Positions 1-64,000 of a stretch of DNA of 64,000 bases are shown piece after piece. The position numbers were made by a program, and so were the translations under genes. Each line of letters opens with the position of its first letter. The first letter of the stretch is position 1. The stretch lies in sequence record PQ863253.1. One strand, written 5' to 3'. The notes beneath the pieces were generated by a model. The model saw nothing but the letters and a program-made list of their open reading frames with translations, made no database searches and was not told where the DNA came from. This DNA comes from Escherichia phage Ptacy1496.

Positions 1-2178
1 TTAGGCCGCAAGGGCCTTCATAGTTTTAGCGATTTGAGAAACTTCATCATCACTTAAAGAGTTGCGATATCCGATGAAGTCGGAAACAATACGGAATTTC
101 TTGGTAAACTCAGCAACCATTTTATCACTGTTTTTTGAAGCATTATTTGATAATACATCAAAAAGATTAGTTACTGTCCAGATGTCATGACCGATGGTAT
201 CTTTTCCACCATTAAAATATACACCGCGCAATGAACTAACTATATTAGCGAGTCGTGTATATTCTTCAGAAACTTCATCTGTACTGAAGTACTTCATCAT
301 AAAATCTAGTTCAGGATACTTGATAATTTTATCAATATATCGTTGAGCTGAACTTGAATAACCTACGTACTTATCATAATCTACATCATCAAAAGCATCT
401 ACATATAAATCACGCAGAGTTTCAAAAATACATTGGCACTGACCGAGTTCTTTTACCTTTTTCTGCAAAAGCGGACGAATAACATAAAACTCATTAATGC
501 CAATAAGATTAGCCATACGAATCAAAATATTCATAGATGGATGACAAAGAGATGTAGTACCATCCATAGAGAAAATATCAGAACGATGCATATACGCTAC
601 ATACCCAGTAATTTCATCTGCTTCTGATGTGAGCGTAAATAATTCCTCTTTTTCCCAGCGCCCGTCTTTAATTTCAAACTTAAATGCTGTAGCAGCTTTA
701 GGACGAGGAGCTTTACTTTTAACTACCTTTGGAATATAGCTTTTAACTAAAGCTTCAATTTCTGACAAATAATGAATGTTAACTTCATCACTTTCAAACA
801 TCGCCATAATATCAGGAAGCAAATCAATCTGCGATTCTACTTCTGGATTAATAAACAGAAGGCGTTCGTTGTGATGAATATTCAAAGTGTTATTAAATTC
901 ACTATCATCTAACGCATGTGCTAATCCACGGACAATATTAACACGATTTTTAATATTATCAATAACGATATTAATTTTTGTTGCATTAATACCAAACAGA
1001 CGATAACTTGATGCAACGGCTGAAGTTTCATGACTTTGCTTAATGCGCTTCAGTCGAGGGTCAAGATTTACTTCATACACAACTCCTGCATTGCATAACT
1101 TACTGTCAGGTTCAAACATGCTCTGCATCTTTTTATATGACAGATTTTTAGTCGTAAATTTGACTGAATTACTAATCATATAATCTCGAGCAGAATACCC
1201 CATCTTCATCAATTCACGATATGTATGACGGGGAGATGTGGATTCTTTAAATCGTTTTACATCTTCATTAAATGCTTTCTCACTGAGTTCTTTAACTCGT
1301 TCAATAATATTTTTACGAGTACGATCATCCAGTGAAAGAGCCTCGCGAGATGGAGCAATATCAAGTGAACCCATTGGAAACTTAATGTAATTCACTTCAT
1401 TGCGAATGCTTAGCCAGTTACGGTCTCTAATAACACCATCGATAGGATAAACAATACCGCCATAGATAGCATATAATCCACCACGATCAGGCCAGTATCT
1501 TTCTGGATTTACACCGTAATAGTCATCAAAATCCGGAAAATAATCAATTTCGCGGTCAAGACCATTAATGATAGCCAAATCTTTGAATGGTCGCATGATA
1601 TAAGAAACTTCATAAGCAAAGTTTCTAAAGTCTTTTTCTTCAACTGGAACTACGATTTCAATACCAGTTTTATCATCTGGACCCATTTCTTTTACGAATG
1701 TAGGTTTAATCTGTGGACCATCACCATCCATGTAAGCTACATAACCACGAATTTCACCTTTATGATACGAAGTAATACTAAATGTATCAGTATAACTAAA
1801 CGGAGATTTAGAACCTAAACCAAACCCGCCAATAAAGTCATTAGATTCAGCCTTAGATGAACTGAAGTATGAATTATATAACCCAGGAGAATTATCATCA
1901 CCCTGAATATCAAAATCACTCATACCCGGACCAAAATCTCGACAAACAAATCGCGGATCTAATCGTCCTGGAACTTGTATGATAAATTTTTCAGGATTTC
2001 CATTAAGTGCATGGGCATCAATCATATTAGTAATTAATTCACGGACTACTGCACGAATCTTGTTTGTATACAAATCAGATGACAGAATTTTAAATACTTT
2101 AGGAGATGCTGTGATGCTAAATGCTTTTGATTTAGAACCATTGCCAAGAATTGTTTCTTTTTCAGTGGTGATAATCAT
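1..2178 (-). CDS. rIIA: rIIA protein (membrane-associated, GHKL-type ATPase-like N-terminus)
   Basis: 725 aa ORF; N-terminus matches recalled T4 rIIA; same length as T4 rIIA. Confidence 0.9.
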
Positions 2179-2188
2179 AATTTCCTCA

Positions 2189-2392
2189 TTAATTCATATT
2201 ACGCTTAATAACTTCAGCAACTTCTAGTAATTCATCTTTAGTTGCAGTGTCGGATTGAATTTTATCTCTAATATCTTTAAAGCGGTTTTTAAATTCTTCG
2301 GCTTCTCCCATATCGAAAAAGCGTTGAATGATTCTATATTCTCGATGAACTGCTTTATCAAAAAGTTCTAAATTTACTTTATATGATTTCAT
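2189..2392 (-). CDS. hypothetical protein (rIIA.1 position)
   Basis: 67 aa ORF directly upstream of rIIA, downstream of early promoter. Confidence 0.55.
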
Positions 2393-2417
2393 TTCAATAT
2401 CCTCATTTGCCCAATTA

Positions 2418-2447
2418 ATTATACCACATCCTTGTGGTAAAGTAAAC
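2418..2447 (-). promoter_or_regulatory. phage early promoter (GTTTAC -35, 18-nt spacer, TATAAT -10)
   Basis: plus strand reads ATTATA-18nt-GTAAAC; upstream of rIIA.1/rIIA. Confidence 0.7.
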
Positions 2448-4264
2448 TACTGGCTCATCCATTCTTTACGAAGGTCAGCATTATCTCCCATGAGCATTTC
2501 AAAAAGCTCTTTCCAGTTCTCAGGAAGTTTAACAACATCATATACTGGATTTTGAATCATCTCACGATATTCAGATTTTTCCAAAGAGCCAAGTCCTTTA
2601 ATATAACGGATGCTATGTTTAGGTAGAGCATCTTTAGCACTCTCATATTCAGCGACTGTATAAAACCATTCTTGTTTTTTACCAATCTGTGCGATGATTA
2701 CAGGAGTTTTGACAAAGCGAATTCGTCCTTGCTCAAACAGTTCTGGCCAATTACTAAAAAATCCAAGCAGAGAAGGATAAATGCTTCCTAGACCATCATG
2801 GTCAGCATCAGTCATAATAGCAATATTATGATAATTCAAGTTTTCAGCTTTTTCACCGAGAACTAATCCAGTGATTGCGCAAATATCAAACAGTTCTTTG
2901 TTTTTAAGCATGTCAGCATATGACATACCCCAACTGTTGAGAACTTTACCACGTAATGGATAACCACCGTGAAGTTCTTTATCACGAACATCAATAAGAT
3001 ATCCGATAGCCGAATCACCCTCAGTCAAGAAAAGAGTAGTATCAGCATCTTTACCACAAAGATTCGCTTTAATATGTTTATGAACCTTAGCTTTAGAAGC
3101 CTTTTTAGCTGCTTTAGTTTCTGCTGCTTTTTCTGCCGCTAATTTACGAGCCAAAGCAGCTTCAATAATCGGCATTAGAATTGCTTCATTATTTAGAATA
3201 GCACGTGAAATCTTTTTAGCATCAAGTTGAATATGACTACGGATTTCACCAAATGGAGAAGTCAAACGCTCTTTAGTTTGAGAATCAAATCGCATGTTTT
3301 TCATATCACGGACAAACATAACGATAGTCAAACATTCTTTAACGCGTGCTTTAGTCACATCAATTTTGAACTTACGTTTGATTTGTGGAATAAGGTCTTC
3401 ACAAATATCATCCATAACACAGTCAATGTGATGGCCACCATTCTTAGTGTGAATGTTATTCACATAAGTTAATTGACGAAAACCATCCGGTGAACGACCA
3501 ACCGCAATAGAGCAATTTTCTTGTTCTTGAACGATAGCATGCTCATCATATTGGCGTGCATATTTCTTAAAATTGCCCTGAACCTTTTTACCATTAAAGG
3601 TAAATTGAATATCAGGATAAACTACTGCAAGTGTCTGGAGACGATCTAGTGTAATGTCAAGATAAACTTGGGACAGCTCATTAGTTTCAAATGACATAAA
3701 ATCAGGAATGAAAGTAACGCGAGTTCCTTTCCATTTTCCTGGAATAGTTTCCCATGATTTATTTTCCATGCCATTTGAACAACGAACTACAATATTATTT
3801 TGACCATCACCAGTTTCACCGACAAACATCACAGAAAAAATGTTTGTCAAACTAGAACCAACACCATTCATACCACCGGTGACGCGTTCTTTATCATCAC
3901 CGAAGTTACCACCTGCTTTTGGAATAGTCCAGGCAGCAACAGGACCAGGAATTTCTTCACCAGTAGGTGTTTTGACCATCGCTTGTGGAATACCGCGACC
4001 GTTATCTTCAACTGTTACTTGATTGTTTTTAATAGTAATATTAATTTTATTTGCGAATTTAAACTTAGTACGAATACCTTCATCTACTGAGTTATCGATA
4101 ATTTCATCAATAAGCTTAACAAGACCAGGTACATACTGAACACTTTCCCATTTACCAAACAGAAAGCGCTCATGCATTTCATTAGCAGAAGAGCCAATAT
4201 ACATGCCGCTACGCTTTTTGATATGTTCAATATCGCTCAGAATTTTAATTTCATTCTTAATCAT
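2447..4264 (-). CDS. 39: DNA topoisomerase II large subunit, contiguous (gp39 plus gp60-equivalent C-terminus)
   Basis: 605 aa from ATG; GHKL ATPase and Toprim motifs; C-terminus matches recalled T4 gp60 sequence without interruption. Confidence 0.9.
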   Translation of the reverse strand: MIKNEIKILSDIEHIKKRSGMYIGSSANEMHERFLFGKWESVQYVPGLVKLIDEIIDNSVDEGIRTKFKFANKINITIKNNQVTVEDNGRGIPQAMVKTPTGEEIPGPVAAWTIPKAGGNFGDDKERVTGGMNGVGSSLTNIFSVMFVGETGDGQNNIVVRCSNGMENKSWETIPGKWKGTRVTFIPDFMSFETNELSQVYLDITLDRLQTLAVVYPDIQFTFNGKKVQGNFKKYARQYDEHAIVQEQENCSIAVGRSPDGFRQLTYVNNIHTKNGGHHIDCVMDDICEDLIPQIKRKFKIDVTKARVKECLTIVMFVRDMKNMRFDSQTKERLTSPFGEIRSHIQLDAKKISRAILNNEAILMPIIEAALARKLAAEKAAETKAAKKASKAKVHKHIKANLCGKDADTTLFLTEGDSAIGYLIDVRDKELHGGYPLRGKVLNSWGMSYADMLKNKELFDICAITGLVLGEKAENLNYHNIAIMTDADHDGLGSIYPSLLGFFSNWPELFEQGRIRFVKTPVIIAQIGKKQEWFYTVAEYESAKDALPKHSIRYIKGLGSLEKSEYREMIQNPVYDVVKLPENWKELFEMLMGDNADLRKEWMSQ

Positions 4265-4291
4265 CACTTATCCTCGTTTGGTTTCGGGAAT

Positions 4292-4318
4292 ATTATACTC
4301 CGGTAATCATAAAGCTAA
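4292..4318 (-). promoter_or_regulatory. candidate middle promoter (MotA-box-like TAGCTTTA, 12 nt, TATAAT)
   Basis: minus strand tTAGCTTTA then 12 nt then TATAAT, about 30 nt upstream of gene 39 start. Confidence 0.4.
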
Positions 4319-4334
4319 AGGCCCGAAGGCCTTT
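4317..4334 (-). terminator. stem-loop AAAGGCC-cgaa-GGCCTTT, intrinsic-terminator-like
   Basis: perfect palindrome with flanking A/T runs between 39.1-position ORF and gene 39. Confidence 0.45.
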
Positions 4335-4603
4335 TATTTAAAACGAATAGTCGAATCCTTGAAGAATAGTCCAGAACATACTGTTCCTTCTACTTTCTGC
4401 CCAGTAGGTCCAATAGCACGAAATCCAGTATGCTGGAAATCATTTTCAGAGCAACCGAACCAATTATATCCAGTGATTTCAATATTAGTAAAACCACTTG
4501 AAGACAAAACTTTGGTTGCATTATCAGCATCAGTACATCCTATTAAAGACACTGCTAATACTAATGCTGCGATAGAACGATTAATATATTTCATAATTTT
4601 CAC
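4334..4603 (-). CDS. putative lipoprotein
   Basis: 89 aa; N-terminal signal peptide ending in lipobox LIGC. Confidence 0.55.
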   Translation of the reverse strand: MKIMKYINRSIAALVLAVSLIGCTDADNATKVLSSSGFTNIEITGYNWFGCSENDFQHTGFRAIGPTGQKVEGTVCSGLFFKDSTIRFK

Positions 4604-4971
4604 TTAAATTTAATGGCTTGAAGAAGACTAATAATTCTCAAGCGACTTCCTTCATCTTTAACTGTAAAAGAAAGAGGGTCACCAGATTTCATAGTGATAG
4701 TGCATTCAAAAGCAAAACCTTCGGGAACTTCTTCGAAGAAGTCAAATTCTTCATCATAAATTAGAACATTACTCTGAAAACTGTGAAGAATTTTTCCGTC
4801 ATTTCCAGATGCTGTACTAATCATTGTAACATTATTACCTTTCATATCTTCAACGATAAATTCGCTTGTAGATATTACAGCATTAATAGAACCATTCCTA
4901 TAAATAGCAGAAAATAGATATTTCTTTTCTTCACCTTCGCGAATGCGATATTTCTTACCGATTTTAAACAT
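4600..4971 (-). CDS. hypothetical protein
   Basis: 123 aa ORF, tightly packed in minus-strand gene train. Confidence 0.5.
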   Translation of the reverse strand: MFKIGKKYRIREGEEKKYLFSAIYRNGSINAVISTSEFIVEDMKGNNVTMISTASGNDGKILHSFQSNVLIYDEEFDFFEEVPEGFAFECTITMKSGDPLSFTVKDEGSRLRIISLLQAIKFK

Positions 4972-4973
4972 AA

Positions 4974-5150
4974 TTACCCTTTAAGTAAGTCGTAAAATCC
5001 GCCATTCACATGCTTAGGGGCAGAGACTAACCGAATAGCAATCCGATGACAATCAGGACATACATCAGTATCTCTTTCAGAAATTTTCTTGATTTTTTCG
5101 TATTCTTTTGCGCAGTCTTTTGATTGACATTTATAATCATAAAGCGGCAT
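4974..5150 (-). CDS. FmdB-like zinc-ribbon protein (58 aa, not in ORF track)
   Basis: hand translation MPLYDYKCQSKDCAKEYEKIKKISERDTDVCPDCHR...; two Cys pairs; fills gap between flanking ORFs. Confidence 0.45.
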   Translation of the reverse strand: MPLYDYKCQSKDCAKEYEKIKKISERDTDVCPDCHRIAIRLVSAPKHVNGGFYDLLKG

Positions 5151-5152
5151 AA

Positions 5153-5566
5153 TTATTCCTTAAAGTGAGCTTTCAACATCTGATACAAGGACCATGCCTG
5201 TTCATCATTTTCAATAGTAACTTTCATTACAGGGAATTTAGATTGATCAGTTATCGGTGCAGATTCTTCCTGCTCTTCAGCTGCCTGGTATGGATTTTCA
5301 ACTTCATTAAAGAATTCAGCTTCATTCGATGAAAGCCAAATAAAATCTTCATCCAAAATATCTTTACCAGAAGATAGTACTAAATTTCCAGCAAATGACA
5401 TAATTTTAATAGGACGCCCAAGAGCATCCACATCTAAAATTTTAAAAGGATGCATACCTAAACGGCGTGCATAGATTCCGTTATCAGTATGGTCTTTAAT
5501 AAAATTTTCTTGAGCTTGTTTATTTTTAAACTGATACCATTTATTAACTTCAAATTTAATAGCCAT
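5153..5566 (-). CDS. hypothetical protein (goF position)
   Basis: 137 aa ORF; position relative to gene 39 resembles T4 goF; sequence identity not verified. Confidence 0.45.
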
Positions 5567-5781
5567 TAATAAATTTCCTTCCAGTAAGTTGTACCATCTT
5601 CAGTGATTTCACGAAATACACCGTAAATTGGTTGTTTATCCCCAACCTTTTCATACACATAAACCGAAGTCAAGTGAGTAAACTTAGCAGTGTGTTCCTT
5701 TTGAACTACTACCAAATCTGGATCGAATAACACATCTTCAAATTCGTCATTAGTGCAGTTCTGAACAATTTTACGTTTCAT
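5566..5781 (-). CDS. hypothetical protein (cef position, 71 aa)
   Basis: 71 aa ORF, same length as T4 cef; identity not verified. Confidence 0.4.
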
Positions 5782-5880
5782 TACAATTTCCTCGTTAATT
5801 GAACATTGGAGCGATGCGTTTCAGAAGAGTAGCAGCACCTTTGGCAAATTTTCCATTTTATTCTCCAAATTATTTTCTAT

Positions 5881-5923
5881 ATCAGTAGTTGATATTGATA
5901 TAGTACCATAATCAACTACTGAT
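5881..5923. repeat. 13-bp perfect inverted repeat ATCAGTAGTTGAT with 17-nt loop
   Basis: ATCAGTAGTTGAT...ATCAACTACTGAT in the 172-bp intergenic region between cef-position ORF and motB-like ORF. Confidence 0.8.
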
Positions 5924-5953
5924 GTATATAGTTTTATGAAAAAATTTTAAACT

Positions 5954-6445
5954 TTATGCATAGCGAGCTTTGCTGTAGTGTTTAATCCAACTTTCAGGAA
6001 TGACTTTGTATGTTCCTAAAAATACCGCGTTGTATAACTTAACGCCATCTTCTACCCATTGATCAGTAATGTATGCACACATAGCGCGAGTACGCTGAGG
6101 AAGTGGTTGTCCACCTTCGGTAAATTCAAACTCATAAGGAGCAATGAACTTGATAGCTTGACCAAGTTTCCACTTAAAGTCTACACCTACATGCGAAGTA
6201 TCAATCGTTTCAATTCCTTTAGCAGGAACAGCTTTCAAAAACGCAGGATCAAGAAATTTCCATCGAACATAACCAAACTGGGGCTTAGACATTCCATCTT
6301 TAGCAATGATACGTACTTTTACTTCAGAATCTTCATCTTTAACACCGTGTTTAAGCTGAATGCTTACAACTTCGACCAATTTTCCTGCTGCTTTAGAACG
6401 GGATTTATCAGATACACGAGCAATTTCACCGATAATAATATTCAT
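5954..6445 (-). CDS. MotB-like protein (motB position)
   Basis: 163 aa ORF; T4 MotB is 162 aa at equivalent position; shares C-terminal domain with next ORF. Confidence 0.5.
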   Translation of the reverse strand: MNIIIGEIARVSDKSRSKAAGKLVEVVSIQLKHGVKDEDSEVKVRIIAKDGMSKPQFGYVRWKFLDPAFLKAVPAKGIETIDTSHVGVDFKWKLGQAIKFIAPYEFEFTEGGQPLPQRTRAMCAYITDQWVEDGVKLYNAVFLGTYKVIPESWIKHYSKARYA

Positions 6446-6518
6446 AATTATCTCTCACTTGTTAAAAAGATTTTATACTCCACAGGACCATTATACTCTG
6501 GTCCCAAGAGTTTGTAAA

Positions 6519-7067
6519 CTAGCTTAAACGAACATTAATCACTGCGCTACGAGGAACTACAGAGTATTCTCCAGCATGAACTACGTTCAGAAGTTCAACG
6601 CCATCTTCAATCCACTGGTCTGTTACCCAACCACAGATAGGATTATCAAAAGGACGACGGATAGACACAGCAGCACACAACAGGTCTGTAGGGTCTTGTT
6701 CTTCAACTTCTTGGAACAGGATGAACTCATCTTCATAAACCAGGTTTTTCTTTATTTTGTTATTATCTAACCGGCGACCGTGGATGACGTAAGATTTGTC
6801 AAACCACTCACTTTTGGCAAATTCTTCAACAATAAATTCGCCTTCGCCAAAAACATCAGTCAGAGTTTTATGACCAGAAATCAAGGCATTAGTTTTAATT
6901 TTAGGTTCAACCAGTTTGTAGGTTTTGCCGATTTCAATAGCGGTAGTCATAATAGGTTCCTTAATTTCCAGTGGTTTAACAGGGCATACATAAGTGCTTA
7001 CAACATCAAAATCAATCAGTTTAGCTACCGGATTTGGTATGTATTCAGGATTATAATTAAATTTCAT
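6519..7067 (-). CDS. hypothetical protein, paralogue of preceding ORF (shared C-terminal domain)
   Basis: 182 aa; C-terminal TDQWxEDGVxLxNxV...G.Y.V.P motif shared with 5954..6445. Confidence 0.5.
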   Translation of the reverse strand: MKFNYNPEYIPNPVAKLIDFDVVSTYVCPVKPLEIKEPIMTTAIEIGKTYKLVEPKIKTNALISGHKTLTDVFGEGEFIVEEFAKSEWFDKSYVIHGRRLDNNKIKKNLVYEDEFILFQEVEEQDPTDLLCAAVSIRRPFDNPICGWVTDQWIEDGVELLNVVHAGEYSVVPRSAVINVRLS

Positions 7068-7069
7068 AA

Positions 7070-7570
7070 TTATCTCATTTCAATAAAATCTACGAGTTCA
7101 GCATGCGATTTGCGGAACATTACTTGGTGCCCACCAATGATAACTTCATCTTCAGGAACTTCGTATACAGCGAGATAAAATCCTTTAGAAGATAATTCTT
7201 CCCGCTCTTCTCGTGTGAACCATCTCATCATATCATATTCACTAGCGAAAGCAAAATGATAAAGACCTATAAACCATCCTGGAATATGATATTCTACTCC
7301 AACATAATCTTTCTTGAACTTAGTATTAATTACTATATTAGCGTTTTTAACTAATAGTTTATCTTCGTGTGGTAAAGGAATTCTTTTATTATTATCGCTA
7401 TGATGCATAAAATTAGGTCTGTCATAACCTACGTGTAATAGCCACTCTTCGCTCCATGAATCTATTATACTCCTGTACGGCGTTATTTGAACACAAAGAT
7501 TTCGACGTATTGTTATAGCATCTTCATAATCAAGAATACTAAACGATGATTCAACACGATAAATTTTCAT
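7070..7570 (-). CDS. hypothetical protein
   Basis: ORF track 7070..7609; start moved to ATG with GAGGA Shine-Dalgarno downstream of early promoter. Confidence 0.45.
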   Translation of the reverse strand: MKIYRVESSFSILDYEDAITIRRNLCVQITPYRSIIDSWSEEWLLHVGYDRPNFMHHSDNNKRIPLPHEDKLLVKNANIVINTKFKKDYVGVEYHIPGWFIGLYHFAFASEYDMMRWFTREEREELSSKGFYLAVYEVPEDEVIIGGHQVMFRKSHAELVDFIEMR

Positions 7571-7597
7571 TTTATTATCCTCAGTAGCTATGGTGTT

Positions 7598-7627
7598 ATA
7601 ATACCACAACTAACCGAGGAAGTAAAC
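7598..7627 (-). promoter_or_regulatory. phage early promoter
   Basis: plus strand ATAATA-18nt-GTAAAC between dexA and downstream ORF. Confidence 0.6.
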
Positions 7628-7633
7628 AACTTT

Positions 7634-8317
7634 TTATCGTTTTGTTGGAAGAGATAGAGGATCGCAATCTTCCTCTGACGGAGCATCTTCAAGACCCATA
7701 GCATATCGCAAAGCATACTTCATCATCAGAATATCTTTCGCACAGTCATGAATAGAATCATGCGCAACGAATCCATCTAAAGTTCCTTTTGGAAGAGGAC
7801 ACGTGGTCATATCACGAACAAGCAGAAGTGCTTCAATTCTGGTACGAATATCACGCTGATTCCAGAATTTACATGGTTCTAACTTAAATGTGTCAAGCTC
7901 ATTCTCAGAAACACCATTAAGACGTTGAATATCACGAATGAGATCGACTAAAATTGGAAAATCAAACGACATTCCACGGCACCAGCCTTGAGATTTCCAA
8001 GGATCGATATTATGTGCATTGATGTAATCATTAAATTTTGCAATACCATCGATGGTGCTTACATCTTCATCTGATGGTGCAATATTTTTTCGAGCTTCAG
8101 GAGACTGATTTTTCCACCATTCGATAGTGCTTTTAGTAAAAAGACGATGTCCTTTTTGGCTTTTTAAATCAAATTTGATTTTAATGCCGCGTGAAACTAA
8201 TTCATCAAATGTTTCAACTACTTCTGGGTTAGGGTCAAAAGCAATTACAGCTAAATCAATAACAGCTGCTTTTTCACCACTTCCCATTGTTTCAAAATCT
8301 ATAATAAAATCAAACAT
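7634..8317 (-). CDS. dexA: exonuclease A (DnaQ-like 3'-5' exonuclease)
   Basis: 227 aa as in T4 DexA; N-terminal IDFETMG Exo I motif. Confidence 0.85.
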   Translation of the reverse strand: MFDFIIDFETMGSGEKAAVIDLAVIAFDPNPEVVETFDELVSRGIKIKFDLKSQKGHRLFTKSTIEWWKNQSPEARKNIAPSDEDVSTIDGIAKFNDYINAHNIDPWKSQGWCRGMSFDFPILVDLIRDIQRLNGVSENELDTFKLEPCKFWNQRDIRTRIEALLLVRDMTTCPLPKGTLDGFVAHDSIHDCAKDILMMKYALRYAMGLEDAPSEEDCDPLSLPTKR

Positions 8318-8592
8318 TAAATTTTCCTTGCTAAATCGCGAATTTGACCTACAGTATAGTCTTGAATATAAACTTTATTAATAGGTTCATCAATAAATTT
8401 TGCCATAGATTCAATATCTTTTTGCATCTCTTCAAGACTGTATATTATCTTTAAAGCTTTTTCGCGAATAGTAATATTTTCAGGACCAGAATTTTTCTCA
8501 ATGACAGCTTTAACATTTGTCATAAGAGATTTAAACTGACACCAACTTAATTCAATCATTAATAACCGCCTTATAAAGATGGCTAATTTCAC
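8317..8592 (-). CDS. hypothetical protein
   Basis: 91 aa ORF in minus-strand gene train. Confidence 0.4.
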   Translation of the reverse strand: MKLAIFIRRLLMIELSWCQFKSLMTNVKAVIEKNSGPENITIREKALKIIYSLEEMQKDIESMAKFIDEPINKVYIQDYTVGQIRDLARKI

Positions 8593-8812
8593 CTAAAATG
8601 TAATCACTGATTGTAACAGTTTTTACTTCACCACAAAAGAATTCTAACGCAATCAAATCTCGTTCAATTTCTTCCAATTGAAGCATTAACTTGCCTGATT
8701 CAATTTTCACGTTTTTGCGATTTTTACTATAAGCTATTTCATAAATTTCGCTAACTTTATCCTGAAGAAGATAAAACTGATCTTTAGTTATTTCCACGAA
8801 TAGCTTCCTCAA
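8552..8812 (-). CDS. hypothetical protein
   Basis: 86 aa ORF. Confidence 0.4.
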   Translation of the reverse strand: MRKLFVEITKDQFYLLQDKVSEIYEIAYSKNRKNVKIESGKLMLQLEEIERDLIALEFFCGEVKTVTISDYILGEISHLYKAVIND

Positions 8813-9044
8813 ATTTAATTAGTAATTTACAGACACTTTCATCTAGTGTAATTACCGTATCTGTATTACTGTGATATGATTGTTTTTCAATTCGTTTAAT
8901 TGCTAATATAGTATCACTTATAAGATAAAGCTTATGAAGGAGCTCAGCTCCTGTTACCATAACATTAAGATTATCTTGCTTATTAGTATGCTTCCTTATA
9001 CCATCTATTAGACGATTTAAATATTTTGAATTGATGTTAATCAT
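8784..9044 (-). CDS. hypothetical protein
   Basis: 86 aa ORF immediately downstream of dda. Confidence 0.4.
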   Translation of the reverse strand: MININSKYLNRLIDGIRKHTNKQDNLNVMVTGAELLHKLYLISDTILAIKRIEKQSYHSNTDTVITLDESVCKLLIKFEEAIRGNN

Positions 9045-9050
9045 ATAGCC

Positions 9051-10370
9051 TCACACATAAAACACATCATAACGACCACGGGTAACACCAACATAAAGAA
9101 GTTGTTGGGCCAATTCAGCATCTGCATAATGAATACAAGGCGTATAAATGAAAGCACGGTCTACAGACATACCCTGAGCTTTATGGAATGTTGATGCAGG
9201 AAGTGCTTTCACTTTACTAAACTGTGATTTAGCATCCCAAAAATCACTCCATGGAGCTTTTCCGCCTTTGTTCCAATTTTTATAAGTTTCTGCCGTTTTA
9301 CCTAAAAATAGGTTAAACTTATATAACTCTTCATCAGATGAAATTATTTTAATCTTTTCACGATAATATTCATCATCGCCGTAAGTTTCTACTGTTAAAT
9401 CCCAATGACGAATTAAGTATTCTCCAGGAACACCACGAGCTTTAACAAACGTCGATGTATACTCTGCTTCTATAATACGAACTAATTGTCCGTTATTAAA
9501 AATAATTTCTGACACAGGCTTTCCATCAATTTTATATGTTTTAATTAATGGTTCCTGCATTACAATAATTTCACCGACAATAAAATCTTTATCAGTTTCA
9601 AAAATCTTTTTACGAATAATGCTATTTAACTTGTCAACAGATTTATTCGTAAATGCCATTACGCGATTTTCAAACAAATCATCTAGTGATTTTACGATTG
9701 AAAAATAATTTACCATAAAATCGCGTAAAGCGGTATCACCAGTAAATCCACGTACTCCATGCCCGTCAACAATTTTATCATAAATCCACTTACCGTTACG
9801 AACGTCAGTAGCTACATCAATAATAGGAGCATTACTGCGTTTAACTTCAGTGAGTTCACACTGATAAAAATCTTTGTGTGTAAAGAATGGACTGATATAA
9901 GCAGTGTTTTCTCCTGGGTCAACAGGTCTAATCTGCTTATTATCACCTATTCCAATTATAGTACACCACGGCGGGATAGTTGAAAGCAAAATTTTGAAGA
10001 GCTTTCTATCATACATTGACACTTCGTCGCAGATTAATACCCTGCATTTAGCTAAATCTGGTACTTCTTTTTGTTCAAAAAGAACGTTTTCTTCATACGT
10101 AACTGGGTTAATTTTAAGAATACTATGAATAGTACTCGCTTCTTTCCCTGACAGTTTTGAAAGAATCTTTTTAGCCGCATGCGTAGGAGCTGCTAAAATA
10201 ATACCAGTTTCACCCGTAGATATTAAAGCTTCAATGATGAACTTAGTAAGAGTAGTCTTACCAGTACCGGCAGGTCCATTAATAGTTACATGGTGTTTCT
10301 TTTCTTTAATAGCCTTCATAACAATGTTAAAGGCATTTTTCTGGCCTTCGGTCAAATCATCAAATGTCAT
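9051..10370 (-). CDS. dda: Dda DNA helicase (SF1B)
   Basis: 439 aa as in T4 Dda; Walker A GPAGTGKT; N-terminus matches recalled Dda. Confidence 0.93.
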   Translation of the reverse strand: MTFDDLTEGQKNAFNIVMKAIKEKKHHVTINGPAGTGKTTLTKFIIEALISTGETGIILAAPTHAAKKILSKLSGKEASTIHSILKINPVTYEENVLFEQKEVPDLAKCRVLICDEVSMYDRKLFKILLSTIPPWCTIIGIGDNKQIRPVDPGENTAYISPFFTHKDFYQCELTEVKRSNAPIIDVATDVRNGKWIYDKIVDGHGVRGFTGDTALRDFMVNYFSIVKSLDDLFENRVMAFTNKSVDKLNSIIRKKIFETDKDFIVGEIIVMQEPLIKTYKIDGKPVSEIIFNNGQLVRIIEAEYTSTFVKARGVPGEYLIRHWDLTVETYGDDEYYREKIKIISSDEELYKFNLFLGKTAETYKNWNKGGKAPWSDFWDAKSQFSKVKALPASTFHKAQGMSVDRAFIYTPCIHYADAELAQQLLYVGVTRGRYDVFYV

Positions 10371-10678
10371 CGTAAATTCCCTGCAATTGGTATACTAACA
10401 ATACGCCCAGTATCTAAAATTCGCTGATATAATCTTTGCGTGTCTACGTCAGGCTTAACATGTTTAACTTCTATTTTATTAAACCAAAACTTGCGTGGAG
10501 TCTCAACTAGTCTTGGAATTCCCATACCTAAAGCTAGTTTATATTGGTCTTTGAGAGTAGTAAAAACTCTATCAGCAATCTCTCTTTCAAAAAACACAGC
10601 AGGACGATGTTCATCAAGTGGAACTGGCGCCGTAAATCCGTCTTTGTCTCGGTAAACTATCGCATATACATAAACCAT
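10367..10678 (-). CDS. hypothetical protein (dda.1 position)
   Basis: 103 aa ORF overlapping dda start by 4 nt. Confidence 0.55.
   Translation of the reverse strand: MVYVYAIVYRDKDGFTAPVPLDEHRPAVFFEREIADRVFTTLKDQYKLALGMGIPRLVETPRKFWFNKIEVKHVKPDVDTQRLYQRILDTGRIVSIPIAGNLR
10486..10618. repeat. 133-bp direct repeat, copy 1 (inside dda.1-position ORF)
   Basis: about 85-90 percent identical to 10759..10891 by eye. Confidence 0.85.
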
Positions 10679-10729
10679 ATTATCCTCGGATAAGTTTAAA
10701 AATTGAACAATTTAGCGGGTATCCTCTTT

Positions 10730-10912
10730 TCAGTTTAAGTTTATCAATAAAAGACAAAAAAACTTGCGTGGAGTCTCAACTAATCTTGGAATTCCCTTAC
10801 CTAAAGCTAATCGATACTGCTCTTTAAGAGTAGTAAATACTTTATCAGCAATATTCCATTCAAAAAATACAGCAGGACGATGTTCATCAAGAACTTTTTC
10901 ACAATTTTCCAA
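10730..10912 (-). pseudogene. truncated duplicate of the dda.1-position gene
   Basis: 60 aa ORF whose residues LDEHRPAVFFE...GIPRLVETPRKF repeat the middle of the 103-aa ORF; lacks its N- and C-terminal parts. Confidence 0.5.
10759..10891. repeat. 133-bp direct repeat, copy 2 (truncated gene copy)
   Basis: near-duplicate of 10486..10618, 273 bp downstream. Confidence 0.85.
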
Positions 10913-11493
10913 TCCGAGCCTTTAAGAAGAACGTTCAATTTAACAACTTCAGCGCCTTCTGCTATGCGAGAACCATCAATACGTGCTTTAAGTGCTATAA
11001 TCCTTAGCTTAATGTCAGAGGTCTGTTTTGATTTAGAAAGCTGAGAAATGTGTTCAATTCGGTTTTCACGTTTTTTCTGTATAGCTTTAATTTGATTATA
11101 AGTCTTTTTGATTTTAGCCCATTTCTTTTCATCTAAATTTAGTTTATGAACTTTTTTCGCAGATGAACGACCAATTCGCAAAGCAAATAAATCACGCTTT
11201 TCAATCAACTCTTCTAAAGTATAATCAGAACGAAATGTATTATACTTTTTCTTTACTGCAATAACATTCCCTTTAATGTATCCAACGTTATTATCAAAAC
11301 GTTCTAATGATAATTTCTCTCCTTCAATACGATTATCAAAAGGTTCTCCCGAGTAAGCACAAACTTTTTGATCTAAAATGTTCTTAATGTAATTGAAGTC
11401 TAAGTTAAAATCTTTAGAACGTCTTTTTGCAGATGCCTGAGTATGCTCTAGACGACGTTTAATTTTACGAATTTGGTTATTAGACAGCTTCAT
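10807..11493 (-). CDS. hypothetical basic protein with degenerate HNH-like motif (srd position)
   Basis: 228 aa; CAYSGEPF...LSLERFDNNVGYIKGNVIAV resembles an HNH core lacking catalytic His/Cys; C-terminal tail runs into the duplicated segment. Confidence 0.45.
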   Translation of the reverse strand: MKLSNNQIRKIKRRLEHTQASAKRRSKDFNLDFNYIKNILDQKVCAYSGEPFDNRIEGEKLSLERFDNNVGYIKGNVIAVKKKYNTFRSDYTLEELIEKRDLFALRIGRSSAKKVHKLNLDEKKWAKIKKTYNQIKAIQKKRENRIEHISQLSKSKQTSDIKLRIIALKARIDGSRIAEGAEVVKLNVLLKGSDWKIVKKFLMNIVLLYFLNGILLIKYLLLLKSSID

Positions 11494-11615
11494 ATTTTTC
11501 TCACATCTTACGGACGGTTAACTACTTATACTATAACATTTTTACCTTAACTTGTAAACAACTTTATGAAAAATGCTTTAAAACTTTCATGGTATAATGA
11601 ATCTAAGTCCTTCCA

Positions 11616-12218
11616 TTATAGATTAAATCCTTCAAAATCAAGAGTATAGATAGTGTATGTTGAATACTTTTTATACTCGTATCTATCCGCAATTCTAAAT
11701 ACACTTCCAGCTGGTATCATTACTTCTTGTTCATCTGAAACTAATTCCATATTACGATAGCGATGGCTATCCGGAAACTTAAAACTCGGACTATATTCTT
11801 TACAACGTAAAGCTTTTATAGCATACTCCTGGAAATTAAACACCATAGGAGCTTTGAATTCAAAAATAACTTGTGTGTTGTATTCTAATCCAGAAGCAAA
11901 ATGTAGAGCTATATTTTTATCATATGAAGCTGATACTACTTTATCAAATGTAATAATATCAATTCCTTGATTTAACACCTGTTTAGTCTCAACTGGAACA
12001 CCTCTCCAAAGAGGTTTATCGTTTGGAACCAAACGAGATTTGACTATTTCATTTAACCAAGAATGATCGTCTGGTTTATTAGTAATACAATGAATTAAAA
12101 GTTCAATTTCAGATAAATTAAACCCTTCAGAAAGTAATTCTTCACGAATAGAAGCACGCACCGATGCATCCATTGATTTTATTTTAAAATCTTTTAGTTG
12201 CATTACTGAGTATTTCAT
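11616..12218 (-). CDS. modA: ADP-ribosyltransferase ModA
   Basis: 200 aa as in T4 ModA; position after dda; ART-like content. Confidence 0.75.
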   Translation of the reverse strand: MKYSVMQLKDFKIKSMDASVRASIREELLSEGFNLSEIELLIHCITNKPDDHSWLNEIVKSRLVPNDKPLWRGVPVETKQVLNQGIDIITFDKVVSASYDKNIALHFASGLEYNTQVIFEFKAPMVFNFQEYAIKALRCKEYSPSFKFPDSHRYRNMELVSDEQEVMIPAGSVFRIADRYEYKKYSTYTIYTLDFEGFNL

Positions 12219-12838
12219 TCAACTACCTCAATATCATAAACTTTAAATGTTCCAAATGAATCGTGTAATTTTTCTTTTGAAATAGAAGTTATTTTATACT
12301 TTCCAATTGGAATCATCCATTCTTGTTCACGCACAATCATCATTAAGTTATCAGTACGTTCTGAATCTAATCCATCAGTATCTTCATATGTATACTTAAA
12401 TTCAGTATTAGGAGAAGAAAGTATAATATCGCTGATATGGTCAGAATAATTAAAAGCTTTATCAGTTTTTAAGCGAAATATTATTTCAGTGAAATACTCA
12501 ACATAAGAAAAACCACATGCTGTGTGCAAACTAGTAGTAAATGAATCTACTCTGTTCGTTGAAAACACTTCTCCGACTTGTAAATCTTTAATGAGTTCTT
12601 TTGTCGATTTTGATATACCACGATATAGCTGATAAGGCGATTTAGTTAAATGCTTTTTAACGATTTTATTCAACTGCCGATGAAGAGCTTCATTCTTTTT
12701 GGCTTCCATACACTGCCAAAGAACTGACTGTTCAAAGTCAGTAAATTTTTCACAGACCTTTTTATACATATCATATTGAAAATCAACGCTTTCAGCTTTT
12801 ATAGATAACTGTTCAACATCTGCAAGATTAATAATCAT
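12215..12838 (-). CDS. modB: ADP-ribosyltransferase ModB
   Basis: 207 aa as in T4 ModB; overlaps modA start by 4 nt. Confidence 0.75.
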   Translation of the reverse strand: MIINLADVEQLSIKAESVDFQYDMYKKVCEKFTDFEQSVLWQCMEAKKNEALHRQLNKIVKKHLTKSPYQLYRGISKSTKELIKDLQVGEVFSTNRVDSFTTSLHTACGFSYVEYFTEIIFRLKTDKAFNYSDHISDIILSSPNTEFKYTYEDTDGLDSERTDNLMMIVREQEWMIPIGKYKITSISKEKLHDSFGTFKVYDIEVVE

Positions 12839-12864
12839 GATAGCCTCCGTATACTTCAGAAGCT

Positions 12865-12894
12865 ATCATATCATCGTTAGGAAGGAAAGTAAAC
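12865..12894 (-). promoter_or_regulatory. phage early promoter
   Basis: plus strand ATCATA-18nt-GTAAAC upstream of modB. Confidence 0.55.
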
Positions 12895-12905
12895 AACTTT
12901 TTGAA

Positions 12906-13088
12906 TTATTTTGCCCAGGGAGCCCAGGGCGGAGGGTCAAGATGGTATGAAGCTAGTTCTTCTAGAAGAGCATCTGGGGCTTCAATTCCATAATTCTGTA
13001 ATACTATACGGTACTCTTTCTTATAATCACTAGAATCATTCTGGATATTCGTAGAATGATTATCTTCTAACATCTCAAATAAATCCAT
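12906..13088 (-). CDS. hypothetical protein
   Basis: 60 aa ORF. Confidence 0.4.
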   Translation of the reverse strand: MDLFEMLEDNHSTNIQNDSSDYKKEYRIVLQNYGIEAPDALLEELASYHLDPPPWAPWAK

Positions 13089-13096
13089 ATTAATTC

Positions 13097-13567
13097 CTAG
13101 CGATAAAAACCAAAATAACGATTAGCTTCAATAATCTTTCTTTCTTCTTCGGACATTCTCCAGCGTAGTCCAACATCAAAATGAGCCCAGACCATCTTAA
13201 CAAATGCATTTATATCTTTAATATCTTCAATAATGAATGATTTACTTTTAGAAGGTTGACTCGCTAATTTAACTTTATCGTCTTCAAACAGGTCAAAAAG
13301 ACCATATTCATGGGCTCTTTTATAGCCTTTAATAGTTAAAGCTTCAGAAGAAGAAAAAGGTGAATCAGTATTCTGCAAAATATCTTCAGTATGCTTTATA
13401 ATTAGAATAACATTTTCTGGATATTTTCTTTCTTTTATATCTTTAATTAAAATATCCGGATTTTCTGCTAAAGGAATAATTAATGAGCATTTTTTACCAA
13501 GAGTATTTACTGATTTACCTTCTTTAGACATAAATTCTATTGAATAATGTTTTGCTACTTCAATCAT
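13097..13567 (-). CDS. hypothetical protein (mrh region)
   Basis: 156 aa ORF. Confidence 0.45.
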
Positions 13568-13712
13568 GCGATTTCCTTTTGCCTACTAATGGACCGTCAG
13601 GAATTTTGTTTTCCTGGATATATTTCTCATTTTCTTCCATCATTTTACTACCGATTTTAAGAAGCAAATCCATTGCTTCATTTGCTTTAGCTTTAGCCTC
13701 TTCTAATATCAT
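13560..13712 (-). CDS. small hypothetical protein (50 aa, not in ORF track)
   Basis: hand translation [23 protein letters not shown]...; fills gap between flanking ORFs. Confidence 0.3.
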
Positions 13713-13720
13713 ATCTCTGT

Positions 13721-13924
13721 TCACGATTTATCCCCATAGATGTCTCTCATCAATTTAAGCGCTGAGCGTTCTAATTTCTTTTCTTTCTCAGCACTAATCA
13801 TTGATTTCATCCATTCTTCCGATTCGTTCTGCATTTCTTTATTTGCTTGTTCAACCCAACCATCATCAATATACATCGAGTTTGGTCTATTGAACCATTC
13901 AAGCATCTTCTTCAGAGCTTTCAT
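13721..13924 (-). CDS. hypothetical protein
   Basis: 67 aa ORF. Confidence 0.4.
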
Positions 13925-14396
13925 TTGTTTTACCTAAAACAACAGTAGGAGCATCATCAAATTCATGAATTTTGAGCAAATTTGGATGTAAACTATTCCA
14001 TACAGAAGAAATAAAGTATGATAAAGCATCTTCACTCGCAATTATAAATTTATTTCCTTTATCTATTTTCCAACTATATACTGAATCGTACGAATAAAAA
14101 GATAAAGGTTTATTATTATATTGTTCTGCGCTAACATTAATGTATTCTGATTTAGTAAATGCTTCAATTGCTCTAAACGGAATATTTGGTACAGTTTCAA
14201 TAATACCAATCTTTTTAAGTTTTATTTCAGCATCTTCTGGAACTGGCATTGAAACGAAATTTTCTACGAGATACATTGGGTCACAATAACCCTTATCAAT
14301 CATTACTGCTACGGTAATTGGAACGTCTTTAGCAAACGACATACTATTACTGCTAATATACATTTCAAACAAAATCGCTTCCATAATTTTCCTCAA
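13899..14396 (-). CDS. hypothetical protein
   Basis: 165 aa ORF. Confidence 0.45.
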
Positions 14397-14734
14397 TCAC
14401 AAGATGTAGATGAACAACTAGAATCACAAGAACTTCCACATGAATCGCCCGTCCATACATGAACAGGAACATTAGTATCATATGAATCAGAACTAGACTG
14501 TGTATTCTGTGCATTAGATGATGTAGTAGGTACTGACCAGCGCCAAGGATTTTTATAATATTCTTGGGCTTCTTCATAAGTCATAGTAACTGCTTCTACT
14601 GTTCCATCTCCCATATAAACATATTCAACTACAGTTAAAGGAAGGTAGTCATTTGAAATAGGAACTACACCTTCTCCGGGAGTTGTAGAGAAAAAATCCG
14701 TAAAGAAACTTTTAAACCAATTAAAGATAAACAT
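14393..14734 (-). CDS. hypothetical protein with C-terminal Cys/Ser-rich tail
   Basis: 113 aa; ends [18 protein letters not shown]. Confidence 0.45.
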
Positions 14735-14940
14735 TACAAAAAGCCTCTCTTGAATTCGACTTGCTTTTCACCATAATCATATCGAATCTCTGCATTAAAT
14801 TCGACAGAACCATCTGCGTACATCATAAATGAATGCACAACAACTTCTGTAAACCATGGCTGTAGTTCATATTTCTTCATTACATGTCGTGAAATGATAA
14901 TATCTAAATCTTCATTTGGTTTAATCCAGCGATTTAACAT
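14734..14940 (-). CDS. hypothetical protein
   Basis: 68 aa ORF. Confidence 0.4.
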   Translation of the reverse strand: MLNRWIKPNEDLDIIISRHVMKKYELQPWFTEVVVHSFMMYADGSVEFNAEIRYDYGEKQVEFKRGFL

Positions 14941-14966
14941 AGTGCTCTCCTCTATAAGATAATTCT

Positions 14967-14996
14967 ATTATACCATACTCATTTTGGAAAGTAAAC
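14967..14996 (-). promoter_or_regulatory. phage early promoter
   Basis: plus strand ATTATA-18nt-GTAAAC just downstream of soc terminator. Confidence 0.65.
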
Positions 14997-15012
14997 CATT
15001 TAAATGAAAAAA

Positions 15013-15030
15013 GGACTCCCGAAGGAGTCC
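15013..15030 (-). terminator. intrinsic terminator GGACUCC-uucg-GGAGUCC plus U-run
   Basis: 7-bp stem, UUCG loop, T-run on minus strand immediately after soc stop. Confidence 0.8.
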
Positions 15031-15036
15031 TTGAAT

Positions 15037-15282
15037 TTATTCACCAGTTACTTTCCACAAATCTTCATTTGCAGCAATCCATTCAGTACGTTGATTTTCT
15101 TCATATACTGTAGAATATGCTGCTTTTTCTGAAGGGAATGTCTGATAATGAGCACCAGAAATTTTGTGAACATCAGAATAAAGAGGGAAAGCTACAGAAA
15201 TTTCCTTTCCTTCAATTTTCTTATTTCCATCTAATTTCTGCTCAAATGTTTTGATATTAACATAACCGCGAGTACTAGCCAT
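15037..15282 (-). CDS. soc: small outer capsid protein Soc
   Basis: 81 aa; sequence MASTRGYVNIKTFEQKLDGNKK... matches recalled T4 Soc. Confidence 0.95.
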   Translation of the reverse strand: MASTRGYVNIKTFEQKLDGNKKIEGKEISVAFPLYSDVHKISGAHYQTFPSEKAAYSTVYEENQRTEWIAANEDLWKVTGE

Positions 15283-15298
15283 GTAATTCTCCTTTTAT

Positions 15299-15508
15299 TT
15301 AAATTACATGATTATTTATAATAAATTCTCGCGGAACGTTAAAATACCCAATTTTAGTTAATATAACAACATCGCCGTTAATAATTACCGGAGAATAATC
15401 TTCTGGAGCATTAAATTTCCAATGGGCTCTAATATTATATCCATCAGAACCAAATGCTCGACTAGCCGGTCTCCCGGCTTTTTGCCATGCATAAAAATCA
15501 AATTTCAT
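15299..15508 (-). CDS. hypothetical protein (soc.1 position)
   Basis: 69 aa ORF. Confidence 0.4.
   Translation of the reverse strand: MKFDFYAWQKAGRPASRAFGSDGYNIRAHWKFNAPEDYSPVIINGDVVILTKIGYFNVPREFIINNHVI
15313..15320 (-). promoter_or_regulatory. late promoter TATAAATA
   Basis: minus strand TATAAATA about 30 nt upstream of soc ATG. Confidence 0.6.
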
Positions 15509-15699
15509 TTTGAATGCTCTATAATTAATTTTAAAGCTTCTTCACTGACAAAAATTTCGTCAGGACCTTCTATAACTTCAACCATACGAAGTTGATTAGT
15601 TAAGAGCTCACACACGAGCTCTTTGTTATAATCTTTAAATAGCTGGTCAATACGTTTCTTATGGGCTTTCTTAAGCTGACGCTTATTTAAACGAGCCAT
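15505..15699 (-). CDS. hypothetical protein (soc.2 position)
   Basis: 64 aa ORF. Confidence 0.4.
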   Translation of the reverse strand: MARLNKRQLKKAHKKRIDQLFKDYNKELVCELLTNQLRMVEVIEGPDEIFVSEEALKLIIEHSK

Positions 15700-16214
15700 T
15701 AATAACCTCGGTCTTGACGAGCGAAGTTTTCAGCATTTTTCAGATAATAAAGTTTAAAGATTTCTTCAGCCGACATTCCAAGAGCAATAAATTTATTCAT
15801 GAAAAAGTGAAATTGGTCAATCAGTTCAAATTTAATTTCAAGCTGATCTTCGGGAGATAAGTCTTGAATTTTCTTGGATTGCATTTCAGAATAACGTTTC
15901 TTCCAAGGTTTCCATACAGCAGAAGCTTCTTTTTCGCCATTACTCATACCGCCAAGAGAAGTATATAACTCGCGGGTTTCATCTGCGATATAATCGTCTT
16001 GGTTTCGCAACCAAGCAAGAACTTCTCCTGCAGTTTCAAGTGAATCAGGATGACGATTTGTTTCTGGTTTATCATTAGCCAAACGAATCTGTAAATGCCG
16101 CTGCATGTCAAGCATAACCTGCAGTGGGTCAATATTGTGCATAATATTCTCAGCATATGCACGATTTGCTTTATCAACACCTTCGATCAAATGAGCACAT
16201 TCATTAAAGTGAGC
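15699..16214 (-). CDS. 56: dCTP pyrophosphatase gp56 (MazG-like)
   Basis: 171 aa from MAHFNECAHLIEG...; T4 gp56 is 171 aa at this position. Confidence 0.8.
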   Translation of the reverse strand, partial: AHFNECAHLIEGVDKANRAYAENIMHNIDPLQVMLDMQRHLQIRLANDKPETNRHPDSLETAGEVLAWLRNQDDYIADETRELYTSLGGMSNGEKEASAVWKPWKKRYSEMQSKKIQDLSPEDQLEIKFELIDQFHFFMNKFIALGMSAEEIFKLYYLKNAENFARQDRGY

Positions 16215-16277
16215 CATTATTTTTCCTTTCAATTCATTAATAAGTTAAATAATTATATCATTTGAATATGTAAGCAA

Positions 16278-17617
<1,340 letters not shown>

Positions 17618-17642
17618 TATATCATCCTCAGCAATTTATTTT

Positions 17643-17672
17643 ATAATACCATAACAAGCTGAGAAAGTAAAC
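17643..17672 (-). promoter_or_regulatory. phage early promoter
   Basis: plus strand ATAATA-18nt-GTAAAC upstream of 186-aa ORF. Confidence 0.65.
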
Positions 17673-17707
17673 AAATTTATGATAAATATTAATTTAAAGG
17701 AGGACAT

Positions 17708-17908
17708 ATGGCACAAAAATTAATGGCACTTGTTAATGCCATAAAAGGTAATAAAAAACGTATAGCTTTTACTATTTCTGCTATGGTAGGAATTTTACTC
17801 TGGAACTTTATTTTATCACCAATTGCAATTGCGCATGGTGTTAATATTCCAGTAGTTACTCTTGATACATTCGTAGATCTAGCATTTGCTTTAGTTGGGT
17901 TAATTTAA
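17708..17908 (+). CDS. small hydrophobic protein (plus strand, convergent with gene 61)
   Basis: 66 aa with two hydrophobic segments; AGGAGG 5 nt upstream of ATG; only credible plus-strand ORF in window. Confidence 0.4.
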   Translation: MAQKLMALVNAIKGNKKRIAFTISAMVGILLWNFILSPIAIAHGVNIPVVTLDTFVDLAFALVGLI

Positions 17909-18933
17909 ATCTTGGCATATTTAGATAACCGCATTTTAGCCATTAACCCCTGGGCAATATTATTTTTCATATATTCCATAATTTGTTCAGGGGTTGCACC
18001 TTCCTTTCTAATCATATCATTAACATCTTTTGATTTCCAGGGAGATTTATCCCAAAACATAACCCTTTCTCCTGCATCAACTAATTTAGTCATTCGCTTG
18101 ATAGTGTCAGGGTGACGAGGTTCATTATCTAAAACCCACACTCGTCTATCTTTAAATGGAACAACTTCTAGGTCTAATTGACCACCCGTAATAGCTATAC
18201 CATTTTCAATAAAAAGTGAATCTATAGGTCCTTCTAGAACATATACATCACCATCTTTAACTCGTTCGACTCCATATATTTTTGTTGCCTCAGGATAAGC
18301 TTTAATGGTGATATATTTTTGAGGAGCATCTTTCTTTAATGCACGTCCTTGAAAAGACTCAGCTTTTCCATTAGCATTATAAATTGGAATAACAAGACGA
18401 GGCTCAGAAATTTCCTTTTTGTATGTTCCCGGTGCTATGCTATTAACTAATTTAGGCCATTCGGTTGTAAACCAAAGATATTTCCATTTATCCTTTGGAA
18501 TACAACGAGCTTTTACATATTTTATAATTGGATGGTCTTCCGCCAGTTTATCTAATCTAACACATGACGGAAGAGATTTAATTATTTTCTTCTCAGGTTG
18601 CTTAGGAAGTTCTTTAGGTTTTTCTACTGGACGACTTTTACCTTTTTCTTTTCTTATTTCAAAGATATACTCACGATATAAATCGGGTTCAAACTCCTTT
18701 AAATATATTCCGATTGGTGCATGATAGTTACAGTTATAACAATGAATATTTCCTTCATTATTATCACCATAATACCATCCACGAGCTTTATTCTGGTCAG
18801 TTTTTGAATCTCCACAAACAGGACATCTAAACCGCAATTTAAAAGTTGAACTATTATTTACTTGTGTGAATTTAGGTAAATGAGCTAATGCACGGTATGC
18901 AAACTCATTATCAATCCAAGGTATTGATGACAT
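17905..18933 (-). CDS. 61: DNA primase gp61
   Basis: 342 aa as in T4 gp61; zinc ribbon CPVCGDSK...HCYNCNYH and Toprim region. Confidence 0.9.
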   Translation of the reverse strand: MSSIPWIDNEFAYRALAHLPKFTQVNNSSTFKLRFRCPVCGDSKTDQNKARGWYYGDNNEGNIHCYNCNYHAPIGIYLKEFEPDLYREYIFEIRKEKGKSRPVEKPKELPKQPEKKIIKSLPSCVRLDKLAEDHPIIKYVKARCIPKDKWKYLWFTTEWPKLVNSIAPGTYKKEISEPRLVIPIYNANGKAESFQGRALKKDAPQKYITIKAYPEATKIYGVERVKDGDVYVLEGPIDSLFIENGIAITGGQLDLEVVPFKDRRVWVLDNEPRHPDTIKRMTKLVDAGERVMFWDKSPWKSKDVNDMIRKEGATPEQIMEYMKNNIAQGLMAKMRLSKYAKI

Positions 18934-18935
18934 TT

Positions 18936-19100
18936 TTACTCTTCTTTTTCTTTAGATTCCTCTTTCTTCTTTTTAGGAATCTGTTCAGGACCTTTATTTA
19001 CTACAGCACCTGACGTTGTTCCAGTAGAGATATTTTCAGGATTACCACCTGAATCTCCAGCGACCATATCTTCTTTAATAAATTCTTTATATGTTTTCAT
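18936..19100 (-). CDS. small acidic/lysine-rich protein (54 aa, not in ORF track)
   Basis: hand translation MKTYKEFIKEDMVAGDSGGNPENIS...KEEKE; stop 2 nt before gene 61 ATG. Confidence 0.3.
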   Translation of the reverse strand: MKTYKEFIKEDMVAGDSGGNPENISTGTTSGAVVNKGPEQIPKKKKEESKEKEE

Positions 19101-19146
19101 ATTAACCTCTATTCATAAAAGCATTAAAAATTTGGTCATCAATAGA
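19098..19146. repeat. 49-bp direct repeat, copy 1 (3' end of 61.1-position gene)
   Basis: CATATTAACCTCTATTCATAAAAGCATTAAAAATTTGGTCATCAATAGA; 3 mismatches to copy 2. Confidence 0.85.
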
Positions 19147-19458
19147 TGGCGCAGTAATATTTTCTGCATCATTTAGCAAATCATTAATTTCATCAGATAG
19201 CATAACACATGTACCTTTATTTCCTGTAATTGTTACTGCACAATTACGAACGTTTTCTTTATCAAATTTTAGGTTAATATTTTCGTAGTGAAAATCCTTT
19301 AATGCCGAATATATCTTTAAAATGAAATTGTCTTTTACTACAATAAACCCAACCTCACTATTAAAACGCGGTTCATGGAAACTGTAATAAACCTTTTCAT
19401 CTATAAAATCGTATGAAATTTTTTCCATTTTTAAATATGAAAATTCAGAACTGTACAT
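19102..19458 (-). CDS. hypothetical protein (61.1 position)
   Basis: 118 aa; C-terminal SIDDQIFNAFMNRG shared with next ORF. Confidence 0.5.
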   Translation of the reverse strand: MYSSEFSYLKMEKISYDFIDEKVYYSFHEPRFNSEVGFIVVKDNFILKIYSALKDFHYENINLKFDKENVRNCAVTITGNKGTCVMLSDEINDLLNDAENITAPSIDDQIFNAFMNRG

Positions 19459-19505
19459 ATTAACCTTTATTCATAAAAGCATTAAAAATTTGATCGTCAA
19501 TAGAA
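19457..19505. repeat. 49-bp direct repeat, copy 2 (3' end of 61.2-position gene)
   Basis: CATATTAACCTTTATTCATAAAAGCATTAAAAATTTGATCGTCAATAGA. Confidence 0.85.
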
Positions 19506-20092
19506 ACTTTTACTTTAGGCTGTTCTTCAAACGGTAATTCATATCCACATATTACAATTTTGTGATCGATACCAAAATACACAGAAGCAATATTATTAAT
19601 ATTATTTTCAGTGAAATCTAAATCAACATCAATATCTTTTTGACTAGCGCTCAAAGGATAATTAATACGAATAATTCGATTATCTTTAACAAAGATTCCA
19701 CCGACATACTCTGTGCTGCGTTTAAAGTTTACACGTTTCCTAAATGAAAAATATTCAGGTTCTTTATGGGCTCGACTCATAGGGCTTAAAGTGTATTCCG
19801 AATATGAAATATCAAATCCTACACCTTCAATATGAGCCAAAGTATCATGATTAAACCAATTATAATCGTATGCCAAATCCATTAAATTGTAATATGTGAA
19901 AGGCACCGGATTAACATCATATGTTGTACCTTTAAAATCTGCCCAGGCAACGATTTCGTTATCTTTAACAATTACAAAAATTGTGCCAATAAGATATCCA
20001 CGGTTATTTTCATCAGGTGTTATATTATAACATTGTGCATCAGGAAATTTACCGTATTTAAACGGTGGATTTTTGTGCATATAATAAATCAT
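19460..20092 (-). CDS. hypothetical protein (61.2 position; T4 61.2 is the anti-DarT factor AdfA)
   Basis: 210 aa ORF; assignment positional, sequence identity to AdfA not verified. Confidence 0.45.
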   Translation of the reverse strand: MIYYMHKNPPFKYGKFPDAQCYNITPDENNRGYLIGTIFVIVKDNEIVAWADFKGTTYDVNPVPFTYYNLMDLAYDYNWFNHDTLAHIEGVGFDISYSEYTLSPMSRAHKEPEYFSFRKRVNFKRSTEYVGGIFVKDNRIIRINYPLSASQKDIDVDLDFTENNINNIASVYFGIDHKIVICGYELPFEEQPKVKVSIDDQIFNAFMNKG

Positions 20093-20093
20093 A

Positions 20094-20387
20094 TTATTCG
20101 CCTGTGATTTCGGTTACGATATTTTTGTTATTAAAGTTTTTATCGCAATACAGAACATAATTATACTGCATTACACCACCAGACTTAAGTTGTTTTTGCA
20201 CTTCAGCTTTCATTTCAGGACGATCGCGCTCAACAATATTCATAATATCCGCTTCAATTTGAGTTTCAACTTCAGTCTGATCTGCAGTCATAGACCATTC
20301 GCACAAGTCTTTATCATATCCTGCCATAGCAGGCTGAGCAGCACAAGAAGCCAAAGTAAAAATTGTAGCAAAAATAAATTTTTTCAT
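20094..20387 (-). CDS. sp: Spackle periplasmic protein (superinfection exclusion, gp5 lysozyme inhibitor)
   Basis: 97 aa as in T4 Sp; signal peptide MKKFIFATIFTLASCAAQPAMA. Confidence 0.8.
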   Translation of the reverse strand: MKKFIFATIFTLASCAAQPAMAGYDKDLCEWSMTADQTEVETQIEADIMNIVERDRPEMKAEVQKQLKSGGVMQYNYVLYCDKNFNNKNIVTEITGE

Positions 20388-20415
20388 GATAATCTCCTCA
20401 GTAGTTTATGTTTAT

Positions 20416-20445
20416 ATAGTATCTCAATTTCCAACAAAAGTAAAC
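20416..20445 (-). promoter_or_regulatory. phage early promoter (TACTAT -10)
   Basis: plus strand ATAGTA-18nt-GTAAAC upstream of sp. Confidence 0.5.
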
Positions 20446-20447
20446 AG

Positions 20448-20705
20448 CTATTTTAAAACTTCTGCATAATCACATGTTACAAACTGTTTCTCTAGCTTAA
20501 CGATCTTACGAAAGTATCTTTTGCATTGACGAATCTGCCGTTTCGTAGGACGTACAGCAAACTTAATAAATTCCACTCGACCAAATGGAGGGCTTTCTTC
20601 TGCTGGAATATCTAACACCAATTCCCACGTATCCGCAATAAGTGCTTTGAATTGAGTATTTTTCCTGACGTTATACGGAGTAGGTTTAAATAAAACAATA
20701 TGCAT
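20448..20705 (-). CDS. hypothetical protein (61.4 position; T4 61.4 is TifA, a ToxN inhibitor)
   Basis: 85 aa basic ORF; assignment positional only. Confidence 0.4.
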   Translation of the reverse strand: MHIVLFKPTPYNVRKNTQFKALIADTWELVLDIPAEESPPFGRVEFIKFAVRPTKRQIRQCKRYFRKIVKLEKQFVTCDYAEVLK

Positions 20706-20706
20706 A

Positions 20707-20889
20707 TTATCCTCGGCAATCTACTTCACATACTTTCTTGTCATCAATGAAAGCTTTAACTAATGCTTTATTAACTTCAGCATATTGAGTAGTAGCCCAT
20801 TGAACGTCATCTTTCATCATTGTGATTTCTTTAGTAAACATACTTTCATTCTTAAACCACCCCATAAAAACTACCTTTACCAGTTCCAT
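20707..20889 (-). CDS. dmd: Dmd, discriminator of mRNA degradation (RnlA/LsoA antitoxin)
   Basis: 60 aa as in T4 Dmd, immediately downstream of gene 41. Confidence 0.75.
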   Translation of the reverse strand: MELVKVVFMGWFKNESMFTKEITMMKDDVQWATTQYAEVNKALVKAFIDDKKVCEVDCRG

Positions 20890-20947
20890 AACAATCTCCT
20901 CATTTAACCAACAAGACTACTATACCATAGTCTTGTCAGCTTGTAAA

Positions 20948-22375
20948 CTAAAATTTTAATTCATTTGCCAAAGCATCTAACTGAGCTCGAGCTGATTCAT
21001 TTCTTTGATAGCGATTCTGTTCAGCCTGAATCTGTTGTGAACCTGCTACTTCACTCACTTCGGTTGGAGTAGAATCTTGTTCAATTTCTACCCATTTTTG
21101 ATTTCCTTTTTGAACACCCATCAAAAACTTATTCCACTTATTCTTATCACCATATCGTGATTTGATTTGCTTAATAAGTTGTTGTTCAGCAGCTGCTAGC
21201 TCCTCGGTTTCAATGACCGCAAGCATAAAATCAGCTGTTGCTGGAAGACCAGCAGATTCTGCGATATCACTCATGTTAACATCAGAAGAGTCCCAAGCTT
21301 GTTTACCGACCTGTGCTGCAGTCCAAAGAACAGTTTCGGTTTCAACAGCCAGAGCACGCAATTCCTCTGCAATAGCTTTAACAGTTGTGTAACTATTTTC
21401 TGAATAAACTCTAATGCGACAAGATTTACAAATACCTAGATAGTCGACAATAATGATTGTTGGAACAAAATTCTTCTTGAGCTTCAATTCGTTTAAAAGT
21501 GATCGAAATGTATTAGCATCTGCCCCACCAGTAGGGTACTGTTTAACGATTAAACGACCAAGAGTAGATTTCTCACGCCATTTTTCCATTTTTCCTTTAT
21601 ACTCAGCGTAAGAAATATGCCCATCATCAATGTCATCAAGAGAAACATCGAGCATATTAGCGTCAATACGTTTAGCACAGACTTCTTCTGCCATTTCCAT
21701 GGAAATGTAAAGAACATTATGTCCAAGCTGCAAATAATCTGCTGCCAATGAACACAGACCTAATGACTTACCAACGTTAACGCCAGCCATTAAAACGTTC
21801 AGTGTTCCAGTCTCAGCTCCACCTTTAGTAATTTTGTTCAGAATTCTGAGTTTAAATGGAACCTTACGAGCTTTATTCATATAAGATAGCCAACGTGCTT
21901 CGTAGTCATCCATCCAATCATGACCAACGTAACTATCAAATGAAATTGATAATGCCTGGCGCATGATGTCAGGAATAGCACCAACATCCGGCATTTTCTT
22001 ATTTCGTTTTTCCGGAGGAAGCTCAGCATTAGTTTGAATTTCGATTATTTTAGACGTAGCATTAAACATCGCCCTTTGCTGAACATATTTTTCTGTTTCT
22101 TTTATTAACCAACTGTGGTCTTCCGGAGAATCAGCTAGTTTTGAAATAAGTGTTTTTACACCAGAATATTCTGTTTCAGTAAATGAACTATTTTCTAATG
22201 CAACATTTAACGCATTAATAGATGGAACGCTATGATACTCATTAACATGAGATTTAATTAATTTGAATGTATTTTTAGCTGGACCACTTTCAAAATATTC
22301 TGAATCCATATATGGCCAAACTTTTGAAAAATAAGCTTGATCAAATATGAGATGAGAAAGAATAATTTCTACCAC
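20948..22375 (-). CDS. 41: replicative DNA helicase gp41 (DnaB-like)
   Basis: 475 aa as in T4 gp41; Walker A GVNVGKS. Confidence 0.95.
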   Translation of the reverse strand: MVEIILSHLIFDQAYFSKVWPYMDSEYFESGPAKNTFKLIKSHVNEYHSVPSINALNVALENSSFTETEYSGVKTLISKLADSPEDHSWLIKETEKYVQQRAMFNATSKIIEIQTNAELPPEKRNKKMPDVGAIPDIMRQALSISFDSYVGHDWMDDYEARWLSYMNKARKVPFKLRILNKITKGGAETGTLNVLMAGVNVGKSLGLCSLAADYLQLGHNVLYISMEMAEEVCAKRIDANMLDVSLDDIDDGHISYAEYKGKMEKWREKSTLGRLIVKQYPTGGADANTFRSLLNELKLKKNFVPTIIIVDYLGICKSCRIRVYSENSYTTVKAIAEELRALAVETETVLWTAAQVGKQAWDSSDVNMSDIAESAGLPATADFMLAVIETEELAAAEQQLIKQIKSRYGDKNKWNKFLMGVQKGNQKWVEIEQDSTPTEVSEVAGSQQIQAEQNRYQRNESARAQLDALANELKF

Positions 22376-22384
22376 ACTTACTCC

Positions 22385-22747
22385 TTAAAAGAATTTAAAT
22401 TTTTTCTTTGACCTTTTATTAAATGCATCTTGCAGTTGCATTGTAATACATTTTTCTACATGAGGAGCTAACTCAGCTTTTCTTTCTTGGTCAAGAACAG
22501 CAAAGTCCATTACGACTTTTCCATCAACCCAATCTAATTTTGTCACATACACAATGTGTGTAGAACCGTCTTCTAGTTTAATGACAATCTCCTGGATAAC
22601 ATTTTCCATGGCAGATTTAATTATCTTAAGAGATTCATTAAAAAGACGTTCTTTTCTTTCTTCTTCCCCCTCCGAAGAGGGGGATTCATCGATAATTTCT
22701 AGATCTAAGTCTAAATCATCTTTATTCATTAAATTCTTCCATATCAC
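22385..22747 (-). CDS. hypothetical protein (gene 40 position)
   Basis: 120 aa ORF between uvsX and 41. Confidence 0.5.
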   Translation of the reverse strand: MIWKNLMNKDDLDLDLEIIDESPSSEGEEERKERLFNESLKIIKSAMENVIQEIVIKLEDGSTHIVYVTKLDWVDGKVVMDFAVLDQERKAELAPHVEKCITMQLQDAFNKRSKKKFKFF

Positions 22748-23903
22748 TTAACTGATCTAGGTCAGTTTCTAAATCAGCTGCTGATTTACTTTTACTTTCT
22801 GGAGATTTAAATTTTTCAACCTTTGAGTTAATCAATTCATCAACTTCAGCTTCAACAATTTCATTACTATCAATAGCACCTAACTGATAAGCACGTTTAA
22901 TAGCATCTCGGAATGGTTGATGCTTAAATAAAGGACCCCAGAATGTAGTGCAATTGGTATCTTTTGCACGCCAAGATTTTTCTTCGCGAATCATCTCGCC
23001 GGTTTCTTCATCAAGAAATTCACGAGCATACCAGCCATTTTTAGGTTTTACTACAAATCCTAATTCTAGAGCCATATCTAACAATCCAGAATAAGGATCG
23101 ATACCACCGTCAAATTTAACATCAATAAAGAATTTACTTTTTTCTTTAACGGTACGAGATTTTTCTACATTTAGAACAAATTGATACCCTTGAAGATCAG
23201 AACCATCTTTAATCTGACGCTTACCGATAATGAATACGGTATCAGCCGAATACATTACGCCTGTACCACCTGTCATCACGGTTTTACTAAACATTTCAAT
23301 TGTTTCAATTGTATGGTTAACCGCAACACATGGAATATTTTTAATGCTAAAGTAAGGAGTAACAATACGGAATAATGACTTCAGTGATTTAGCACGAGTC
23401 ATATCTGCCACAGATTTTTCATTCAAGGCATCTTCCGTTTCTTTCTTAGAAGCCATATTACCAATTGAGTCGATGAATACTATAACCTTTTCACCACGCT
23501 CAATAGCTTCAAGCTGATTCACCATATCAATTTTCAGCTGTTCAACTGATTGAATTGGCGTATGAATTACACGTTCCGGGTCAACTCCCATGGATCGCAA
23601 ATAAGCTGGAGTAATACCAAATTCGCTATCATAGAATAGACAAACTGCGTCAGGATATTTGTTCAAATATGCCGCAACCATAGTCAAAGACATATTTGAT
23701 TTAAAGTGTTTAGAAGGCCCTGCGAAAATAGTTAAACCAGACTGCATACCGCCATCAATCGCACCAGAAATAGCAATATTAAGCATTGGGATTTTTGTAC
23801 GGATTACATCCTTTTCATTAAAGAATTTAGATGTAGTCAGTTCAGCAGTCATTTTAGAAGTGGAAGCTTTAATCAAACGGGATTTTAAATCTGCAATAGA
23901 CAT
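22722..23903 (-). CDS. uvsX: UvsX recombinase (RecA-like)
   Basis: 393 aa; N-terminus and P-loop region match recalled T4 UvsX. Confidence 0.95.
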   Translation of the reverse strand: MSIADLKSRLIKASTSKMTAELTTSKFFNEKDVIRTKIPMLNIAISGAIDGGMQSGLTIFAGPSKHFKSNMSLTMVAAYLNKYPDAVCLFYDSEFGITPAYLRSMGVDPERVIHTPIQSVEQLKIDMVNQLEAIERGEKVIVFIDSIGNMASKKETEDALNEKSVADMTRAKSLKSLFRIVTPYFSIKNIPCVAVNHTIETIEMFSKTVMTGGTGVMYSADTVFIIGKRQIKDGSDLQGYQFVLNVEKSRTVKEKSKFFIDVKFDGGIDPYSGLLDMALELGFVVKPKNGWYAREFLDEETGEMIREEKSWRAKDTNCTTFWGPLFKHQPFRDAIKRAYQLGAIDSNEIVEAEVDELINSKVEKFKSPESKSKSAADLETDLDQLSDMEEFNE

Positions 23904-23956
23904 TCATTTTTTCCATAGGCATCATTATATTTTCCTCACTGGTTAAAGATAGAGTA

Positions 23957-23982
23957 ATTATAACACAATAAATTTAGGCATT
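23957..23982 (-). promoter_or_regulatory. candidate middle promoter (imperfect MotA box AATGCCTAA, 11 nt, TATAAT)
   Basis: about 55 nt upstream of uvsX ATG. Confidence 0.3.
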
Positions 23983-24829
23983 AATCAACTGCTATTGGAT
24001 GAATAGCATTAAACTTATGAAATGCTTCTGATTTTTCTTTACGAGAAACACACATGCGAAGAACCTTTAATGGCTCGTCTTCTTCACCCAACGATTTTCG
24101 TTTTTCAATATTAGAAGTTTTCCAACGAGCTTGCTCTGGAAACTCTCTATTGATTTGCTCAAGCGCTCTATTATGTTTAGAATTACTACGAATTGAACTG
24201 CACCCGCCAGGAGCTTGTGCTTTTCCAGATACAACCAGATATTTGAACAAGGCCAAATGCGGATAACCTTGATTAATTAAATTGAGAAATGCATACATAT
24301 CTTCGCATAAATCAATTTTTCCATACCCAATTTGTTCTGTCGTAAGTTTTCCGAGATCATACCATGTATTCGTGAATCCATATGAATTTTCACGATAATT
24401 ACCCCAAGATGAAGTAATTTTAAAAATAGGTAGACGAGCATGGCCATGATAATACCCACAATCCATGGCATCCTCAACATATTGAATCAATTCATAGAAC
24501 TGTTCACGAGTCAATTGATTGACTTTATCCACACAACGACGATCATCTCTTTTTCGCATTGAACTCATACGAATAGTAGTATCATCGTCAATCATCCAGA
24601 TTCGTTGACCTGCATACATATCAGTAATTGCTTTACGAGTACCAGCAATTCCATTTACATCATCAGGAATAGTTATAATTTTAGCTCTAGACCCATAGGC
24701 ATCATAATAAGCTTTTTCTTCGTGTTCACGCACTACAATATGGGGTTCATAATCAGTCGGAAACATATCAAGGGCAGAAACTGCCCCAACACGCTGATAA
24801 CTTGGAATTACGAATTGAATCATTTCCAC
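23981..24829 (-). CDS. GT-A-fold glycosyltransferase at the beta-gt locus (likely DNA hmC-glucose modifying)
   Basis: 282 aa; VIPSYQR and MIDDD (DxD) motifs; sits between uvsX and gene 42 where T4 has 351-aa beta-gt. Confidence 0.55.
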   Translation of the reverse strand: MEMIQFVIPSYQRVGAVSALDMFPTDYEPHIVVREHEEKAYYDAYGSRAKIITIPDDVNGIAGTRKAITDMYAGQRIWMIDDDTTIRMSSMRKRDDRRCVDKVNQLTREQFYELIQYVEDAMDCGYYHGHARLPIFKITSSWGNYRENSYGFTNTWYDLGKLTTEQIGYGKIDLCEDMYAFLNLINQGYPHLALFKYLVVSGKAQAPGGCSSIRSNSKHNRALEQINREFPEQARWKTSNIEKRKSLGEEDEPLKVLRMCVSRKEKSEAFHKFNAIHPIAVD

Positions 24830-25560
24830 TCACCGTTATAATCTTTTTTCACAATATGAGTTTCGCCAGTATTCCACCAATGATCAACCAAGTAAAAATG
24901 ACGAGAATATACATGAAGACTTCCAACATTCCATATAATAGAACCTGCTTTATACTGACGAGTTGAATCGCCTGCATTCAAATCAGATACTAATTTATCT
25001 AATACGTATTTTTGCCATGCATAATCATTACGGAATCCGAAGACCACGTCATTTGAGCGCATGTTAACAACCGCATTGATTTTCTTGTCACGAATCAGAT
25101 ACTGTACGGTATTCGTACACATGAAATCTGACATGCCATCTTTATTGTAGTCAAATTGCATGGATGGACGAGTATAAATCATGATACCACGTCGAGAATC
25201 AGGATTTTGACCAAGTTCAGCTAAACACATATCATATTGAGCATAGTTATCTTCTGACCAGATAGCCCAACCATAATTCGAGTTAATTTCACCTTTAGAA
25301 GATGCTACTTGTTGCCAAATCTTCGGTGTTTCACCCGGAATATCTTTAACGAACAAGCTCTTAGATTTATACCATTCAAGTTCACGCTGAATGTATTCAT
25401 CATTAAGAGCGCCAAAAATAAACGGTTCATCTGCTATAAATGATGCGCCAATAATTTCAATAGTTTTAACGCCAGTTTTATCAACTACGAAATCTTTTTC
25501 TTTTAATGCAAGCCCCAAATGAAGACGGATTTCTTCAACTGTCATAGAGTCACTAATCAT
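24820..25560 (-). CDS. 42: dCMP hydroxymethylase gp42
   Basis: 246 aa; thymidylate-synthase-like; matches recalled T4 gp42. Confidence 0.9.
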   Translation of the reverse strand: MISDSMTVEEIRLHLGLALKEKDFVVDKTGVKTIEIIGASFIADEPFIFGALNDEYIQRELEWYKSKSLFVKDIPGETPKIWQQVASSKGEINSNYGWAIWSEDNYAQYDMCLAELGQNPDSRRGIMIYTRPSMQFDYNKDGMSDFMCTNTVQYLIRDKKINAVVNMRSNDVVFGFRNDYAWQKYVLDKLVSDLNAGDSTRQYKAGSIIWNVGSLHVYSRHFYLVDHWWNTGETHIVKKDYNGEWK

Positions 25561-25713
25561 TTAAACCTCAATTGATACATTCATATTTAACTTGTAACAG
25601 TAATAAACCCCAACCTAAAATAATAGTTGGAATCATAAGAGGAACCGTTACACTATAGTATATACTTATTATAACCATCAAGATTAAAAGCAACACTGCT
25701 ATAATTTTGCTTT

Positions 25714-25965
25714 TCATTCTTTCTCTCTGATGATAATTACCTGATTTGGATGTGCAGACTTTTTGGTTTCACCCGCAATTGACCAAATGAATGTAATAAA
25801 CCAACCAATAATTGACCAATTAAACAGTAAAGATGTGAAAAAGATTCCTACTGTCGATTTTGACCCACGCATCAAGGCGATAAACCATGGAAGCATGTAT
25901 ATAATAATAGCCAACACACCTGAAACTAAAACCATAAAAATTGAACCTGCTACTAAAGTTTCCAT
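25714..25965 (-). CDS. imm: immunity protein Imm (superinfection exclusion)
   Basis: 83 aa membrane protein as in T4 Imm. Confidence 0.8.
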   Translation of the reverse strand: METLVAGSIFMVLVSGVLAIIIYMLPWFIALMRGSKSTVGIFFTSLLFNWSIIGWFITFIWSIAGETKKSAHPNQVIIIREKE

Positions 25966-25972
25966 GTTTTCC

Positions 25973-26353
25973 TCACTTAGTCAAATTTTTTACACATGAA
26001 TTATAAGAATTCACTACATACTCCATCGGAGCATTTTTACCAGTACGCCATTGGTAATTATTAGCCCAATTAGCCCAAAGCTCGGCGCAGTAGTTTTCAA
26101 TTTTTTCTTCGCGTGTAATTACATCCGAATTACGATATGCTTGAGCAGATTCATCTGGACGAATAGCTTCGTCAAAATTCGCCTGCATTTGTTCGACTGT
26201 TTGCTTTGGAGCTTCTTTATAACACTTGACATTAGGATTATAAAACTTGCTTGAACAGTTTACAATTTTTCCTGCATCAGACTGATTTACTACCGGTCCT
26301 TGATCTACACAACCAGTAAGACCTAATGCAATAACCAAAATAGTGATTTTCAT
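25973..26353 (-). CDS. putative lipoprotein (imm.1 position)
   Basis: 126 aa; signal peptide with lipobox LTGC. Confidence 0.55.
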   Translation of the reverse strand: MKITILVIALGLTGCVDQGPVVNQSDAGKIVNCSSKFYNPNVKCYKEAPKQTVEQMQANFDEAIRPDESAQAYRNSDVITREEKIENYCAELWANWANNYQWRTGKNAPMEYVVNSYNSCVKNLTK

Positions 26354-26365
26354 AATAATTTCCTC

Positions 26366-26632
26366 TTAAAACTTAACAAATAACTTTAAAGCATCTTCAG
26401 TTTTAATTCCTTTTCTTACACCCATAACAGAAATTGGCTGTGACTGAAATTTTCCTTTACCATTATAAATTTCTAATCCAGTCACCATTCCATTTTGTTC
26501 TATAATACCGTAAGTGTTACCTTCATTTTCAAATTCTTTAACTTTAAAAAGTTTATTCGCTTTTTCTGCGTTAACAACTTTTAAATTTTGAATAAAATTA
26601 GTTTGAATATTTTTCATTTTGTGTTCCTCCAT
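26366..26632 (-). CDS. hypothetical protein
   Basis: 88 aa ORF directly downstream of early promoter cassette. Confidence 0.45.
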   Translation of the reverse strand: MEEHKMKNIQTNFIQNLKVVNAEKANKLFKVKEFENEGNTYGIIEQNGMVTGLEIYNGKGKFQSQPISVMGVRKGIKTEDALKLFVKF

Positions 26633-26677
26633 AGTTGATAGTTGTATAGTACCACAGAGGAACGGTCTTGTAAACAG
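26613..26677. repeat. 65-bp promoter/5'UTR cassette, copy 1
   Basis: near-identical (1 mismatch) to 51560..51622. Confidence 0.85.
26646..26675 (-). promoter_or_regulatory. phage early promoter (TACTAT -10)
   Basis: plus strand ATAGTA-18nt-GTAAAC. Confidence 0.6.
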
Positions 26678-26752
26678 TTTTGTGAAAAAATTTTTAATGA
26701 ATCCAAAAGGTCCAGAATCATCTGTTTTTATTTATATTACTTGTATGAAAAA

Positions 26753-26768
26753 GGGACCCGGAGGTCCC
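26753..26768 (-). terminator. intrinsic terminator GGGACC-uccg-GGUCCC plus U-run
   Basis: hairpin followed by TTTTTC on minus strand, just after gene 43 stop. Confidence 0.7.
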
Positions 26769-26781
26769 CAGATTTATTCTA

Positions 26782-29478
26782 TCAGCCAAACAGGAAGTCT
26801 AACGAAGCTTTTTCTTCATAGTCCATACCAGCCGATTCACACATACCCGCAAGCGGTTTAACAAACGATTTTTGGAACAAAGTTGAGTAGTCAATCCAAG
26901 ACAGTACGTCAGAACGAATTTCTTTTGGAAGTTCTGTGCCCGACGGCCAAGCAATACACTTGTCACCAAATGGATTTCCTTCACGTAATGGAAGAACCAT
27001 TACCTTATTTCCATCCAAAATTGGAGCTACACCTAAACCGCTAACAGCTCGACGATAAGTTAGCACACCACGAATATGGAACGGGCATTTAAATCCTGGC
27101 CAACCTTTATCATCATATTTCGCTATATCGTTCGCAGTTTTTACTTCAGCAATAACTTTATAGTCAAGTTGACGATATTCTTTCTCGAAGTTCTTGTAAT
27201 ATTCTTGGACAGACTCTTCACCTTCCTGAAGAATACGACGAATACTTTCTTCAAGAGCTTCTTGGACCGCTTTAGGCGTTGAACTTTGCTGAGTTTCCAT
27301 ACCCATGATTTTTAGATGCGGTTCAGCAAATCGCTTATCTTCCATATCATAAACATTCAGAGCATAACGCTTTTTCGCTTTCCAAAATCCACCAACGCCC
27401 TTTGAACCAAGCGGAGGGCAAGAAATAGCTTCACGGTCCATATGCATCAGATGCTCGCGGTTATTCATATAATCACATAACTCACGATATGCAACATCAA
27501 TCATAGGTTCCATCTTTTTCTTACCGAACTGATTCATAAATTCAACTAAATCGTTCTGCTCTTTGAATCGGTCAAGACCAACTTTTTCAATAACTTTATC
27601 TACACAAACATATACCGAATCAGTATCACCTGCTGCAATGAAATCTTCACCATTAGTTCCGCATACTTTATTCAGATATTCATTAATTTTACGAGCAATC
27701 CACTGAATACCGACTTGGCCAAAAATTGTGATAGCAGTAGCATTTCGCAAATCATAGTAACGGAAATGAATATTACCAAGAGCACCATAAAGACTGTTAA
27801 TGAGAATTTTACGGTTCAGCTGATTTGTGTTAGCAAGTGTAGCAGCTTTTTCACATTCCTCAATCAGACTATTGAGAACAGATTCAGTATAATTCGATAG
27901 CTCATTTAAGAAATCATCACTGAACTTAACATATCGTTCAACTTCTGGTTTAGTTGAACAGGACCCTGCGCCTTTCATAATAATCTTTTTAATAGCTTCG
28001 GCATTCATTTCTTCAGCGAACATTTTCTTTTTCCAATCTTTACGCTGGAAAAATACTTTAGCGATTTCCTTTGGAATGATACCTTCTTGATGCTTATCAT
28101 ACATCCATCCATTCGGAGAACAAGAATATTCATCACTTGGTTTAGGAGCTGTTCCTGCGATATATTCATGAATTGGATGAACTTTAAACTGTCCACGAAT
28201 AGTCTCAGGACTAATGTTAACCTGACGAATAATGCTCGGATACAGAGACGTCAAGTCAAAACTCATAATATATCGACGAGCAATTGGTTTAGGTTCAAAC
28301 ACAAATGCACCCGGAAAACTCTGTTTAACGTGCGAACCTTGTTGAGGAATAACCTTATGTTCACCTTTCAATGAGTTAAAAATAATAGCATCCCAAGTTT
28401 TAATAGGACTCATTACACCAGAAAAAGGCATTTTAGCGTAATAAGACATACTTAAAACTAGATCGATAAACCCGCGAATTTTATCAATTGCTTGAACTGA
28501 TTCTACGTCAATGATGTTATAACTAATGTATCGTTGATGATTAGTCTCACGAAGTTTATTAATAGGACCGTCGTATGGTAATTTACCTTTTTTGGTTTCA
28601 TGTTGAGCAACTGATTCCAAAGAGAATGACGGCAAATTAGTAAAAGCGAATTTCTTGTACAAATCTAAATAATCAAGAATAGATACGCCATCAATAGAAT
28701 AAATTTCTTTGCTACCGTACATATTTTGAATTAGTTTAGATTTTACTCGACCGATTGGAGAGAAACGTTTCATACTGCGTTCGCCCAGAATCATTTTAAC
28801 ACGATTCATGATATACGGAACGTCAAATCCCTCAATATTCCAACCAGTAAAAATAGCAGGTCGTTTCTGTTCCCAGAGATTGATATATTCCATGAGCATA
28901 TCACGCTCATTATCGAATGGCATATAAATTACTCGGTCAAGAATTTCTTGAGGAACTTCATCACCACCTTCACAGTCAAGCTTAGCAGCTAACTTTGCAT
29001 CCCATTTTGATACTGAACCGTACATTGAATTCAAAAGGTCGAAAACATAAAAACGATCGTCAATTGAATCGTAATGAGTGATAGCATCAATTTCATATTC
29101 AGCTTTCATTGGGTCAGGAAATTTATCACCAGTAACCTCAATGTCACAGTTAGCTACACGAACAAATTTTCGGTCATAAACAATTTCTGAACCATATGTA
29201 TCACTGATATAAGCGAGTTTAAAATCGTTCATACCGAGAGCTTCAAGACCGATGTCTTCCATTCGCTTCATCCAATCTCGAGCATCTTTCATTGATGGAA
29301 ATTTTTGAGGAGCACAGTTTTTACCATAGATGTCTTTGTATTTTGACTCTTCCTTACAATGCCTAAACATAGTCGGAAGATATTCTACTTCACGGGTACG
29401 TTCCTTTCCATTTTCATCAATATAACGTTCAACAATGTTATTTCCGACTGTTTCAATAGAGATATAAAATTCTTTCAT
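26782..29478 (-). CDS. 43: DNA polymerase gp43 (family B)
   Basis: 898 aa as in T4 gp43; exonuclease and polymerase motifs. Confidence 0.97.
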   Translation of the reverse strand: MKEFYISIETVGNNIVERYIDENGKERTREVEYLPTMFRHCKEESKYKDIYGKNCAPQKFPSMKDARDWMKRMEDIGLEALGMNDFKLAYISDTYGSEIVYDRKFVRVANCDIEVTGDKFPDPMKAEYEIDAITHYDSIDDRFYVFDLLNSMYGSVSKWDAKLAAKLDCEGGDEVPQEILDRVIYMPFDNERDMLMEYINLWEQKRPAIFTGWNIEGFDVPYIMNRVKMILGERSMKRFSPIGRVKSKLIQNMYGSKEIYSIDGVSILDYLDLYKKFAFTNLPSFSLESVAQHETKKGKLPYDGPINKLRETNHQRYISYNIIDVESVQAIDKIRGFIDLVLSMSYYAKMPFSGVMSPIKTWDAIIFNSLKGEHKVIPQQGSHVKQSFPGAFVFEPKPIARRYIMSFDLTSLYPSIIRQVNISPETIRGQFKVHPIHEYIAGTAPKPSDEYSCSPNGWMYDKHQEGIIPKEIAKVFFQRKDWKKKMFAEEMNAEAIKKIIMKGAGSCSTKPEVERYVKFSDDFLNELSNYTESVLNSLIEECEKAATLANTNQLNRKILINSLYGALGNIHFRYYDLRNATAITIFGQVGIQWIARKINEYLNKVCGTNGEDFIAAGDTDSVYVCVDKVIEKVGLDRFKEQNDLVEFMNQFGKKKMEPMIDVAYRELCDYMNNREHLMHMDREAISCPPLGSKGVGGFWKAKKRYALNVYDMEDKRFAEPHLKIMGMETQQSSTPKAVQEALEESIRRILQEGEESVQEYYKNFEKEYRQLDYKVIAEVKTANDIAKYDDKGWPGFKCPFHIRGVLTYRRAVSGLGVAPILDGNKVMVLPLREGNPFGDKCIAWPSGTELPKEIRSDVLSWIDYSTLFQKSFVKPLAGMCESAGMDYEEKASLDFLFG

Positions 29479-29496
29479 AGATATTCCTTAGTTTAT

Positions 29497-29514
29497 AGCC
29501 CGAGTTATTAGGCT
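29497..29514 (-). promoter_or_regulatory. gene 43 translational operator hairpin
   Basis: minus strand AGCC-uaauaacuc-GGGCU upstream of Shine-Dalgarno; matches recalled T4 gp43 autoregulatory operator. Confidence 0.55.
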
Positions 29515-29538
29515 CTTGATATATTATACTCCAAATAA

Positions 29539-29552
29539 GGGGCCGAAGCCCC
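29539..29552 (-). terminator. hairpin GGGGC-uucg-GCCCC
   Basis: between regA-proximal ORF and gene 43 leader. Confidence 0.55.
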
Positions 29553-29556
29553 TTGC

Positions 29557-29775
29557 TTAAATTAGTACTATTTGCCGGGTGAAAATTGTCAATCCATCTG
29601 CATTAATTGACTTAACGACTGCAGTAAAATGTTTTTGTTCTGGGTGAACTAATTTTTGAAATTCTACCTGAAATTTTAATTGGAGGTTTTCTGGTAAATC
29701 AAAAAGTGTTTCTGTTGCAGAAAGATTATATTTTTCTTTAAGAGACGCCATGTATTCTTGCGGAGTTATAGCAGT
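29557..29775 (-). CDS. hypothetical small protein
   Basis: ORF track 29557..29820; start moved to ATG that abuts regA stop. Confidence 0.35.
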   Translation of the reverse strand, partial: TAITPQEYMASLKEKYNLSATETLFDLPENLQLKFQVEFQKLVHPEQKHFTAVVKSINADGLTIFTRQIVLI

Positions 29776-29779
29776 CATA

Positions 29780-30148
29780 TTAATTACCAATCGTATATTT
29801 AGGAACGAGTTTCCATTCATGTTTTTGTTTAAAAGAAATAACTCGGAAGTTATTAGTTAAATCTTTCATAAAAGTTCTTTGACCAGGAACGATTTCAATC
29901 AGTCCCCAATCTTCTAACAACCATGCAATCGAATCACGACGAACTTCATCTTCTTCTGTCATTTCAACTTGGCGACCATCCATACGAAGCATTTCTTTAA
30001 AATGAACGATATAGTATAGTCCTTTTTTCTGAAGAATATGACAGGACTGATACAGAACTTTATCTTTATTATTAGCAATTCCCATACGAGTCAAAGTTTC
30101 TTTTACTTTCAGAAAATCTTCAGGTTTTTTAAGAGTAATTTCAATCAT
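29780..30148 (-). CDS. regA: translational repressor RegA
   Basis: 122 aa as in T4 RegA. Confidence 0.9.
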   Translation of the reverse strand: MIEITLKKPEDFLKVKETLTRMGIANNKDKVLYQSCHILQKKGLYYIVHFKEMLRMDGRQVEMTEEDEVRRDSIAWLLEDWGLIEIVPGQRTFMKDLTNNFRVISFKQKHEWKLVPKYTIGN

Positions 30149-30149
30149 T

Positions 30150-30713
30150 TTACCATTCCAATGCTAGTTTTTTGAGTTGTTTCTGTTCTTTTACGTTCTT
30201 AGTCACTTCTTTCAAAAAATCATCCGTGACTAAACCTTTTAGTTCTTTTAATACTAAAGGAAGTTTTCCATTTTTAGTAAGAATTGATTTATAGTTAATT
30301 GCATCATTTGTATTAACTTGATACCGTTTAGCAAGTAACTTAATAATCAATACTTCGGTGGAATCTTCAACCAGTTTTGCCCATTTACCATATCTTTTAC
30401 CACGAGGAACTGTAGCCATTAGATAATTAAAATGAGCTTCATCACTTAAGCCTGATCCAATTAAATTCATAGCATATACAGCTGGCATGCACTCTGGAAA
30501 TTGTGATAATGCATTTTCGACCATGAATTTTGAATAATCTTTTTGAGCAATAGAGCATTTAGTTTTATTATTGATAGCTCCAATTATTTCAAAAAATTCA
30601 TTTTCAGCTTTTTCTTTAAAAGAATCAGCAGCGGATTGGACAGCTGTCCAATCTTTTGAATACCAAGCAACTTGATGCTCGTTTAATTGAATATCATCTT
30701 CAAATAAGCTCAT
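30150..30713 (-). CDS. 62: clamp loader small subunit gp62
   Basis: 187 aa from [14 protein letters not shown]...; start abuts gp44 stop. Confidence 0.85.
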
Positions 30714-30714
30714 A

Positions 30715-31674
30715 TCACTTCCACTGCATTTCACATGCTAATTGAATGAAAAGATAAGCTAAATGTAATTCAGTGTTAGCTGCAATACCATGATACTGAT
30801 TATTTTCGCCGACAATTTCGTACATACGAATAATACTCTGTGGAGTTACACGTGAATAGATTTCTTCGGCAAGTTTACCCACGAACCACGAATAATCAGC
30901 TGCATATTTTGGTGCTAAAGCTCTGAGTTGTTTAACATCTTTATTTTTGAGAGACTCAAGAACATCATCAATAGCGCCACGATCGTTAGTAACCAGTGAT
31001 AAAATACCAGCATCCAAAACACCTTTAGATGAATAACTATCGAGCTCGCCAATAGTTTTACGAAAATCAGGAAAATTCTTTTTAACCAAAGCTGCTACAA
31101 CTTTCATATCAGCTATAGCAATTCCTTCATGCTTACAGATTTCAGTCAATCGACGAATCATCTGCTTCATCATTTCAATTTTATCTTCATCGGTCGGTTG
31201 ACCGAATGTAATAACTCGGCAGCGTGACTGGAGAGGTTTAATAATACCATCAATATTGTTAGCAGTAATAATAATACTACAGTTTGAACTATAAGCTTCC
31301 ATAAAGGAACGAAGATGTCGCTGAGACTCTGCTAACCCTGAGCGGTCAAATTCATCAATAACGATTACTTTTTGACGACCATCAAATGAAGCTGCGCTGG
31401 CAAAATTAGTCAAAGGACCACGAACGAAATCAATTTTACAATCTGATCCATTCACAAACATCATATCAGCATTTACATCATGACACAATGCTTTTGCTAC
31501 AGTTGTTTTACCTGTTCCTGGAGAAGGAGAATGAAGAATAATATGTGGAATCTTACCTTTACTTGTAATAGATTTAAAGGTTTCTTTATCAAAGGCGGGA
31601 AGAATACATTCATCGATAGTAGATGGACGATATTTCTGTTCAAGAATGTGTTCTTTTTCATTTACGGTAATCAT
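30715..31674 (-). CDS. 44: clamp loader ATPase gp44 (AAA+)
   Basis: 319 aa from MITVNEKEH...; Walker A SPGTGKT. Confidence 0.9.
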
Positions 31675-31707
31675 AATTTCCTCATTCAAGTTTTAGTGTA
31701 AATTATA

Positions 31708-31724
31708 AAGGGCCGAAGCCCTTT
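31708..31724 (-). terminator. hairpin AAAGGGC-uucg-GCCCUUU between genes 45 and 44
   Basis: palindrome with flanking T-runs. Confidence 0.55.
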
Positions 31725-31725
31725 A

Positions 31726-32412
31726 TTAAAAATCGTGGGTAGAATCAGCTTCAAGAGCTACTACATAATTCGCGTGTTCACCTTCAAATTTAGCAGCACC
31801 TTGTTTACCTTTTGCCCAGAGCAGAAGTTTATAATTTCCTGGTTGCATTTTCATATTTGCCATATTGATAATGAAATTAAATGTATTTTCACCATCATAA
31901 TCACCAAGAGTCAAAGAATATTTAACACGGGTCAAAGCAGAATCTTCTACTTTATTAAAACCGTTAATTACGATTTTACCTTCTTTTACTGTGATAGCAA
32001 TTGTATCAATCTGCAGACCACGAGATACACGCAACAGTTGTTGAAGGTCTTCAGCTTTAATTTCAGTAACAACAGATGCTACCGGGAATGGAATCGGTTT
32101 ATTAGGAGCAACTACTGTACTCGGATCGGCTGCTGGCCAAAAAATTGTTGAGCGGGCATCAGCAATTTTAATATTTCCATCTTCTGACTGGGAAATTTCT
32201 GCATCATCATTAACTAGAGACAGAATACCGAGAAAACCGTTCAAATCGTAAATCGCTACATCAAAATCAATAACGTCAGAAATATTTGCTTCCGCATAAG
32301 TTGTACCATTAACTGCACGAGTCATAATAAATTGACCTGATTTAAGCATAATACCGGAGTTAATAGTAGCGAAATTTTTAAGCAGAGCAGTAGTATCTTT
32401 AGACAGTTTCAT
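31726..32412 (-). CDS. 45: sliding clamp gp45
   Basis: 228 aa as in T4 gp45. Confidence 0.92.
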   Translation of the reverse strand: MKLSKDTTALLKNFATINSGIMLKSGQFIMTRAVNGTTYAEANISDVIDFDVAIYDLNGFLGILSLVNDDAEISQSEDGNIKIADARSTIFWPAADPSTVVAPNKPIPFPVASVVTEIKAEDLQQLLRVSRGLQIDTIAITVKEGKIVINGFNKVEDSALTRVKYSLTLGDYDGENTFNFIINMANMKMQPGNYKLLLWAKGKQGAAKFEGEHANYVVALEADSTHDF

Positions 32413-32467
32413 GTAATTTCCTTCAATTCAAATGAGATTTAATTTTATAACTAATTTAATAAAGCAA

Positions 32468-32857
32468 TTAACGATTAAAATCAGCCGCAATTGTTTCAGC
32501 GACAATTTGAGCAGCAACAATTAGACGTTCATCTGCATTACCGCAATAATCATCTTCAAGGCGTTCACCACATGAAGTCATAATAAATTTAGCACCGGCG
32601 TTTAGGGATTCTGTAGTATGTTTGCGCATTAGTTCAATCCATTTATTACTTACTTCACGATCGATAGCTTCATAATACGCATGACGAGCAGGTGCAGATT
32701 TAATTTTGTTCTGAATAACTTCCATTGCGTTATCAGAAAGAGACAAAACCCATGCTCGACGAATTTTATTTTGATTTTGTGGATTTGATTCAGAACGCAC
32801 GTGTTTTGGCTGAATATCTTTTACATCAACAGTATAATTCACAGTAATTTTAGTCAT
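32468..32857 (-). CDS. rpbA: RNA polymerase-binding protein RpbA
   Basis: 129 aa as in T4 RpbA, upstream of gene 45. Confidence 0.6.
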
Positions 32858-32866
32858 AATACACCT

Positions 32867-33055
32867 TTAATCATAATAATCAGTAACAGTCCAAGCTTCA
32901 TTTCTATTGGACATTATTTTTGTATATTCTGCTTTAAATGCATTCTTAAGCATAGATTCAGTAACTATATGCTCTTCATTAGAAAAATTATTTCTCAGAA
33001 TATATCGTTTTATTTCAGGAATAGTTAATAGATGCTGTCCAGTTGAATATTCCAT
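32867..33055 (-). CDS. hypothetical protein (45.2 position)
   Basis: 62 aa ORF. Confidence 0.4.
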   Translation of the reverse strand: MEYSTGQHLLTIPEIKRYILRNNFSNEEHIVTESMLKNAFKAEYTKIMSNRNEAWTVTDYYD

Positions 33056-33071
33056 GTTTTTCCTCCATAGA

Positions 33072-33096
33072 GATTATACTCTAATAAATTAAAGCA
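33072..33096 (-). promoter_or_regulatory. middle promoter (MotA box ATGCTTTAA, about 10 nt, TATAAT)
   Basis: good match to MotA box consensus upstream of 45.2/rpbA/45. Confidence 0.55.
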
Positions 33097-33110
33097 TAAT
33101 CTCTTATAAA

Positions 33111-34793
33111 TTAAACCATTACAGTAAATCGACCAACTTTCTTCATTTGAAGATGCTGACCATATTCTTGCGGGTCATGGTCTTTATGTGAAATTATAAA
33201 AACATTAGTGTTTTTCATTGAATTTATAATATTAGCTACACCTTTAATACCTTCGGCATCAAATGACCCATCAAACACTTCATCGAGTATTAATGTACTA
33301 ATACTAACACCAGATACAATAGAAGCAATATCACGCCAAGTAAATAAAAGAGCAATATCAATTCGTGCTTTTTCACCTTCACTAAATGAAGCATAACTAA
33401 AATCTTCACGACCACGGGATTTAATTGTCTCATTAAATTCTTCATCTAATGTAAACACATAATCCGCTTCCATTATTTTAAGATAATGGTTAATCTGCTT
33501 ATTAAATAATGGAATGTACTTTTTAATAATAGCACCTTTAATACCAGAATCTTTGAGCATATCAGTCAAAATTCCTCGGTGGTATTTTTCCATTACTAAA
33601 TTAGTTTTTGTCTTAACAATTTTATCAAGTTCTTCTTGAAGCAGTGCTATTTCATCAGCATGGTCAATAAACTCAGAAGATGCTTTTTCTATAGCCGCTT
33701 TAACTTTTTTGGCTTTATCTACCGTCGTGATTAGAGATTGCTTTTTATTGCGAATATCATTTGCCAACGACTGTTGGGTTTTAATATTATCTCGGTATTC
33801 ATCAACAAGAACTTTTAAATTATCACGATGTGTTGAAAGCTGTTCAAACGAATGCGTACATTCAGAAACTTTATCTTTAATTTTAGAAACAACTTTATCA
33901 CCGGAACTCAATTGTGACAAACAGGTTGGACATAATCCACCTTCGTGATACATATTAATGACTTTATTATACGAGTCAATTTTTGATTTAATTAAAACTG
34001 CTTCTTGACCGATTTTATTAAATGCATCAGTCGGGTCTTCATCCAAAACAATATTAACTAATCTTTCGTTAGCTTCTTCTATTTCCGATTTTAGCGTTCT
34101 AGCTTCTTTTGCCAAATCATCATACATATTTTGCAGACGAGTAAGGTTGTCACCCGTTAATTTTTTCTGGCGTTCAACGTTATCATTATATATTTTAATT
34201 TGTTGGATAATACTATCTTTTTTAACATCAAGCACTTGGTTCTGCGAATTTAATTCACGTATTAGTGCTTTATTAAGCTTATCCATTTCAGCTAATGTTC
34301 CTACCTCAAGCAGGTCTTCCACAAGCTTTCTTCGCGCAGGGGTCGACAAACCCATGAAAGGGGTATACCCTGCTGTACCAAGGACAACAATCTGCTTGAA
34401 ACTGGCATATGACATTCCGATAAGCTGTTCAAATTCTGCTTGGAAATCTTTACTGCTGGCAGATTCATTAAGACGTGTACCGTTAACGGTGATTTCGAAA
34501 ACGTTTGGTTTTTGTCCTCTTTTGATATAGTACTTTTTCTCATCATATTCCATCCACAGTTCAACTAAAAGTTCTTTCTTATTTGTGCTGTTTATTAATT
34601 GACCTTTTTTTACATCACGAAATGGCTTGCCAAAAAGCCCAAATGTGATGGCTTCTAGCATAGTAGACTTACCACCGCCATTTCGTCCAGTAATAAGAGT
34701 TTTTTGAACCTTATCTAATTGAATGTCAATAGGATTTCCACCTACTGACATTATATTTTGATACCTAACTCGGTTTAGTTTAAAATTCTTCAC
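33111..34793 (-). CDS. 46: recombination endonuclease subunit gp46 (Rad50/SbcC-like)
   Basis: 560 aa as in T4 gp46; Walker A GRNGGGKS; coiled-coil middle. Confidence 0.92.
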   Translation of the reverse strand: MKNFKLNRVRYQNIMSVGGNPIDIQLDKVQKTLITGRNGGGKSTMLEAITFGLFGKPFRDVKKGQLINSTNKKELLVELWMEYDEKKYYIKRGQKPNVFEITVNGTRLNESASSKDFQAEFEQLIGMSYASFKQIVVLGTAGYTPFMGLSTPARRKLVEDLLEVGTLAEMDKLNKALIRELNSQNQVLDVKKDSIIQQIKIYNDNVERQKKLTGDNLTRLQNMYDDLAKEARTLKSEIEEANERLVNIVLDEDPTDAFNKIGQEAVLIKSKIDSYNKVINMYHEGGLCPTCLSQLSSGDKVVSKIKDKVSECTHSFEQLSTHRDNLKVLVDEYRDNIKTQQSLANDIRNKKQSLITTVDKAKKVKAAIEKASSEFIDHADEIALLQEELDKIVKTKTNLVMEKYHRGILTDMLKDSGIKGAIIKKYIPLFNKQINHYLKIMEADYVFTLDEEFNETIKSRGREDFSYASFSEGEKARIDIALLFTWRDIASIVSGVSISTLILDEVFDGSFDAEGIKGVANIINSMKNTNVFIISHKDHDPQEYGQHLQMKKVGRFTVMV

Positions 34794-35053
34794 AAAAGAT
34801 TCCTTTTAATGTATCTTTTAGACCATTCTATCATATCATCATAATCTAAAAAGTATTCATCAAATTCAGCCATGCAAACAACGCCTTGTGCTGCTTTTGA
34901 TGTGATATAAATTATTCCAACATATCTAGAATCTTCTTCGGTGTAATCAATATTTGCTATGAATTCATCATTAATGTCAAATGTCGAAAACTTCACAGTA
35001 TGCATCCTTAATACAAGATACAGCCATATCTCGTAATGATTTAGGTGTGTCAT
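34790..35053 (-). CDS. hypothetical protein (46.1 position)
   Basis: 87 aa ORF. Confidence 0.4.
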   Translation of the reverse strand: MTHLNHYEIWLYLVLRMHTVKFSTFDINDEFIANIDYTEEDSRYVGIIYITSKAAQGVVCMAEFDEYFLDYDDMIEWSKRYIKRNLL

Positions 35054-35240
35054 TATCTAAAATGTTGAAGTTAAAAGATACAGCCCAGTCAGTGCAGACT
35101 GTAACCTTTTTAATACAATTATCTTCAACCTCTAACGGTTCAAACCAATATTCAATAATTTCTTTATGCCCAATATCATCTTTTACTTCGCATTCAAAAT
35201 GCTGACTCATCATAACATTTTTAAATTCATCAAAAGTCAT
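34977..35240 (-). CDS. hypothetical protein (46.2 position)
   Basis: 87 aa ORF. Confidence 0.4.
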   Translation of the reverse strand: MTFDEFKNVMMSQHFECEVKDDIGHKEIIEYWFEPLEVEDNCIKKVTVCTDWAVSFNFNILDNDTPKSLRDMAVSCIKDAYCEVFDI

Positions 35241-36256
35241 TGTGTTGCCTCTACATATAACTGATTTGCATATTGAATAAGTGCTTCACGGTCAGAATCA
35301 GTGATGTCTGGAATTGCATTAATGTATTCTTCCATCAACGTCTGAAGCGATTGAACTTCAACCTCTTCGCTGTCATCTGACTCGACAGAGTTATCAATCT
35401 TTGACACAACTCGTAATGAATGCACAACTTTTTCTAGTTCAGATTCGAACTTCGTTAGATTTTTGTTTACTTCAGTTACTATAACACGTACTGATAGATT
35501 TGTAAAATCTTTATAGTCAATTTTTCCTTTAAATGGATAATGAATTCTACGGTGCCAGGTAGTATTGTTTGGAATAAATTCCATTCGTTCTGTTTCTGTA
35601 TCAAACATCCAGAACCCACGAGGGTCATTCTCGTCACCTGCAGTTAGTGTCCATGGTGTCCCAATATATCTGACGTTAGCAGCCTCAGAGATAGTATGGA
35701 AGTGACCAGACCACACCTCTTTATAAGTCTTAAGGAAATCAGGTTCAAGGCCGTGAGATTTCATTCCTTTATAAAAATAAAATCCATTCAGCTCCCAGTG
35801 ACCAACACAAAAAGAAGCAGATGAAGTTTTGATGTGTTCAAGAATTTCACCAGTATTTTCTTCACACATCCAAGGAATTAAATCAATCAAACATCCGTCA
35901 AAATCTACTGTAGTAGGCTTATCATATACTTTAACATTAGGATATTTAGCCAAAAGCTCAGTAGAAGCATTTGGAGTTAAAGTATTTTTAAAGTGCATAT
36001 CATGGTTTCCTACAACAGTATGTAGGGTAATACCAGCATCACCAAGCATTTGAACTATTTCACGAGCGAACTCCATAGTTTTATGCGTGATTGCTTTTCG
36101 CACATCAAAAATATCGCCGTATTGAATCCATGTAGTAATTCCATTTTTCTTAGAATATTCTATTGCTTGTTTAATTCCATCCAACTGAATAGATTGAACC
36201 CACTCATCATCAGCTTTAACGCCTAAATGCCAATCACCTAAATTTAAAATTTTCAT
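35237..36256 (-). CDS. 47: recombination endonuclease subunit gp47 (Mre11/SbcD-like)
   Basis: 339 aa as in T4 gp47; phosphoesterase motifs GDWH, GNHD. Confidence 0.92.
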   Translation of the reverse strand: MKILNLGDWHLGVKADDEWVQSIQLDGIKQAIEYSKKNGITTWIQYGDIFDVRKAITHKTMEFAREIVQMLGDAGITLHTVVGNHDMHFKNTLTPNASTELLAKYPNVKVYDKPTTVDFDGCLIDLIPWMCEENTGEILEHIKTSSASFCVGHWELNGFYFYKGMKSHGLEPDFLKTYKEVWSGHFHTISEAANVRYIGTPWTLTAGDENDPRGFWMFDTETERMEFIPNNTTWHRRIHYPFKGKIDYKDFTNLSVRVIVTEVNKNLTKFESELEKVVHSLRVVSKIDNSVESDDSEEVEVQSLQTLMEEYINAIPDITDSDREALIQYANQLYVEATQ

Positions 36257-36417
36257 ATATCAAGAACCGTCATTGAAATGCAAAATAAAATTATTGAAAT
36301 AAATCCATCTGGAGTGCTAAAGAACCCAATCCAACATGCTCTAGTGAATAGATAGAATGCAAGAAAAAGTATCACATATCCAAGAAATATCATTATATCA
36401 AACTCCGTATAAAGCTA

Positions 36418-36435
36418 AAGGGCCGAAGCCCTTTA
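36418..36435 (-). terminator. hairpin AAAGGGC-uucg-GCCCUUU
   Basis: palindrome overlapping alpha-gt stop region. Confidence 0.5.
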
Positions 36436-37635
36436 TTTTGTAATAATGTCAAACTGTTCTTTAAAGCAGAAGCTTGAATCTTGATGCTGATACAAAAATT
36501 CATATGCTTTTTCTCGCTCACGGTCATAAAGAGCTCGGTCAGATGACAGTTCTTTAATACGTTCAAACGTTGATTCCATATCATTTTCATCAAACCAAAC
36601 GATACCGCTATCATGCGAAATTAGCGGAGTATTATCAACACGGAATTTTAAATTTTCGCCAGTAGATTTCCAAAATACCGGAATTGTTCCACATGCACCA
36701 AGCTCGAGATGAGTATATTCTAAAGAACGTTGTAGATATTTTTTATCCAACTTACTCAACTGATAACCAAATCCGGATTTACTCATACGTTCAAGCATTT
36801 CGCTATTTACATAACGGTCAAGAATTTGCGTTGGCAAATTAGGAGCAATTTTAATTTGGTCTACTTGATGAAGACGATAATACTCGTATGGAATTCCTTT
36901 TTCTTTAATAGGAATGAACGCTGGAGAACGTTCCAGACCTTCCATAACAGTACTTAGTCCTGCAGGTTTAAGATGTTTTTCATGAAAATCAAACATCTGA
37001 TAAAAACCTTTCCATGTAGTCGTACGACCAATCCAACGGTTGACATTCATGTTAATTTCAGAAACATCTTTCCAGTAGGTTGATCGAACTTTCGCAATAT
37101 CCATAGGAGGCTGAAAGTTATATACGGTCGGTGCTTCTTCAATATCATCAAACAGAGAAACTGTTTCTGGATACCATTCTTTCATCAGAACTTTATTAAA
37201 ATCGCCATTATCAGAATGACTAAAAATAACATCAGCTCGACGAACAGTTTCTTCTAATCCCAAATTTCGACGCAAAGAAAGAGAAGAATGGTCATGTTGA
37301 TAAACTACAACACGAACCGAAGGTTTAATGTTATCAATAATTTTTTTATAGTTATTAATAGTATCTTCTTCAACTGAAGTAGCAGGAACTGAATTGATAA
37401 TTAGAATATCACAATCATTTACCAGCTTAAGTGTTTTATCGTATTCTTTTGCCAATAAAACCGGAATTGAAAATGATTTATAATCATGTGCACAGTTACG
37501 AGTAAATGATTTATCTTTAGCATAAACCAAAGTTACTTCATGACCATTTTTAATAAACCAATCACGTTGCTCAAGAGAAAATTTAGTTACACCGCAACCT
37601 TCAAGACCTCGAGCCATAAAAATACATACTTTCAT
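36433..37635 (-). CDS. agt: DNA alpha-glucosyltransferase
   Basis: 400 aa; sequence closely matches recalled T4 alpha-gt. Confidence 0.9.
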   Translation of the reverse strand: MKVCIFMARGLEGCGVTKFSLEQRDWFIKNGHEVTLVYAKDKSFTRNCAHDYKSFSIPVLLAKEYDKTLKLVNDCDILIINSVPATSVEEDTINNYKKIIDNIKPSVRVVVYQHDHSSLSLRRNLGLEETVRRADVIFSHSDNGDFNKVLMKEWYPETVSLFDDIEEAPTVYNFQPPMDIAKVRSTYWKDVSEINMNVNRWIGRTTTWKGFYQMFDFHEKHLKPAGLSTVMEGLERSPAFIPIKEKGIPYEYYRLHQVDQIKIAPNLPTQILDRYVNSEMLERMSKSGFGYQLSKLDKKYLQRSLEYTHLELGACGTIPVFWKSTGENLKFRVDNTPLISHDSGIVWFDENDMESTFERIKELSSDRALYDREREKAYEFLYQHQDSSFCFKEQFDIITK

Positions 37636-37686
37636 TTAATATCCTCTTTGTTTTGGTTTATTTTACCAAAAATTTATAAAGCAATA

Positions 37687-37703
37687 TAGGAGCCGAAGCT
37701 CCT
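37687..37703 (-). terminator. hairpin UAGGAGC-uucg-GCUCCUA
   Basis: palindrome upstream of alpha-gt. Confidence 0.45.
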
Positions 37704-37875
37704 ATCCACATAATACGCCATACAGAGGCTCGTTAGAACTTTTAAATTTTATGCGCTTATATTTTATAGTTCCTTCTGCTTTAGCTTTATCATGAGACTC
37801 TTTAAAGCGTCTCATCATTTCCTCTTTAGAGGAACGAATTTTATTATAATCTATTTCAGAAGTCTGGGTGTTCAT
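37702..37875 (-). CDS. small hypothetical protein (57 aa, not in ORF track)
   Basis: hand translation MNTQTSEIDYNKIRSSKEEMMRRFKESHDK... Confidence 0.3.
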   Translation of the reverse strand: MNTQTSEIDYNKIRSSKEEMMRRFKESHDKAKAEGTIKYKRIKFKSSNEPLYGVLCG

Positions 37876-37878
37876 CTT

Positions 37879-38085
37879 TCACAGTTGCCACCATTTTTTG
37901 ACTTGATAGGAATCAACCCACACTTTCATATTAGGGTCTGCTCTTACAATAGGAGGATTAACTTCTTTAATTGAACTATCATGGTATTCTTTTTCAGAAA
38001 TTTTCACACAAAGATGACCATTCAAAGATTCAGTAAATCCTGCATTAATTTTAAGACGCTTGAATTTTACGTGTGTAAGCATCAA
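37879..38085 (-). CDS. hypothetical protein
   Basis: 68 aa ORF. Confidence 0.4.
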   Translation of the reverse strand: MMLTHVKFKRLKINAGFTESLNGHLCVKISEKEYHDSSIKEVNPPIVRADPNMKVWVDSYQVKKWWQL

Positions 38086-38368
38086 TCATATCCTCAATTT
38101 GCGATCTAGTAGTCTTCCAAAGAATACTGATGAGTTCATCGTTATATGGCTGTTTTAGAATATCCCGACTTTTCTTGATAGCATATTCGTATTGAGCAAA
38201 ATTATTATTTTCAGCTGCAATCTGAGCGTGCTTATAAAGACGATTCAGTTCGCGTTTGTTTTTAGACAATAACTTATTTGCTTTTCTTTCTGCTTCAAGA
38301 CGGTTCTTTTCTTCAATAGAAGAAATAAGCTTTTCCACTTCATCATTAATTTCGGGTTTATCAGTCAT
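38051..38368 (-). CDS. hypothetical protein
   Basis: 105 aa ORF. Confidence 0.45.
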   Translation of the reverse strand: MTDKPEINDEVEKLISSIEEKNRLEAERKANKLLSKNKRELNRLYKHAQIAAENNNFAQYEYAIKKSRDILKQPYNDELISILWKTTRSQIEDMIDAYTRKIQAS

Positions 38369-38369
38369 A

Positions 38370-38588
38370 TTATTTCTCTAATATAAAATAAAAATCATCA
38401 TCTGTTAAATGATACCTATAATTTAATTCTACACCATTAGATTTAAAAGCGGTATCATACGGATTTTCTGGATCAATATCAATGTCAAGAGCTAAAACTT
38501 CCCTGAGATACATTTTAAGTAAATAGGGAATAGCTTCAACTTCAGGTATTTCTTCCAAGAATCCGGAGAGGTTAATCGTTAGCCTCAT
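38370..38588 (-). CDS. hypothetical protein
   Basis: 72 aa ORF. Confidence 0.4.
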
Positions 38589-39135
38589 ATAAAAAATCCA
38601 AACTAGGAGAATCGTCTACAACACTTTTCTTTTCAGCCCCCGGTGTTCTATAGGTTGATTCTTCGTAATGCGTCATTTTATCATAGATGTCTTGAATAAA
38701 AGTTTCATCTACTAACGCAACCATATCGTCGTCACGACTGTCATAGACATTGTGAACGAAGTAACTATATTTCTTTGCAACTTCCTTACGTTCTTTTTTA
38801 ATACGTTGGACGAATGCATTAAAACAAGCTTGAGTTATATATGCATGTGGGTTTTTATATTTCGTTTCATCAAAATTGTGAAGCCCCTTAATAGAAGCTT
38901 CTATACCATCTGCAATCATTTCTTGTTTCCAAGACTGGGTGTATCCTGAAAAGTTGAAACGCTTAGATAAGCCTTCTGCAATAAGCATAATGGCTAATCC
39001 GATAGTATCATTCTGACGAACTACTTTATTTGGGTCTTTATTATTTGCTAATTCTGTTTTCCAATCAATAATAGCTTGTAAAAGCTCTTTATTGTTTACG
39101 TAATTATATTTAGGCTTAGTTTCTGACATTTTCAC
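38572..39135 (-). CDS. 55: late sigma factor gp55
   Basis: 187 aa; T4 gp55 is 185 aa at this position. Confidence 0.85.
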
Positions 39136-39207
39136 CTCTTAGCTCAATTCATAGATCTATTATATCATAATATTTGAAGATCTATCTTAAAGCATAGAGG
39201 ATATCAG

Positions 39208-39477
39208 TTATCTAAGTAAGCAGTATGCTTGGAACACTTTCTCCATCATCTTTTTAAATTCATGAATATCTATGTAATGATCATTAATATCAGCGCGATA
39301 TAAAAAGTCTAAAAACTTTTTATGGGTATTAGAATATTTACTTCCAGTTAATTCAGAAACATGGCTTTCCCAATATCCAACACCAGTTTTATTTGGGAAA
39401 AATGAAATTTTCATGTATTGGTCAACATAGAAAATACCAAAATTTTCAATAGCAATAGAAATATTAATTAATTTCAT
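39208..39477 (-). CDS. hypothetical protein
   Basis: 89 aa ORF. Confidence 0.4.
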   Translation of the reverse strand: MKLINISIAIENFGIFYVDQYMKISFFPNKTGVGYWESHVSELTGSKYSNTHKKFLDFLYRADINDHYIDIHEFKKMMEKVFQAYCLLR

Positions 39478-39689
39478 ACATTCATCAACTTAGCCGCTTC
39501 AAGAGCTGCATCTAGTGAATCAAACTGGTCAACGTATTCAATCAATTCGCCATAATTGGCATATAACCACCATTGGCTAAATTCATACTCAAGGATGAAT
39601 CCGTTTCCTTCAATTTGAGTTAAACCAATGCCATTTGTATTTACTTCATACCCAGCAAGACGTAAATCGTTAATAAGAGCTTCGTTCAT
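39474..39689 (-). CDS. hypothetical protein
   Basis: 71 aa ORF. Confidence 0.4.
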   Translation of the reverse strand: MNEALINDLRLAGYEVNTNGIGLTQIEGNGFILEYEFSQWWLYANYGELIEYVDQFDSLDAALEAAKLMNV

Positions 39690-39691
39690 AA

Positions 39692-40018
39692 TTATACCTT
39701 AGTAATTTTCAGGTCTGCAAATTTTTTCTTACGTTGATTTTTCATGCGACGAATAGTTTTATCGGAAATTTCATGCTTTTGATAAGCTTTAGATTCTACA
39801 CCAAAAGCTTTAACATCAAATTCTGACAAGATATATTGAACCAGCAATTCACGGACAGTATTACGTCCAATCTTCTGATCATTCTGTTTCATCGTCTGAT
39901 GAAGCTCTTTTTCCCATTTATCCAAAATTTGAGGAGTTACAATATCGCCTTTTTCTAGCAAAGAAACTACTTTATCATATGCGTAAGAATTAATGGCGTT
40001 TTTAATTTGAATAGTCAT
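39692..40018 (-). CDS. hypothetical protein
   Basis: 108 aa ORF. Confidence 0.45.
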   Translation of the reverse strand: MTIQIKNAINSYAYDKVVSLLEKGDIVTPQILDKWEKELHQTMKQNDQKIGRNTVRELLVQYILSEFDVKAFGVESKAYQKHEISDKTIRRMKNQRKKKFADLKITKV

Positions 40019-40057
40019 ACATTATCCTCAATTACGTTAAAATTTTATTATCCAAAA

Positions 40058-40073
40058 AGGGCCGAAGCCCTTA
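40058..40073 (-). terminator. hairpin AAGGGC-uucg-GCCCUU
   Basis: palindrome with A/T flanks. Confidence 0.45.
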
Positions 40074-40271
40074 GCTAAACTTTTTGGCACCCTTCCAGCC
40101 TTCATACATCATTGCGACTGACAATGACAAAGCTCCTTCACATGCCGCATACTTATTATTCCAGAACCAATTTAGAAAAACTTCATCCTCAATACCATTG
40201 TGTTTCATGTTCTGGAAAAATTTGGCGCGTTCTTCAGCAATTCGCTGCGATAATTTAGACTCAGGATTCAT
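40071..40271 (-). CDS. hypothetical protein
   Basis: 66 aa ORF. Confidence 0.4.
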   Translation of the reverse strand: MNPESKLSQRIAEERAKFFQNMKHNGIEDEVFLNWFWNNKYAACEGALSLSVAMMYEGWKGAKKFS

Positions 40272-40403
40272 TTAAATTTCCCAATTACCATTTTCATCAA
40301 TAAATTTAATCCAGTCATTTACTGACCACTTAGTTGTATCGCCTTTTGGAGCAACATTTAAAGTGTATAACCCCTGCTTAAAAAGCATTCGTTTGATATT
40401 CAT
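40272..40403 (-). CDS. small hypothetical protein
   Basis: ORF track 40272..40487; start moved to ATG that removes overlap. Confidence 0.3.
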   Translation of the reverse strand: MNIKRMLFKQGLYTLNVAPKGDTTKWSVNDWIKFIDENGNWEI

Positions 40404-40410
40404 ATTTTCC

Positions 40411-40701
40411 TCAGCTGTAACGATAACATTCGTTTGATTTGCGCTTAGCAACTCGTTGAGATGTATTATAATCAAAATCATCGTCAATGTAAACTGATTT
40501 TTTCAACTTTCTTACTTCACCACGCAGTTGACGATTCAATTCATTCTTAACCTCTGAATCAACACCTCGCATACGTCGCCATTTATCTGAACGAAAAATG
40601 TTTTCAACCATATCTTTATGACTTATCCCATCAGGAGCTTTACGCTTTCCGAAATAGTCATAATCACGAACTTTCAAGTCTTTACGACGATACGTTTTAC
40701 C
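40411..40701 (-). CDS. hypothetical highly basic protein
   Basis: ORF track 40411..40749; start moved to MGKTYRRKDLKVRDYDYFGKRKAP...; Arg/Lys rich. Confidence 0.4.
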   Translation of the reverse strand, partial: GKTYRRKDLKVRDYDYFGKRKAPDGISHKDMVENIFRSDKWRRMRGVDSEVKNELNRQLRGEVRKLKKSVYIDDDFDYNTSQRVAKRKSNECYRYS

Positions 40702-40879
40702 CATGGAGTTTAATTTCCTTAGCAACTGAACTAAATACAGCACGATCACAAATCATGTGTTTATGTAACTTAAGTATAAGATAATAAACATCATAACCAT
40801 TTACGTAAGTAACACGAACAACATTACCATTAATAAAATAATATTGTCCCTTTTTAATTTCTTTATCAACCACAACCAT
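40697..40879 (-). CDS. hypothetical protein
   Basis: 60 aa ORF downstream of early promoter. Confidence 0.4.
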   Translation of the reverse strand: MVVVDKEIKKGQYYFINGNVVRVTYVNGYDVYYLILKLHKHMICDRAVFSSVAKEIKLHG

Positions 40880-40909
40880 ATCAAATCCTCAAAGGCAATT
40901 CATATGTTA

Positions 40910-40939
40910 ATAATACCACGGTTTGAACTTGTTGTAAAC
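40910..40939 (-). promoter_or_regulatory. phage early promoter
   Basis: plus strand ATAATA-18nt-GTAAAC. Confidence 0.6.
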
Positions 40940-41019
40940 AACTTTGTGAAAATTATTTTAGGGAATGATAAGAAGGGAACGATAGCTTAGAATGGTAATA
41001 TACAGAATGTGAGAAAGAA

Positions 41020-41035
41020 AGGCCCAGAGGGCCCG
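41020..41035 (-). terminator. hairpin GGGCCC-ucu-GGGCC after nrdH
   Basis: GC stem immediately after nrdH stop. Confidence 0.5.
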
Positions 41036-41037
41036 TC

Positions 41038-41346
41038 TTAGTCTTCTATGATATCTTTATCATATCCAAGTGAAATGAGAGTTTCTTTGAAGTGTTTAAT
41101 GTTCTTTTGTCTAGAATCATTAATGAAAATGACCGGATAACGAATGTTAAGAGATGTGAATCCAGCGCGTTTAGCAAGAGATACAATCAGCGGACGATCA
41201 TACTCAATCTTACCATTATTTGTAAGAACTTTATAGAAAGTAAAAGGAGCATTAAGCTCCTTTAGAAGTTTTGTAACTGATTGACATCCAGGACAACGAC
41301 CTACTTCATCTGGAATTCCATAGACTTCAATCTTATTTTGTTTCAC
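41038..41346 (-). CDS. nrdH: glutaredoxin-like NrdH
   Basis: 102 aa; CPGC redox motif; T4 nrdH is 102 aa. Confidence 0.8.
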   Translation of the reverse strand: MKQNKIEVYGIPDEVGRCPGCQSVTKLLKELNAPFTFYKVLTNNGKIEYDRPLIVSLAKRAGFTSLNIRYPVIFINDSRQKNIKHFKETLISLGYDKDIIED

Positions 41347-41348
41347 AA

Positions 41349-41561
41349 CTATTCCTTACTAAGAGCAGCATTCAGCTTGTTAGTAATTTTATCCAGACGC
41401 TTATTGAACTCACTAGAAGATAAGCCCTTTTCTGGAGAAATTAAACTAATAACGAAAAATACAACAATAAAAGGAATAAGGAAAATAGCTCCAACTGCCA
41501 TAAACAAAAAGAACGTTACAGTTGTAAGAAAATCAGCTAAACCTTTACGAAATTTATACAT
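41349..41561 (-). CDS. small membrane protein
   Basis: 70 aa with one hydrophobic segment. Confidence 0.4.
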   Translation of the reverse strand: MYKFRKGLADFLTTVTFFLFMAVGAIFLIPFIVVFFVISLISPEKGLSSSEFNKRLDKITNKLNAALSKE

Positions 41562-41676
41562 ATTTTACCCTTAATTGATTAACCAAGCATTGATAAGCAC
41601 TAAACTATATTGCGAATAAAATTCTGGACCAAAATGAAAAATCATATCATTTATAGTATCCATAATGTAATTCAAT

Positions 41677-42147
41677 TTAATCATGTGTCCACACCCCATC
41701 GGTATTTGACCAAAGTCGCTGATTATCTGATCCTCGCCACAGCTTTTTAGTCGGAAGATTTTTCTCATACTTCCCATCAATAATAACATCAACATATTTA
41801 AGCATTTCTAGTTGTTTAATATCTTCAAACTTATATCCTGTCCACAACCAAATGCTTTTACTGGGATAAAGATTTTTTACCGTTTGAACAATGCAATGAA
41901 TAACATCTCGGTTATCAGGATAGAGAGGGTCACCTCCGGTTATAGTCAATCCTTCTATATAATCATTATTCAAACATTCAATTAATTGCTCTAGTGTCTC
42001 TCCAGTGAATGGAATACCATTTCTAGCATTCCATGTTGATTTATTATAACACCCTTCGCATTTATGCAAACAACCTGTAACGAAAAGAACGACCCTGCAA
42101 CCAGGGCCATTCACAAAATCGCAAGGATAAAATCTATCATAATTCAT
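41677..42147 (-). CDS. nrdG: anaerobic ribonucleotide reductase activating protein NrdG (radical SAM)
   Basis: 156 aa; CxxxCxxC cluster motif GCLHKCEGC. Confidence 0.9.
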   Translation of the reverse strand: MNYDRFYPCDFVNGPGCRVVLFVTGCLHKCEGCYNKSTWNARNGIPFTGETLEQLIECLNNDYIEGLTITGGDPLYPDNRDVIHCIVQTVKNLYPSKSIWLWTGYKFEDIKQLEMLKYVDVIIDGKYEKNLPTKKLWRGSDNQRLWSNTDGVWTHD

Positions 42148-43961
42148 TGGTGTTTAACCCTATGCATGATTTCTTTATTTTTACCGAGATTAAATCCGCG
42201 TTCGTTCGGATTTCCCAAATAACCACATGTTCTTCTTATTGTGTTCATCTTTTTAGGATCAGTTTCTCCACAAATAGAACAAACAAATCCGTTTTCAGTA
42301 GGAGTCATTTCATGGGTACTTCCACATGTAAAACATTTATCCACTGGCATATTAACACCAAAATAATCTAAATGTTGTGCGGCATAATCCCATACAGCCT
42401 CAAGACCTTTTAAGTTATTTTTCATATCAGGAAGTTCAACATAAGAAATGTGACCACCTGTCGCAATGAAATGATATGGCGCTTCACGAGAAATCTTTTC
42501 AAACGGAGTAATATTTTCTTCTACTGAAACATGGAAACTGTTAGTGTACCATCCTTTATCGGTAACATCTTTTACACTTCCATATTTTTCTGTATCAAGT
42601 TTACAGAAGCGATAACAAAGGTTTTCAGCAGGAGTCGAATACAAACTAAAAGCAAACCCAGTTCTTTCAGCCCACTGTTTAAGACGAGCATTCATTTTAG
42701 TTAAAATTTCTTGTCCAATGTCACGACCGACAAGAATATTCAATTCATGAATACCAATGTATCCTAAAGACACTGAACTTCTACCGTTTTTAAATAACTC
42801 AATTATGTCGTCATCAGGTTTAAGACGAACCCCGAATGCACCTTCTTGGTAAAGAATAGGAGCAACAGTCGCTTTAACTCCTTTTAAGGAACTAATTCTA
42901 CACATCAAAGCTTCAAAACACAAATCCATTCGTTCATTGAACAATTCAACAAATTTCTGTTCATTGAATTGTGTTCCAATATAAGAATCTAACGCGATAC
43001 GAGGAAGATTCAGTGTTACAACACCGAGATTATTACGTCCATCAAGAATTTCATTGCCAGTCGAATCTTTCCATACGCCCAAGAAACTACGACAACCCAT
43101 TGGAGAAACAGGAATAGATGAGCCGGTGATAGCTTTATTGTTCTTAGCTGAAATAATATCAGGATACATTCTTTTGCTTGCGCACTCTAGAGCAAGCTGT
43201 TTAATATCATAGTTCGGATCGTCTTTATAAAGATTAACACCTTCTTCAACAAACATAACAAGCTTAGGGAAAATAGGAGTTATCCCATCACGACCAAGAC
43301 CTTTAATACGATTTTTCAGAATTGCTTTCTGAATCATTCGTTCAGTCCAGTCAGTTCCCGTACCAAATGTAATTGTTACAAAAGGCGTTTGTCCGTTTGA
43401 ACTAAAGAGAGTATTTACTTCATATTCATAAGCTTGGAATGCATCGTATACATCTTTTTCTGTTTTAGATTGAGCATAATTTAACGCATCAGCGATTTGC
43501 CATTTTTCTGCATCCTCAATATGTTTTGCATAGGTGCGTTTAACATAAGGAGAAAGTACTTTATCTACATTAGCAAAAGTCGTTCCGCCATATTGATGGG
43601 AAGCAACTTGCGCAGTAATTTGTGCCATAATTGCAGTAGCAACGCCAATTGATTTAGGAGTTTCAATCTGTGCATTACCAAGCTTAAATCCGTTCTCAAG
43701 CATTCCTTTTAAATCTACTAAACAGCAATTAGTAAATGGAAGAGCAGGGGAATAATCAATATCATGGAAATGAATAATTCCGCTTTCATGCGCTTTCATA
43801 ATAAAAGACGGGACCATATTTTTGGCAATGTGTTTAGACACAATACCAGCCATAAGGTCCCGTTGAGTTGGAAAAACACGAGAATCTTTATTAGCATTCT
43901 CGTTTAAAAGGTCTTTATTAGTTTTATGAATCAATCCTTCAATTTCTTTTTCAATTGTCAT
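42144..43961 (-). CDS. nrdD: anaerobic ribonucleoside-triphosphate reductase NrdD, uninterrupted
   Basis: 605 aa continuous ORF; C-terminal glycyl radical motif RRTCGYLG; no intron. Confidence 0.95.
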   Translation of the reverse strand: MTIEKEIEGLIHKTNKDLLNENANKDSRVFPTQRDLMAGIVSKHIAKNMVPSFIMKAHESGIIHFHDIDYSPALPFTNCCLVDLKGMLENGFKLGNAQIETPKSIGVATAIMAQITAQVASHQYGGTTFANVDKVLSPYVKRTYAKHIEDAEKWQIADALNYAQSKTEKDVYDAFQAYEYEVNTLFSSNGQTPFVTITFGTGTDWTERMIQKAILKNRIKGLGRDGITPIFPKLVMFVEEGVNLYKDDPNYDIKQLALECASKRMYPDIISAKNNKAITGSSIPVSPMGCRSFLGVWKDSTGNEILDGRNNLGVVTLNLPRIALDSYIGTQFNEQKFVELFNERMDLCFEALMCRISSLKGVKATVAPILYQEGAFGVRLKPDDDIIELFKNGRSSVSLGYIGIHELNILVGRDIGQEILTKMNARLKQWAERTGFAFSLYSTPAENLCYRFCKLDTEKYGSVKDVTDKGWYTNSFHVSVEENITPFEKISREAPYHFIATGGHISYVELPDMKNNLKGLEAVWDYAAQHLDYFGVNMPVDKCFTCGSTHEMTPTENGFVCSICGETDPKKMNTIRRTCGYLGNPNERGFNLGKNKEIMHRVKHQ

Positions 43962-44431
43962 TTTAAACTCTTTCTAAGCTGCTTCTTAAATGAAGCTATT
44001 AATTGTGTTTTAGTGTCAGATTCATTATATTCAAATCCTCTTTGAAGCATCTCAGCCATCATTTCCTCTTTTCCTAAACGAGAAAATTCCTTTGATTTAT
44101 CTCCAACAAAGTTAGGATGAATATTATTTTGGGTGTAATCGGATTTTAAATAAGTAAGTAAATTTTCTAACCATTCAAGATAATCAACACCTTGCCCCTT
44201 TAAGCCAGAACGATTAAATTTATGTTTCATTTGACCTTCTGCGGCATTGCAGAGATTACAAAGCAATCCACGCACCTTTCCTGCTTTTGGTCCATTTAAT
44301 TCATGGTCATGGTCGAGGTGATTAGCTTGAACGTCAGGATTTAGTTCTCGTTGGCAAATTAAGCATTTACCGTTTTGTGCATCATAAAATTTCTGTTTTT
44401 CTTCTTTATATAATTTGCCAGTCAATAACAT
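43958..44431 (-). CDS. 49: endonuclease VII (Holliday junction resolvase) gp49
   Basis: 157 aa; sequence matches recalled T4 endo VII. Confidence 0.95.
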   Translation of the reverse strand: MLLTGKLYKEEKQKFYDAQNGKCLICQRELNPDVQANHLDHDHELNGPKAGKVRGLLCNLCNAAEGQMKHKFNRSGLKGQGVDYLEWLENLLTYLKSDYTQNNIHPNFVGDKSKEFSRLGKEEMMAEMLQRGFEYNESDTKTQLIASFKKQLRKSLK

Positions 44432-44473
44432 AATAAAACCCTTACCTTAAATAGATAAGGGTATTTATTATTT

Positions 44474-44959
44474 TCAGGTATTGTAAAACATTTGATTCAA
44501 TCGCTTATATTGCCGAATCTTTTGGTCAGAAAAAGAAATTTGGGTTTCAAGCCATTCAATATATTCTGCCGCAGCTTGCATCAAATTTCCTTCATAGCCA
44601 TCGTTATTTTCTTGTGCAGCTAATTTAGCTAATGCGTATGAAATACGTTCACCTTGAAAATCAGCTTTAGGCTTCTGAACAACTTGATTAGTTCTATCTA
44701 CAACTTCTTCAATTTCGCCATTTTCTACTGATTCAGTATTCCACAAGCACCAATACGTAATTGGCTTATCGTAGATGTTAATAATCTTTCCATCAGAAAG
44801 TTCAATTTCAATAATTCCAGTATCAGGCTCTATATCATCTTCACATTCTTTTGCAAGTTCACGAACTTTAAAGACAGTGCCTGCACTAAGTTCCGGCCAG
44901 TAATTACACAGCCCTGTATCAGCACGATTAATTCTAAACCACTTATCTACTGTAATCAT
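44474..44959 (-). CDS. hypothetical protein (pin region)
   Basis: ORF track 44474..44977 uses non-ATG start; downstream ATG MITVDKWF gives about 161 aa. Confidence 0.45.
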   Translation of the reverse strand: MITVDKWFRINRADTGLCNYWPELSAGTVFKVRELAKECEDDIEPDTGIIEIELSDGKIINIYDKPITYWCLWNTESVENGEIEEVVDRTNQVVQKPKADFQGERISYALAKLAAQENNDGYEGNLMQAAAEYIEWLETQISFSDQKIRQYKRLNQMFYNT

Positions 44960-45082
44960 GTCCCATCTCCATATCAATTAAGTCATTTATCGTTGGTTCA
45001 TTATATATTGTTTCTTCATCAGTGTAAACCGGTTCTTCCGGCTCTGGCTCTACAGTTTCCCATCTAGCCGCCCACCAAGGTT

Positions 45083-45403
45083 TTATAGCGTAATCCATTC
45101 TCGTACTGTCTGAGTTACTACACGTTCATGGGGCTCGACTAGTTCAACAGTCGGAACTGCATAATACCAGTCAGAATGATAAGAACCTGACCGAGATTCA
45201 TTTACCGCTACATGTACATTATGTTTTGGACTAAAATAAACACACTGACGATATTGACATTTGCCGTCTTGTACCCAGTCTTCTATTTCGACAGGTTTAA
45301 GATAATCGGAAAAATCGAAATCATAGTTTTCTGAAAATGCATCATGGTCTTCAATGATTTCGCTCAGAACTGCATCAACATCTAATTTATTTTCAATAGT
45401 CAT
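45083..45403 (-). CDS. hypothetical protein
   Basis: 106 aa ORF. Confidence 0.45.
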   Translation of the reverse strand: MTIENKLDVDAVLSEIIEDHDAFSENYDFDFSDYLKPVEIEDWVQDGKCQYRQCVYFSPKHNVHVAVNESRSGSYHSDWYYAVPTVELVEPHERVVTQTVREWITL

Positions 45404-45586
45404 TTTTCACCAATTAATTTCGCAATTTATTAAGTTCTTCATCATCAATCCAGGATTCTAGTCCTGATGGCAGGGCACATTCAATTTCCCAAAGAAGTTC
45501 TTCAATTTTATGAAGACGATCTAGTTCTTCAGCAGGAATAGTAACCATTGACGGAGCTCGTGATACATTAATATCGTAAATCATAT

Positions 45587-45802
45587 TTACCCCAATTTAA
45601 CCATACAATCGCCGTATTTCCACTTAGAAATAGACTTTTCACCATTAGAATAATAAACTTCGAGTTTAGCACGATTATTTTTAATTTGAATAACCTTGGC
45701 TGTCATCAAAGTTCCATACCCATAATAAACTGCAACTTCATCACCTACATATACCGCGCTTCCGCGGTAATCGTGAATATAGTCAGTTCCTTCGAGCATC
45801 AT
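45587..45802 (-). CDS. hypothetical protein
   Basis: 71 aa ORF. Confidence 0.4.
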   Translation of the reverse strand: MMLEGTDYIHDYRGSAVYVGDEVAVYYGYGTLMTAKVIQIKNNRAKLEVYYSNGEKSISKWKYGDCMVKLG

Positions 45803-46062
45803 TTAAAATATTCTCGCAGTTGGTCAAATCCACCAATATGACTTTCATCAGGAGCAAATACTTGAGGCATCGTCAAGCCGATTTGAGTATCACGACCTAG
45901 TTTAGTCAGAAGCTCAGCAATTTTCTCATCATCAAAAACACCTTTTTCCGGCATAATGTTGATAAATTCAAACGGCTGTTTCTTCACGGTCAAAAGACGT
46001 TTTGCATTATCGCAATACACACATTTATGAATGTTGCTATCATAACCATATACTTTAAACAT
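45799..46062 (-). CDS. nrdC: thioredoxin/glutaredoxin NrdC
   Basis: 87 aa; CVYC active site; matches recalled T4 NrdC. Confidence 0.9.
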   Translation of the reverse strand: MFKVYGYDSNIHKCVYCDNAKRLLTVKKQPFEFINIMPEKGVFDDEKIAELLTKLGRDTQIGLTMPQVFAPDESHIGGFDQLREYFK

Positions 46063-46063
46063 A

Positions 46064-46306
46064 TTATTCCTTAATTCCTAGTACTTGTTTAAAAGTCTCG
46101 TCGTAATCAAGACTTTGGCCCGTTTGTTCTTTATGTTTGTATATAATATCACTTACTTCTGATAGCATATTTTTATATGAACGAGTTAAAGCAGATTTAA
46201 GCACGCTGTATCTATCAGGAAATTTACCATGTTCATTATAATAAGCTATTGCTAATTCACGGACTGCCTTTTCAGCAGCCTCCATATATTCTTTACGCTT
46301 GGTCAT
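46064..46306 (-). CDS. hypothetical protein
   Basis: ORF track 46064..46465; start moved to [14 protein letters not shown]... (80 aa). Confidence 0.4.
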
Positions 46307-46610
46307 TTTCTTCTCGGTCAAATCGGTGTTTACAATGGCGACATTTATAACGAAGATTACTAGTCTGCCAATGGACCAATTGCACCTGTTCAGTACCGCA
46401 TTCAGGGCAATTAGGAACGTTTTTAGAAGCTCTTTCACGTCGTTCAACCATAGCCATAATAGCATCCCATGCTGGAGGTTTAAAATCTAAATCGTCGCAG
46501 CCGTGAATCTTTCCACGCATTTCCATATCATCTTCCTCACCAGCCATAATAATTTTAATTAAACTGGAATTACTTGAAGCTGCAATGTCTTCTAATAAAC
46601 GCTTTTTCAT
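46293..46610 (-). CDS. zinc-ribbon protein
   Basis: 105 aa; CPECG...CRHC four-Cys motif. Confidence 0.45.
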
Positions 46611-47536
46611 TTCAATACCTCAATAGCATTACGTAAACCATTTGCTTTTGCATTAAGAGCTTTTAACAATTTGGTGTGTTCTGCAATTTGGGCTTCAACT
46701 TCAATCAAACGGGCATTGAGATATTCACGTTCTTCACTCAGATTATCAACCTTTTCTACTTTAGGCTCTTTTACAACTGTCTTATATGTATTAGGGTTCT
46801 TCAGTTTAATTAGAATGCGTGAACTGTATAACATTGAACCATTATCTTCGGTTTCGTCATACATTTCCACTACGTCCATGATTTTTAACATCATGCGGAG
46901 TTTATAAGACAACGAACGAATAGTTTTGTTGTGCTTATTAATTTCTTTAGCTGTCATGGTGCCAAGATTACGTGAGTAATAATAAGGAACCTGGATATTA
47001 ATTAATACTGATGAACCACCTGGCTTGTGTGTTACTTCATCAGCAATAACCCAGTCCTTAACATGAACTGTATTTGTACGGTCATCGCCCGCGGTAAATA
47101 GTTTACGAGCATGCTTAAAAAGCATATTCACTTGGTCATTGAATTGACAAGCGAACTTATCAGCAAATTTAGTTTCAGGAATGGTAGATAACCAATCAGC
47201 CAAATGGGTCTTTTTAACATCGTTAACAATAGTAAATTCAACCAAATCGGTTATAGATGTCGCAGATTTAATGAAGCTCGGCTTCATAAAGTTTTCAATG
47301 TTATCACGAGCTACAGTAGAAGATAACATACGAGAACGTTTAAACCATTCAAGCAAATTGCCTACCGAATAAGAATAAGCGTTTTGAGTATCTTTACAGA
47401 TATGATTTTCCTGGCCAACATATTGAAGAAAATCACGAAGAATATTATTGATTACTGCTCTGTGTCCGATTTGATAATTACGGTGTTTAGTAATAAGACT
47501 GTCAAAATAATCAATATAATGCTTACGAGTTTTCAT
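46607..47536 (-). CDS. hypothetical protein with C-terminal coiled coil (array member A)
   Basis: 309 aa; last about 45 aa heptad-like ([42 protein letters not shown]). Confidence 0.5.
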   Translation of the reverse strand: MKTRKHYIDYFDSLITKHRNYQIGHRAVINNILRDFLQYVGQENHICKDTQNAYSYSVGNLLEWFKRSRMLSSTVARDNIENFMKPSFIKSATSITDLVEFTIVNDVKKTHLADWLSTIPETKFADKFACQFNDQVNMLFKHARKLFTAGDDRTNTVHVKDWVIADEVTHKPGGSSVLINIQVPYYYSRNLGTMTAKEINKHNKTIRSLSYKLRMMLKIMDVVEMYDETEDNGSMLYSSRILIKLKNPNTYKTVVKEPKVEKVDNLSEEREYLNARLIEVEAQIAEHTKLLKALNAKANGLRNAIEVLK

Positions 47537-47588
47537 GTTCTTCTCACTTGGTTAATGATTTATACTCCGAGCCATCCTTGGCTTTAAA

Positions 47589-48590
47589 TTACTTAATTAA
47601 CTGTAAAGCTTGTTCAAGACGATCCAAGCGATTGACAGATTCTTCCCAAATCTTTTTAGCCTGCTCATATTCTTTCTGCGCTTTATTAGAAATTTCTAGA
47701 ACTTCTTTATAAGCTTTTTCTAGTGCAATAACTTCTGGACGAATTTCTGCCGGTTCAGGCGAATCATCAAGATTATCCATTAGTTCCTCAAGGGTAGTTT
47801 CTTCTTTAGGAGTATTCACAATTTCCTCACATTTTTGTTGATAAATTTCTTTATCAGTAGGTGAATAAGCACATTTCACTTCACGAAGACTAATTACAAT
47901 TTTATATCCTTCCCATCCGCATATATTCTTAAAAGGATATGTATGAATATTTTCTACTGTTTCCATACAAAGTAATGCAGTCTCTAACTGACGAGTTATA
48001 GTGCTAGCAATTGAGAAAAATTTATTAATATTCTTTTGGTTAGTTTCTGGTGTAAAAAATCCATAATTCACAAAAATAGCTACTTTATTTTTATCAAGCT
48101 CATATTCTTTTACGATAATCATATCAGAAGCCAAAGGATGAATTTGACGATAATCGCCATAACATAATTTAGAAGCTGATTTTAGAATTTGTCCTTTGAA
48201 AAGTCTGAAATTACTAATCCAACGACGAGTAAAAATATTCTCAGGGTCTTCTTTATTATTAAGATGATAAGAATTAACATCACCGAACCAATTATATCCT
48301 ACTACATCTTTAGTTCGTTTAATTTCTTTCCCAAAATTACCAAGCATATCCCGATTAACCAAATATGAAAGAAGACGAGACTCTTTAAAGGTTTTCTTGA
48401 TAACATCTTTATCTACACGGCTAGAAATTTTACGAATTTCATGAATAAATTTAGTAGAAGAAACAATACTTGCATCAACACTATTGAGCCATTGATTGAT
48501 AATAGAAAGAACGATATTTTGACCAAACATCGGTATAGCTTTATCATCAATAACGCTATTGAATGATTTGATATATTCGTTACGAGTCAT
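47589..48590 (-). CDS. hypothetical protein with C-terminal coiled coil (array member B)
   Basis: ORF track 47589..48641; start moved to MTRNEYIK with GGAG Shine-Dalgarno downstream of early promoter; 333 aa. Confidence 0.5.
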   Translation of the reverse strand: MTRNEYIKSFNSVIDDKAIPMFGQNIVLSIINQWLNSVDASIVSSTKFIHEIRKISSRVDKDVIKKTFKESRLLSYLVNRDMLGNFGKEIKRTKDVVGYNWFGDVNSYHLNNKEDPENIFTRRWISNFRLFKGQILKSASKLCYGDYRQIHPLASDMIIVKEYELDKNKVAIFVNYGFFTPETNQKNINKFFSIASTITRQLETALLCMETVENIHTYPFKNICGWEGYKIVISLREVKCAYSPTDKEIYQQKCEEIVNTPKEETTLEELMDNLDDSPEPAEIRPEVIALEKAYKEVLEISNKAQKEYEQAKKIWEESVNRLDRLEQALQLIK

Positions 48591-48618
48591 ATTAATCTCC
48601 TCAGTAGAAAGTAAGAAC

Positions 48619-48648
48619 ATTATACCACATCCTTGTGGCAAAGTAAAC
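48619..48648 (-). promoter_or_regulatory. phage early promoter
   Basis: plus strand ATTATA-18nt-GTAAAC; nearly identical core to promoter at 2418..2447. Confidence 0.7.
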
Positions 48649-49667
48649 TAGTTCAGTGCATTTAGTGCATTGTTCAGTTTAGAACGTTGCTTTGTCAGAT
48701 TTTGAACCCTTGACTGAGCTTGTTCTAACGCCTTTTCAGCTTCTAGCACTTCATTGGTCGCTTTAACGAGTTCATCATCTACTGCCTTAAGAGACTTCTC
48801 AATCGCGTCAGCGTGCCATTTTTCTACAGGTTTAAAATTTGAATTTTCAGTAGGAAGAAAACTCACTTTATTAAGTTTACATGCATCTATATTGCTTGAG
48901 CTATACATCCAAAATTTAGGATCGTTTGATAAGTAATTGGATAAATTTAAGTTATCTTGCACTTCCTGCTTTTTCTCTTGCGGGACTTCGTCCTTTCTCA
49001 AAAAATCGTATTTAAATGAAACGATCATATCAAGTTCATATGATGTTGTATCTAACTTAAATCGTTCAAAACGAGGTAAAATCTTAGATTGAACAGCAGC
49101 AACAACATCCATATACTTAAATGCTTCTGTCAACTGCGATTTAAGGCATTCACAAATTGAAAGAGAATTTTTTGTATTAGGTTTAAAGCTAATTCGTGCA
49201 GTTCTATTATTTTCTTTTAATGGTCTTACTTCCATCTGAAGAGTATAACCATCAAATTTCAGGTTCTTTAAGTTAATGTCAGAACCTTTTAATCGACTAG
49301 CCGTCGACAAAATTTGCTTTAATTGTTTACGGAATAGAGCAATAAATCTCCATTCAATACGATAATGATTTGGATTAAAAAATCCAGATGATAAATCGAC
49401 CTTACTCTGACCAACGCCTTGAACAAATAGAGGATTTTTATAATCAATAGTTTTACAGAAATCGGTGAGCTGCTCACGAGCCGTCATTTGTGTAATATAC
49501 CCCGCTTTACTAAAATGACGTAACCATTCACTGCTATTCATATATTTAAAGTGAATATCACGATTAACTTTATCAGGGTCTAAATTATTTTGGCACAAAA
49601 ATGTCATAACATCACGAGTATAGCTGGCATTACGAACCATATCTTCAATTTGAGAACGAGTTTTCAT
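48648..49667 (-). CDS. hypothetical protein with C-terminal coiled coil (array member C)
   Basis: 339 aa; C-terminal heptad-like 50 aa. Confidence 0.5.
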   Translation of the reverse strand: MKTRSQIEDMVRNASYTRDVMTFLCQNNLDPDKVNRDIHFKYMNSSEWLRHFSKAGYITQMTAREQLTDFCKTIDYKNPLFVQGVGQSKVDLSSGFFNPNHYRIEWRFIALFRKQLKQILSTASRLKGSDINLKNLKFDGYTLQMEVRPLKENNRTARISFKPNTKNSLSICECLKSQLTEAFKYMDVVAAVQSKILPRFERFKLDTTSYELDMIVSFKYDFLRKDEVPQEKKQEVQDNLNLSNYLSNDPKFWMYSSSNIDACKLNKVSFLPTENSNFKPVEKWHADAIEKSLKAVDDELVKATNEVLEAEKALEQAQSRVQNLTKQRSKLNNALNALN

Positions 49668-49675
49668 GGTGTTCC

Positions 49676-50584
49676 TTAAGATTTAAGTAAATCAACAATT
49701 TTAATTAATTTTTCACGCTCAGATTTAGCTTTACTACTCAATCCAGATAGTCTGAAAATTTCATCGTCATACTGTTGAATAGAAATATTCAACTCTTCAA
49801 TTTGCTTATTAAAATAATCAATTTGTTCAGAATGTTTTTCGTTACTACGAACTGGTACAGGTTTTGTAGGTAATTTAGATGAACTGGATTCATCCGGGCG
49901 ATAAATTAAAATACAACTTGAACCAATCGGGCATTTTGCACCAGACGAATATTCTAATGTTCCGGCTTCTTTTAAAACTTCAAAAGCTAAACAGAGATGA
50001 TGTCCCATATTAACATAATCTGTAGAGCGAGATCTGATGTAATAATCATCTCCGCGAATACTAAATTTAAAGCATTTAAGGTCTTCTGTATTATTGGTCT
50101 TAAAAATCATTTGTTTATCTAGACCTTTAGCTAATCGAGCGCCTAATGCTAATAATCGTCGTTGATTTTCCCACAAATCCGCAATCATTTGGTCAAATGA
50201 TAATTTCGGCATTAGTCGACCATAAAGGTCGTATCCTTTATTATAATTGCGAAGGATTTCACTCGCATTAATACGAGACAACGCTCCAATTTTATTAAGG
50301 GCTTTCATAATGCGATTAGATAAACCCATTCCAGACCCGTTTGTTCGTTGTAAATGTTTATCTAATCCAAACCCAATATCAACTTTAAATTTATCTAAAA
50401 TTTCAGCATGAACATCTCTGTCAATAACATTCAAATCCAAAGTTGGGTTAAATCTATGAAAAAATTTATCTGGCTCTCCACGACGAAGTACAGTCCATTC
50501 ATTCAATTTTTTATTAACTAAAGATTTAATTACTGCATTGACATTATTAATTACTACTGACATATTTTCCTCACTCAATTTCAA
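49676..50584 (-). CDS. hypothetical protein with C-terminal coiled coil (array member D)
   Basis: 302 aa; C-terminal heptad-like region. Confidence 0.5.
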   Translation of the reverse strand: MKLSEENMSVVINNVNAVIKSLVNKKLNEWTVLRRGEPDKFFHRFNPTLDLNVIDRDVHAEILDKFKVDIGFGLDKHLQRTNGSGMGLSNRIMKALNKIGALSRINASEILRNYNKGYDLYGRLMPKLSFDQMIADLWENQRRLLALGARLAKGLDKQMIFKTNNTEDLKCFKFSIRGDDYYIRSRSTDYVNMGHHLCLAFEVLKEAGTLEYSSGAKCPIGSSCILIYRPDESSSSKLPTKPVPVRSNEKHSEQIDYFNKQIEELNISIQQYDDEIFRLSGLSSKAKSEREKLIKIVDLLKS

Positions 50585-50810
50585 TTTTACTAAATATACA
50601 GAATAAGATAGAACAGACTATATAAGCACCACACACAGATTGAACTAATACCATTCCAAAGAACCAAACAATATTATCAAACAATGTCTGTTTTACGTCG
50701 AAAGGACGTAAACTTACAGTAATATTATCGCCTTTTTCTATTGATGAATACATCTCTGGTGAAATATATTCCGCTAAATCTATAACCGTCTTTGAGTTCA
50801 TATACGGCAA
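50571..50810 (-). CDS. small protein with C-terminal hydrophobic segment (overlaps previous ORF in another frame)
   Basis: 79 aa ORF with non-ATG track start; overlaps 50725..50979 by 86 nt. Confidence 0.3.
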   Translation of the reverse strand: MPYMNSKTVIDLAEYISPEMYSSIEKGDNITVSLRPFDVKQTLFDNIVWFFGMVLVQSVCGAYIVCSILFCIFSKIEIE

Positions 50811-50979
50811 TAAACGATAAACTAGACCCCTTTCCTTGAGTTCCTGTAAGGGTATTAACTACAGTAACATCATAATCTTTATAATGCATATAATCATTAA
50901 TAGCATAATAACCATATGCAACTACTACACATAAACAGCATATCAATAAATTCAATCTTTTAATTATCAACTGTTTCAT
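50725..50979 (-). CDS. small membrane-anchored protein
   Basis: 84 aa; N-terminal hydrophobic segment LNLLICCLCVVVAYGYYAI. Confidence 0.4.
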   Translation of the reverse strand: MKQLIIKRLNLLICCLCVVVAYGYYAINDYMHYKDYDVTVVNTLTGTQGKGSSLSFIAVYELKDGYRFSGIYFTRDVFINRKRR

Positions 50980-51034
50980 AATAATCTCAATTAAAAGGGC
51001 TTAGAACCATTATACCATCCTTGGTATAAAGCGG

Positions 51035-51562
51035 TTATGCGAGTACCGTCTTTAACCGTTCTTCAAACTTCCGAAGAGTATTCTGGCGTTCAGCTCTTTG
51101 CTTTTTGTAAGTTTCAATACGCTCTGAAATGAGAGTGTATCGTTCATTTACTGATTCTTTCATAAAATCAGGAATTTCACGAGAAGCTTTAATCTCGTCA
51201 AATTTATCAATAACAGCTTGCTCTTCAGCAATTAAGTTATCATACATCAAAATATCTTTCTTGATGAACTCAATATCTTCTTGAGTTACACGAGATAATT
51301 TAGATGCTTTATCCTTTTTGTACTGTTCGTTAGTATCACGAGACCAGTGTAATGTACGATTTTTATTCGTATTCTTATAAATTTCTACAATACCAATCTC
51401 ATCAATAATAACGATCCAATTCCAACGGGATTTGTAAATTTGTCCTCCATCAACCGTGATTTCACCTCCGATTGAGATGTCATTAAAGAACTTGCTTTGT
51501 GCTTCAGATTTAAATTTACCATCGTTGTAATTTACCAGGTTGAAAATATCTTTAGCGTTCAT
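51035..51562 (-). CDS. hypothetical protein with C-terminal coiled coil
   Basis: ORF track 51035..51622; start moved to MNAKDIFNLV... with GGAGG Shine-Dalgarno; 175 aa. Confidence 0.5.
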   Translation of the reverse strand: MNAKDIFNLVNYNDGKFKSEAQSKFFNDISIGGEITVDGGQIYKSRWNWIVIIDEIGIVEIYKNTNKNRTLHWSRDTNEQYKKDKASKLSRVTQEDIEFIKKDILMYDNLIAEEQAVIDKFDEIKASREIPDFMKESVNERYTLISERIETYKKQRAERQNTLRKFEERLKTVLA

Positions 51563-51622
51563 TTTGTGTTCCTCCGTAGTTGATAGTTGTATAGTACCAC
51601 AGAGGAACGGTCTTGTAAACAA
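51560..51622. repeat. 65-bp promoter/5'UTR cassette, copy 2
   Basis: near-identical to 26613..26677. Confidence 0.85.
51591..51620 (-). promoter_or_regulatory. phage early promoter (TACTAT -10)
   Basis: plus strand ATAGTA-18nt-GTAAAC. Confidence 0.6.
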
Positions 51623-51937
51623 CTAAAAGAAACTTCTTTCACAATTTTTTCCACTGAACCACGCACTCACTGCTTTCTTAGTCTCAGGAGCAGTGTTATC
51701 CATAAACCATTCAAAGGCAGCCTTTTTATGATTCTGGAGGGCTTCTCGGGCTTTAATCTGCTCACGGTCTATTAACACTAACATATGAGCCTTTCTTGTC
51801 ACCAAGGGCTTCTTATGATTTTTTGAATATTCCCAATCATTTGTCCAGCGCATCGTTGTTGCGAACTGAAATACTGCTTCTTTAATTTTAGTTTCGTAAA
51901 TTTCACGAGCCTTTGAGTATAACATCATTACCTCCAT
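51623..51937 (-). CDS. hypothetical protein
   Basis: 104 aa ORF. Confidence 0.45.
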   Translation of the reverse strand: MEVMMLYSKAREIYETKIKEAVFQFATTMRWTNDWEYSKNHKKPLVTRKAHMLVLIDREQIKAREALQNHKKAAFEWFMDNTAPETKKAVSAWFSGKNCERSFF

Positions 51938-52027
51938 TTACCAGTTTAATTCTAGTCATCTTTTTGATGGCAGTCCATATAATCTATTTCTGAACTGCCT
52001 TTTTGTCTTAGAAGGCCTCTTATGAAT

Positions 52028-53014
52028 TTATTTCAGAAGAGTAACCTCAGCGATTTCTTGCCAACCGTTTTTGTCGGTCATAATAAAGTCAGCAAGATAA
52101 AGTGCAGTACGCAGTGAAACATTGCGTAAACGATTAACATTGACTTTCATCCATGATAATGCTTTATAAGTTTCTTCATCAGAAAGACCGCGCTTTTGCA
52201 TCATGTCGGTTGAAAGAATAACATCTTCAACCCTGACCATAATTTCTTCATTAGTGTGAACACCCAAATCTAAATAAACTGAGCGGGACACTAATGCTTG
52301 TAAATGTGGAGCAAGTTTAGTACCACGGTCTAATTCGCGGTCAATGTCAACGTTTGTGATAAAAACAATCGTTCCTTTAAATTCAAACTCACGCTCAATG
52401 CCTTTTTCTTCTAAGTAAGAAGATGCAGTGCTCCAGCAGACTTTACGGGTCTCTCCAGTGTCCAGAGCAGCTTTCAGAAGATTAAGAATGTCCATATCAG
52501 AGAAAACATCCACATCATCAATCAAAAGGACAGAATTCTCTTCACGATTATTCCAAAGTTGTTCATAAAGACCGATACCGGAGATTTTACCGTTAATGCT
52601 TTTATATTCAATGTATCCATTATCATTTGCTTTATTCAAAGCTTTATCTAAAGAATACGTTTTACCAATACCCGCCGCACCAGAGATAATTAATGAACGA
52701 ATGTTTCCGTTAATAATACCATTCGTCATCATTCCCATAACATTAAATCTTTTATTAATGCGGGTTTTCATATCTTCATATGATTCTTTAACTTCTTCAA
52801 CTTTTACACCATCATATGAAATGTCTGATTTGTAAACCCAAACACCACGACGCTTACCGTCAATTTCAACAAAAACTTTACCATCTCCTTGTGCATCTAC
52901 CGGAGCATTATCTGGGAACCATTCACCTAAGAGCTCAAAAGTTCCAGAGATTTCTTTACCGAAGTAGATACCCTTATTGATAGTTACAGTTTTCATTTTA
53001 TTCTCCAATCTCAC
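52028..53014 (-). CDS. P-loop ATPase (AAA-like) with N-terminal extra domain
   Basis: 328 aa; Walker A GAAGIGKT, Walker B LLIDDVD. Confidence 0.6.
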   Translation of the reverse strand: MRLENKMKTVTINKGIYFGKEISGTFELLGEWFPDNAPVDAQGDGKVFVEIDGKRRGVWVYKSDISYDGVKVEEVKESYEDMKTRINKRFNVMGMMTNGIINGNIRSLIISGAAGIGKTYSLDKALNKANDNGYIEYKSINGKISGIGLYEQLWNNREENSVLLIDDVDVFSDMDILNLLKAALDTGETRKVCWSTASSYLEEKGIEREFEFKGTIVFITNVDIDRELDRGTKLAPHLQALVSRSVYLDLGVHTNEEIMVRVEDVILSTDMMQKRGLSDEETYKALSWMKVNVNRLRNVSLRTALYLADFIMTDKNGWQEIAEVTLLK

Positions 53015-53065
53015 ATTTGTTTTGATAGGGTAATAGTATCACACTACTACCCTTCTGTAAACAAT

Positions 53066-53329
53066 TTATTTTAACGTTCGCCAAATTTTTACTGCTTCAC
53101 GGCGAGATACTTCTACAGCTCCAAGTTCTACAGCTTTTTGGCGTCGGCGAGCGTGTAAGTCATAATGTTTAATGCGTTTATCTTGAAACCAAGAACGTTT
53201 CATTCCTATTGCTTCTGCCATTTCATGAAGCTCTTCAATATCTCCATCAGTGAACATATGACAATTTTTAGTTGGATGACCGCGAAGTTTCCATCCATGA
53301 TTCATTAAAACATCTACGTAAACTGTCAT
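53066..53329 (-). CDS. DUF4031-like small protein
   Basis: 87 aa; YVD...ELHEMAEAIGMKRSWFQ...HYDL pattern resembles recalled DUF4031 consensus. Confidence 0.5.
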   Translation of the reverse strand: MTVYVDVLMNHGWKLRGHPTKNCHMFTDGDIEELHEMAEAIGMKRSWFQDKRIKHYDLHARRRQKAVELGAVEVSRREAVKIWRTLK

Positions 53330-53475
53330 TGATTCTTCTCCAAATAAGTTTCGATAATTTTCTGAGCGAGATAAACTGCATTATCTTCAGTTGCATCTTC
53401 TAAGAAACTTTCAAAACACTCTGAAATTTCTTCTGTGTCAATCAACTTTTTTACTTCAATTGGTGTAATTTTCAT
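53326..53475 (-). CDS. small acidic protein
   Basis: ORF track 53326..53595; start moved to ATG downstream of early promoter; 49 aa. Confidence 0.35.
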   Translation of the reverse strand: MKITPIEVKKLIDTEEISECFESFLEDATEDNAVYLAQKIIETYLEKNQ

Positions 53476-53512
53476 TTTGTTTTTCCGTTTAAGTGTTTGT
53501 TTTGATAGTTGT

Positions 53513-53542
53513 ATAGTACCATAAAGCTTTATGCTTGTAAAC
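53513..53542 (-). promoter_or_regulatory. phage early promoter (TACTAT -10)
   Basis: plus strand ATAGTA-18nt-GTAAAC. Confidence 0.6.
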
Positions 53543-53571
53543 AATTTTGTGAAAAATTTTTGAAATAAAAA

Positions 53572-53589
53572 GGGAGCCCGAAGGCTCCC
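53572..53589 (-). terminator. intrinsic terminator GGGAGCC-uucg-GGCUCCC plus U-rich tail
   Basis: 7-bp GC stem immediately after nucleotidyltransferase gene stop. Confidence 0.75.
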
Positions 53590-53591
53590 TA

Positions 53592-54605
53592 TCATTTATA
53601 ATAACTTCGGTGGTTTTCAAGATAAACCCTCTCAAGGAAGTCATCCCAAAAACCCATGTCTACTTTTTGCTGCATACCGTTCTTAGAAGCTTCAGTAGAT
53701 GCTGCTTCTACTTGATCGACCACATCTTCCAAAAACTCTTGAACCGTTTTAAATGGATGTTTACCCAACTTCACGTCGAGAATAAATGGAGCATCTTGGA
53801 GTGGATAAACCAAGTCACCAGTTTTGTAAATTTCCAATAGTTGGAGTCCACCACGGCAAGCATGACTCAGAGCTTTCCAGTCAATACCTTCATTGGCTTC
53901 GGCCTTACGAGCACGTTCACCGTATTCAGCATCTAATTTGTTCAGTGACTGCTTAAGCTCAATAAGAGAAAGCGTTGTCTGATATTTACGACCCAACACT
54001 GTGTAGAACGTCTGTGGGCCTGTTTTCTCATGATTATGGAACACCCATTCACAGAATTCGTTTTCTGGAAGACGATGCTTAATATCTTCAACTTTAGTAC
54101 GACGCTGCTTAATAGAACCATCTTCTTGGTAATCAACCCATTGCTCAGGGATTTGATTAACTACTTTCAATACATCACGTAATGCAGCCAAACGAGAACC
54201 CTTAACGCCGTATTTAGAAGCTTGCTTACGGACATATCCTAAATAGGATTTCATGTTAGTCGTATAAAAACGAGAACGGTTGTCTTGAATAAACTTCCAC
54301 ACATCAGGCAAATCAGATTTAACCACTAACTCAGGTGGAGTGTGAAGCATATCTAACGCTACAGTTTCACCATCTGCTGCTAATTTAAAGAAATATTTAA
54401 GACTGTATAGTTCATGGTCAATATCATCTTTAGTGTTTTTAGATGATGTGTTGTTAGTGTTTTTACTCATGTGCTCTTTAACATTTCCAATAAGAATATC
54501 ACGAGCAGGAGGAACAAAGATTTCTTTAAAATCTACATCAGATTCTGGGGTAGAAGTTCCATAAAGATGACTACCAAAATAGCTTTTCATTACTGTTTTC
54601 ATCAT
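53592..54605 (-). CDS. Pol-beta-superfamily nucleotidyltransferase-like protein
   Basis: 337 aa; N-terminal GS-x9-SDVD motif (FGSHLYGTSTPESDVDF) plus downstream acidic residues. Confidence 0.55.
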   Translation of the reverse strand: MMKTVMKSYFGSHLYGTSTPESDVDFKEIFVPPARDILIGNVKEHMSKNTNNTSSKNTKDDIDHELYSLKYFFKLAADGETVALDMLHTPPELVVKSDLPDVWKFIQDNRSRFYTTNMKSYLGYVRKQASKYGVKGSRLAALRDVLKVVNQIPEQWVDYQEDGSIKQRRTKVEDIKHRLPENEFCEWVFHNHEKTGPQTFYTVLGRKYQTTLSLIELKQSLNKLDAEYGERARKAEANEGIDWKALSHACRGGLQLLEIYKTGDLVYPLQDAPFILDVKLGKHPFKTVQEFLEDVVDQVEAASTEASKNGMQQKVDMGFWDDFLERVYLENHRSYYK

Positions 54606-55063
54606 TCAGCCTTATATTCAATAACAGGACATACTTTAGCTTTACGCGCTTTTAAAAATTCGACGATAATAGATTTCTTGGGTTGAATAGGAGGTAAACC
54701 TTTATACGCCCTATCAATATTTTCTACATGTAAAGCATAATCCTTTTTCCATTTATAATCTTTATATTTTTCACGCAAATGTGCAGGAATAACAAATGAA
54801 CCGATAATAAGTAAAACAACCAAAAGTGCAAGTATAAATGCCGATGGAAGAAGAGTCCATAAACTACCAAAAATAAGCCATTTCTGTATGATTTCTGCAC
54901 AGATAATAGTTAGACCTGCGAGTATAGTACATCCGAAAAAAGAAACGAAAAATGTAGGGATAACAATAGACCAAAAGTATGCACACAGTGTCTTAGGTCG
55001 TTTCCATTCGTCGTTAAACAGTTTGAATAATTTATAGTGCCAAGAGTTTTCATTAATAATCAT
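54602..55063 (-). CDS. multi-pass membrane protein
   Basis: 153 aa with 3-4 hydrophobic segments; start overlaps NTase gene. Confidence 0.5.
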   Translation of the reverse strand: MIINENSWHYKLFKLFNDEWKRPKTLCAYFWSIVIPTFFVSFFGCTILAGLTIICAEIIQKWLIFGSLWTLLPSAFILALLVVLLIIGSFVIPAHLREKYKDYKWKKDYALHVENIDRAYKGLPPIQPKKSIIVEFLKARKAKVCPVIEYKAE

Positions 55064-55065
55064 AA

Positions 55066-55587
55066 TTATCCTTTCATTGAAGGTGTAACAGTTGTTAAAT
55101 ACTTAATCATAGCTTCAGCTTCTGATTTTGATAATGAAATTTCTTCATTGTTTTGACGAATAGAAATAAAATCCGGATGACGGTCACCACCAGCTTTTAA
55201 AACACACATATAAGTATCAGTTTCATCTTCAATATCTGAAATGATTGAAGCAGTTCCACATGAATGTGGTTTTTGATAAATCAATACAGCTTTTCTTCCA
55301 CCGTTTGACTGTTCATAAACTTTTAACACATCAAACAAATCGCTTCTTTTATCAATAGCTAAGATGTTGTTTTCATCTTCAATATTAAATCCTTCGGATA
55401 CTTCATAAAGTGTCACCCATAAATCACCAATATCAATAACAGCGTTCACTTTTCCATGACTTTCAAGAGCATTACAAATTTTCTTAATTTCATCATAACT
55501 CATTTTAATAATATCATCTCCTTGAATAAGGAAGATGTCATTTTTAAATTCAACACGAATTAAACCACTTCCACTTGAAATAAACAT
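55066..55587 (-). CDS. hypothetical protein, paralogue of next ORF
   Basis: 173 aa; C-terminal SIRQ...EAEAMIKYLTTVTPSM similar to 55594..56151. Confidence 0.45.
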   Translation of the reverse strand: MFISSGSGLIRVEFKNDIFLIQGDDIIKMSYDEIKKICNALESHGKVNAVIDIGDLWVTLYEVSEGFNIEDENNILAIDKRSDLFDVLKVYEQSNGGRKAVLIYQKPHSCGTASIISDIEDETDTYMCVLKAGGDRHPDFISIRQNNEEISLSKSEAEAMIKYLTTVTPSMKG

Positions 55588-55593
55588 ATTTCC

Positions 55594-56151
55594 TCACTTT
55601 GAAATCATAGTTGGAATGACAGAATCGAGATAAGTCTTTAGCGCAATAGCTTCGTCTTTGGTAAATGTGACAATATGTGATCGAAAATCGTCGATTTGGC
55701 GAATAGTTAAGACATCTCCCTCTTCATAACATTTTGATACGTTTAAAACAGTTTCATCATTCTGATTGCAAGCGTTAGTAATAATAGCATTGCAATTTTT
55801 GAGCCATTTTAAACTATGTTTTCTTTCATTAGAATAATAAAAATATTTAATCTTATCTATAAAACTATCCCAATGGATAACTGATAAACACATTGACTCA
55901 CTTTTAATATTAAATCCTGGGCATGAAGAATAAAAATGAATTTTGTGCTCATCATTGATGCTTACTATTTTATCAGTATAAGGATATTCAATTTGGGTTA
56001 AATGAATGATTTCACTAGGCGTAAAATATAGCATATCGTCTTCTTGTGTCAAACGATACATATTATTTACTTTTTCTATAGCTAATTCACCAAAAAGCGG
56101 ACTAACTTCTAATACTAATCGTTTCATATTGATTCTCTTCGACTCACTCAC
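55594..56151 (-). CDS. hypothetical protein, paralogue of previous ORF
   Basis: 185 aa; C-terminal TIRQ...DEAIALKTYLDSVIPTM. Confidence 0.45.
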   Translation of the reverse strand: MSESKRINMKRLVLEVSPLFGELAIEKVNNMYRLTQEDDMLYFTPSEIIHLTQIEYPYTDKIVSINDEHKIHFYSSCPGFNIKSESMCLSVIHWDSFIDKIKYFYYSNERKHSLKWLKNCNAIITNACNQNDETVLNVSKCYEEGDVLTIRQIDDFRSHIVTFTKDEAIALKTYLDSVIPTMISK

Positions 56152-56286
56152 AATTACATACTCCTTTGAATAATATCAATAATGTTGTTCACCAGATTAT
56201 AAGTAAACATTGGGTAATTATATTGAATCATTACATACACAACAAACAAAACTTTCATTCTCTTCTCCTTGACAGTTGACAAGATT

Positions 56287-56316
56287 ACTATACCATAACC
56301 TTGCCAACTTGTAAAC
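56287..56316 (-). promoter_or_regulatory. phage early promoter (TATAGT -10)
   Basis: plus strand ACTATA-18nt-GTAAAC upstream of 185-aa ORF. Confidence 0.5.
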
Positions 56317-56481
56317 CGTTAAATGTTGTTTTCAATAAAATTCTGAAGCTTTGTGTGAGCATCAACCATGATTTTCATTTCTTCTTTGGCGAAAGCTGTA
56401 CCTCTTTCCCGAGAAGAACACTCATAGTCAGAAACTGCATTAGCATATTCTTCAATTAGTTTCATTAAAAACATCTGCTTT

Positions 56482-56676
56482 TCAGTTTTCATTGTTCCAC
56501 CTAATCATTTCAAGATATTGAACTAACTTAGCTTTAGATTTATCCAAATCCTTTTTAGCTGCTTCTATACCATCGTATGAATATCCTTCACAATGCTCAA
56601 CTGCTAATTGATATGAATCTATTTCAATATCACGTGCTAATTTAATGATTTTTTCAAACTGTTCGCGTGTTAGCAT
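56482..56676 (-). CDS. hypothetical protein
   Basis: 64 aa ORF. Confidence 0.4.
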   Translation of the reverse strand: MLTREQFEKIIKLARDIEIDSYQLAVEHCEGYSYDGIEAAKKDLDKSKAKLVQYLEMIRWNNEN

Positions 56677-56678
56677 AC

Positions 56679-56882
56679 TTACACTCTCGTATTATGATCG
56701 ATAATTTCATCAAGAAACATATCTAACGCTTCTATAGCATTATCCACTTTAGTTTCAAAGTCTTTAATGCCTTTATTCGAAATACCCGATGAATACCAAG
56801 CAAAGTCAATCAGCTCTTCATCTGCTTTGCGAATTGAAGCCACTAATTCCTTAATTTTATCTGCTTGTTCAATGCTAGTCAT
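56679..56882 (-). CDS. hypothetical protein
   Basis: ORF track 56679..56918; start moved to internal ATG abutting upstream gene. Confidence 0.35.
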   Translation of the reverse strand: MTSIEQADKIKELVASIRKADEELIDFAWYSSGISNKGIKDFETKVDNAIEALDMFLDEIIDHNTRV

Positions 56883-57070
56883 TATTCCACCACATATGAA
56901 AGAGAGAATATTGCACACGCCATATGAGTTGCAGCTTCATCACACATATCATAACGTTTCTTAAGAAGTTCTACAAGTTCTTCACTAGTAACTTCATCCA
57001 TGTCGACGAAAAAATCACCATTAATGATGACGTAGATATTTCCTTCTTGATTAAGTGCTTCAATTTTCAT
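56882..57070 (-). CDS. hypothetical protein
   Basis: ORF track 56882..57115; start moved to MKIEALNQ with GAGGAG Shine-Dalgarno. Confidence 0.4.
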
Positions 57071-57098
57071 GATGTTCTCCTCTTTATCCGATAGTTGT

Positions 57099-57128
57099 AT
57101 AGTATCACAGCTCAAATGGAAAGTAAAC
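57099..57128 (-). promoter_or_regulatory. phage early promoter (TACTAT -10)
   Basis: plus strand ATAGTA-18nt-GTAAAC. Confidence 0.6.
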
Positions 57129-57144
57129 CGGTAAAATGAAAAAA

Positions 57145-57160
57145 GTCTCCCGAAGGAGAC
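57145..57160 (-). terminator. intrinsic terminator GUCUCC-uucg-GGAGAC plus U-run
   Basis: hairpin then TTTTTTCATTTT on minus strand after rI.-1-position ORF. Confidence 0.75.
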
Positions 57161-57165
57161 TAATG

Positions 57166-57552
57166 TTATTCGAGGGAAAGAAGATATTTACTCTGGTAAA
57201 ACATCCCAGTAATATCATCTATCGTGCTTTGAATGGCTGGAGGCATTTCTTTATAAATGCTGTTAGATTGGTCTAGTATGCGATCAATCATTTTAATTGT
57301 GTCGGTAGGAAGTTTACTGGCATCTGGAATAGAAGGCGTGTATTTTCTACCAGAATACCCCAAATATTGCTCACCAAATTTATCAATCAAATCTGGCAAC
57401 TCAGAGAAAATAAAATCGTATGCTTTGTGTCTAGCATAACTTTTAGTTTCAAAATGCGCAGAATGAAAATAAGCTTGTGCAGCCATTAATAAACCTAAGT
57501 ATTCATCTGCCTTTGAAGGTTTTCCACTTTGTGAAAAGTCGCTGAATTTCAT
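57166..57552 (-). CDS. hypothetical protein (rI.-1 position)
   Basis: 128 aa ORF immediately downstream of rI. Confidence 0.5.
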
Positions 57553-57842
57553 TCAGTCTCCAATTTAATGTTCATAATTCTAGCGTATGATTGTGCCATC
57601 TCCGCGCCTCGCTCTATACATTCAAAATCGGAAGAGCACGGGTCATTTTTATAAGTCGTTCGCATAAAACTATAGAACTGTTCAGATGATTCTACGCTTT
57701 TGTTTTCAAAAAGCATATAAACGTGTCTAATACCAGATTCCATAAATTTATCAAAATGAGGATCGACATTCGCTTCAATTGGTGGAGATAAAGCAAACGC
57801 TAATCCTAGCATGGCAAATAGTGCCGTTGCTTTTAAGGCCAT
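57549..57842 (-). CDS. rI: lysis inhibition antiholin RI
   Basis: 97 aa; MALKATALFAMLGLAFALSP... matches recalled T4 RI signal-anchor sequence. Confidence 0.9.
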   Translation of the reverse strand: MALKATALFAMLGLAFALSPPIEANVDPHFDKFMESGIRHVYMLFENKSVESSEQFYSFMRTTYKNDPCSSDFECIERGAEMAQSYARIMNIKLETE

Positions 57843-57854
57843 AAAGGCCTCCTA

Positions 57855-58067
57855 TCATTTTTGTCCTGTATTTACTTTATGCCGATGCACGGCCTTAACT
57901 TTATCAAGGTATTTTTCAAAATTTCGCAATCTAGTATAGTCTGCCGGAGATTGGTTGAGTGATACTTCTCGACGCAAAGCTGAAATGATATTTCCAACTT
58001 CCCTACGAATTTCATCTAATTGAAGAACAGTAAGATTGCGAAGTTGCTTTTCAGTTAATTGTAGCAT
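57855..58067 (-). CDS. hypothetical protein (rI.1 position)
   Basis: 70 aa ORF. Confidence 0.45.
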
Positions 58068-58109
58068 ATATACCCCTTTAGTTAGATAAACCTATTTATA
58101 ACTTTTGCA

Positions 58110-58691
58110 CTAACCGAGCTTTTTAGTTAATTCATTCCAATGTTTTCTACACAAAGAAACATAAATTTCATCACCAATACAGATTTGATTACCTTCTTTA
58201 ACTGGTGTTCCATCTTCCATTAATCGAGCTGTCATAATAGCTTTTTTACCACAATGACAAACTGCCTTTAGTTCAATAAGTTTATCTGCAATCGCCAAAA
58301 GTTCTTTAGAACCTTCAAATAATTTTCCAGCGAAATCAGTCCTTAGCCCATAAGCCATAACAGGAACATTATATGTATCAACAATTCGACTTAATTGATG
58401 CACCTGTTCAGTTTTTAAAAACTGAGCTTCATCTACAAATACACAATGAATATCTTTTTGTGCTTCAGCCCATTTATAGAACTCAAAAATATCCATATCA
58501 TCCGTAATAATATTCGCTTCCTGCTTAATTCCAATGCGAGAAACGACTTCACAGACAGAATCGCGAGTATCAATAGCAGGCTTAAGAACTAATACACCCA
58601 TTCCGCGTTCTTTATAATTATGTGCAGCAGTCAAAAGAGAAGCAGATTTTCCAGCATTCATTGCTGCGTAAGTAAAAATTAAACTCGCCAT
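58110..58691 (-). CDS. tk: thymidine kinase
   Basis: 193 aa as in T4 Tk; P-loop AAMNAGKS. Confidence 0.95.
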   Translation of the reverse strand: MASLIFTYAAMNAGKSASLLTAAHNYKERGMGVLVLKPAIDTRDSVCEVVSRIGIKQEANIITDDMDIFEFYKWAEAQKDIHCVFVDEAQFLKTEQVHQLSRIVDTYNVPVMAYGLRTDFAGKLFEGSKELLAIADKLIELKAVCHCGKKAIMTARLMEDGTPVKEGNQICIGDEIYVSLCRKHWNELTKKLG

Positions 58692-58700
58692 ATCACCTTC

Positions 58701-58886
58701 TTAAAGCATATTCACATAAGCTATTAATTCGTTTTCTTTCTTATCAAACCGATCAGCAAATTCTTCTTGCTGTTCGGGAGATAGCGGGCCGTATTCATCA
58801 TAAAAGGTGTTTGCTTCTGTATGCTCATCTAGAAGTTCATGGATAAGCTCAAACAATTTATCTTTTTGTTCTTTACTCAGACTCAT
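58701..58886 (-). CDS. hypothetical acidic protein
   Basis: 61 aa ORF. Confidence 0.4.
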   Translation of the reverse strand: MSLSKEQKDKLFELIHELLDEHTEANTFYDEYGPLSPEQQEEFADRFDKKENELIAYVNML

Positions 58887-59052
58887 ATATTAATTTCCAG
58901 GAGTTTTAAAATAATTCGCTTTTGCTTAAATATTTCCATAGTTAAATGACCAGTATCTTTTTGACCGATTCCAATGGCAAAACCTTTATTGACAGCGAGT
59001 TCAATTAAATTATCAAGCTCACGTAACACTTCATACTGTAACTCAAAACTAT

Positions 59053-59265
59053 TCATTTCGGTTTACCTTCTTTAACGAAATCTGGATAAGGATAAAATCC
59101 CGAATAAAATCCTTCACCTTTATGATTGATGCATCCTTTATTAGAACAATAGCACCAATAATCGAAATCACAAGCCATTTCATCGTTGCATAAAGCAAAA
59201 ACAACTGGCCATTTACACTTTTCACAATGGGCATTTTTAAGAATACTAGTTTGGCTCATAACCAT
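59053..59265 (-). CDS. Cys-rich small protein (putative zinc binding)
   Basis: 70 aa with 9 Cys including CEKC and CYC pairs. Confidence 0.4.
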   Translation of the reverse strand: MVMSQTSILKNAHCEKCKWPVVFALCNDEMACDFDYWCYCSNKGCINHKGEGFYSGFYPYPDFVKEGKPK

Positions 59266-59465
59266 GTAACCTTTAAGCAGTATTCTTCTACATGCTGTTT
59301 ACGACCTTTCTTATCAATAAAGGTATATTCAACGAATGTTCCAATGTAGTCTTTATCTACATCATGCGGACTATTAATTGGACATTTAGTACGGCAAATG
59401 CGTTCCCATTGACGAATAATTACTGCCTTATTCTTTGGGTCATATGGATGTGGATAATGTATATT
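59256..59465 (-). CDS. hypothetical protein
   Basis: ORF track 59256..59483; start moved to MNIHYPHPYD. Confidence 0.35.
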   Translation of the reverse strand, partial: NIHYPHPYDPKNKAVIIRQWERICRTKCPINSPHDVDKDYIGTFVEYTFIDKKGRKQHVEEYCLKVTWL

Positions 59466-59932
59466 CATAATAACGGTTCCCAATCAACAATCACAATTTC
59501 TAATTTAGAGGAATATGTATCTAAAATCCCCTCAATAATATCCCAGTTCCCTTTACCTATGCCTGCACCAATCCTAGGCATATAGATTGTAGGTTTAATC
59601 AGTTTATTTTCACCAAACTCATTTAATTCTAACATACAATTCATTAAAGCGGAATACTCAAAATTTGGCCCTGGTTGAAATTGAGTATAAAGGTTGAAGC
59701 AATACGCTTTATGAGTCCTAAAGTATTTTTCATAGACTGAGTAAGAACCGAGTTTAGTTACATCACCCCATTCAGTCTGTAATTTATCAGCTTCCAAAAT
59801 TTTAGGGAAAGCTTTGGTTAATTGACCCGCTACGCCTGAACCCATAGTATGAAAACAATTGCATCCATGCGCAATATTTTTACCTTCAGCGAAAAGGGCG
59901 ACAATATCGCCCTTGATATATTTTACAATCAT
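59465..59932 (-). CDS. macro-domain protein (ADP-ribose binding/hydrolase-like)
   Basis: 155 aa; GDIVAL...NIAHGCNCFHTMGSGVAGQL and PRIGAGIGKG resemble macro domain glycine-rich loops. Confidence 0.5.
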   Translation of the reverse strand: MIVKYIKGDIVALFAEGKNIAHGCNCFHTMGSGVAGQLTKAFPKILEADKLQTEWGDVTKLGSYSVYEKYFRTHKAYCFNLYTQFQPGPNFEYSALMNCMLELNEFGENKLIKPTIYMPRIGAGIGKGNWDIIEGILDTYSSKLEIVIVDWEPLL

Positions 59933-60270
59933 CTAGTACTCAATCCTCGATTATAAGAATCTACCAAACGGTCAACCATTGAATGACAAGCGGCTTTATC
60001 TTTCTCCTCCGCAACTGAACATTCTAAGGTATTCCACTTTTTAGCATATCGTTTTAATAATGCATCGTTTTTGTATCTGCTTGATTTATCTCTTTCTCCG
60101 TCTTTATATGCATATATTAATTTCTGCGCAAATTCAGCTTGGCATGCTTTATTTTTCCCACAATAATCCGCGGCAGTACGGTTTACATACTCTCTAATTT
60201 CAGTATATGATGTATCTGCTAACGCAGAAAATGAAATTAATCCTATACATAAAACCAAAATTTTAGTCAT
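59929..60270 (-). CDS. secreted protein
   Basis: 113 aa; signal peptide MTKILVLCIGLISFSALA. Confidence 0.45.
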   Translation of the reverse strand: MTKILVLCIGLISFSALADTSYTEIREYVNRTAADYCGKNKACQAEFAQKLIYAYKDGERDKSSRYKNDALLKRYAKKWNTLECSVAEEKDKAACHSMVDRLVDSYNRGLSTR

Positions 60271-60808
60271 TTACTATTTCCAAAAGTTTATTATTTTTAA
60301 GGTAATTAGCCTTTTCTAGGACTTCAGAAGCATATTTAGAACCAGCTTTAACATTCCATCCCGAATTATAAGAGGATATTGCTTTTCTTATATCGCCCTT
60401 ATGTATATTTAACCAATAAGAAAGTTCAATGTACGCCCAGGAAGCTGAATTGGACCGTTTATTCAACATTCTTTTTATTTCAGCATCGGTCATATTATAA
60501 CCAAGTTCCTTGACTCTCGCTCGCATAGTAGGCAAATAATTTTGGAACATTCCATAGGCATGATGCTTTGGTTTAGATTTTAAATTAACTCCGCCAGAGC
60601 TTTCTTGCCATAAAATAGCAGCCATTATATAACCTAATCCGCTCTTGTGGATATTTTTGTGTGTTTTATATTTTCCATCCTTAGAAAATTGTTCCCCGAA
60701 TTGATACGCGTAACGCATGTTATCGAGTTGGACATTACTGAAAGTATGCTCGGAGCTATGTGCCATCATTGAAATGGCCAATAGACCAGCGAGTAGTGCT
60801 TTTCTCAT
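60263..60808 (-). CDS. secreted lytic transglycosylase-like protein (SLT domain)
   Basis: 181 aa; signal peptide; catalytic-region ES followed by GMFQ motif. Confidence 0.55.
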   Translation of the reverse strand: MRKALLAGLLAISMMAHSSEHTFSNVQLDNMRYAYQFGEQFSKDGKYKTHKNIHKSGLGYIMAAILWQESSGGVNLKSKPKHHAYGMFQNYLPTMRARVKELGYNMTDAEIKRMLNKRSNSASWAYIELSYWLNIHKGDIRKAISSYNSGWNVKAGSKYASEVLEKANYLKNNKLLEIVND

Positions 60809-60815
60809 GCTTACC

Positions 60816-61277
60816 TCATTGAGTTTTAATTACTGCTTTAGAAGCCTTTCCTGGTAAACGACGACTATTGATAATTGCCATCCTGCATTGAAGCGACGGG
60901 TCTTTGAACTTCGCATTAGGTTTACAAACTGTAAATCCAAGCCAAAGATTTCCATCTGTGATTTCTAAACGTCCAGGACGGTATTCAACCCCATCAATAA
61001 AATCCTCATCAATGTCAGGACGCGGAGGCATACTCAGGAATTCATTAACTTCTAAAACATGGTCTTTTATTTTGTGGAATAATTCAAAAACATATGTCTC
61101 ATCAATCTCCCGTTGAATTGCACGATCAAGAAGATGCTGAGAATATTTTAGATGAAACGATGAGACCCCTGCTGCTTTTGATGCCTCACGAATCTCATTG
61201 TTAATTTGACGAAACTCCGACTCAAAGTGACGACGAAGCTTATTTCGACGGATAAAAACTTCTGTATTGATAGTCAT
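60816..61277 (-). CDS. regB: endoribonuclease RegB
   Basis: 153 aa as in T4 RegB. Confidence 0.9.
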   Translation of the reverse strand: MTINTEVFIRRNKLRRHFESEFRQINNEIREASKAAGVSSFHLKYSQHLLDRAIQREIDETYVFELFHKIKDHVLEVNEFLSMPPRPDIDEDFIDGVEYRPGRLEITDGNLWLGFTVCKPNAKFKDPSLQCRMAIINSRRLPGKASKAVIKTQ

Positions 61278-61304
61278 GTTGTTCTCCTCTTAACTGATAG
61301 AAAA

Positions 61305-61334
61305 ATTATACCACAGTCAAGAGGAAAAGTAAAC
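61305..61334 (-). promoter_or_regulatory. phage early promoter
   Basis: plus strand ATTATA-18nt-GTAAAC upstream of regB. Confidence 0.65.
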
Positions 61335-61336
61335 AG

Positions 61337-61615
61337 TTATTCTTTAAATCTAATCAATTTATTCATAGACTTTGAAACTTCTGCACGAACCTCATGTAGA
61401 TTTTTGAGCTGTTCAAGACGCTGCTCATAGTAAGCAATTTCATCTTCTTCGAGACAGTCCTGTGAATCTTCTTTAAGATACCGTGCATAGTCCTGGAAAG
61501 CGTTACGGACTACTTCCTGGAAGTCATCAAGACTTTGAATTTTCTTAGGAGCAGCAGACACACGACGAGGGGCAGTATAATACTCATAACCAAACCCTGC
61601 GCTTAATTGAGCCAT
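61337..61615 (-). CDS. hypothetical protein (vs.3/vs.4 region)
   Basis: ORF track 61337..61657; start moved to MAQLSAGFG (92 aa). Confidence 0.4.
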
Positions 61616-61917
61616 TAATATTTTTCCTCTGGTTGGAACACAGCACGACAAGCCCACATACTGGCTTCTTTGAGTTTCATTTTAGCAATAGCTAACTGAT
61701 CGAGGCTTTCAGCATAATTCTTCGCGAGTTCAAAGTCTTCGCAATTATCTAGTGCTTCCCAGAATTCATCATATAAAGCATCAAAGATAAGTCCTAAACG
61801 AACTTCAGCGTCTTTAATAGCATTTACTTTACCGATTTTTTCGTCGGTATGTGGCTTATAACCTTTAATATCTTCAATCATATTTGACTTCCTCACCAGT
61901 ACATAAATCGTATTCAA
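61615..61917 (-). CDS. hypothetical protein (vs.4 position; T4 vs.4 is the cyclic-nucleotide sponge Acb2)
   Basis: 100 aa ORF; assignment positional only. Confidence 0.35.
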
Positions 61918-62095
61918 CTAAACGAATAGGTTCATGAATGCCATATCCCTGAACAGAAATTTCTGTCGTAGGATAAATTCCACTAATATCACCCATATTC
62001 CACGCTTCATTAAATTGCTGTTCGCCTGAATTACTAAACCATTCTGCGAAAGCATTTAACACATCTTTAGAACCTTCAATAATTATCTTTGCCAT
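61874..62095 (-). CDS. hypothetical protein
   Basis: 73 aa ORF. Confidence 0.35.
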   Translation of the reverse strand: MAKIIIEGSKDVLNAFAEWFSNSGEQQFNEAWNMGDISGIYPTTEISVQGYGIHEPIRLVEYDLCTGEEVKYD

Positions 62096-62457
62096 TACAA
62101 GCTCTCAGTAAAGGTACGAGCGATAACGTCGCGCTGCTGTTCCGGAGTCAGAGAGTTAAAGCGAACTGCATAACCGGATACACGGATGGTCAGCTGCGGA
62201 TATTTTTCCGGATGCTTAACTGCATCTTCCAGAGTTTCACGACGCAGAACGTTAACGTTCAGGTGTTGACCACCTTCAATTTTAACTGTAGGCTGTTGCT
62301 CAATTTCAATTTCACGGGCATGCAAACCATAGAAAATTTCTGGGTCTACAAAAGAGTCCTCTTTAAAGGTTTTAGAGACAATAATTCGTGCTTGAATACC
62401 ATCTTCAAAATAAATAGTACCTTTATGTGTGCCTTCAAGAATTTGATATGCTTTCAT
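62095..62457 (-). CDS. autonomous glycyl radical cofactor (GrcA/YfiD-like; T4 Y06I homologue)
   Basis: 120 aa; C-terminal ...[32 protein letters not shown] matches recalled E. coli GrcA; GC-rich 3' half. Confidence 0.85.
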
Positions 62458-62463
62458 ATAACC

Positions 62464-62793
62464 TCAATTAGAAAATAATTTTATCCAAGATTGTTCTTTA
62501 ATTAAAAATGGCTCAGAATCATATGCCATTAAACTTTGAGTAATTAATCCTTTAAATGGTCCATCAATAAATTCCATGGTAAAATATGGAATTTTATTCA
62601 TTAATCTTGCATTAGGAGCAGTGCACAAAACTCTGCATCCTTTGAATACACCTTTTTGTAATTTGTATTGCTTGGGATAAAATTCGCTCAAGACGTTGTT
62701 ATTTGCCAAAATTTCAAAATGATTCACCAATTTATTTTTAATAGTTTTTGGCGAAAAATAAAGATATTCGAAAAGTTGCGTATCTGTCATCAT
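62464..62793 (-). CDS. hypothetical protein
   Basis: ORF track 62464..62844; start moved to internal ATG abutting upstream gene. Confidence 0.4.
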   Translation of the reverse strand: MMTDTQLFEYLYFSPKTIKNKLVNHFEILANNNVLSEFYPKQYKLQKGVFKGCRVLCTAPNARLMNKIPYFTMEFIDGPFKGLITQSLMAYDSEPFLIKEQSWIKLFSN

Positions 62794-63329
62794 TGCATTC
62801 CAATTACGAAAAACTGCGGACGAGTAATACCGCCAATGCAGCATTTACTATTGCAGCAGTGTTGCACAGTTTCAATATGAATATCGTAAATCTTATCCAT
62901 ATCAGGAGATTTGACAGGCTCATCAATTATATACAAAATTCGCGAAAGCGATAAACCTCTGAACTTGCTTCCTTTATTACCAATAAAACTGCGTACAGAA
63001 TCAGTAAATAAACGAAAACGTATATCATCATTAGAATAACGTGAAAATTCCTTTTTAATGTTATTTGCAGAAATTTTAGCGTAAGCTGAAGTATTAGAAA
63101 GAACAATAACTGTTCCGCCATCATACAACCAATTAGCAGCAAAGTTAGTCACAGCAATTGATTTACCAGATTGACGTCCACCGTCTAGTCGAAGTGTGCA
63201 ATACTGTTTAAGCAAGTCTTCAAATGGCAGGATATATTCGTTTTTACAAATTTCTTCTACTCTAGCATCAGAATGGTGTGTAAAAGCATTCATCAGGGAT
63301 AGATAAGGACCAGTTAAAAATGTTCTCAT
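62790..63329 (-). CDS. small P-loop NTPase
   Basis: ORF track 62790..63377; start moved to MRTFLTGPY; Walker A GGRQSGKS, Walker B ILYIIDEP. Confidence 0.5.
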   Translation of the reverse strand: MRTFLTGPYLSLMNAFTHHSDARVEEICKNEYILPFEDLLKQYCTLRLDGGRQSGKSIAVTNFAANWLYDGGTVIVLSNTSAYAKISANNIKKEFSRYSNDDIRFRLFTDSVRSFIGNKGSKFRGLSLSRILYIIDEPVKSPDMDKIYDIHIETVQHCCNSKCCIGGITRPQFFVIGMQ

Positions 63330-63474
63330 TTTATTCTCTCTAAATTTGGGCCATTCCATGGCGCATGAATTGTCCATTTCTGTATTTACCCATTACCGCA
63401 CTTGGGCTCGACCTTATTACAGGTTGGTGGGAATCCCTCACAGAATCATGAGGTCCAGGTTATTCCCATGTTAT

Positions 63475-63891
63475 TTAAATGTAAATATTTTTGCCGTAAT
63501 ACTTATACCAGTGTGGCTTCATTAAAATTTTTTCATCGAGTCGTTGTTGACTCAACTTAATAGCTGATTTACATGGATTATAATCATTTTTCCATTCTAC
63601 TGGAATATCGCTGATGTCAGGAACTTCAGTATCTTTTATACTGAACCCGCGTTTTAAGCATTCCGTTATAATGTCCGATTGACGCTTTCGCAAAAATTCT
63701 AACTTATCGTAAAAGAAAGTAACATGACCAGAACCTAAAATAAATTTAGAAGATATTTTAAAATCTTTAACGCGCTTACCGTTTGCCACATGCTTACGAA
63801 CTATACCAAAAACACGCGGCAATTCACGGTATTCTGCGATTAAATGTTGATCAGCAAGTTCAGATACTAAAGTCAAATTAATACGAGTCAT
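63475..63891 (-). CDS. denV: endonuclease V (pyrimidine dimer DNA glycosylase)
   Basis: 138 aa; [17 protein letters not shown]... matches recalled T4 DenV. Confidence 0.95.
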
Positions 63892-63916
63892 TTTATCCCT
63901 CCAAGTAACTGTGAAT

Positions 63917-63946
63917 ATACTATCACAATTCTAGGAGAAAGTAAAC
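63917..63946 (-). promoter_or_regulatory. phage early promoter (TAGTAT -10)
   Basis: plus strand ATACTA-18nt-GTAAAC upstream of denV. Confidence 0.5.
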
Positions 63947-64000
63947 AACTTTATAGATTTTTATACGCGTCCCAAGTGCCAGTTCTAAACGTTGCAATGA

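What the first reader, a model, noticed from the sequence alone, without database searches (positions are those of the whole stretch)
53592..56316. Early operon with a Pol-beta-type nucleotidyltransferase, a multi-pass membrane protein and two paralogues
One early promoter (56287..56316) and one strong terminator (53572..53589) bracket four co-oriented genes: two paralogous ~175-aa proteins, a 153-aa protein with 3-4 hydrophobic helices, and a 337-aa protein with an N-terminal GS-x9-SDVD nucleotidyltransferase motif. The NTase gene looks more GC-rich than neighbouring small ORFs. A nucleotidyltransferase paired with a membrane protein is the logic of nucleotide-signalling systems (signal maker plus membrane effector); on a lytic phage this could be counter-defence, superinfection exclusion or nucleotide/tRNA modification. 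I cannot tell from sequence whether these are already-named T4 nrdC.x homologues; even so they are functionally uncharacterised.
Basis: partly seen in the sequence, partly recalled or inferred. Interest (0 to 1): 0.7.

Follow-up and report, generated by a model that had tools for sequence, protein, structure and literature searches.

The report
T4 nrdC.11 RNA-repair nucleotidyltransferase early operon
This is the well-known nrdC.11–mobD.2 early transcription unit of a T4-like coliphage: its nucleotidyltransferase belongs to the RlaP family, whose bacterial members add one or two nucleotides to broken RNA ends during tRNA repair, and it is not functionally tied to the neighbouring membrane protein, so the finding is essentially ordinary.

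Summary
A T4-type early promoter (56287-56316) and a strong terminator (53571-53590) bracket co-oriented minus-strand genes.

The window is a Tequatrovirus. The 337-aa protein is NrdC.11 (99% identical to T4's), with an intact GS…DxD…D catalytic set, a Pfam RlaP (PF10127) match and a confident Pol-beta-fold model. A 2025 preprint names T4 NrdC.11 as an RlaP member and shows that two Pseudomonas RlaPs add 1-2 NMPs to RNA 3'-OH ends.

The two paralogues are MobD.1/y05I-family proteins. The 153-aa protein has two long hydrophobic segments, most likely 2 TM helices rather than 3-4.

The "signal maker plus membrane effector" reading is not supported:
- T4 carries the mobD homing endonuclease in place of the membrane gene and one paralogue.
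- One complete T4-like genome lacks all four upstream genes but keeps the NTase.
- 35 of 78 NTase loci have no membrane homologue nearby.
- No defence or CD-NTase profile matches.

The tightly linked pair is instead a y05I C-domain protein plus the membrane protein.

Most likely function of the NTase: filling in nucleotides lost from nuclease-damaged tRNA before ligation by T4 Pnk/Rnl1. This is inferred, not shown. Novelty is low.

The parts
56287..56316 (-). T4-type early promoter (GTTTACA-N-TGGTATAGT) that starts the unit
   Evidence: the motif has 17 hits, all on the minus strand, against 0.34 expected by chance. It is conserved upstream of T4 mobD.2.
56154..56258 (-).
   Evidence: PHROG 3515, E 6.5e-22. 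T4 has mobD.2 at the same position. Annotated as a CDS in related phages.
55594..56127 (-). y05I-family protein B, 177 aa; orthologue of T4 MobD.1 (the ORF could start at GTG 56151)
   Evidence: Pfam T4_y05I_N 2.5e-39 and T4_y05I_C 2.2e-21. 87% identical to T4 MobD.1.
55066..55587 (-). y05I-family protein A, 173 aa; a divergent paralogue found in Tequatrovirus-like loci and absent from T4
   Evidence: Pfam T4_y05I_N 1e-34 and T4_y05I_C 1.6e-23. 27% identical to paralogue B. Single-copy phages carry a B-like copy.
54602..55063 (-). 153-aa membrane protein with two ~30-aa hydrophobic segments and conserved N- and C-terminal His/Cys-containing motifs; absent from T4
   Evidence: Hydropathy. Family alignment. 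PHROG 944 'membrane protein', 7.7e-50. Found only in T4-like phages. No Pfam family.
53592..54605 (-). NrdC.11, an RlaP-family (PF10127) Pol-beta nucleotidyltransferase of 337 aa (336 aa from the second ATG)
53571..53590 (-). Intrinsic terminator that ends the unit (8-bp GC-rich stem, UUCG loop, U-tract)
   Evidence: Fold energy -18.4 kcal/mol, z = -4.7. Annotated as a terminator in phage D5505. A new early promoter follows at 53513-53542.

Best explanation
The region is one early transcription unit of a T4-like phage, mobD.2 - mobD.1 - (y05I paralogue) - (membrane protein) - nrdC.11. It lies in a plastic, non-essential part of the genome, and it bundles two separable things.

(1) NrdC.11 is an RlaP-family template-independent nucleotidyltransferase. 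Most likely it adds one or two NMPs to the 3'-OH of RNA, principally tRNA halves that host anticodon nucleases have cut and trimmed (RloC-type wobble excision). T4 Pnk and Rnl1 could then reseal a full-length, functional tRNA. That would make it a counter-defence add-on to the classical T4 tRNA repair pathway.

(2) A y05I-domain protein plus a small two-pass membrane protein form a separate accessory module. Its function is unknown, and it is often lost or replaced, in T4 by the mobD homing endonuclease.

Shown here: the gene identities, the transcription signals, the catalytic residues, the fold, the family membership by profile, and the lack of co-inheritance.

Inferred: the RNA substrate and the repair role of the phage enzyme. 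These are extrapolated from Pseudomonas RlaP biochemistry and from genomic context in bacteria.
For: Identity: the window matches 674 T4-like phage records. The NTase is 99% identical to T2 and T4 NrdC.11.

Family:
- The PF10127 RlaP match is above its gathering cutoff for the window protein and for all 78 diverse relatives tested.
- G11, S12, D23 and D25 are invariant and D85 is nearly so. K244, H248, R251 and K279 are also invariant.
- The AF2 model has pLDDT 94.3, with an N-terminal Pol-beta core and a C-terminal helical bundle.

Literature:
- PMC12776372 places T4 NrdC.11 in the RlaP similarity network. It shows that two Pseudomonas RlaPs add 1-2 NMP to RNA 3'-OH, act on neither DNA nor protein, and improve aminoacylation of a repaired tRNA that lacks one nucleotide.
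- PMC7824862 predicts the same role for phage RlaPs.
- PMC2610378 shows that RloC excises the wobble nucleotide and argues this lesion could defy reversal by T4 repair.

Independent context, from 69 bacterial loci encoding full-length relatives of 32-41% identity:
- 12-13 have a canonical short RlaP immediately downstream.
- 2-3 have Pnkp, 2 have RtcA and 3 have RtcB within three genes.

Chemical compatibility (my inference, building on the preprint's point about 5'-phosphate ligases): the RlaP product ends in a 3'-OH, which is what the 5'-phosphate ligase T4 Rnl1 needs.

Dispensability fits an accessory counter-defence role: nrdC.11-mobD.3 can be deleted from T4 (PMC9825161).

Separability of the membrane and y05I genes.
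Against: - No activity has been measured for the phage protein.
- The Pfam match covers only the N-terminal half of the RlaP model (profile positions 23-142 of 249).
- The phage clade is about 80 residues longer than canonical RlaP and carries a beta-rich insert at 155-209 of unknown role.
- The PfRlaP crystal structure was not in the PDB copy, so no direct superposition was possible.
- In the phage the gene is not next to pnk or rnlA, which in T4 lie about 80 kb away.
- Most bacterial relatives (about 50 of 69) show no RNA-repair neighbour.
- The genus-level counts of NTase, Rnl1 and Pnk among phage records are nearly identical. Any conserved T4-like gene would show the same, so this does not discriminate.
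Confidence: 0.6

Rival explanations
1. One reading: the NTase makes a nucleotide signal and the adjacent membrane protein is its effector or target, in the manner of CBASS or Hailong. The phage would use this for counter-defence or superinfection exclusion.
For: - The membrane-gene stop overlaps the NTase start, which suggests translational coupling.
- A membrane homologue lies within 6 kb upstream of the NTase in 43 of 78 phage loci.
Against: - T4 and 46 other records replace the membrane gene with mobD.
- A complete T4-like genome keeps the NTase alone.
- 35 of 78 loci have no membrane homologue.
- In Klebsiella and Serratia phages, three unrelated genes separate the two.
- An Aeromonas phage has the membrane gene with no NTase-sized gene annotated within 4 kb on either side.
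- Some phages, including T2, carry truncated or frameshifted membrane genes.
- There are no PADLOC or CD-NTase/SMODS matches.
- There is no sequence similarity to HalB even with a profile at E <= 10.
- The membrane protein has no recognisable ligand-sensing domain.
Confidence: 0.05
2. NrdC.11 nucleotidylylates a protein or small molecule, in the manner of MntA antitoxins that AMPylate HEPN RNase toxins or of aminoglycoside nucleotidyltransferases. It would thereby neutralise a host toxin or effector.
For: - The architecture is a Pol-beta core plus a C-terminal helical bundle.
- There is a weak sub-threshold NCBIfam hit to MntA (E 0.06).
Against: - The MntA hit is far below cutoff (13 bits against 60) and covers only the GS motif.
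- The family-level profile is RlaP, not MNT.
- Pseudomonas RlaPs labelled RNA but not protein or DNA (PMC12776372).
- Bacterial relatives sit next to RlaP, Pnkp and Rtc genes rather than HEPN toxins.
Confidence: 0.1
3. NrdC.11 acts on RNA 3' ends for a purpose other than anticodon-loop repair. Examples are mending trimmed tRNA CCA ends, tailing phage or host transcripts to alter their stability, or modifying phage tRNAs.
For: - RlaP shows little NTP or RNA specificity in vitro and also labels rRNA-sized and full-length tRNA-sized species (PMC12776372).
- The gene is expressed from an early promoter, before late translation would be at risk.
- It is conserved across Straboviridae-type phage records from many host genera (1517 records).
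Against: - In vitro, RlaP prefers the 5' half of a cleaved-tRNA mimic (PMC12776372).
- The gene-neighbourhood links in bacteria are to healing-and-sealing enzymes.
- No data favour mRNA tailing.
Confidence: 0.2

Closest known systems
T4 NrdC.11 (NP_049709), within the T4 nrdC.11-mobD.2 region
   Same: 99% identical protein, with the same position between nrdC.10 and mobD.1/mobD.2. The early promoter upstream of mobD.2 is the same.
   Different: T4 has the HNH homing endonuclease gene mobD between nrdC.11 and mobD.1. The window has a membrane gene and a second y05I paralogue there. The window also has an orf49 + DUF4031 cassette downstream of the terminator that T4 lacks.
RlaP (PF10127), RNA-ligase-associated Pol-beta nucleotidyltransferases such as the Pseudomonas fluorescens and P. 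aeruginosa enzymes
   Same: Profile match above cutoff, the catalytic GS/DxD/D set, and an NTase domain plus a C-terminal helical domain. Some bacterial relatives lie in Pnkp, RtcA/B or RlaP neighbourhoods. The preprint PMC12776372 lists T4 NrdC.11 as cluster 5 of the family network.
   Different: The phage clade is about 330 aa against about 250 aa, with a beta-rich insert at 155-209. The Pfam alignment covers only the N-terminal half. The gene is not adjacent to an RNA ligase in the phage. No activity has been measured.
Hailong HalB (PDB 9dbh), an oligodeoxyadenylate-synthesising NTase of a defence system
   Different: Only 15% identity, and no sequence or profile similarity. No PADLOC hit. 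The neighbouring membrane protein is not co-inherited. The resemblance is at the level of the shared minimal Pol-beta fold.
Kanamycin nucleotidyltransferase, ANT(4')
   Different: 7-11% identity and TM-scores of only 0.3-0.37. There is no evidence for a small-molecule substrate.

Membership tests
RlaP (Pfam PF10127) | Match to the family profile above the curated gathering score | tested here: met
   44.3 bits against a cutoff of 23, E 2.4e-11. All 78 diverse relatives match, best E 2.2e-19. The match covers only profile positions 23-142 of 249.
RlaP (Pfam PF10127) | Pol-beta catalytic set: G[GS] loop, DxD, and a third carboxylate | tested here: met
   G11, S12, D23 and D25 are invariant and D85 is at least 90% conserved across 78 sequences of 34-55% identity.
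RlaP (Pfam PF10127) | N-terminal NTase domain plus C-terminal helical domain forming a cleft, as in the PfRlaP crystal structure | tested here: inconclusive
   The AF2 model (pLDDT 94.3) has an N-terminal alpha/beta core and C-terminal helices, with an extra beta insert at 155-209. PfRlaP was not found in the PDB copy, so no superposition was possible.
RlaP (Pfam PF10127) | Gene neighbourhood with RNA ligase or RNA-repair genes | tested here: inconclusive
   Not met in the phage: T4 pseT and rnlA lie about 80 kb away. Among 69 bacterial relatives, 12-13 are adjacent to a canonical RlaP, 2-3 are near Pnkp, 2 near RtcA and 3 near RtcB.
RlaP (Pfam PF10127) | Adds 1-2 NMP to an RNA 3'-OH | not testable with these tools
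   Biochemistry exists only for the Pseudomonas enzymes (PMC12776372).
CD-NTase / CBASS-like signalling pair | cGAS/DncV-type NTase domain profile | tested here: not met
   No SMODS or CD-NTase Pfam hit at E <= 0.1. No PADLOC hit.
CD-NTase / CBASS-like signalling pair | Obligate co-occurrence of the NTase with its effector gene | tested here: not met
   The membrane gene is absent from T4, from L008 and from 35 of 78 loci. It is separated from the NTase by 1-3 genes in other genera.
Hailong (HalB NTase + HalA membrane channel) | Sequence-level homology to HalB or HalA | tested here: not met
MNT / MntA / AbiEii nucleotidyltransferases | Family profile match above cutoff | tested here: not met
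   NCBIfam MntA 13.2 bits against a cutoff of 60. Pfam NTP_transf_2 13.6 bits against 21.
CCA-adding enzyme | PolyA_pol / class II CCA profile match | tested here: not met
   No such Pfam or NCBIfam match at E <= 0.1.
T4 y05I / MobD.1 family (PF24449 + PF24448) | Both N- and C-terminal domain profiles above cutoff | tested here: met
   Both paralogues match: 119.6 and 83.3 bits for A, 134.3 and 76.4 bits for B, against cutoffs of 24.9 and 27.

The most novel reading that the evidence does not exclude
The y05I C-domain protein and the two-pass membrane protein form a conserved two-gene early module of T4-like phages. They are adjacent in 32 of 45 occurrences across several genera, whereas the NTase is not. 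The membrane protein carries conserved cytoplasmic His/Cys motifs. The module could have a function of its own, for example superinfection exclusion or a membrane-level counter-defence.

Separately, the swapped beta-insert alleles of NrdC.11 (39% identity inside 93-95% identical flanks) could reflect an arms race with tRNA-trimming nucleases.
Probability: 0.15. Interest if true: 0.5.

Novelty: already known. Interest (0 to 1): 0.22.

Why it matters
It matters little as a discovery. The genes are named T4 genes or their common Tequatrovirus neighbours. The NTase was recognised as a nucleotidyltransferase in 2006 (PMC1524935). It was later assigned to the RlaP family, and it is explicitly discussed in a 2025 biochemical preprint.

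The residual value is practical:
- It corrects widespread mis-annotations ('thioredoxin', 'MobD molybdopterin…') that come from T4 locus names.
- It shows that the NTase and the membrane protein are not a system.
- It points to a clean experiment: does NrdC.11 let T4-like phages repair tRNAs whose wobble base has been excised by RloC-type nucleases? That would close a question left open since 2008.

Tried and rejected
- **First structure prediction.** A shallow alignment of 20 sequences at 78-99% identity gave a poor model (pLDDT 56.7), which I discarded. A 78-sequence alignment of diverse representatives gave pLDDT 94.3.
- **Sequence and profile searches of the PDB for the NTase.** These found nothing meaningful, so the PfRlaP structure could not be used.
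- **The afdb50 fold library.** It was unavailable.
- **PADLOC scan of six proteins.** Nothing came up.
- **Possible fusion of a y05I_C domain to the membrane protein.** I tested whether the ~95-aa N-terminal extension on the membrane protein in two phages (L031, L042) is such a fusion. There is no similarity, with a score near 0 bits, so I rejected the idea.
- **PDB searches with y05I.** Single-sequence and profile searches returned only chance-level hits.
- **Genus-level counts of NTase, Rnl1 and Pnk.** They track each other. I judged this non-discriminating, because all three are simply widespread in T4-like phages.
- **Literature searches.** Searches for mobD.1, nrdC.10 and DUF4031 found nothing functional.
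Full report
**What is there**

Five tightly packed ORFs lie on the minus strand between 56316 and 53571:
- a 34-aa ORF (56154-56258);
- a 177-aa ORF (55594-56127, or 185 aa from an upstream GTG);
- a 173-aa ORF (55066-55587);
- a 153-aa hydrophobic ORF (54602-55063);
- a 337-aa ORF (53592-54605).

The last two overlap (ATGATGA), and the other gaps are 2-6 nt.

The promoter-like site at 56315-56287 (TTTACA-17-TATAGT) belongs to a highly non-random class. The motif GTTTAC-N15-TGGTANNNT occurs 17 times in the window, always on the minus strand, against 0.34 expected. One copy is at 56287-56316 and the next downstream copy is at 53513-53542.

The hairpin at 53590-53571 has 8 bp (6 of them G-C), a UUCG loop and a U-tract. 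It folds at -18.4 kcal/mol with z = -4.7, and it is annotated as a terminator in a near-identical phage.

The NTase gene is 38.4% GC against a window mean of 34.2%, which puts it in the top 2.7% of equal-sized windows.

**Where it comes from**

The 3.2-kb region matches 674 phage records, nearly all Tequatrovirus. In 428 of them the match covers at least 80% of the region.

The T4 reference has the gene order nrdC.10 - nrdC.11 - mobD - mobD.1 - mobD.2. Mapped onto it:
- The 337-aa protein is NrdC.11, 99.1% identical to T4T and 99% to the T2 cluster.
- The 177-aa protein is MobD.1, 87% identical.
- The 34-aa protein is MobD.2.
- T4 has the HNH homing endonuclease gene mobD where the window has the membrane gene and the 173-aa paralogue.

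The mobD arrangement is found in 47 records, so the window shows the commoner layout. The promoter sequence is conserved between the window and T4.

**The nucleotidyltransferase**

*Family and catalytic residues.* The only Pfam match above threshold is PF10127 RlaP: 44.3 bits against a cutoff of 23, covering the N-terminal half of the model. PHROG 388 'nucleotidyltransferase' matches at 8e-137. An exhaustive HMMER search finds 3421 50%-identity clusters at E <= 1e-3. All 78 sampled relatives also hit RlaP. Across them G11, S12, S22, D23, D25, N57, D63, Y132, K244, H248, R251, P268 and K279 are invariant, and D85 is nearly so. This is the canonical Pol-beta catalytic set plus a conserved basic patch.

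*Structure.* With that alignment AlphaFold gives pLDDT 94.3. The model has:
- an N-terminal alpha/beta core;
- helices;
- a beta-rich insert at 155-209;
- a C-terminal helical bundle.

*What the family does.* The NTase nature of nrdC.11 was noted in 2006 (COG3541, PMC1524935). A December 2025 preprint (PMC12776372) places T4 NrdC.11 in cluster 5 of the RlaP network and reports the following for two Pseudomonas RlaPs:
- they add one or two NMPs (or dNMPs) to RNA 3'-OH ends;
- they prefer Mn2+;
- they do not act on DNA or protein;
- they favour the 5' half of a cleaved-tRNA mimic;
- they raise aminoacylation of a repaired tRNA that had lost one anticodon-loop nucleotide.

A comparative-genomics paper makes the same prediction for phage RlaPs and cites RloC (PMC7824862). 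RloC excises the wobble nucleotide, a lesion argued to defy reversal by T4 Pnk/Rnl1 repair (PMC2610378).

*My own context test.* I looked at 69 bacterial loci that encode full-length relatives of 32-41% identity:
- 12-13 carry a canonical short RlaP immediately downstream;
- 2-3 carry Pnkp, 2 carry RtcA and 3 carry RtcB within three genes.

This is a minority, but it is a specific RNA-repair signal. An RlaP product ends in 3'-OH, which suits the 5'-phosphate ligase Rnl1; that last link is my inference from the preprint. nrdC.11-mobD.3 is dispensable in T4 (PMC9825161), as expected for an accessory counter-defence gene.

**Is the NTase paired with the membrane protein?**

No. In 78 viral loci encoding NTase relatives of 40-99% identity, iterative HMM searches gave the following:
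- A membrane homologue lies within 6 kb upstream in 43 loci and is absent from 35.
- It abuts the NTase in only about a dozen Tequatrovirus- and Mosigvirus-like loci.
- In Klebsiella JD18 and Serratia X20, three other genes intervene.
- An Aeromonas phage has the membrane gene with no NTase-sized gene annotated within 4 kb on either side.

Further points against a pairing:
- One complete 169.6-kb T4-like genome (L008) has a mobD.3-like ORF running straight into the NTase start. The promoter, mobD.2, both y05I genes and the membrane gene are all missing there.
- Some phages, including T2, have truncated or frameshifted membrane genes.
- In the phage collection the NTase occurs in 1517 records and the membrane protein in 862.
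- No PADLOC, CD-NTase, MNT or CCA-adding model matches.

**The other genes**

The two paralogues share 27% identity and both carry the Pfam domains T4_y05I_N and T4_y05I_C. Phages with a single copy have a B-like (MobD.1-like) gene, so the 173-aa copy is the divergent duplicate. Outside Tequatrovirus- and Mosigvirus-like phages, only a 65-87-aa stand-alone protein homologous to the C-terminal domain is present.

A y05I-family ORF ends within 60 nt upstream of the membrane gene in 32 of 45 occurrences. The conserved pair is therefore y05I_C plus the membrane protein, not the membrane protein plus the NTase. These loci are phylogenetically related and syntenic, so the count is not a set of independent events.

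The membrane family is restricted to T4-like phages. It has:
- two hydrophobic segments of about 30 aa;
- a conserved N-terminal motif, NSWHYKL…P.SLC.YFW;
- a conserved C-terminal motif, KA.K.K.CP.I.F.

The flanking basic residues suggest that both ends are cytoplasmic. No function can be assigned. Pfam's label 'putative transcription factor' for y05I could not be tested.

**Verdict**

This is a correctly observed but ordinary T4-type early transcription unit. Its nucleotidyltransferase is a known RlaP-family member whose most likely role is 3'-end fill-in during tRNA repair (confidence about 0.6, inferred from homologues). The signalling-pair idea fails its own co-inheritance test. Novelty: already known. 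Interest: low.

Noticed in passing
window 55066-55587 and 54602-55063; loci L007-L078: A y05I-family ORF sits immediately upstream (within 60 nt) of the membrane gene in 32 of 45 occurrences across several T4-like genera. In most genera it is a 65-87-aa protein homologous only to the y05I C-terminal domain. This is a tighter linkage than membrane gene to NTase.
   Followed up: partly
window 54602-55063: The membrane-protein family has conserved N-terminal (NSWHYKL…P.SLC.YFW) and C-terminal (KA.K.K.CP.I.F) motifs with an invariant-looking His and two Cys. These flank two hydrophobic segments and might form a small metal-binding cytoplasmic unit.
   Followed up: no
window 53592-54605 (NTase residues 143-225 and 263-337): The NTase gene is a recombination mosaic. 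One group of phages is 93-95% identical in the flanks but only 38.6% identical in residues 143-225, which form the beta-rich insert in the model. Other phages are 99% identical in the N-terminal part but 59-71% identical in the last 75 residues.
   Followed up: partly
window 53066-53329 and 53326-53475: A 49-aa ORF plus an 87-aa DUF4031 gene lie between the terminator and the nrdC.10 homologue. T4 lacks both. In 8 of 78 related loci the two occur together, at distances from the NTase that range from 0.1 to 4 kb, like a small mobile cassette.
   Followed up: partly
window 52028-53014: The nrdC.10 homologue (328 aa) gives sub-threshold matches to AAA and STAND-type NTPase families (nSTAND3, AAA_16). 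Its function is unknown.
   Followed up: no
whole window, minus strand: The T4-early-promoter motif GTTTAC-N15-TGGTANNNT occurs 17 times (0.34 expected), all on the minus strand. This gives a ready map of the early transcription units in the window.
   Followed up: partly
public records matching window 53300-56500: Many GenBank phage records name the NTase 'thioredoxin'. RefSeq names the MobD.1 homologue 'molybdopterin-guanine dinucleotide biosynthesis protein MobD'. Both appear to be name-propagation artefacts of the T4 locus labels nrdC.11 and mobD.1.
   Followed up: partly
L008 5820-7014 (IMGVR_UViG_2974742932_000001): A complete T4-like genome carries a natural deletion that joins a mobD.3-like ORF directly to the NTase start. 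The early promoter, mobD.2, both y05I genes and the membrane gene are removed.
   Followed up: yes
L085-L164 (bacterial and archaeal contigs): Full-length relatives of the phage-type NTase (32-41% identity) occur in chromosomes of Desulfobacterales, Nitrospirota, Alphaproteobacteria and some archaeal MAGs. In 12-13 loci a canonical ~255-aa RlaP follows directly, forming a tandem NTase pair.
   Followed up: partly
window 56025-56052: A near-consensus sigma-70-like site (TTGACA-16-TATATT with an upstream TG, 11 of 12 matches) lies inside the 5' part of the MobD.1-homologue coding region. It could be an internal promoter or a chance match in AT-rich DNA.
   Followed up: no

Follow-up and report, generated by a model that had tools for sequence, protein, structure and literature searches.

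The genomes of T4-like phages contain a short open reading frame (ORF) whose predicted product resembles an ADP-ribose-binding macrodomain, raising the question of what ADP-ribose-bearing target it acts on and with what kind of active site. In the 64,000-nucleotide window of Escherichia phage Ptacy1496 analyzed here, the first-pass annotation had recognized this ORF at 59465-59932, between tk and regB, and had offered three readings for its product: reversal of DarT-type DNA ADP-ribosylation, erasure of the phage's own Alt/Mod marks, or degradation of ADP-ribose-derived immune signals.

Identity of the gene and macrodomain class of its product

The ORF encodes 155 amino acids from ATG to TGA on the minus strand, in agreement with the length and coordinates first given, and its location between tk and regB is borne out by the annotations of T4 and of near-identical phages. 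The features that define its setting are as follows:

59465..59932, minus strand: tk.4 (adfM) coding sequence, 155-aa single-domain macrodomain protein
58110..58691, minus strand: thymidine kinase gene, downstream of tk.4, placed from annotations of near-identical phages and T4
60816..61277, minus strand: regB, upstream of tk.4, placed from the same annotations
59929..59932, minus strand: ATGA overlap of the vs stop with the tk.4 start, from ORF coordinates and sequence, indicative of translational coupling
59465..59468, minus strand: ATGA in which the tk.4 stop overlaps the initiating ATG of tk.3; the minus strand reads ...TTATTATGAATATA

The gene is a member of a minus-strand chain with overlapping stops and starts, and T4 has the same vs/tk.4 overlap (61386/61389), with the tk.3 end at 60925 and the tk.4 start at 60922. 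The product is identical to T4 Tk.4 (NP_049723) at all 155 positions, while the coding sequence differs from that of T4 by six nucleotides, each of them synonymous, indicating that tk.4 is under purifying selection. On the basis of sequence and tk.3-tk.4-vs synteny, the ORF is the ortholog of T4 tk.4. The surrounding 5.5 kb matches many Tequatrovirus genomes at 99.4-99.9% identity, and the window represents a close relative of T4 rather than T4 itself: vs (valyl-tRNA synthetase modifier; 59929..60270, minus strand) has 113 codons compared to 115 in T4, and the product of vs.4 is 94% identical to its T4 counterpart.

Assignment of the product to the macrodomain superfamily is supported by three concordant lines of evidence: a sequence profile, a sequence search against solved structures, and the predicted fold. 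Pfam Macro (PF01661) matched Tk.4 over profile positions 2-113 of 118 with a score of 27.7 bits (E=2.9e-6), above the curated gathering cut-off of 22 bits; the best PDB match was Bacteroides BT1257 (2fg1/2afc) at ~28% identity; and the predicted fold has the three-layer alpha/beta/alpha architecture of macrodomains. By both sequence and fold, all of the closest relatives belong to the ALC1-like (TARG1/DarG/SCO6735/Poa1p) class, of which Tk.4 is a free-standing member. The glycine-rich loops on which the macrodomain reading was originally based are found at two places in the alignment with solved macrodomains:

59824..59845, minus strand: MGSGVAG (M30-G36), first glycine-rich loop, putative ADP-ribose-binding
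59549..59578, minus strand: PRIGAGIGKG (P119-G128), second glycine-rich loop, putative phosphate-binding

MGSGVAG (30-36) and IGAGIGKG (121-128) align with the ADP-ribose- and phosphate-binding loops of TARG1, DarG, and SCO6735, the former with the MGKG/MGAG motifs of DarG and TARG1. Among 118 homologs, G33 and A35 are invariant in the first loop, as are P119, I121, G122, and G124 in the second. Within the latter, K127 (codon 59552..59554, minus strand) belongs to the T4-type sequence GIGKGNW; 106 of the 118 homologs have glycine instead (GIAGGDW), and lysine is common to only five. K127 may be a T4-subgroup-specific contact to the DNA backbone.

The macrodomain assignment itself, made correctly from the letters alone, is not new: an A1pp/macro match of tk.4 orthologs was reported in 2006 (PMC1524935), and the role of the protein against DarTG2, described below, has also been published.

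Glutamine in place of the catalytic lysine

Tk.4 and its relatives were aligned with sequences from PDB entries and with PhiKZ gp104 (also named AdfM), whose sequence was taken from its paper. For Mycobacterium tuberculosis DarG and TARG1, the sequences used agree exactly with the PDB entries, and the others came from the hit alignments. The published residue numbers were reproduced, supporting the accuracy of the alignment, which places the following elements in the candidate active site:

59857..59869, minus strand: HGCN motif (H22-G23-C24-N25); H22 and N25 correspond to His24 and Asn27 of SCO6735, and N25 to DarG N22 and PhiKZ AdfM N23
59681..59683, minus strand: codon of Q84, in the column of the catalytic lysine (DarG K80, TARG1 K84, PhiKZ AdfM K78) and of SCO6735 Gln85

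The aligned residues of the individual proteins are:

Tk.4 H22: SCO6735 H24, TARG1 H32
Tk.4 N25: SCO6735 N27, DarG N22, PhiKZ gp104 N23
Tk.4 Q84: SCO6735 Q85, TARG1 K84, DarG K80, PhiKZ gp104 K78
Tk.4 G122/G124: SCO6735 G126/G128
Tk.4 G126: TARG1 D125 (catalytic)

Glutamine occupies the position of Q84 in all 118 database homologs and likewise in each of 80 bacterial genome loci; N25 is kept in 117 of the 118 homologs and H22 in 113. As aligned, Tk.4 lacks the catalytic lysine of DarG as well as both members of the Lys/Asp dyad of human TARG1 (OARD1), in which K84 and D125 stand opposite Q84 and G126. Yeast Poa1p, which has a known activity on a small molecule, differs as well, with serine at the Q84 position.

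The glutamine arrangement of Tk.4 is known only from Streptomyces coelicolor SCO6735 (PDB 5e3b), which takes thymidine-linked ADP-ribose off DNA and shields cells from DarT (PMC9411070). There, the Q85A substitution causes complete inactivation and N27S almost complete inactivation; in the proposed mechanism, the glutamine, locked by the asparagine, positions the distal ribose, and the proton comes from an activated water (PMC9411070). Tk.4 shares with SCO6735 the glutamine at the catalytic position (Q84=Q85), the conserved asparagine (N25=N27), H22, G122, and G124. BT1257, the best structural match, is itself a close SCO6735 homolog (E=1e-53) and shares its ANMIGQ motif, whereas the Tk.4 family has signatures of its own, HGCNC and YTQ, and Tk.4, unlike either SCO6735 or BT1257, is phage-encoded and has a counter-defense role. 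The DNA-positioning lysines of SCO6735 are also missing, with S32 in place of K34 and the five-residue insert bearing K89 absent, suggesting that Tk.4 must handle DNA differently. Scored against the Tk.4 family profile, SCO6735 reached 55 bits, no higher than TARG1 (58 bits) or M. tuberculosis DarG (54 bits); the likeness to SCO6735 is therefore one of active-site residues rather than of close relationship.

Identity with a DarG antitoxin was considered and rejected. The DarG equivalog model (NCBIfam NF048014) scored Tk.4 at 30.3 bits versus a cut-off of 250, and the match covers only positions 2-146 of 338 (2-145 of 329 in another DarG model), with no C-terminal DarT-binding domain. The DarG proteins of DarTG2 systems (M. 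tuberculosis, 5m3i; T. aquaticus, 5m31/5m3e) possess Lys80 and a second, DarT-binding domain and are encoded beside darT; Tk.4 has Gln84 in the column of K80, and its gene adjoins vs and tk.3, with no darT neighbor.

Role against DarTG2 and proposed mechanism

Direct genetic evidence on function comes from a November 2025 preprint (HIDEN-SEQ; bioRxiv 10.1101/2025.11.20.689424), in which a T4 transposon library was grown on E. coli carrying DarTG2 and tk.4 was the only gene to score significantly. A clean tk.4 knockout sensitized T4 to DarTG2, and the gene was dispensable on plain E. coli K-12, being needed only when DarTG2 was present. The authors pointed out a structural likeness to the macrodomain of DarG and gave the gene its new name, adfM, for anti-DarT factor macrodomain; enzymatic removal of ADP-ribose from DNA, in their words, "seems likely," with support of a genetic kind. 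Since the two proteins are identical, the requirement on DarTG2 hosts is assumed to transfer to the Ptacy1496 gene. Of the activities first offered for the ORF, reversal of DarT-type DNA ADP-ribosylation is the one that this screen and knockout favor.

Taken together with the active-site comparison, these data make it probable that Tk.4/AdfM is a macrodomain that hydrolyzes ADP-ribosyl-thymidine in single-stranded phage DNA via an SCO6735-like, glutamine-type site. In the proposed sequence of events, the host toxin DarT2 places ADP-ribose on thymidines of single-stranded phage DNA, blocking replication; the two glycine-rich loops of Tk.4 would bind the ADP-ribose; and hydrolysis of the N-glycosidic bond between ribose and thymine would restore normal DNA. 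The active site (H22, N25, Q84, and G122/G124) would be of the glutamine type, as in SCO6735, for which the model has an asparagine-held glutamine positioning the distal ribose while water does the chemistry, in a place where DarG and TARG1 use lysine. Because the glutamine arrangement is common to both proteins, SCO6735-like hydrolysis is the most likely chemistry for Tk.4. From these comparisons we infer that protection is enzymatic, that ADP-ribosyl-thymidine in DNA is the substrate, and that Q84 is essential.

Protection might instead be mainly noncatalytic, with Tk.4 binding and inhibiting DarT2 directly or masking ADP-ribosylated sites. Such an effect has precedent, in that the dead variants SCO6735 Q85A, DarG K80A, and TARG1 K84A inhibited DarT in vitro, SCO6735 most strongly (PMC9411070), and the purely genetic T4 data (10.1101/2025.11.20.689424) are compatible with it. 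However, Tk.4, at 155 aa, has no counterpart of the C-terminal DarT-binding domain of DarG, no DarT was detected within 6 kb of 80 bacterial homologs in a single-sequence search, and the conservation of H22, N25, Q84, and G122/G124 in homologs from phages and bacteria alike points to selection for catalysis. As the principal explanation, this mode of action is unlikely; as a partial contribution, DarT binding of this kind is possible.

Also improbable, and somewhat more so, is a primary role as a small-molecule enzyme, either a Poa1p-like ADP-ribose-1''-phosphate phosphatase or an O-acetyl-ADP-ribose deacetylase, with the DarTG2 phenotype being secondary. Many macrodomains exhibit weak Appr1p phosphatase activity in vitro, for which we know of no physiological role. 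The existing database names imply an activity of this type: the RefSeq label of NP_049723 is "phosphatase; contains A1pp phosphatase motif," many GenBank records name the gene "macro domain protein" or "Poa1p-like," and JGI annotations point in the same direction. These names, however, are transferred from the domain, the alignment places serine rather than glutamine at the Q84 position of Poa1p, and the sole tk.4 phenotype found is specific to DarTG2 (10.1101/2025.11.20.689424), a specificity for which such labels offer no explanation.

A third possibility, broader than the one raised in the first-pass annotation, is that Tk.4 erases or edits the ADP-ribosylation or RNAylation marks that Alt, ModA, and ModB place on host proteins. 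The best-known of these marks are on arginine (e.g., Arg265 of the RNA polymerase alpha subunit), and arginine-linked ADP-ribose is removed by ARH/DraG-type enzymes; to our knowledge, ALC1-like macrodomains do not cleave this linkage, which argues against such a role. Alt/Mod is also absent from many of the bacteria and phages in which homologs are found. T4 does have three ADP-ribosyltransferases, macrodomains and ADP-ribosyltransferases often co-occur in large myoviruses (PMC9503650), and both SCO6735 and TARG1 act on Glu/Asp-linked ADP-ribose of proteins (PMC9411070). Yet T4 can do without tk.4 on plain E. coli K-12 and needs it only when DarTG2 is present (10.1101/2025.11.20.689424), and a search for supporting evidence found none, so that editing of the phage's own marks is considered very unlikely.

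Degradation of ADP-ribose-derived immune signals such as the cyclic ADP-ribose isomers of Thoeris, the remaining activity suggested at first, is the least credible reading and is regarded as highly improbable. The known anti-Thoeris proteins are sponges with unrelated folds. Tk.4 has no specific similarity of this kind, its match there being far below those to the ALC1-like group, and neither genetic nor biochemical evidence for the activity was found in the literature searched.

ADP-ribosyl-thymidine hydrolysis, the favored reading, also has to be placed among the other T-even anti-DarT factors, AdfN (gene 30.3, NADAR) and AdfA (61.2). AdfN parallels the role proposed for AdfM, being an orphan ADP-ribosylglycohydrolase that frees phage DNA of ADP-ribose (PMC11825919), but it has the unrelated NADAR fold, targets the guanine-linked ADP-ribose that DarT1 produces, and gives no protection against DarTG2 (PMC11825919; 10.1101/2025.11.20.689424). 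A role for Tk.4 as the T4 anti-DarTG1 factor was rejected on the same grounds, since that function belongs to AdfN/30.3 (PMC11825919). As for the mRNA ADP-ribosyltransferase system CmdTAC, T4 escapes it via alt.-3 mutations, and the CmdTAC paper makes no mention of tk.4.

Carriage of the gene makes T4-like phages resistant to DarTG2, a toxin-antitoxin defense that stops replication by thymidine ADP-ribosylation, and as such bears on phage host range and on the choice of phages for therapy. The chemistry of Tk.4 bears in turn on the generality of a lysine-independent mechanism and on homologous phage and bacterial macrodomains as candidate DNA de-ADP-ribosylases.

Distribution, origin, and expression

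Relatives of Tk.4 were detected by tblastn in 2,750 of 50,697 phage records, including T4-like, FelixO1-like, PAK_P1-like, Ackermannviridae, Vibrio, Aeromonas, Campylobacter, and Streptomyces phages, a distribution that agrees with a survey in which macrodomains were the commonest ADP-ribose-processing domain of large myoviruses (PMC9503650). A scan of species-representative genomes yielded at least 519 loci, many of them lying on chromosomal contigs of megabase size, for example from Rhodobacteraceae, Desulfobacteraceae, Hymenobacter, and Shewanella. The best 80 of these at least 519 loci are standalone genes of ~140-160 aa. No DarT-like ORF was detected within 6 kb of these 80 homologs by single-sequence phmmer, a search of limited sensitivity that may miss distant DarTs, and they have no recurrent neighbors except for lineage-specific housekeeping synteny. 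One homolog assigned to bacteria comes from a "Bacilli bacterium" MAG (GCA_051648945.1): its 44-kb contig (JBOFGC010000414.1) also carries the T4-like phage genes for Rnl1 RNA ligase, Dda-like helicase, PNKP, spanin, and dCMP deaminase and is probably a misbinned phage contig. On this contig, the Tk.4 homolog lies between RNA ligase 1 and the helicase and adjoins a DUF4326 gene.

PhiKZ gp104 provides a functional parallel. This nucleus-targeted standalone macrodomain counters DarTG2 (Cell Rep 2026, PMC13309987) and removes ADP-ribose from DarT2-modified DNA in vitro (PMC13309987). Orthology with Tk.4 was rejected, as BLASTP returned only a 23-residue match (E=0.005), and gp104 was the lowest-scoring reference against the Tk.4 family profile (36.9 bits). 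Its motifs are DarG-like (FPTKDNW with Lys78, PPLG, and NGGL), in contrast to the glutamine-type motifs of Tk.4 (YTQ, PRIG, and GKG). Judged from sequence, the two proteins are analogous and not orthologous, and the single name AdfM covers what appear to be two independent recruitments. According to the PhiKZ paper, there was no earlier report of a macrodomain Adf (PMC13309987), and the names were given independently.

The glutamine signature, together with the standalone bacterial loci near which the single-sequence search detected no DarT, suggests that T4 AdfM goes back to a free-living cellular macrodomain lineage rather than to a DarG antitoxin. AdfN offers a contrast, its closest relatives being the DarT1-associated DarG1 NADARs (PMC11825919). 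Beyond the published assignments, the present comparison thus suggests a glutamine-type, SCO6735-like active site for T4 AdfM and an origin separate from those of DarG and PhiKZ AdfM. The fuller proposition, that T4 AdfM descends from a separate, widespread standalone glutamine-type lineage, represented in over 2,700 phage genomes and hundreds of bacterial chromosomes, that removes ADP-ribose from thymidine by an SCO6735-like, lysine-independent mechanism, is given somewhat better than even chances. If it holds, phages would have recruited erasers of the DarT2 mark at least twice independently (T4-type with Gln, PhiKZ-type with Lys), and the bacterial members would be general DNA de-ADP-ribosylation "repair" enzymes, whose substrate range might extend to other ADP-ribosylating defenses or toxins.

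The ORF was also said to lie in a block of small genes where T4 counter-defense functions cluster, a description that fits one neighbor. Vs.4/Acb2, a cGAMP sponge that inhibits CBASS, is encoded ~1.7 kb upstream of tk.4; the other small neighbors (tk.1-tk.3, vs.3, and vs.5) are without known function.

61615..61881, minus strand: Vs.4/Acb2, 88-aa ORF, 83/88 residues (94%) identical to T4 Vs.4/Acb2

Two of the five substitutions in Vs.4 fall within the T4 stretch NCEDCEF, which reads NCEDFEL here. In minimal medium, the strongest depletion of any T4 gene was reported for the adjoining vs (HIDEN-SEQ preprint, 10.1101/2025.11.20.689424).

In its database deposition, the region is called the T4 "early region." A consensus scan of 58000-62500 found 13 promoter-like sites, below the 17.8 expected by chance, and four terminator-like sites compared to 2.5 expected, and revealed nothing specific about tk.4 expression. 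The best sigma-70-like match in these 4.5 kb (61305..61333, minus strand; TTTACT, 17 nt, TATAAT, with an extended -10 TG) is located just upstream of regB and may drive the regB-vs.1-vs-tk.4 chain as an early promoter. Inside the 5' end of tk.4, the plus strand at 59894..59914 contains an 8-bp GC-rich hairpin (AAGGGCGACAATATCGCCCTT) followed by a T-run, which is terminator-like in the orientation antisense to tk.4; on the sense strand, the same sequence forms a hairpin at codons 7-13 of the tk.4 mRNA. Terminator-like sites around tk.4 occur at near chance frequency. In phage T2, RIL-seq captured the tk.4 mRNA in association with ArcZ, an sRNA of the host, and with other sRNAs, and Tk.4 protein was present in the proteome of infected cells at a level unchanged in a delta-arcZ host (2026 preprint); the label given to tk.4 in that preprint, "putative thymidine kinase," is a mis-annotation.
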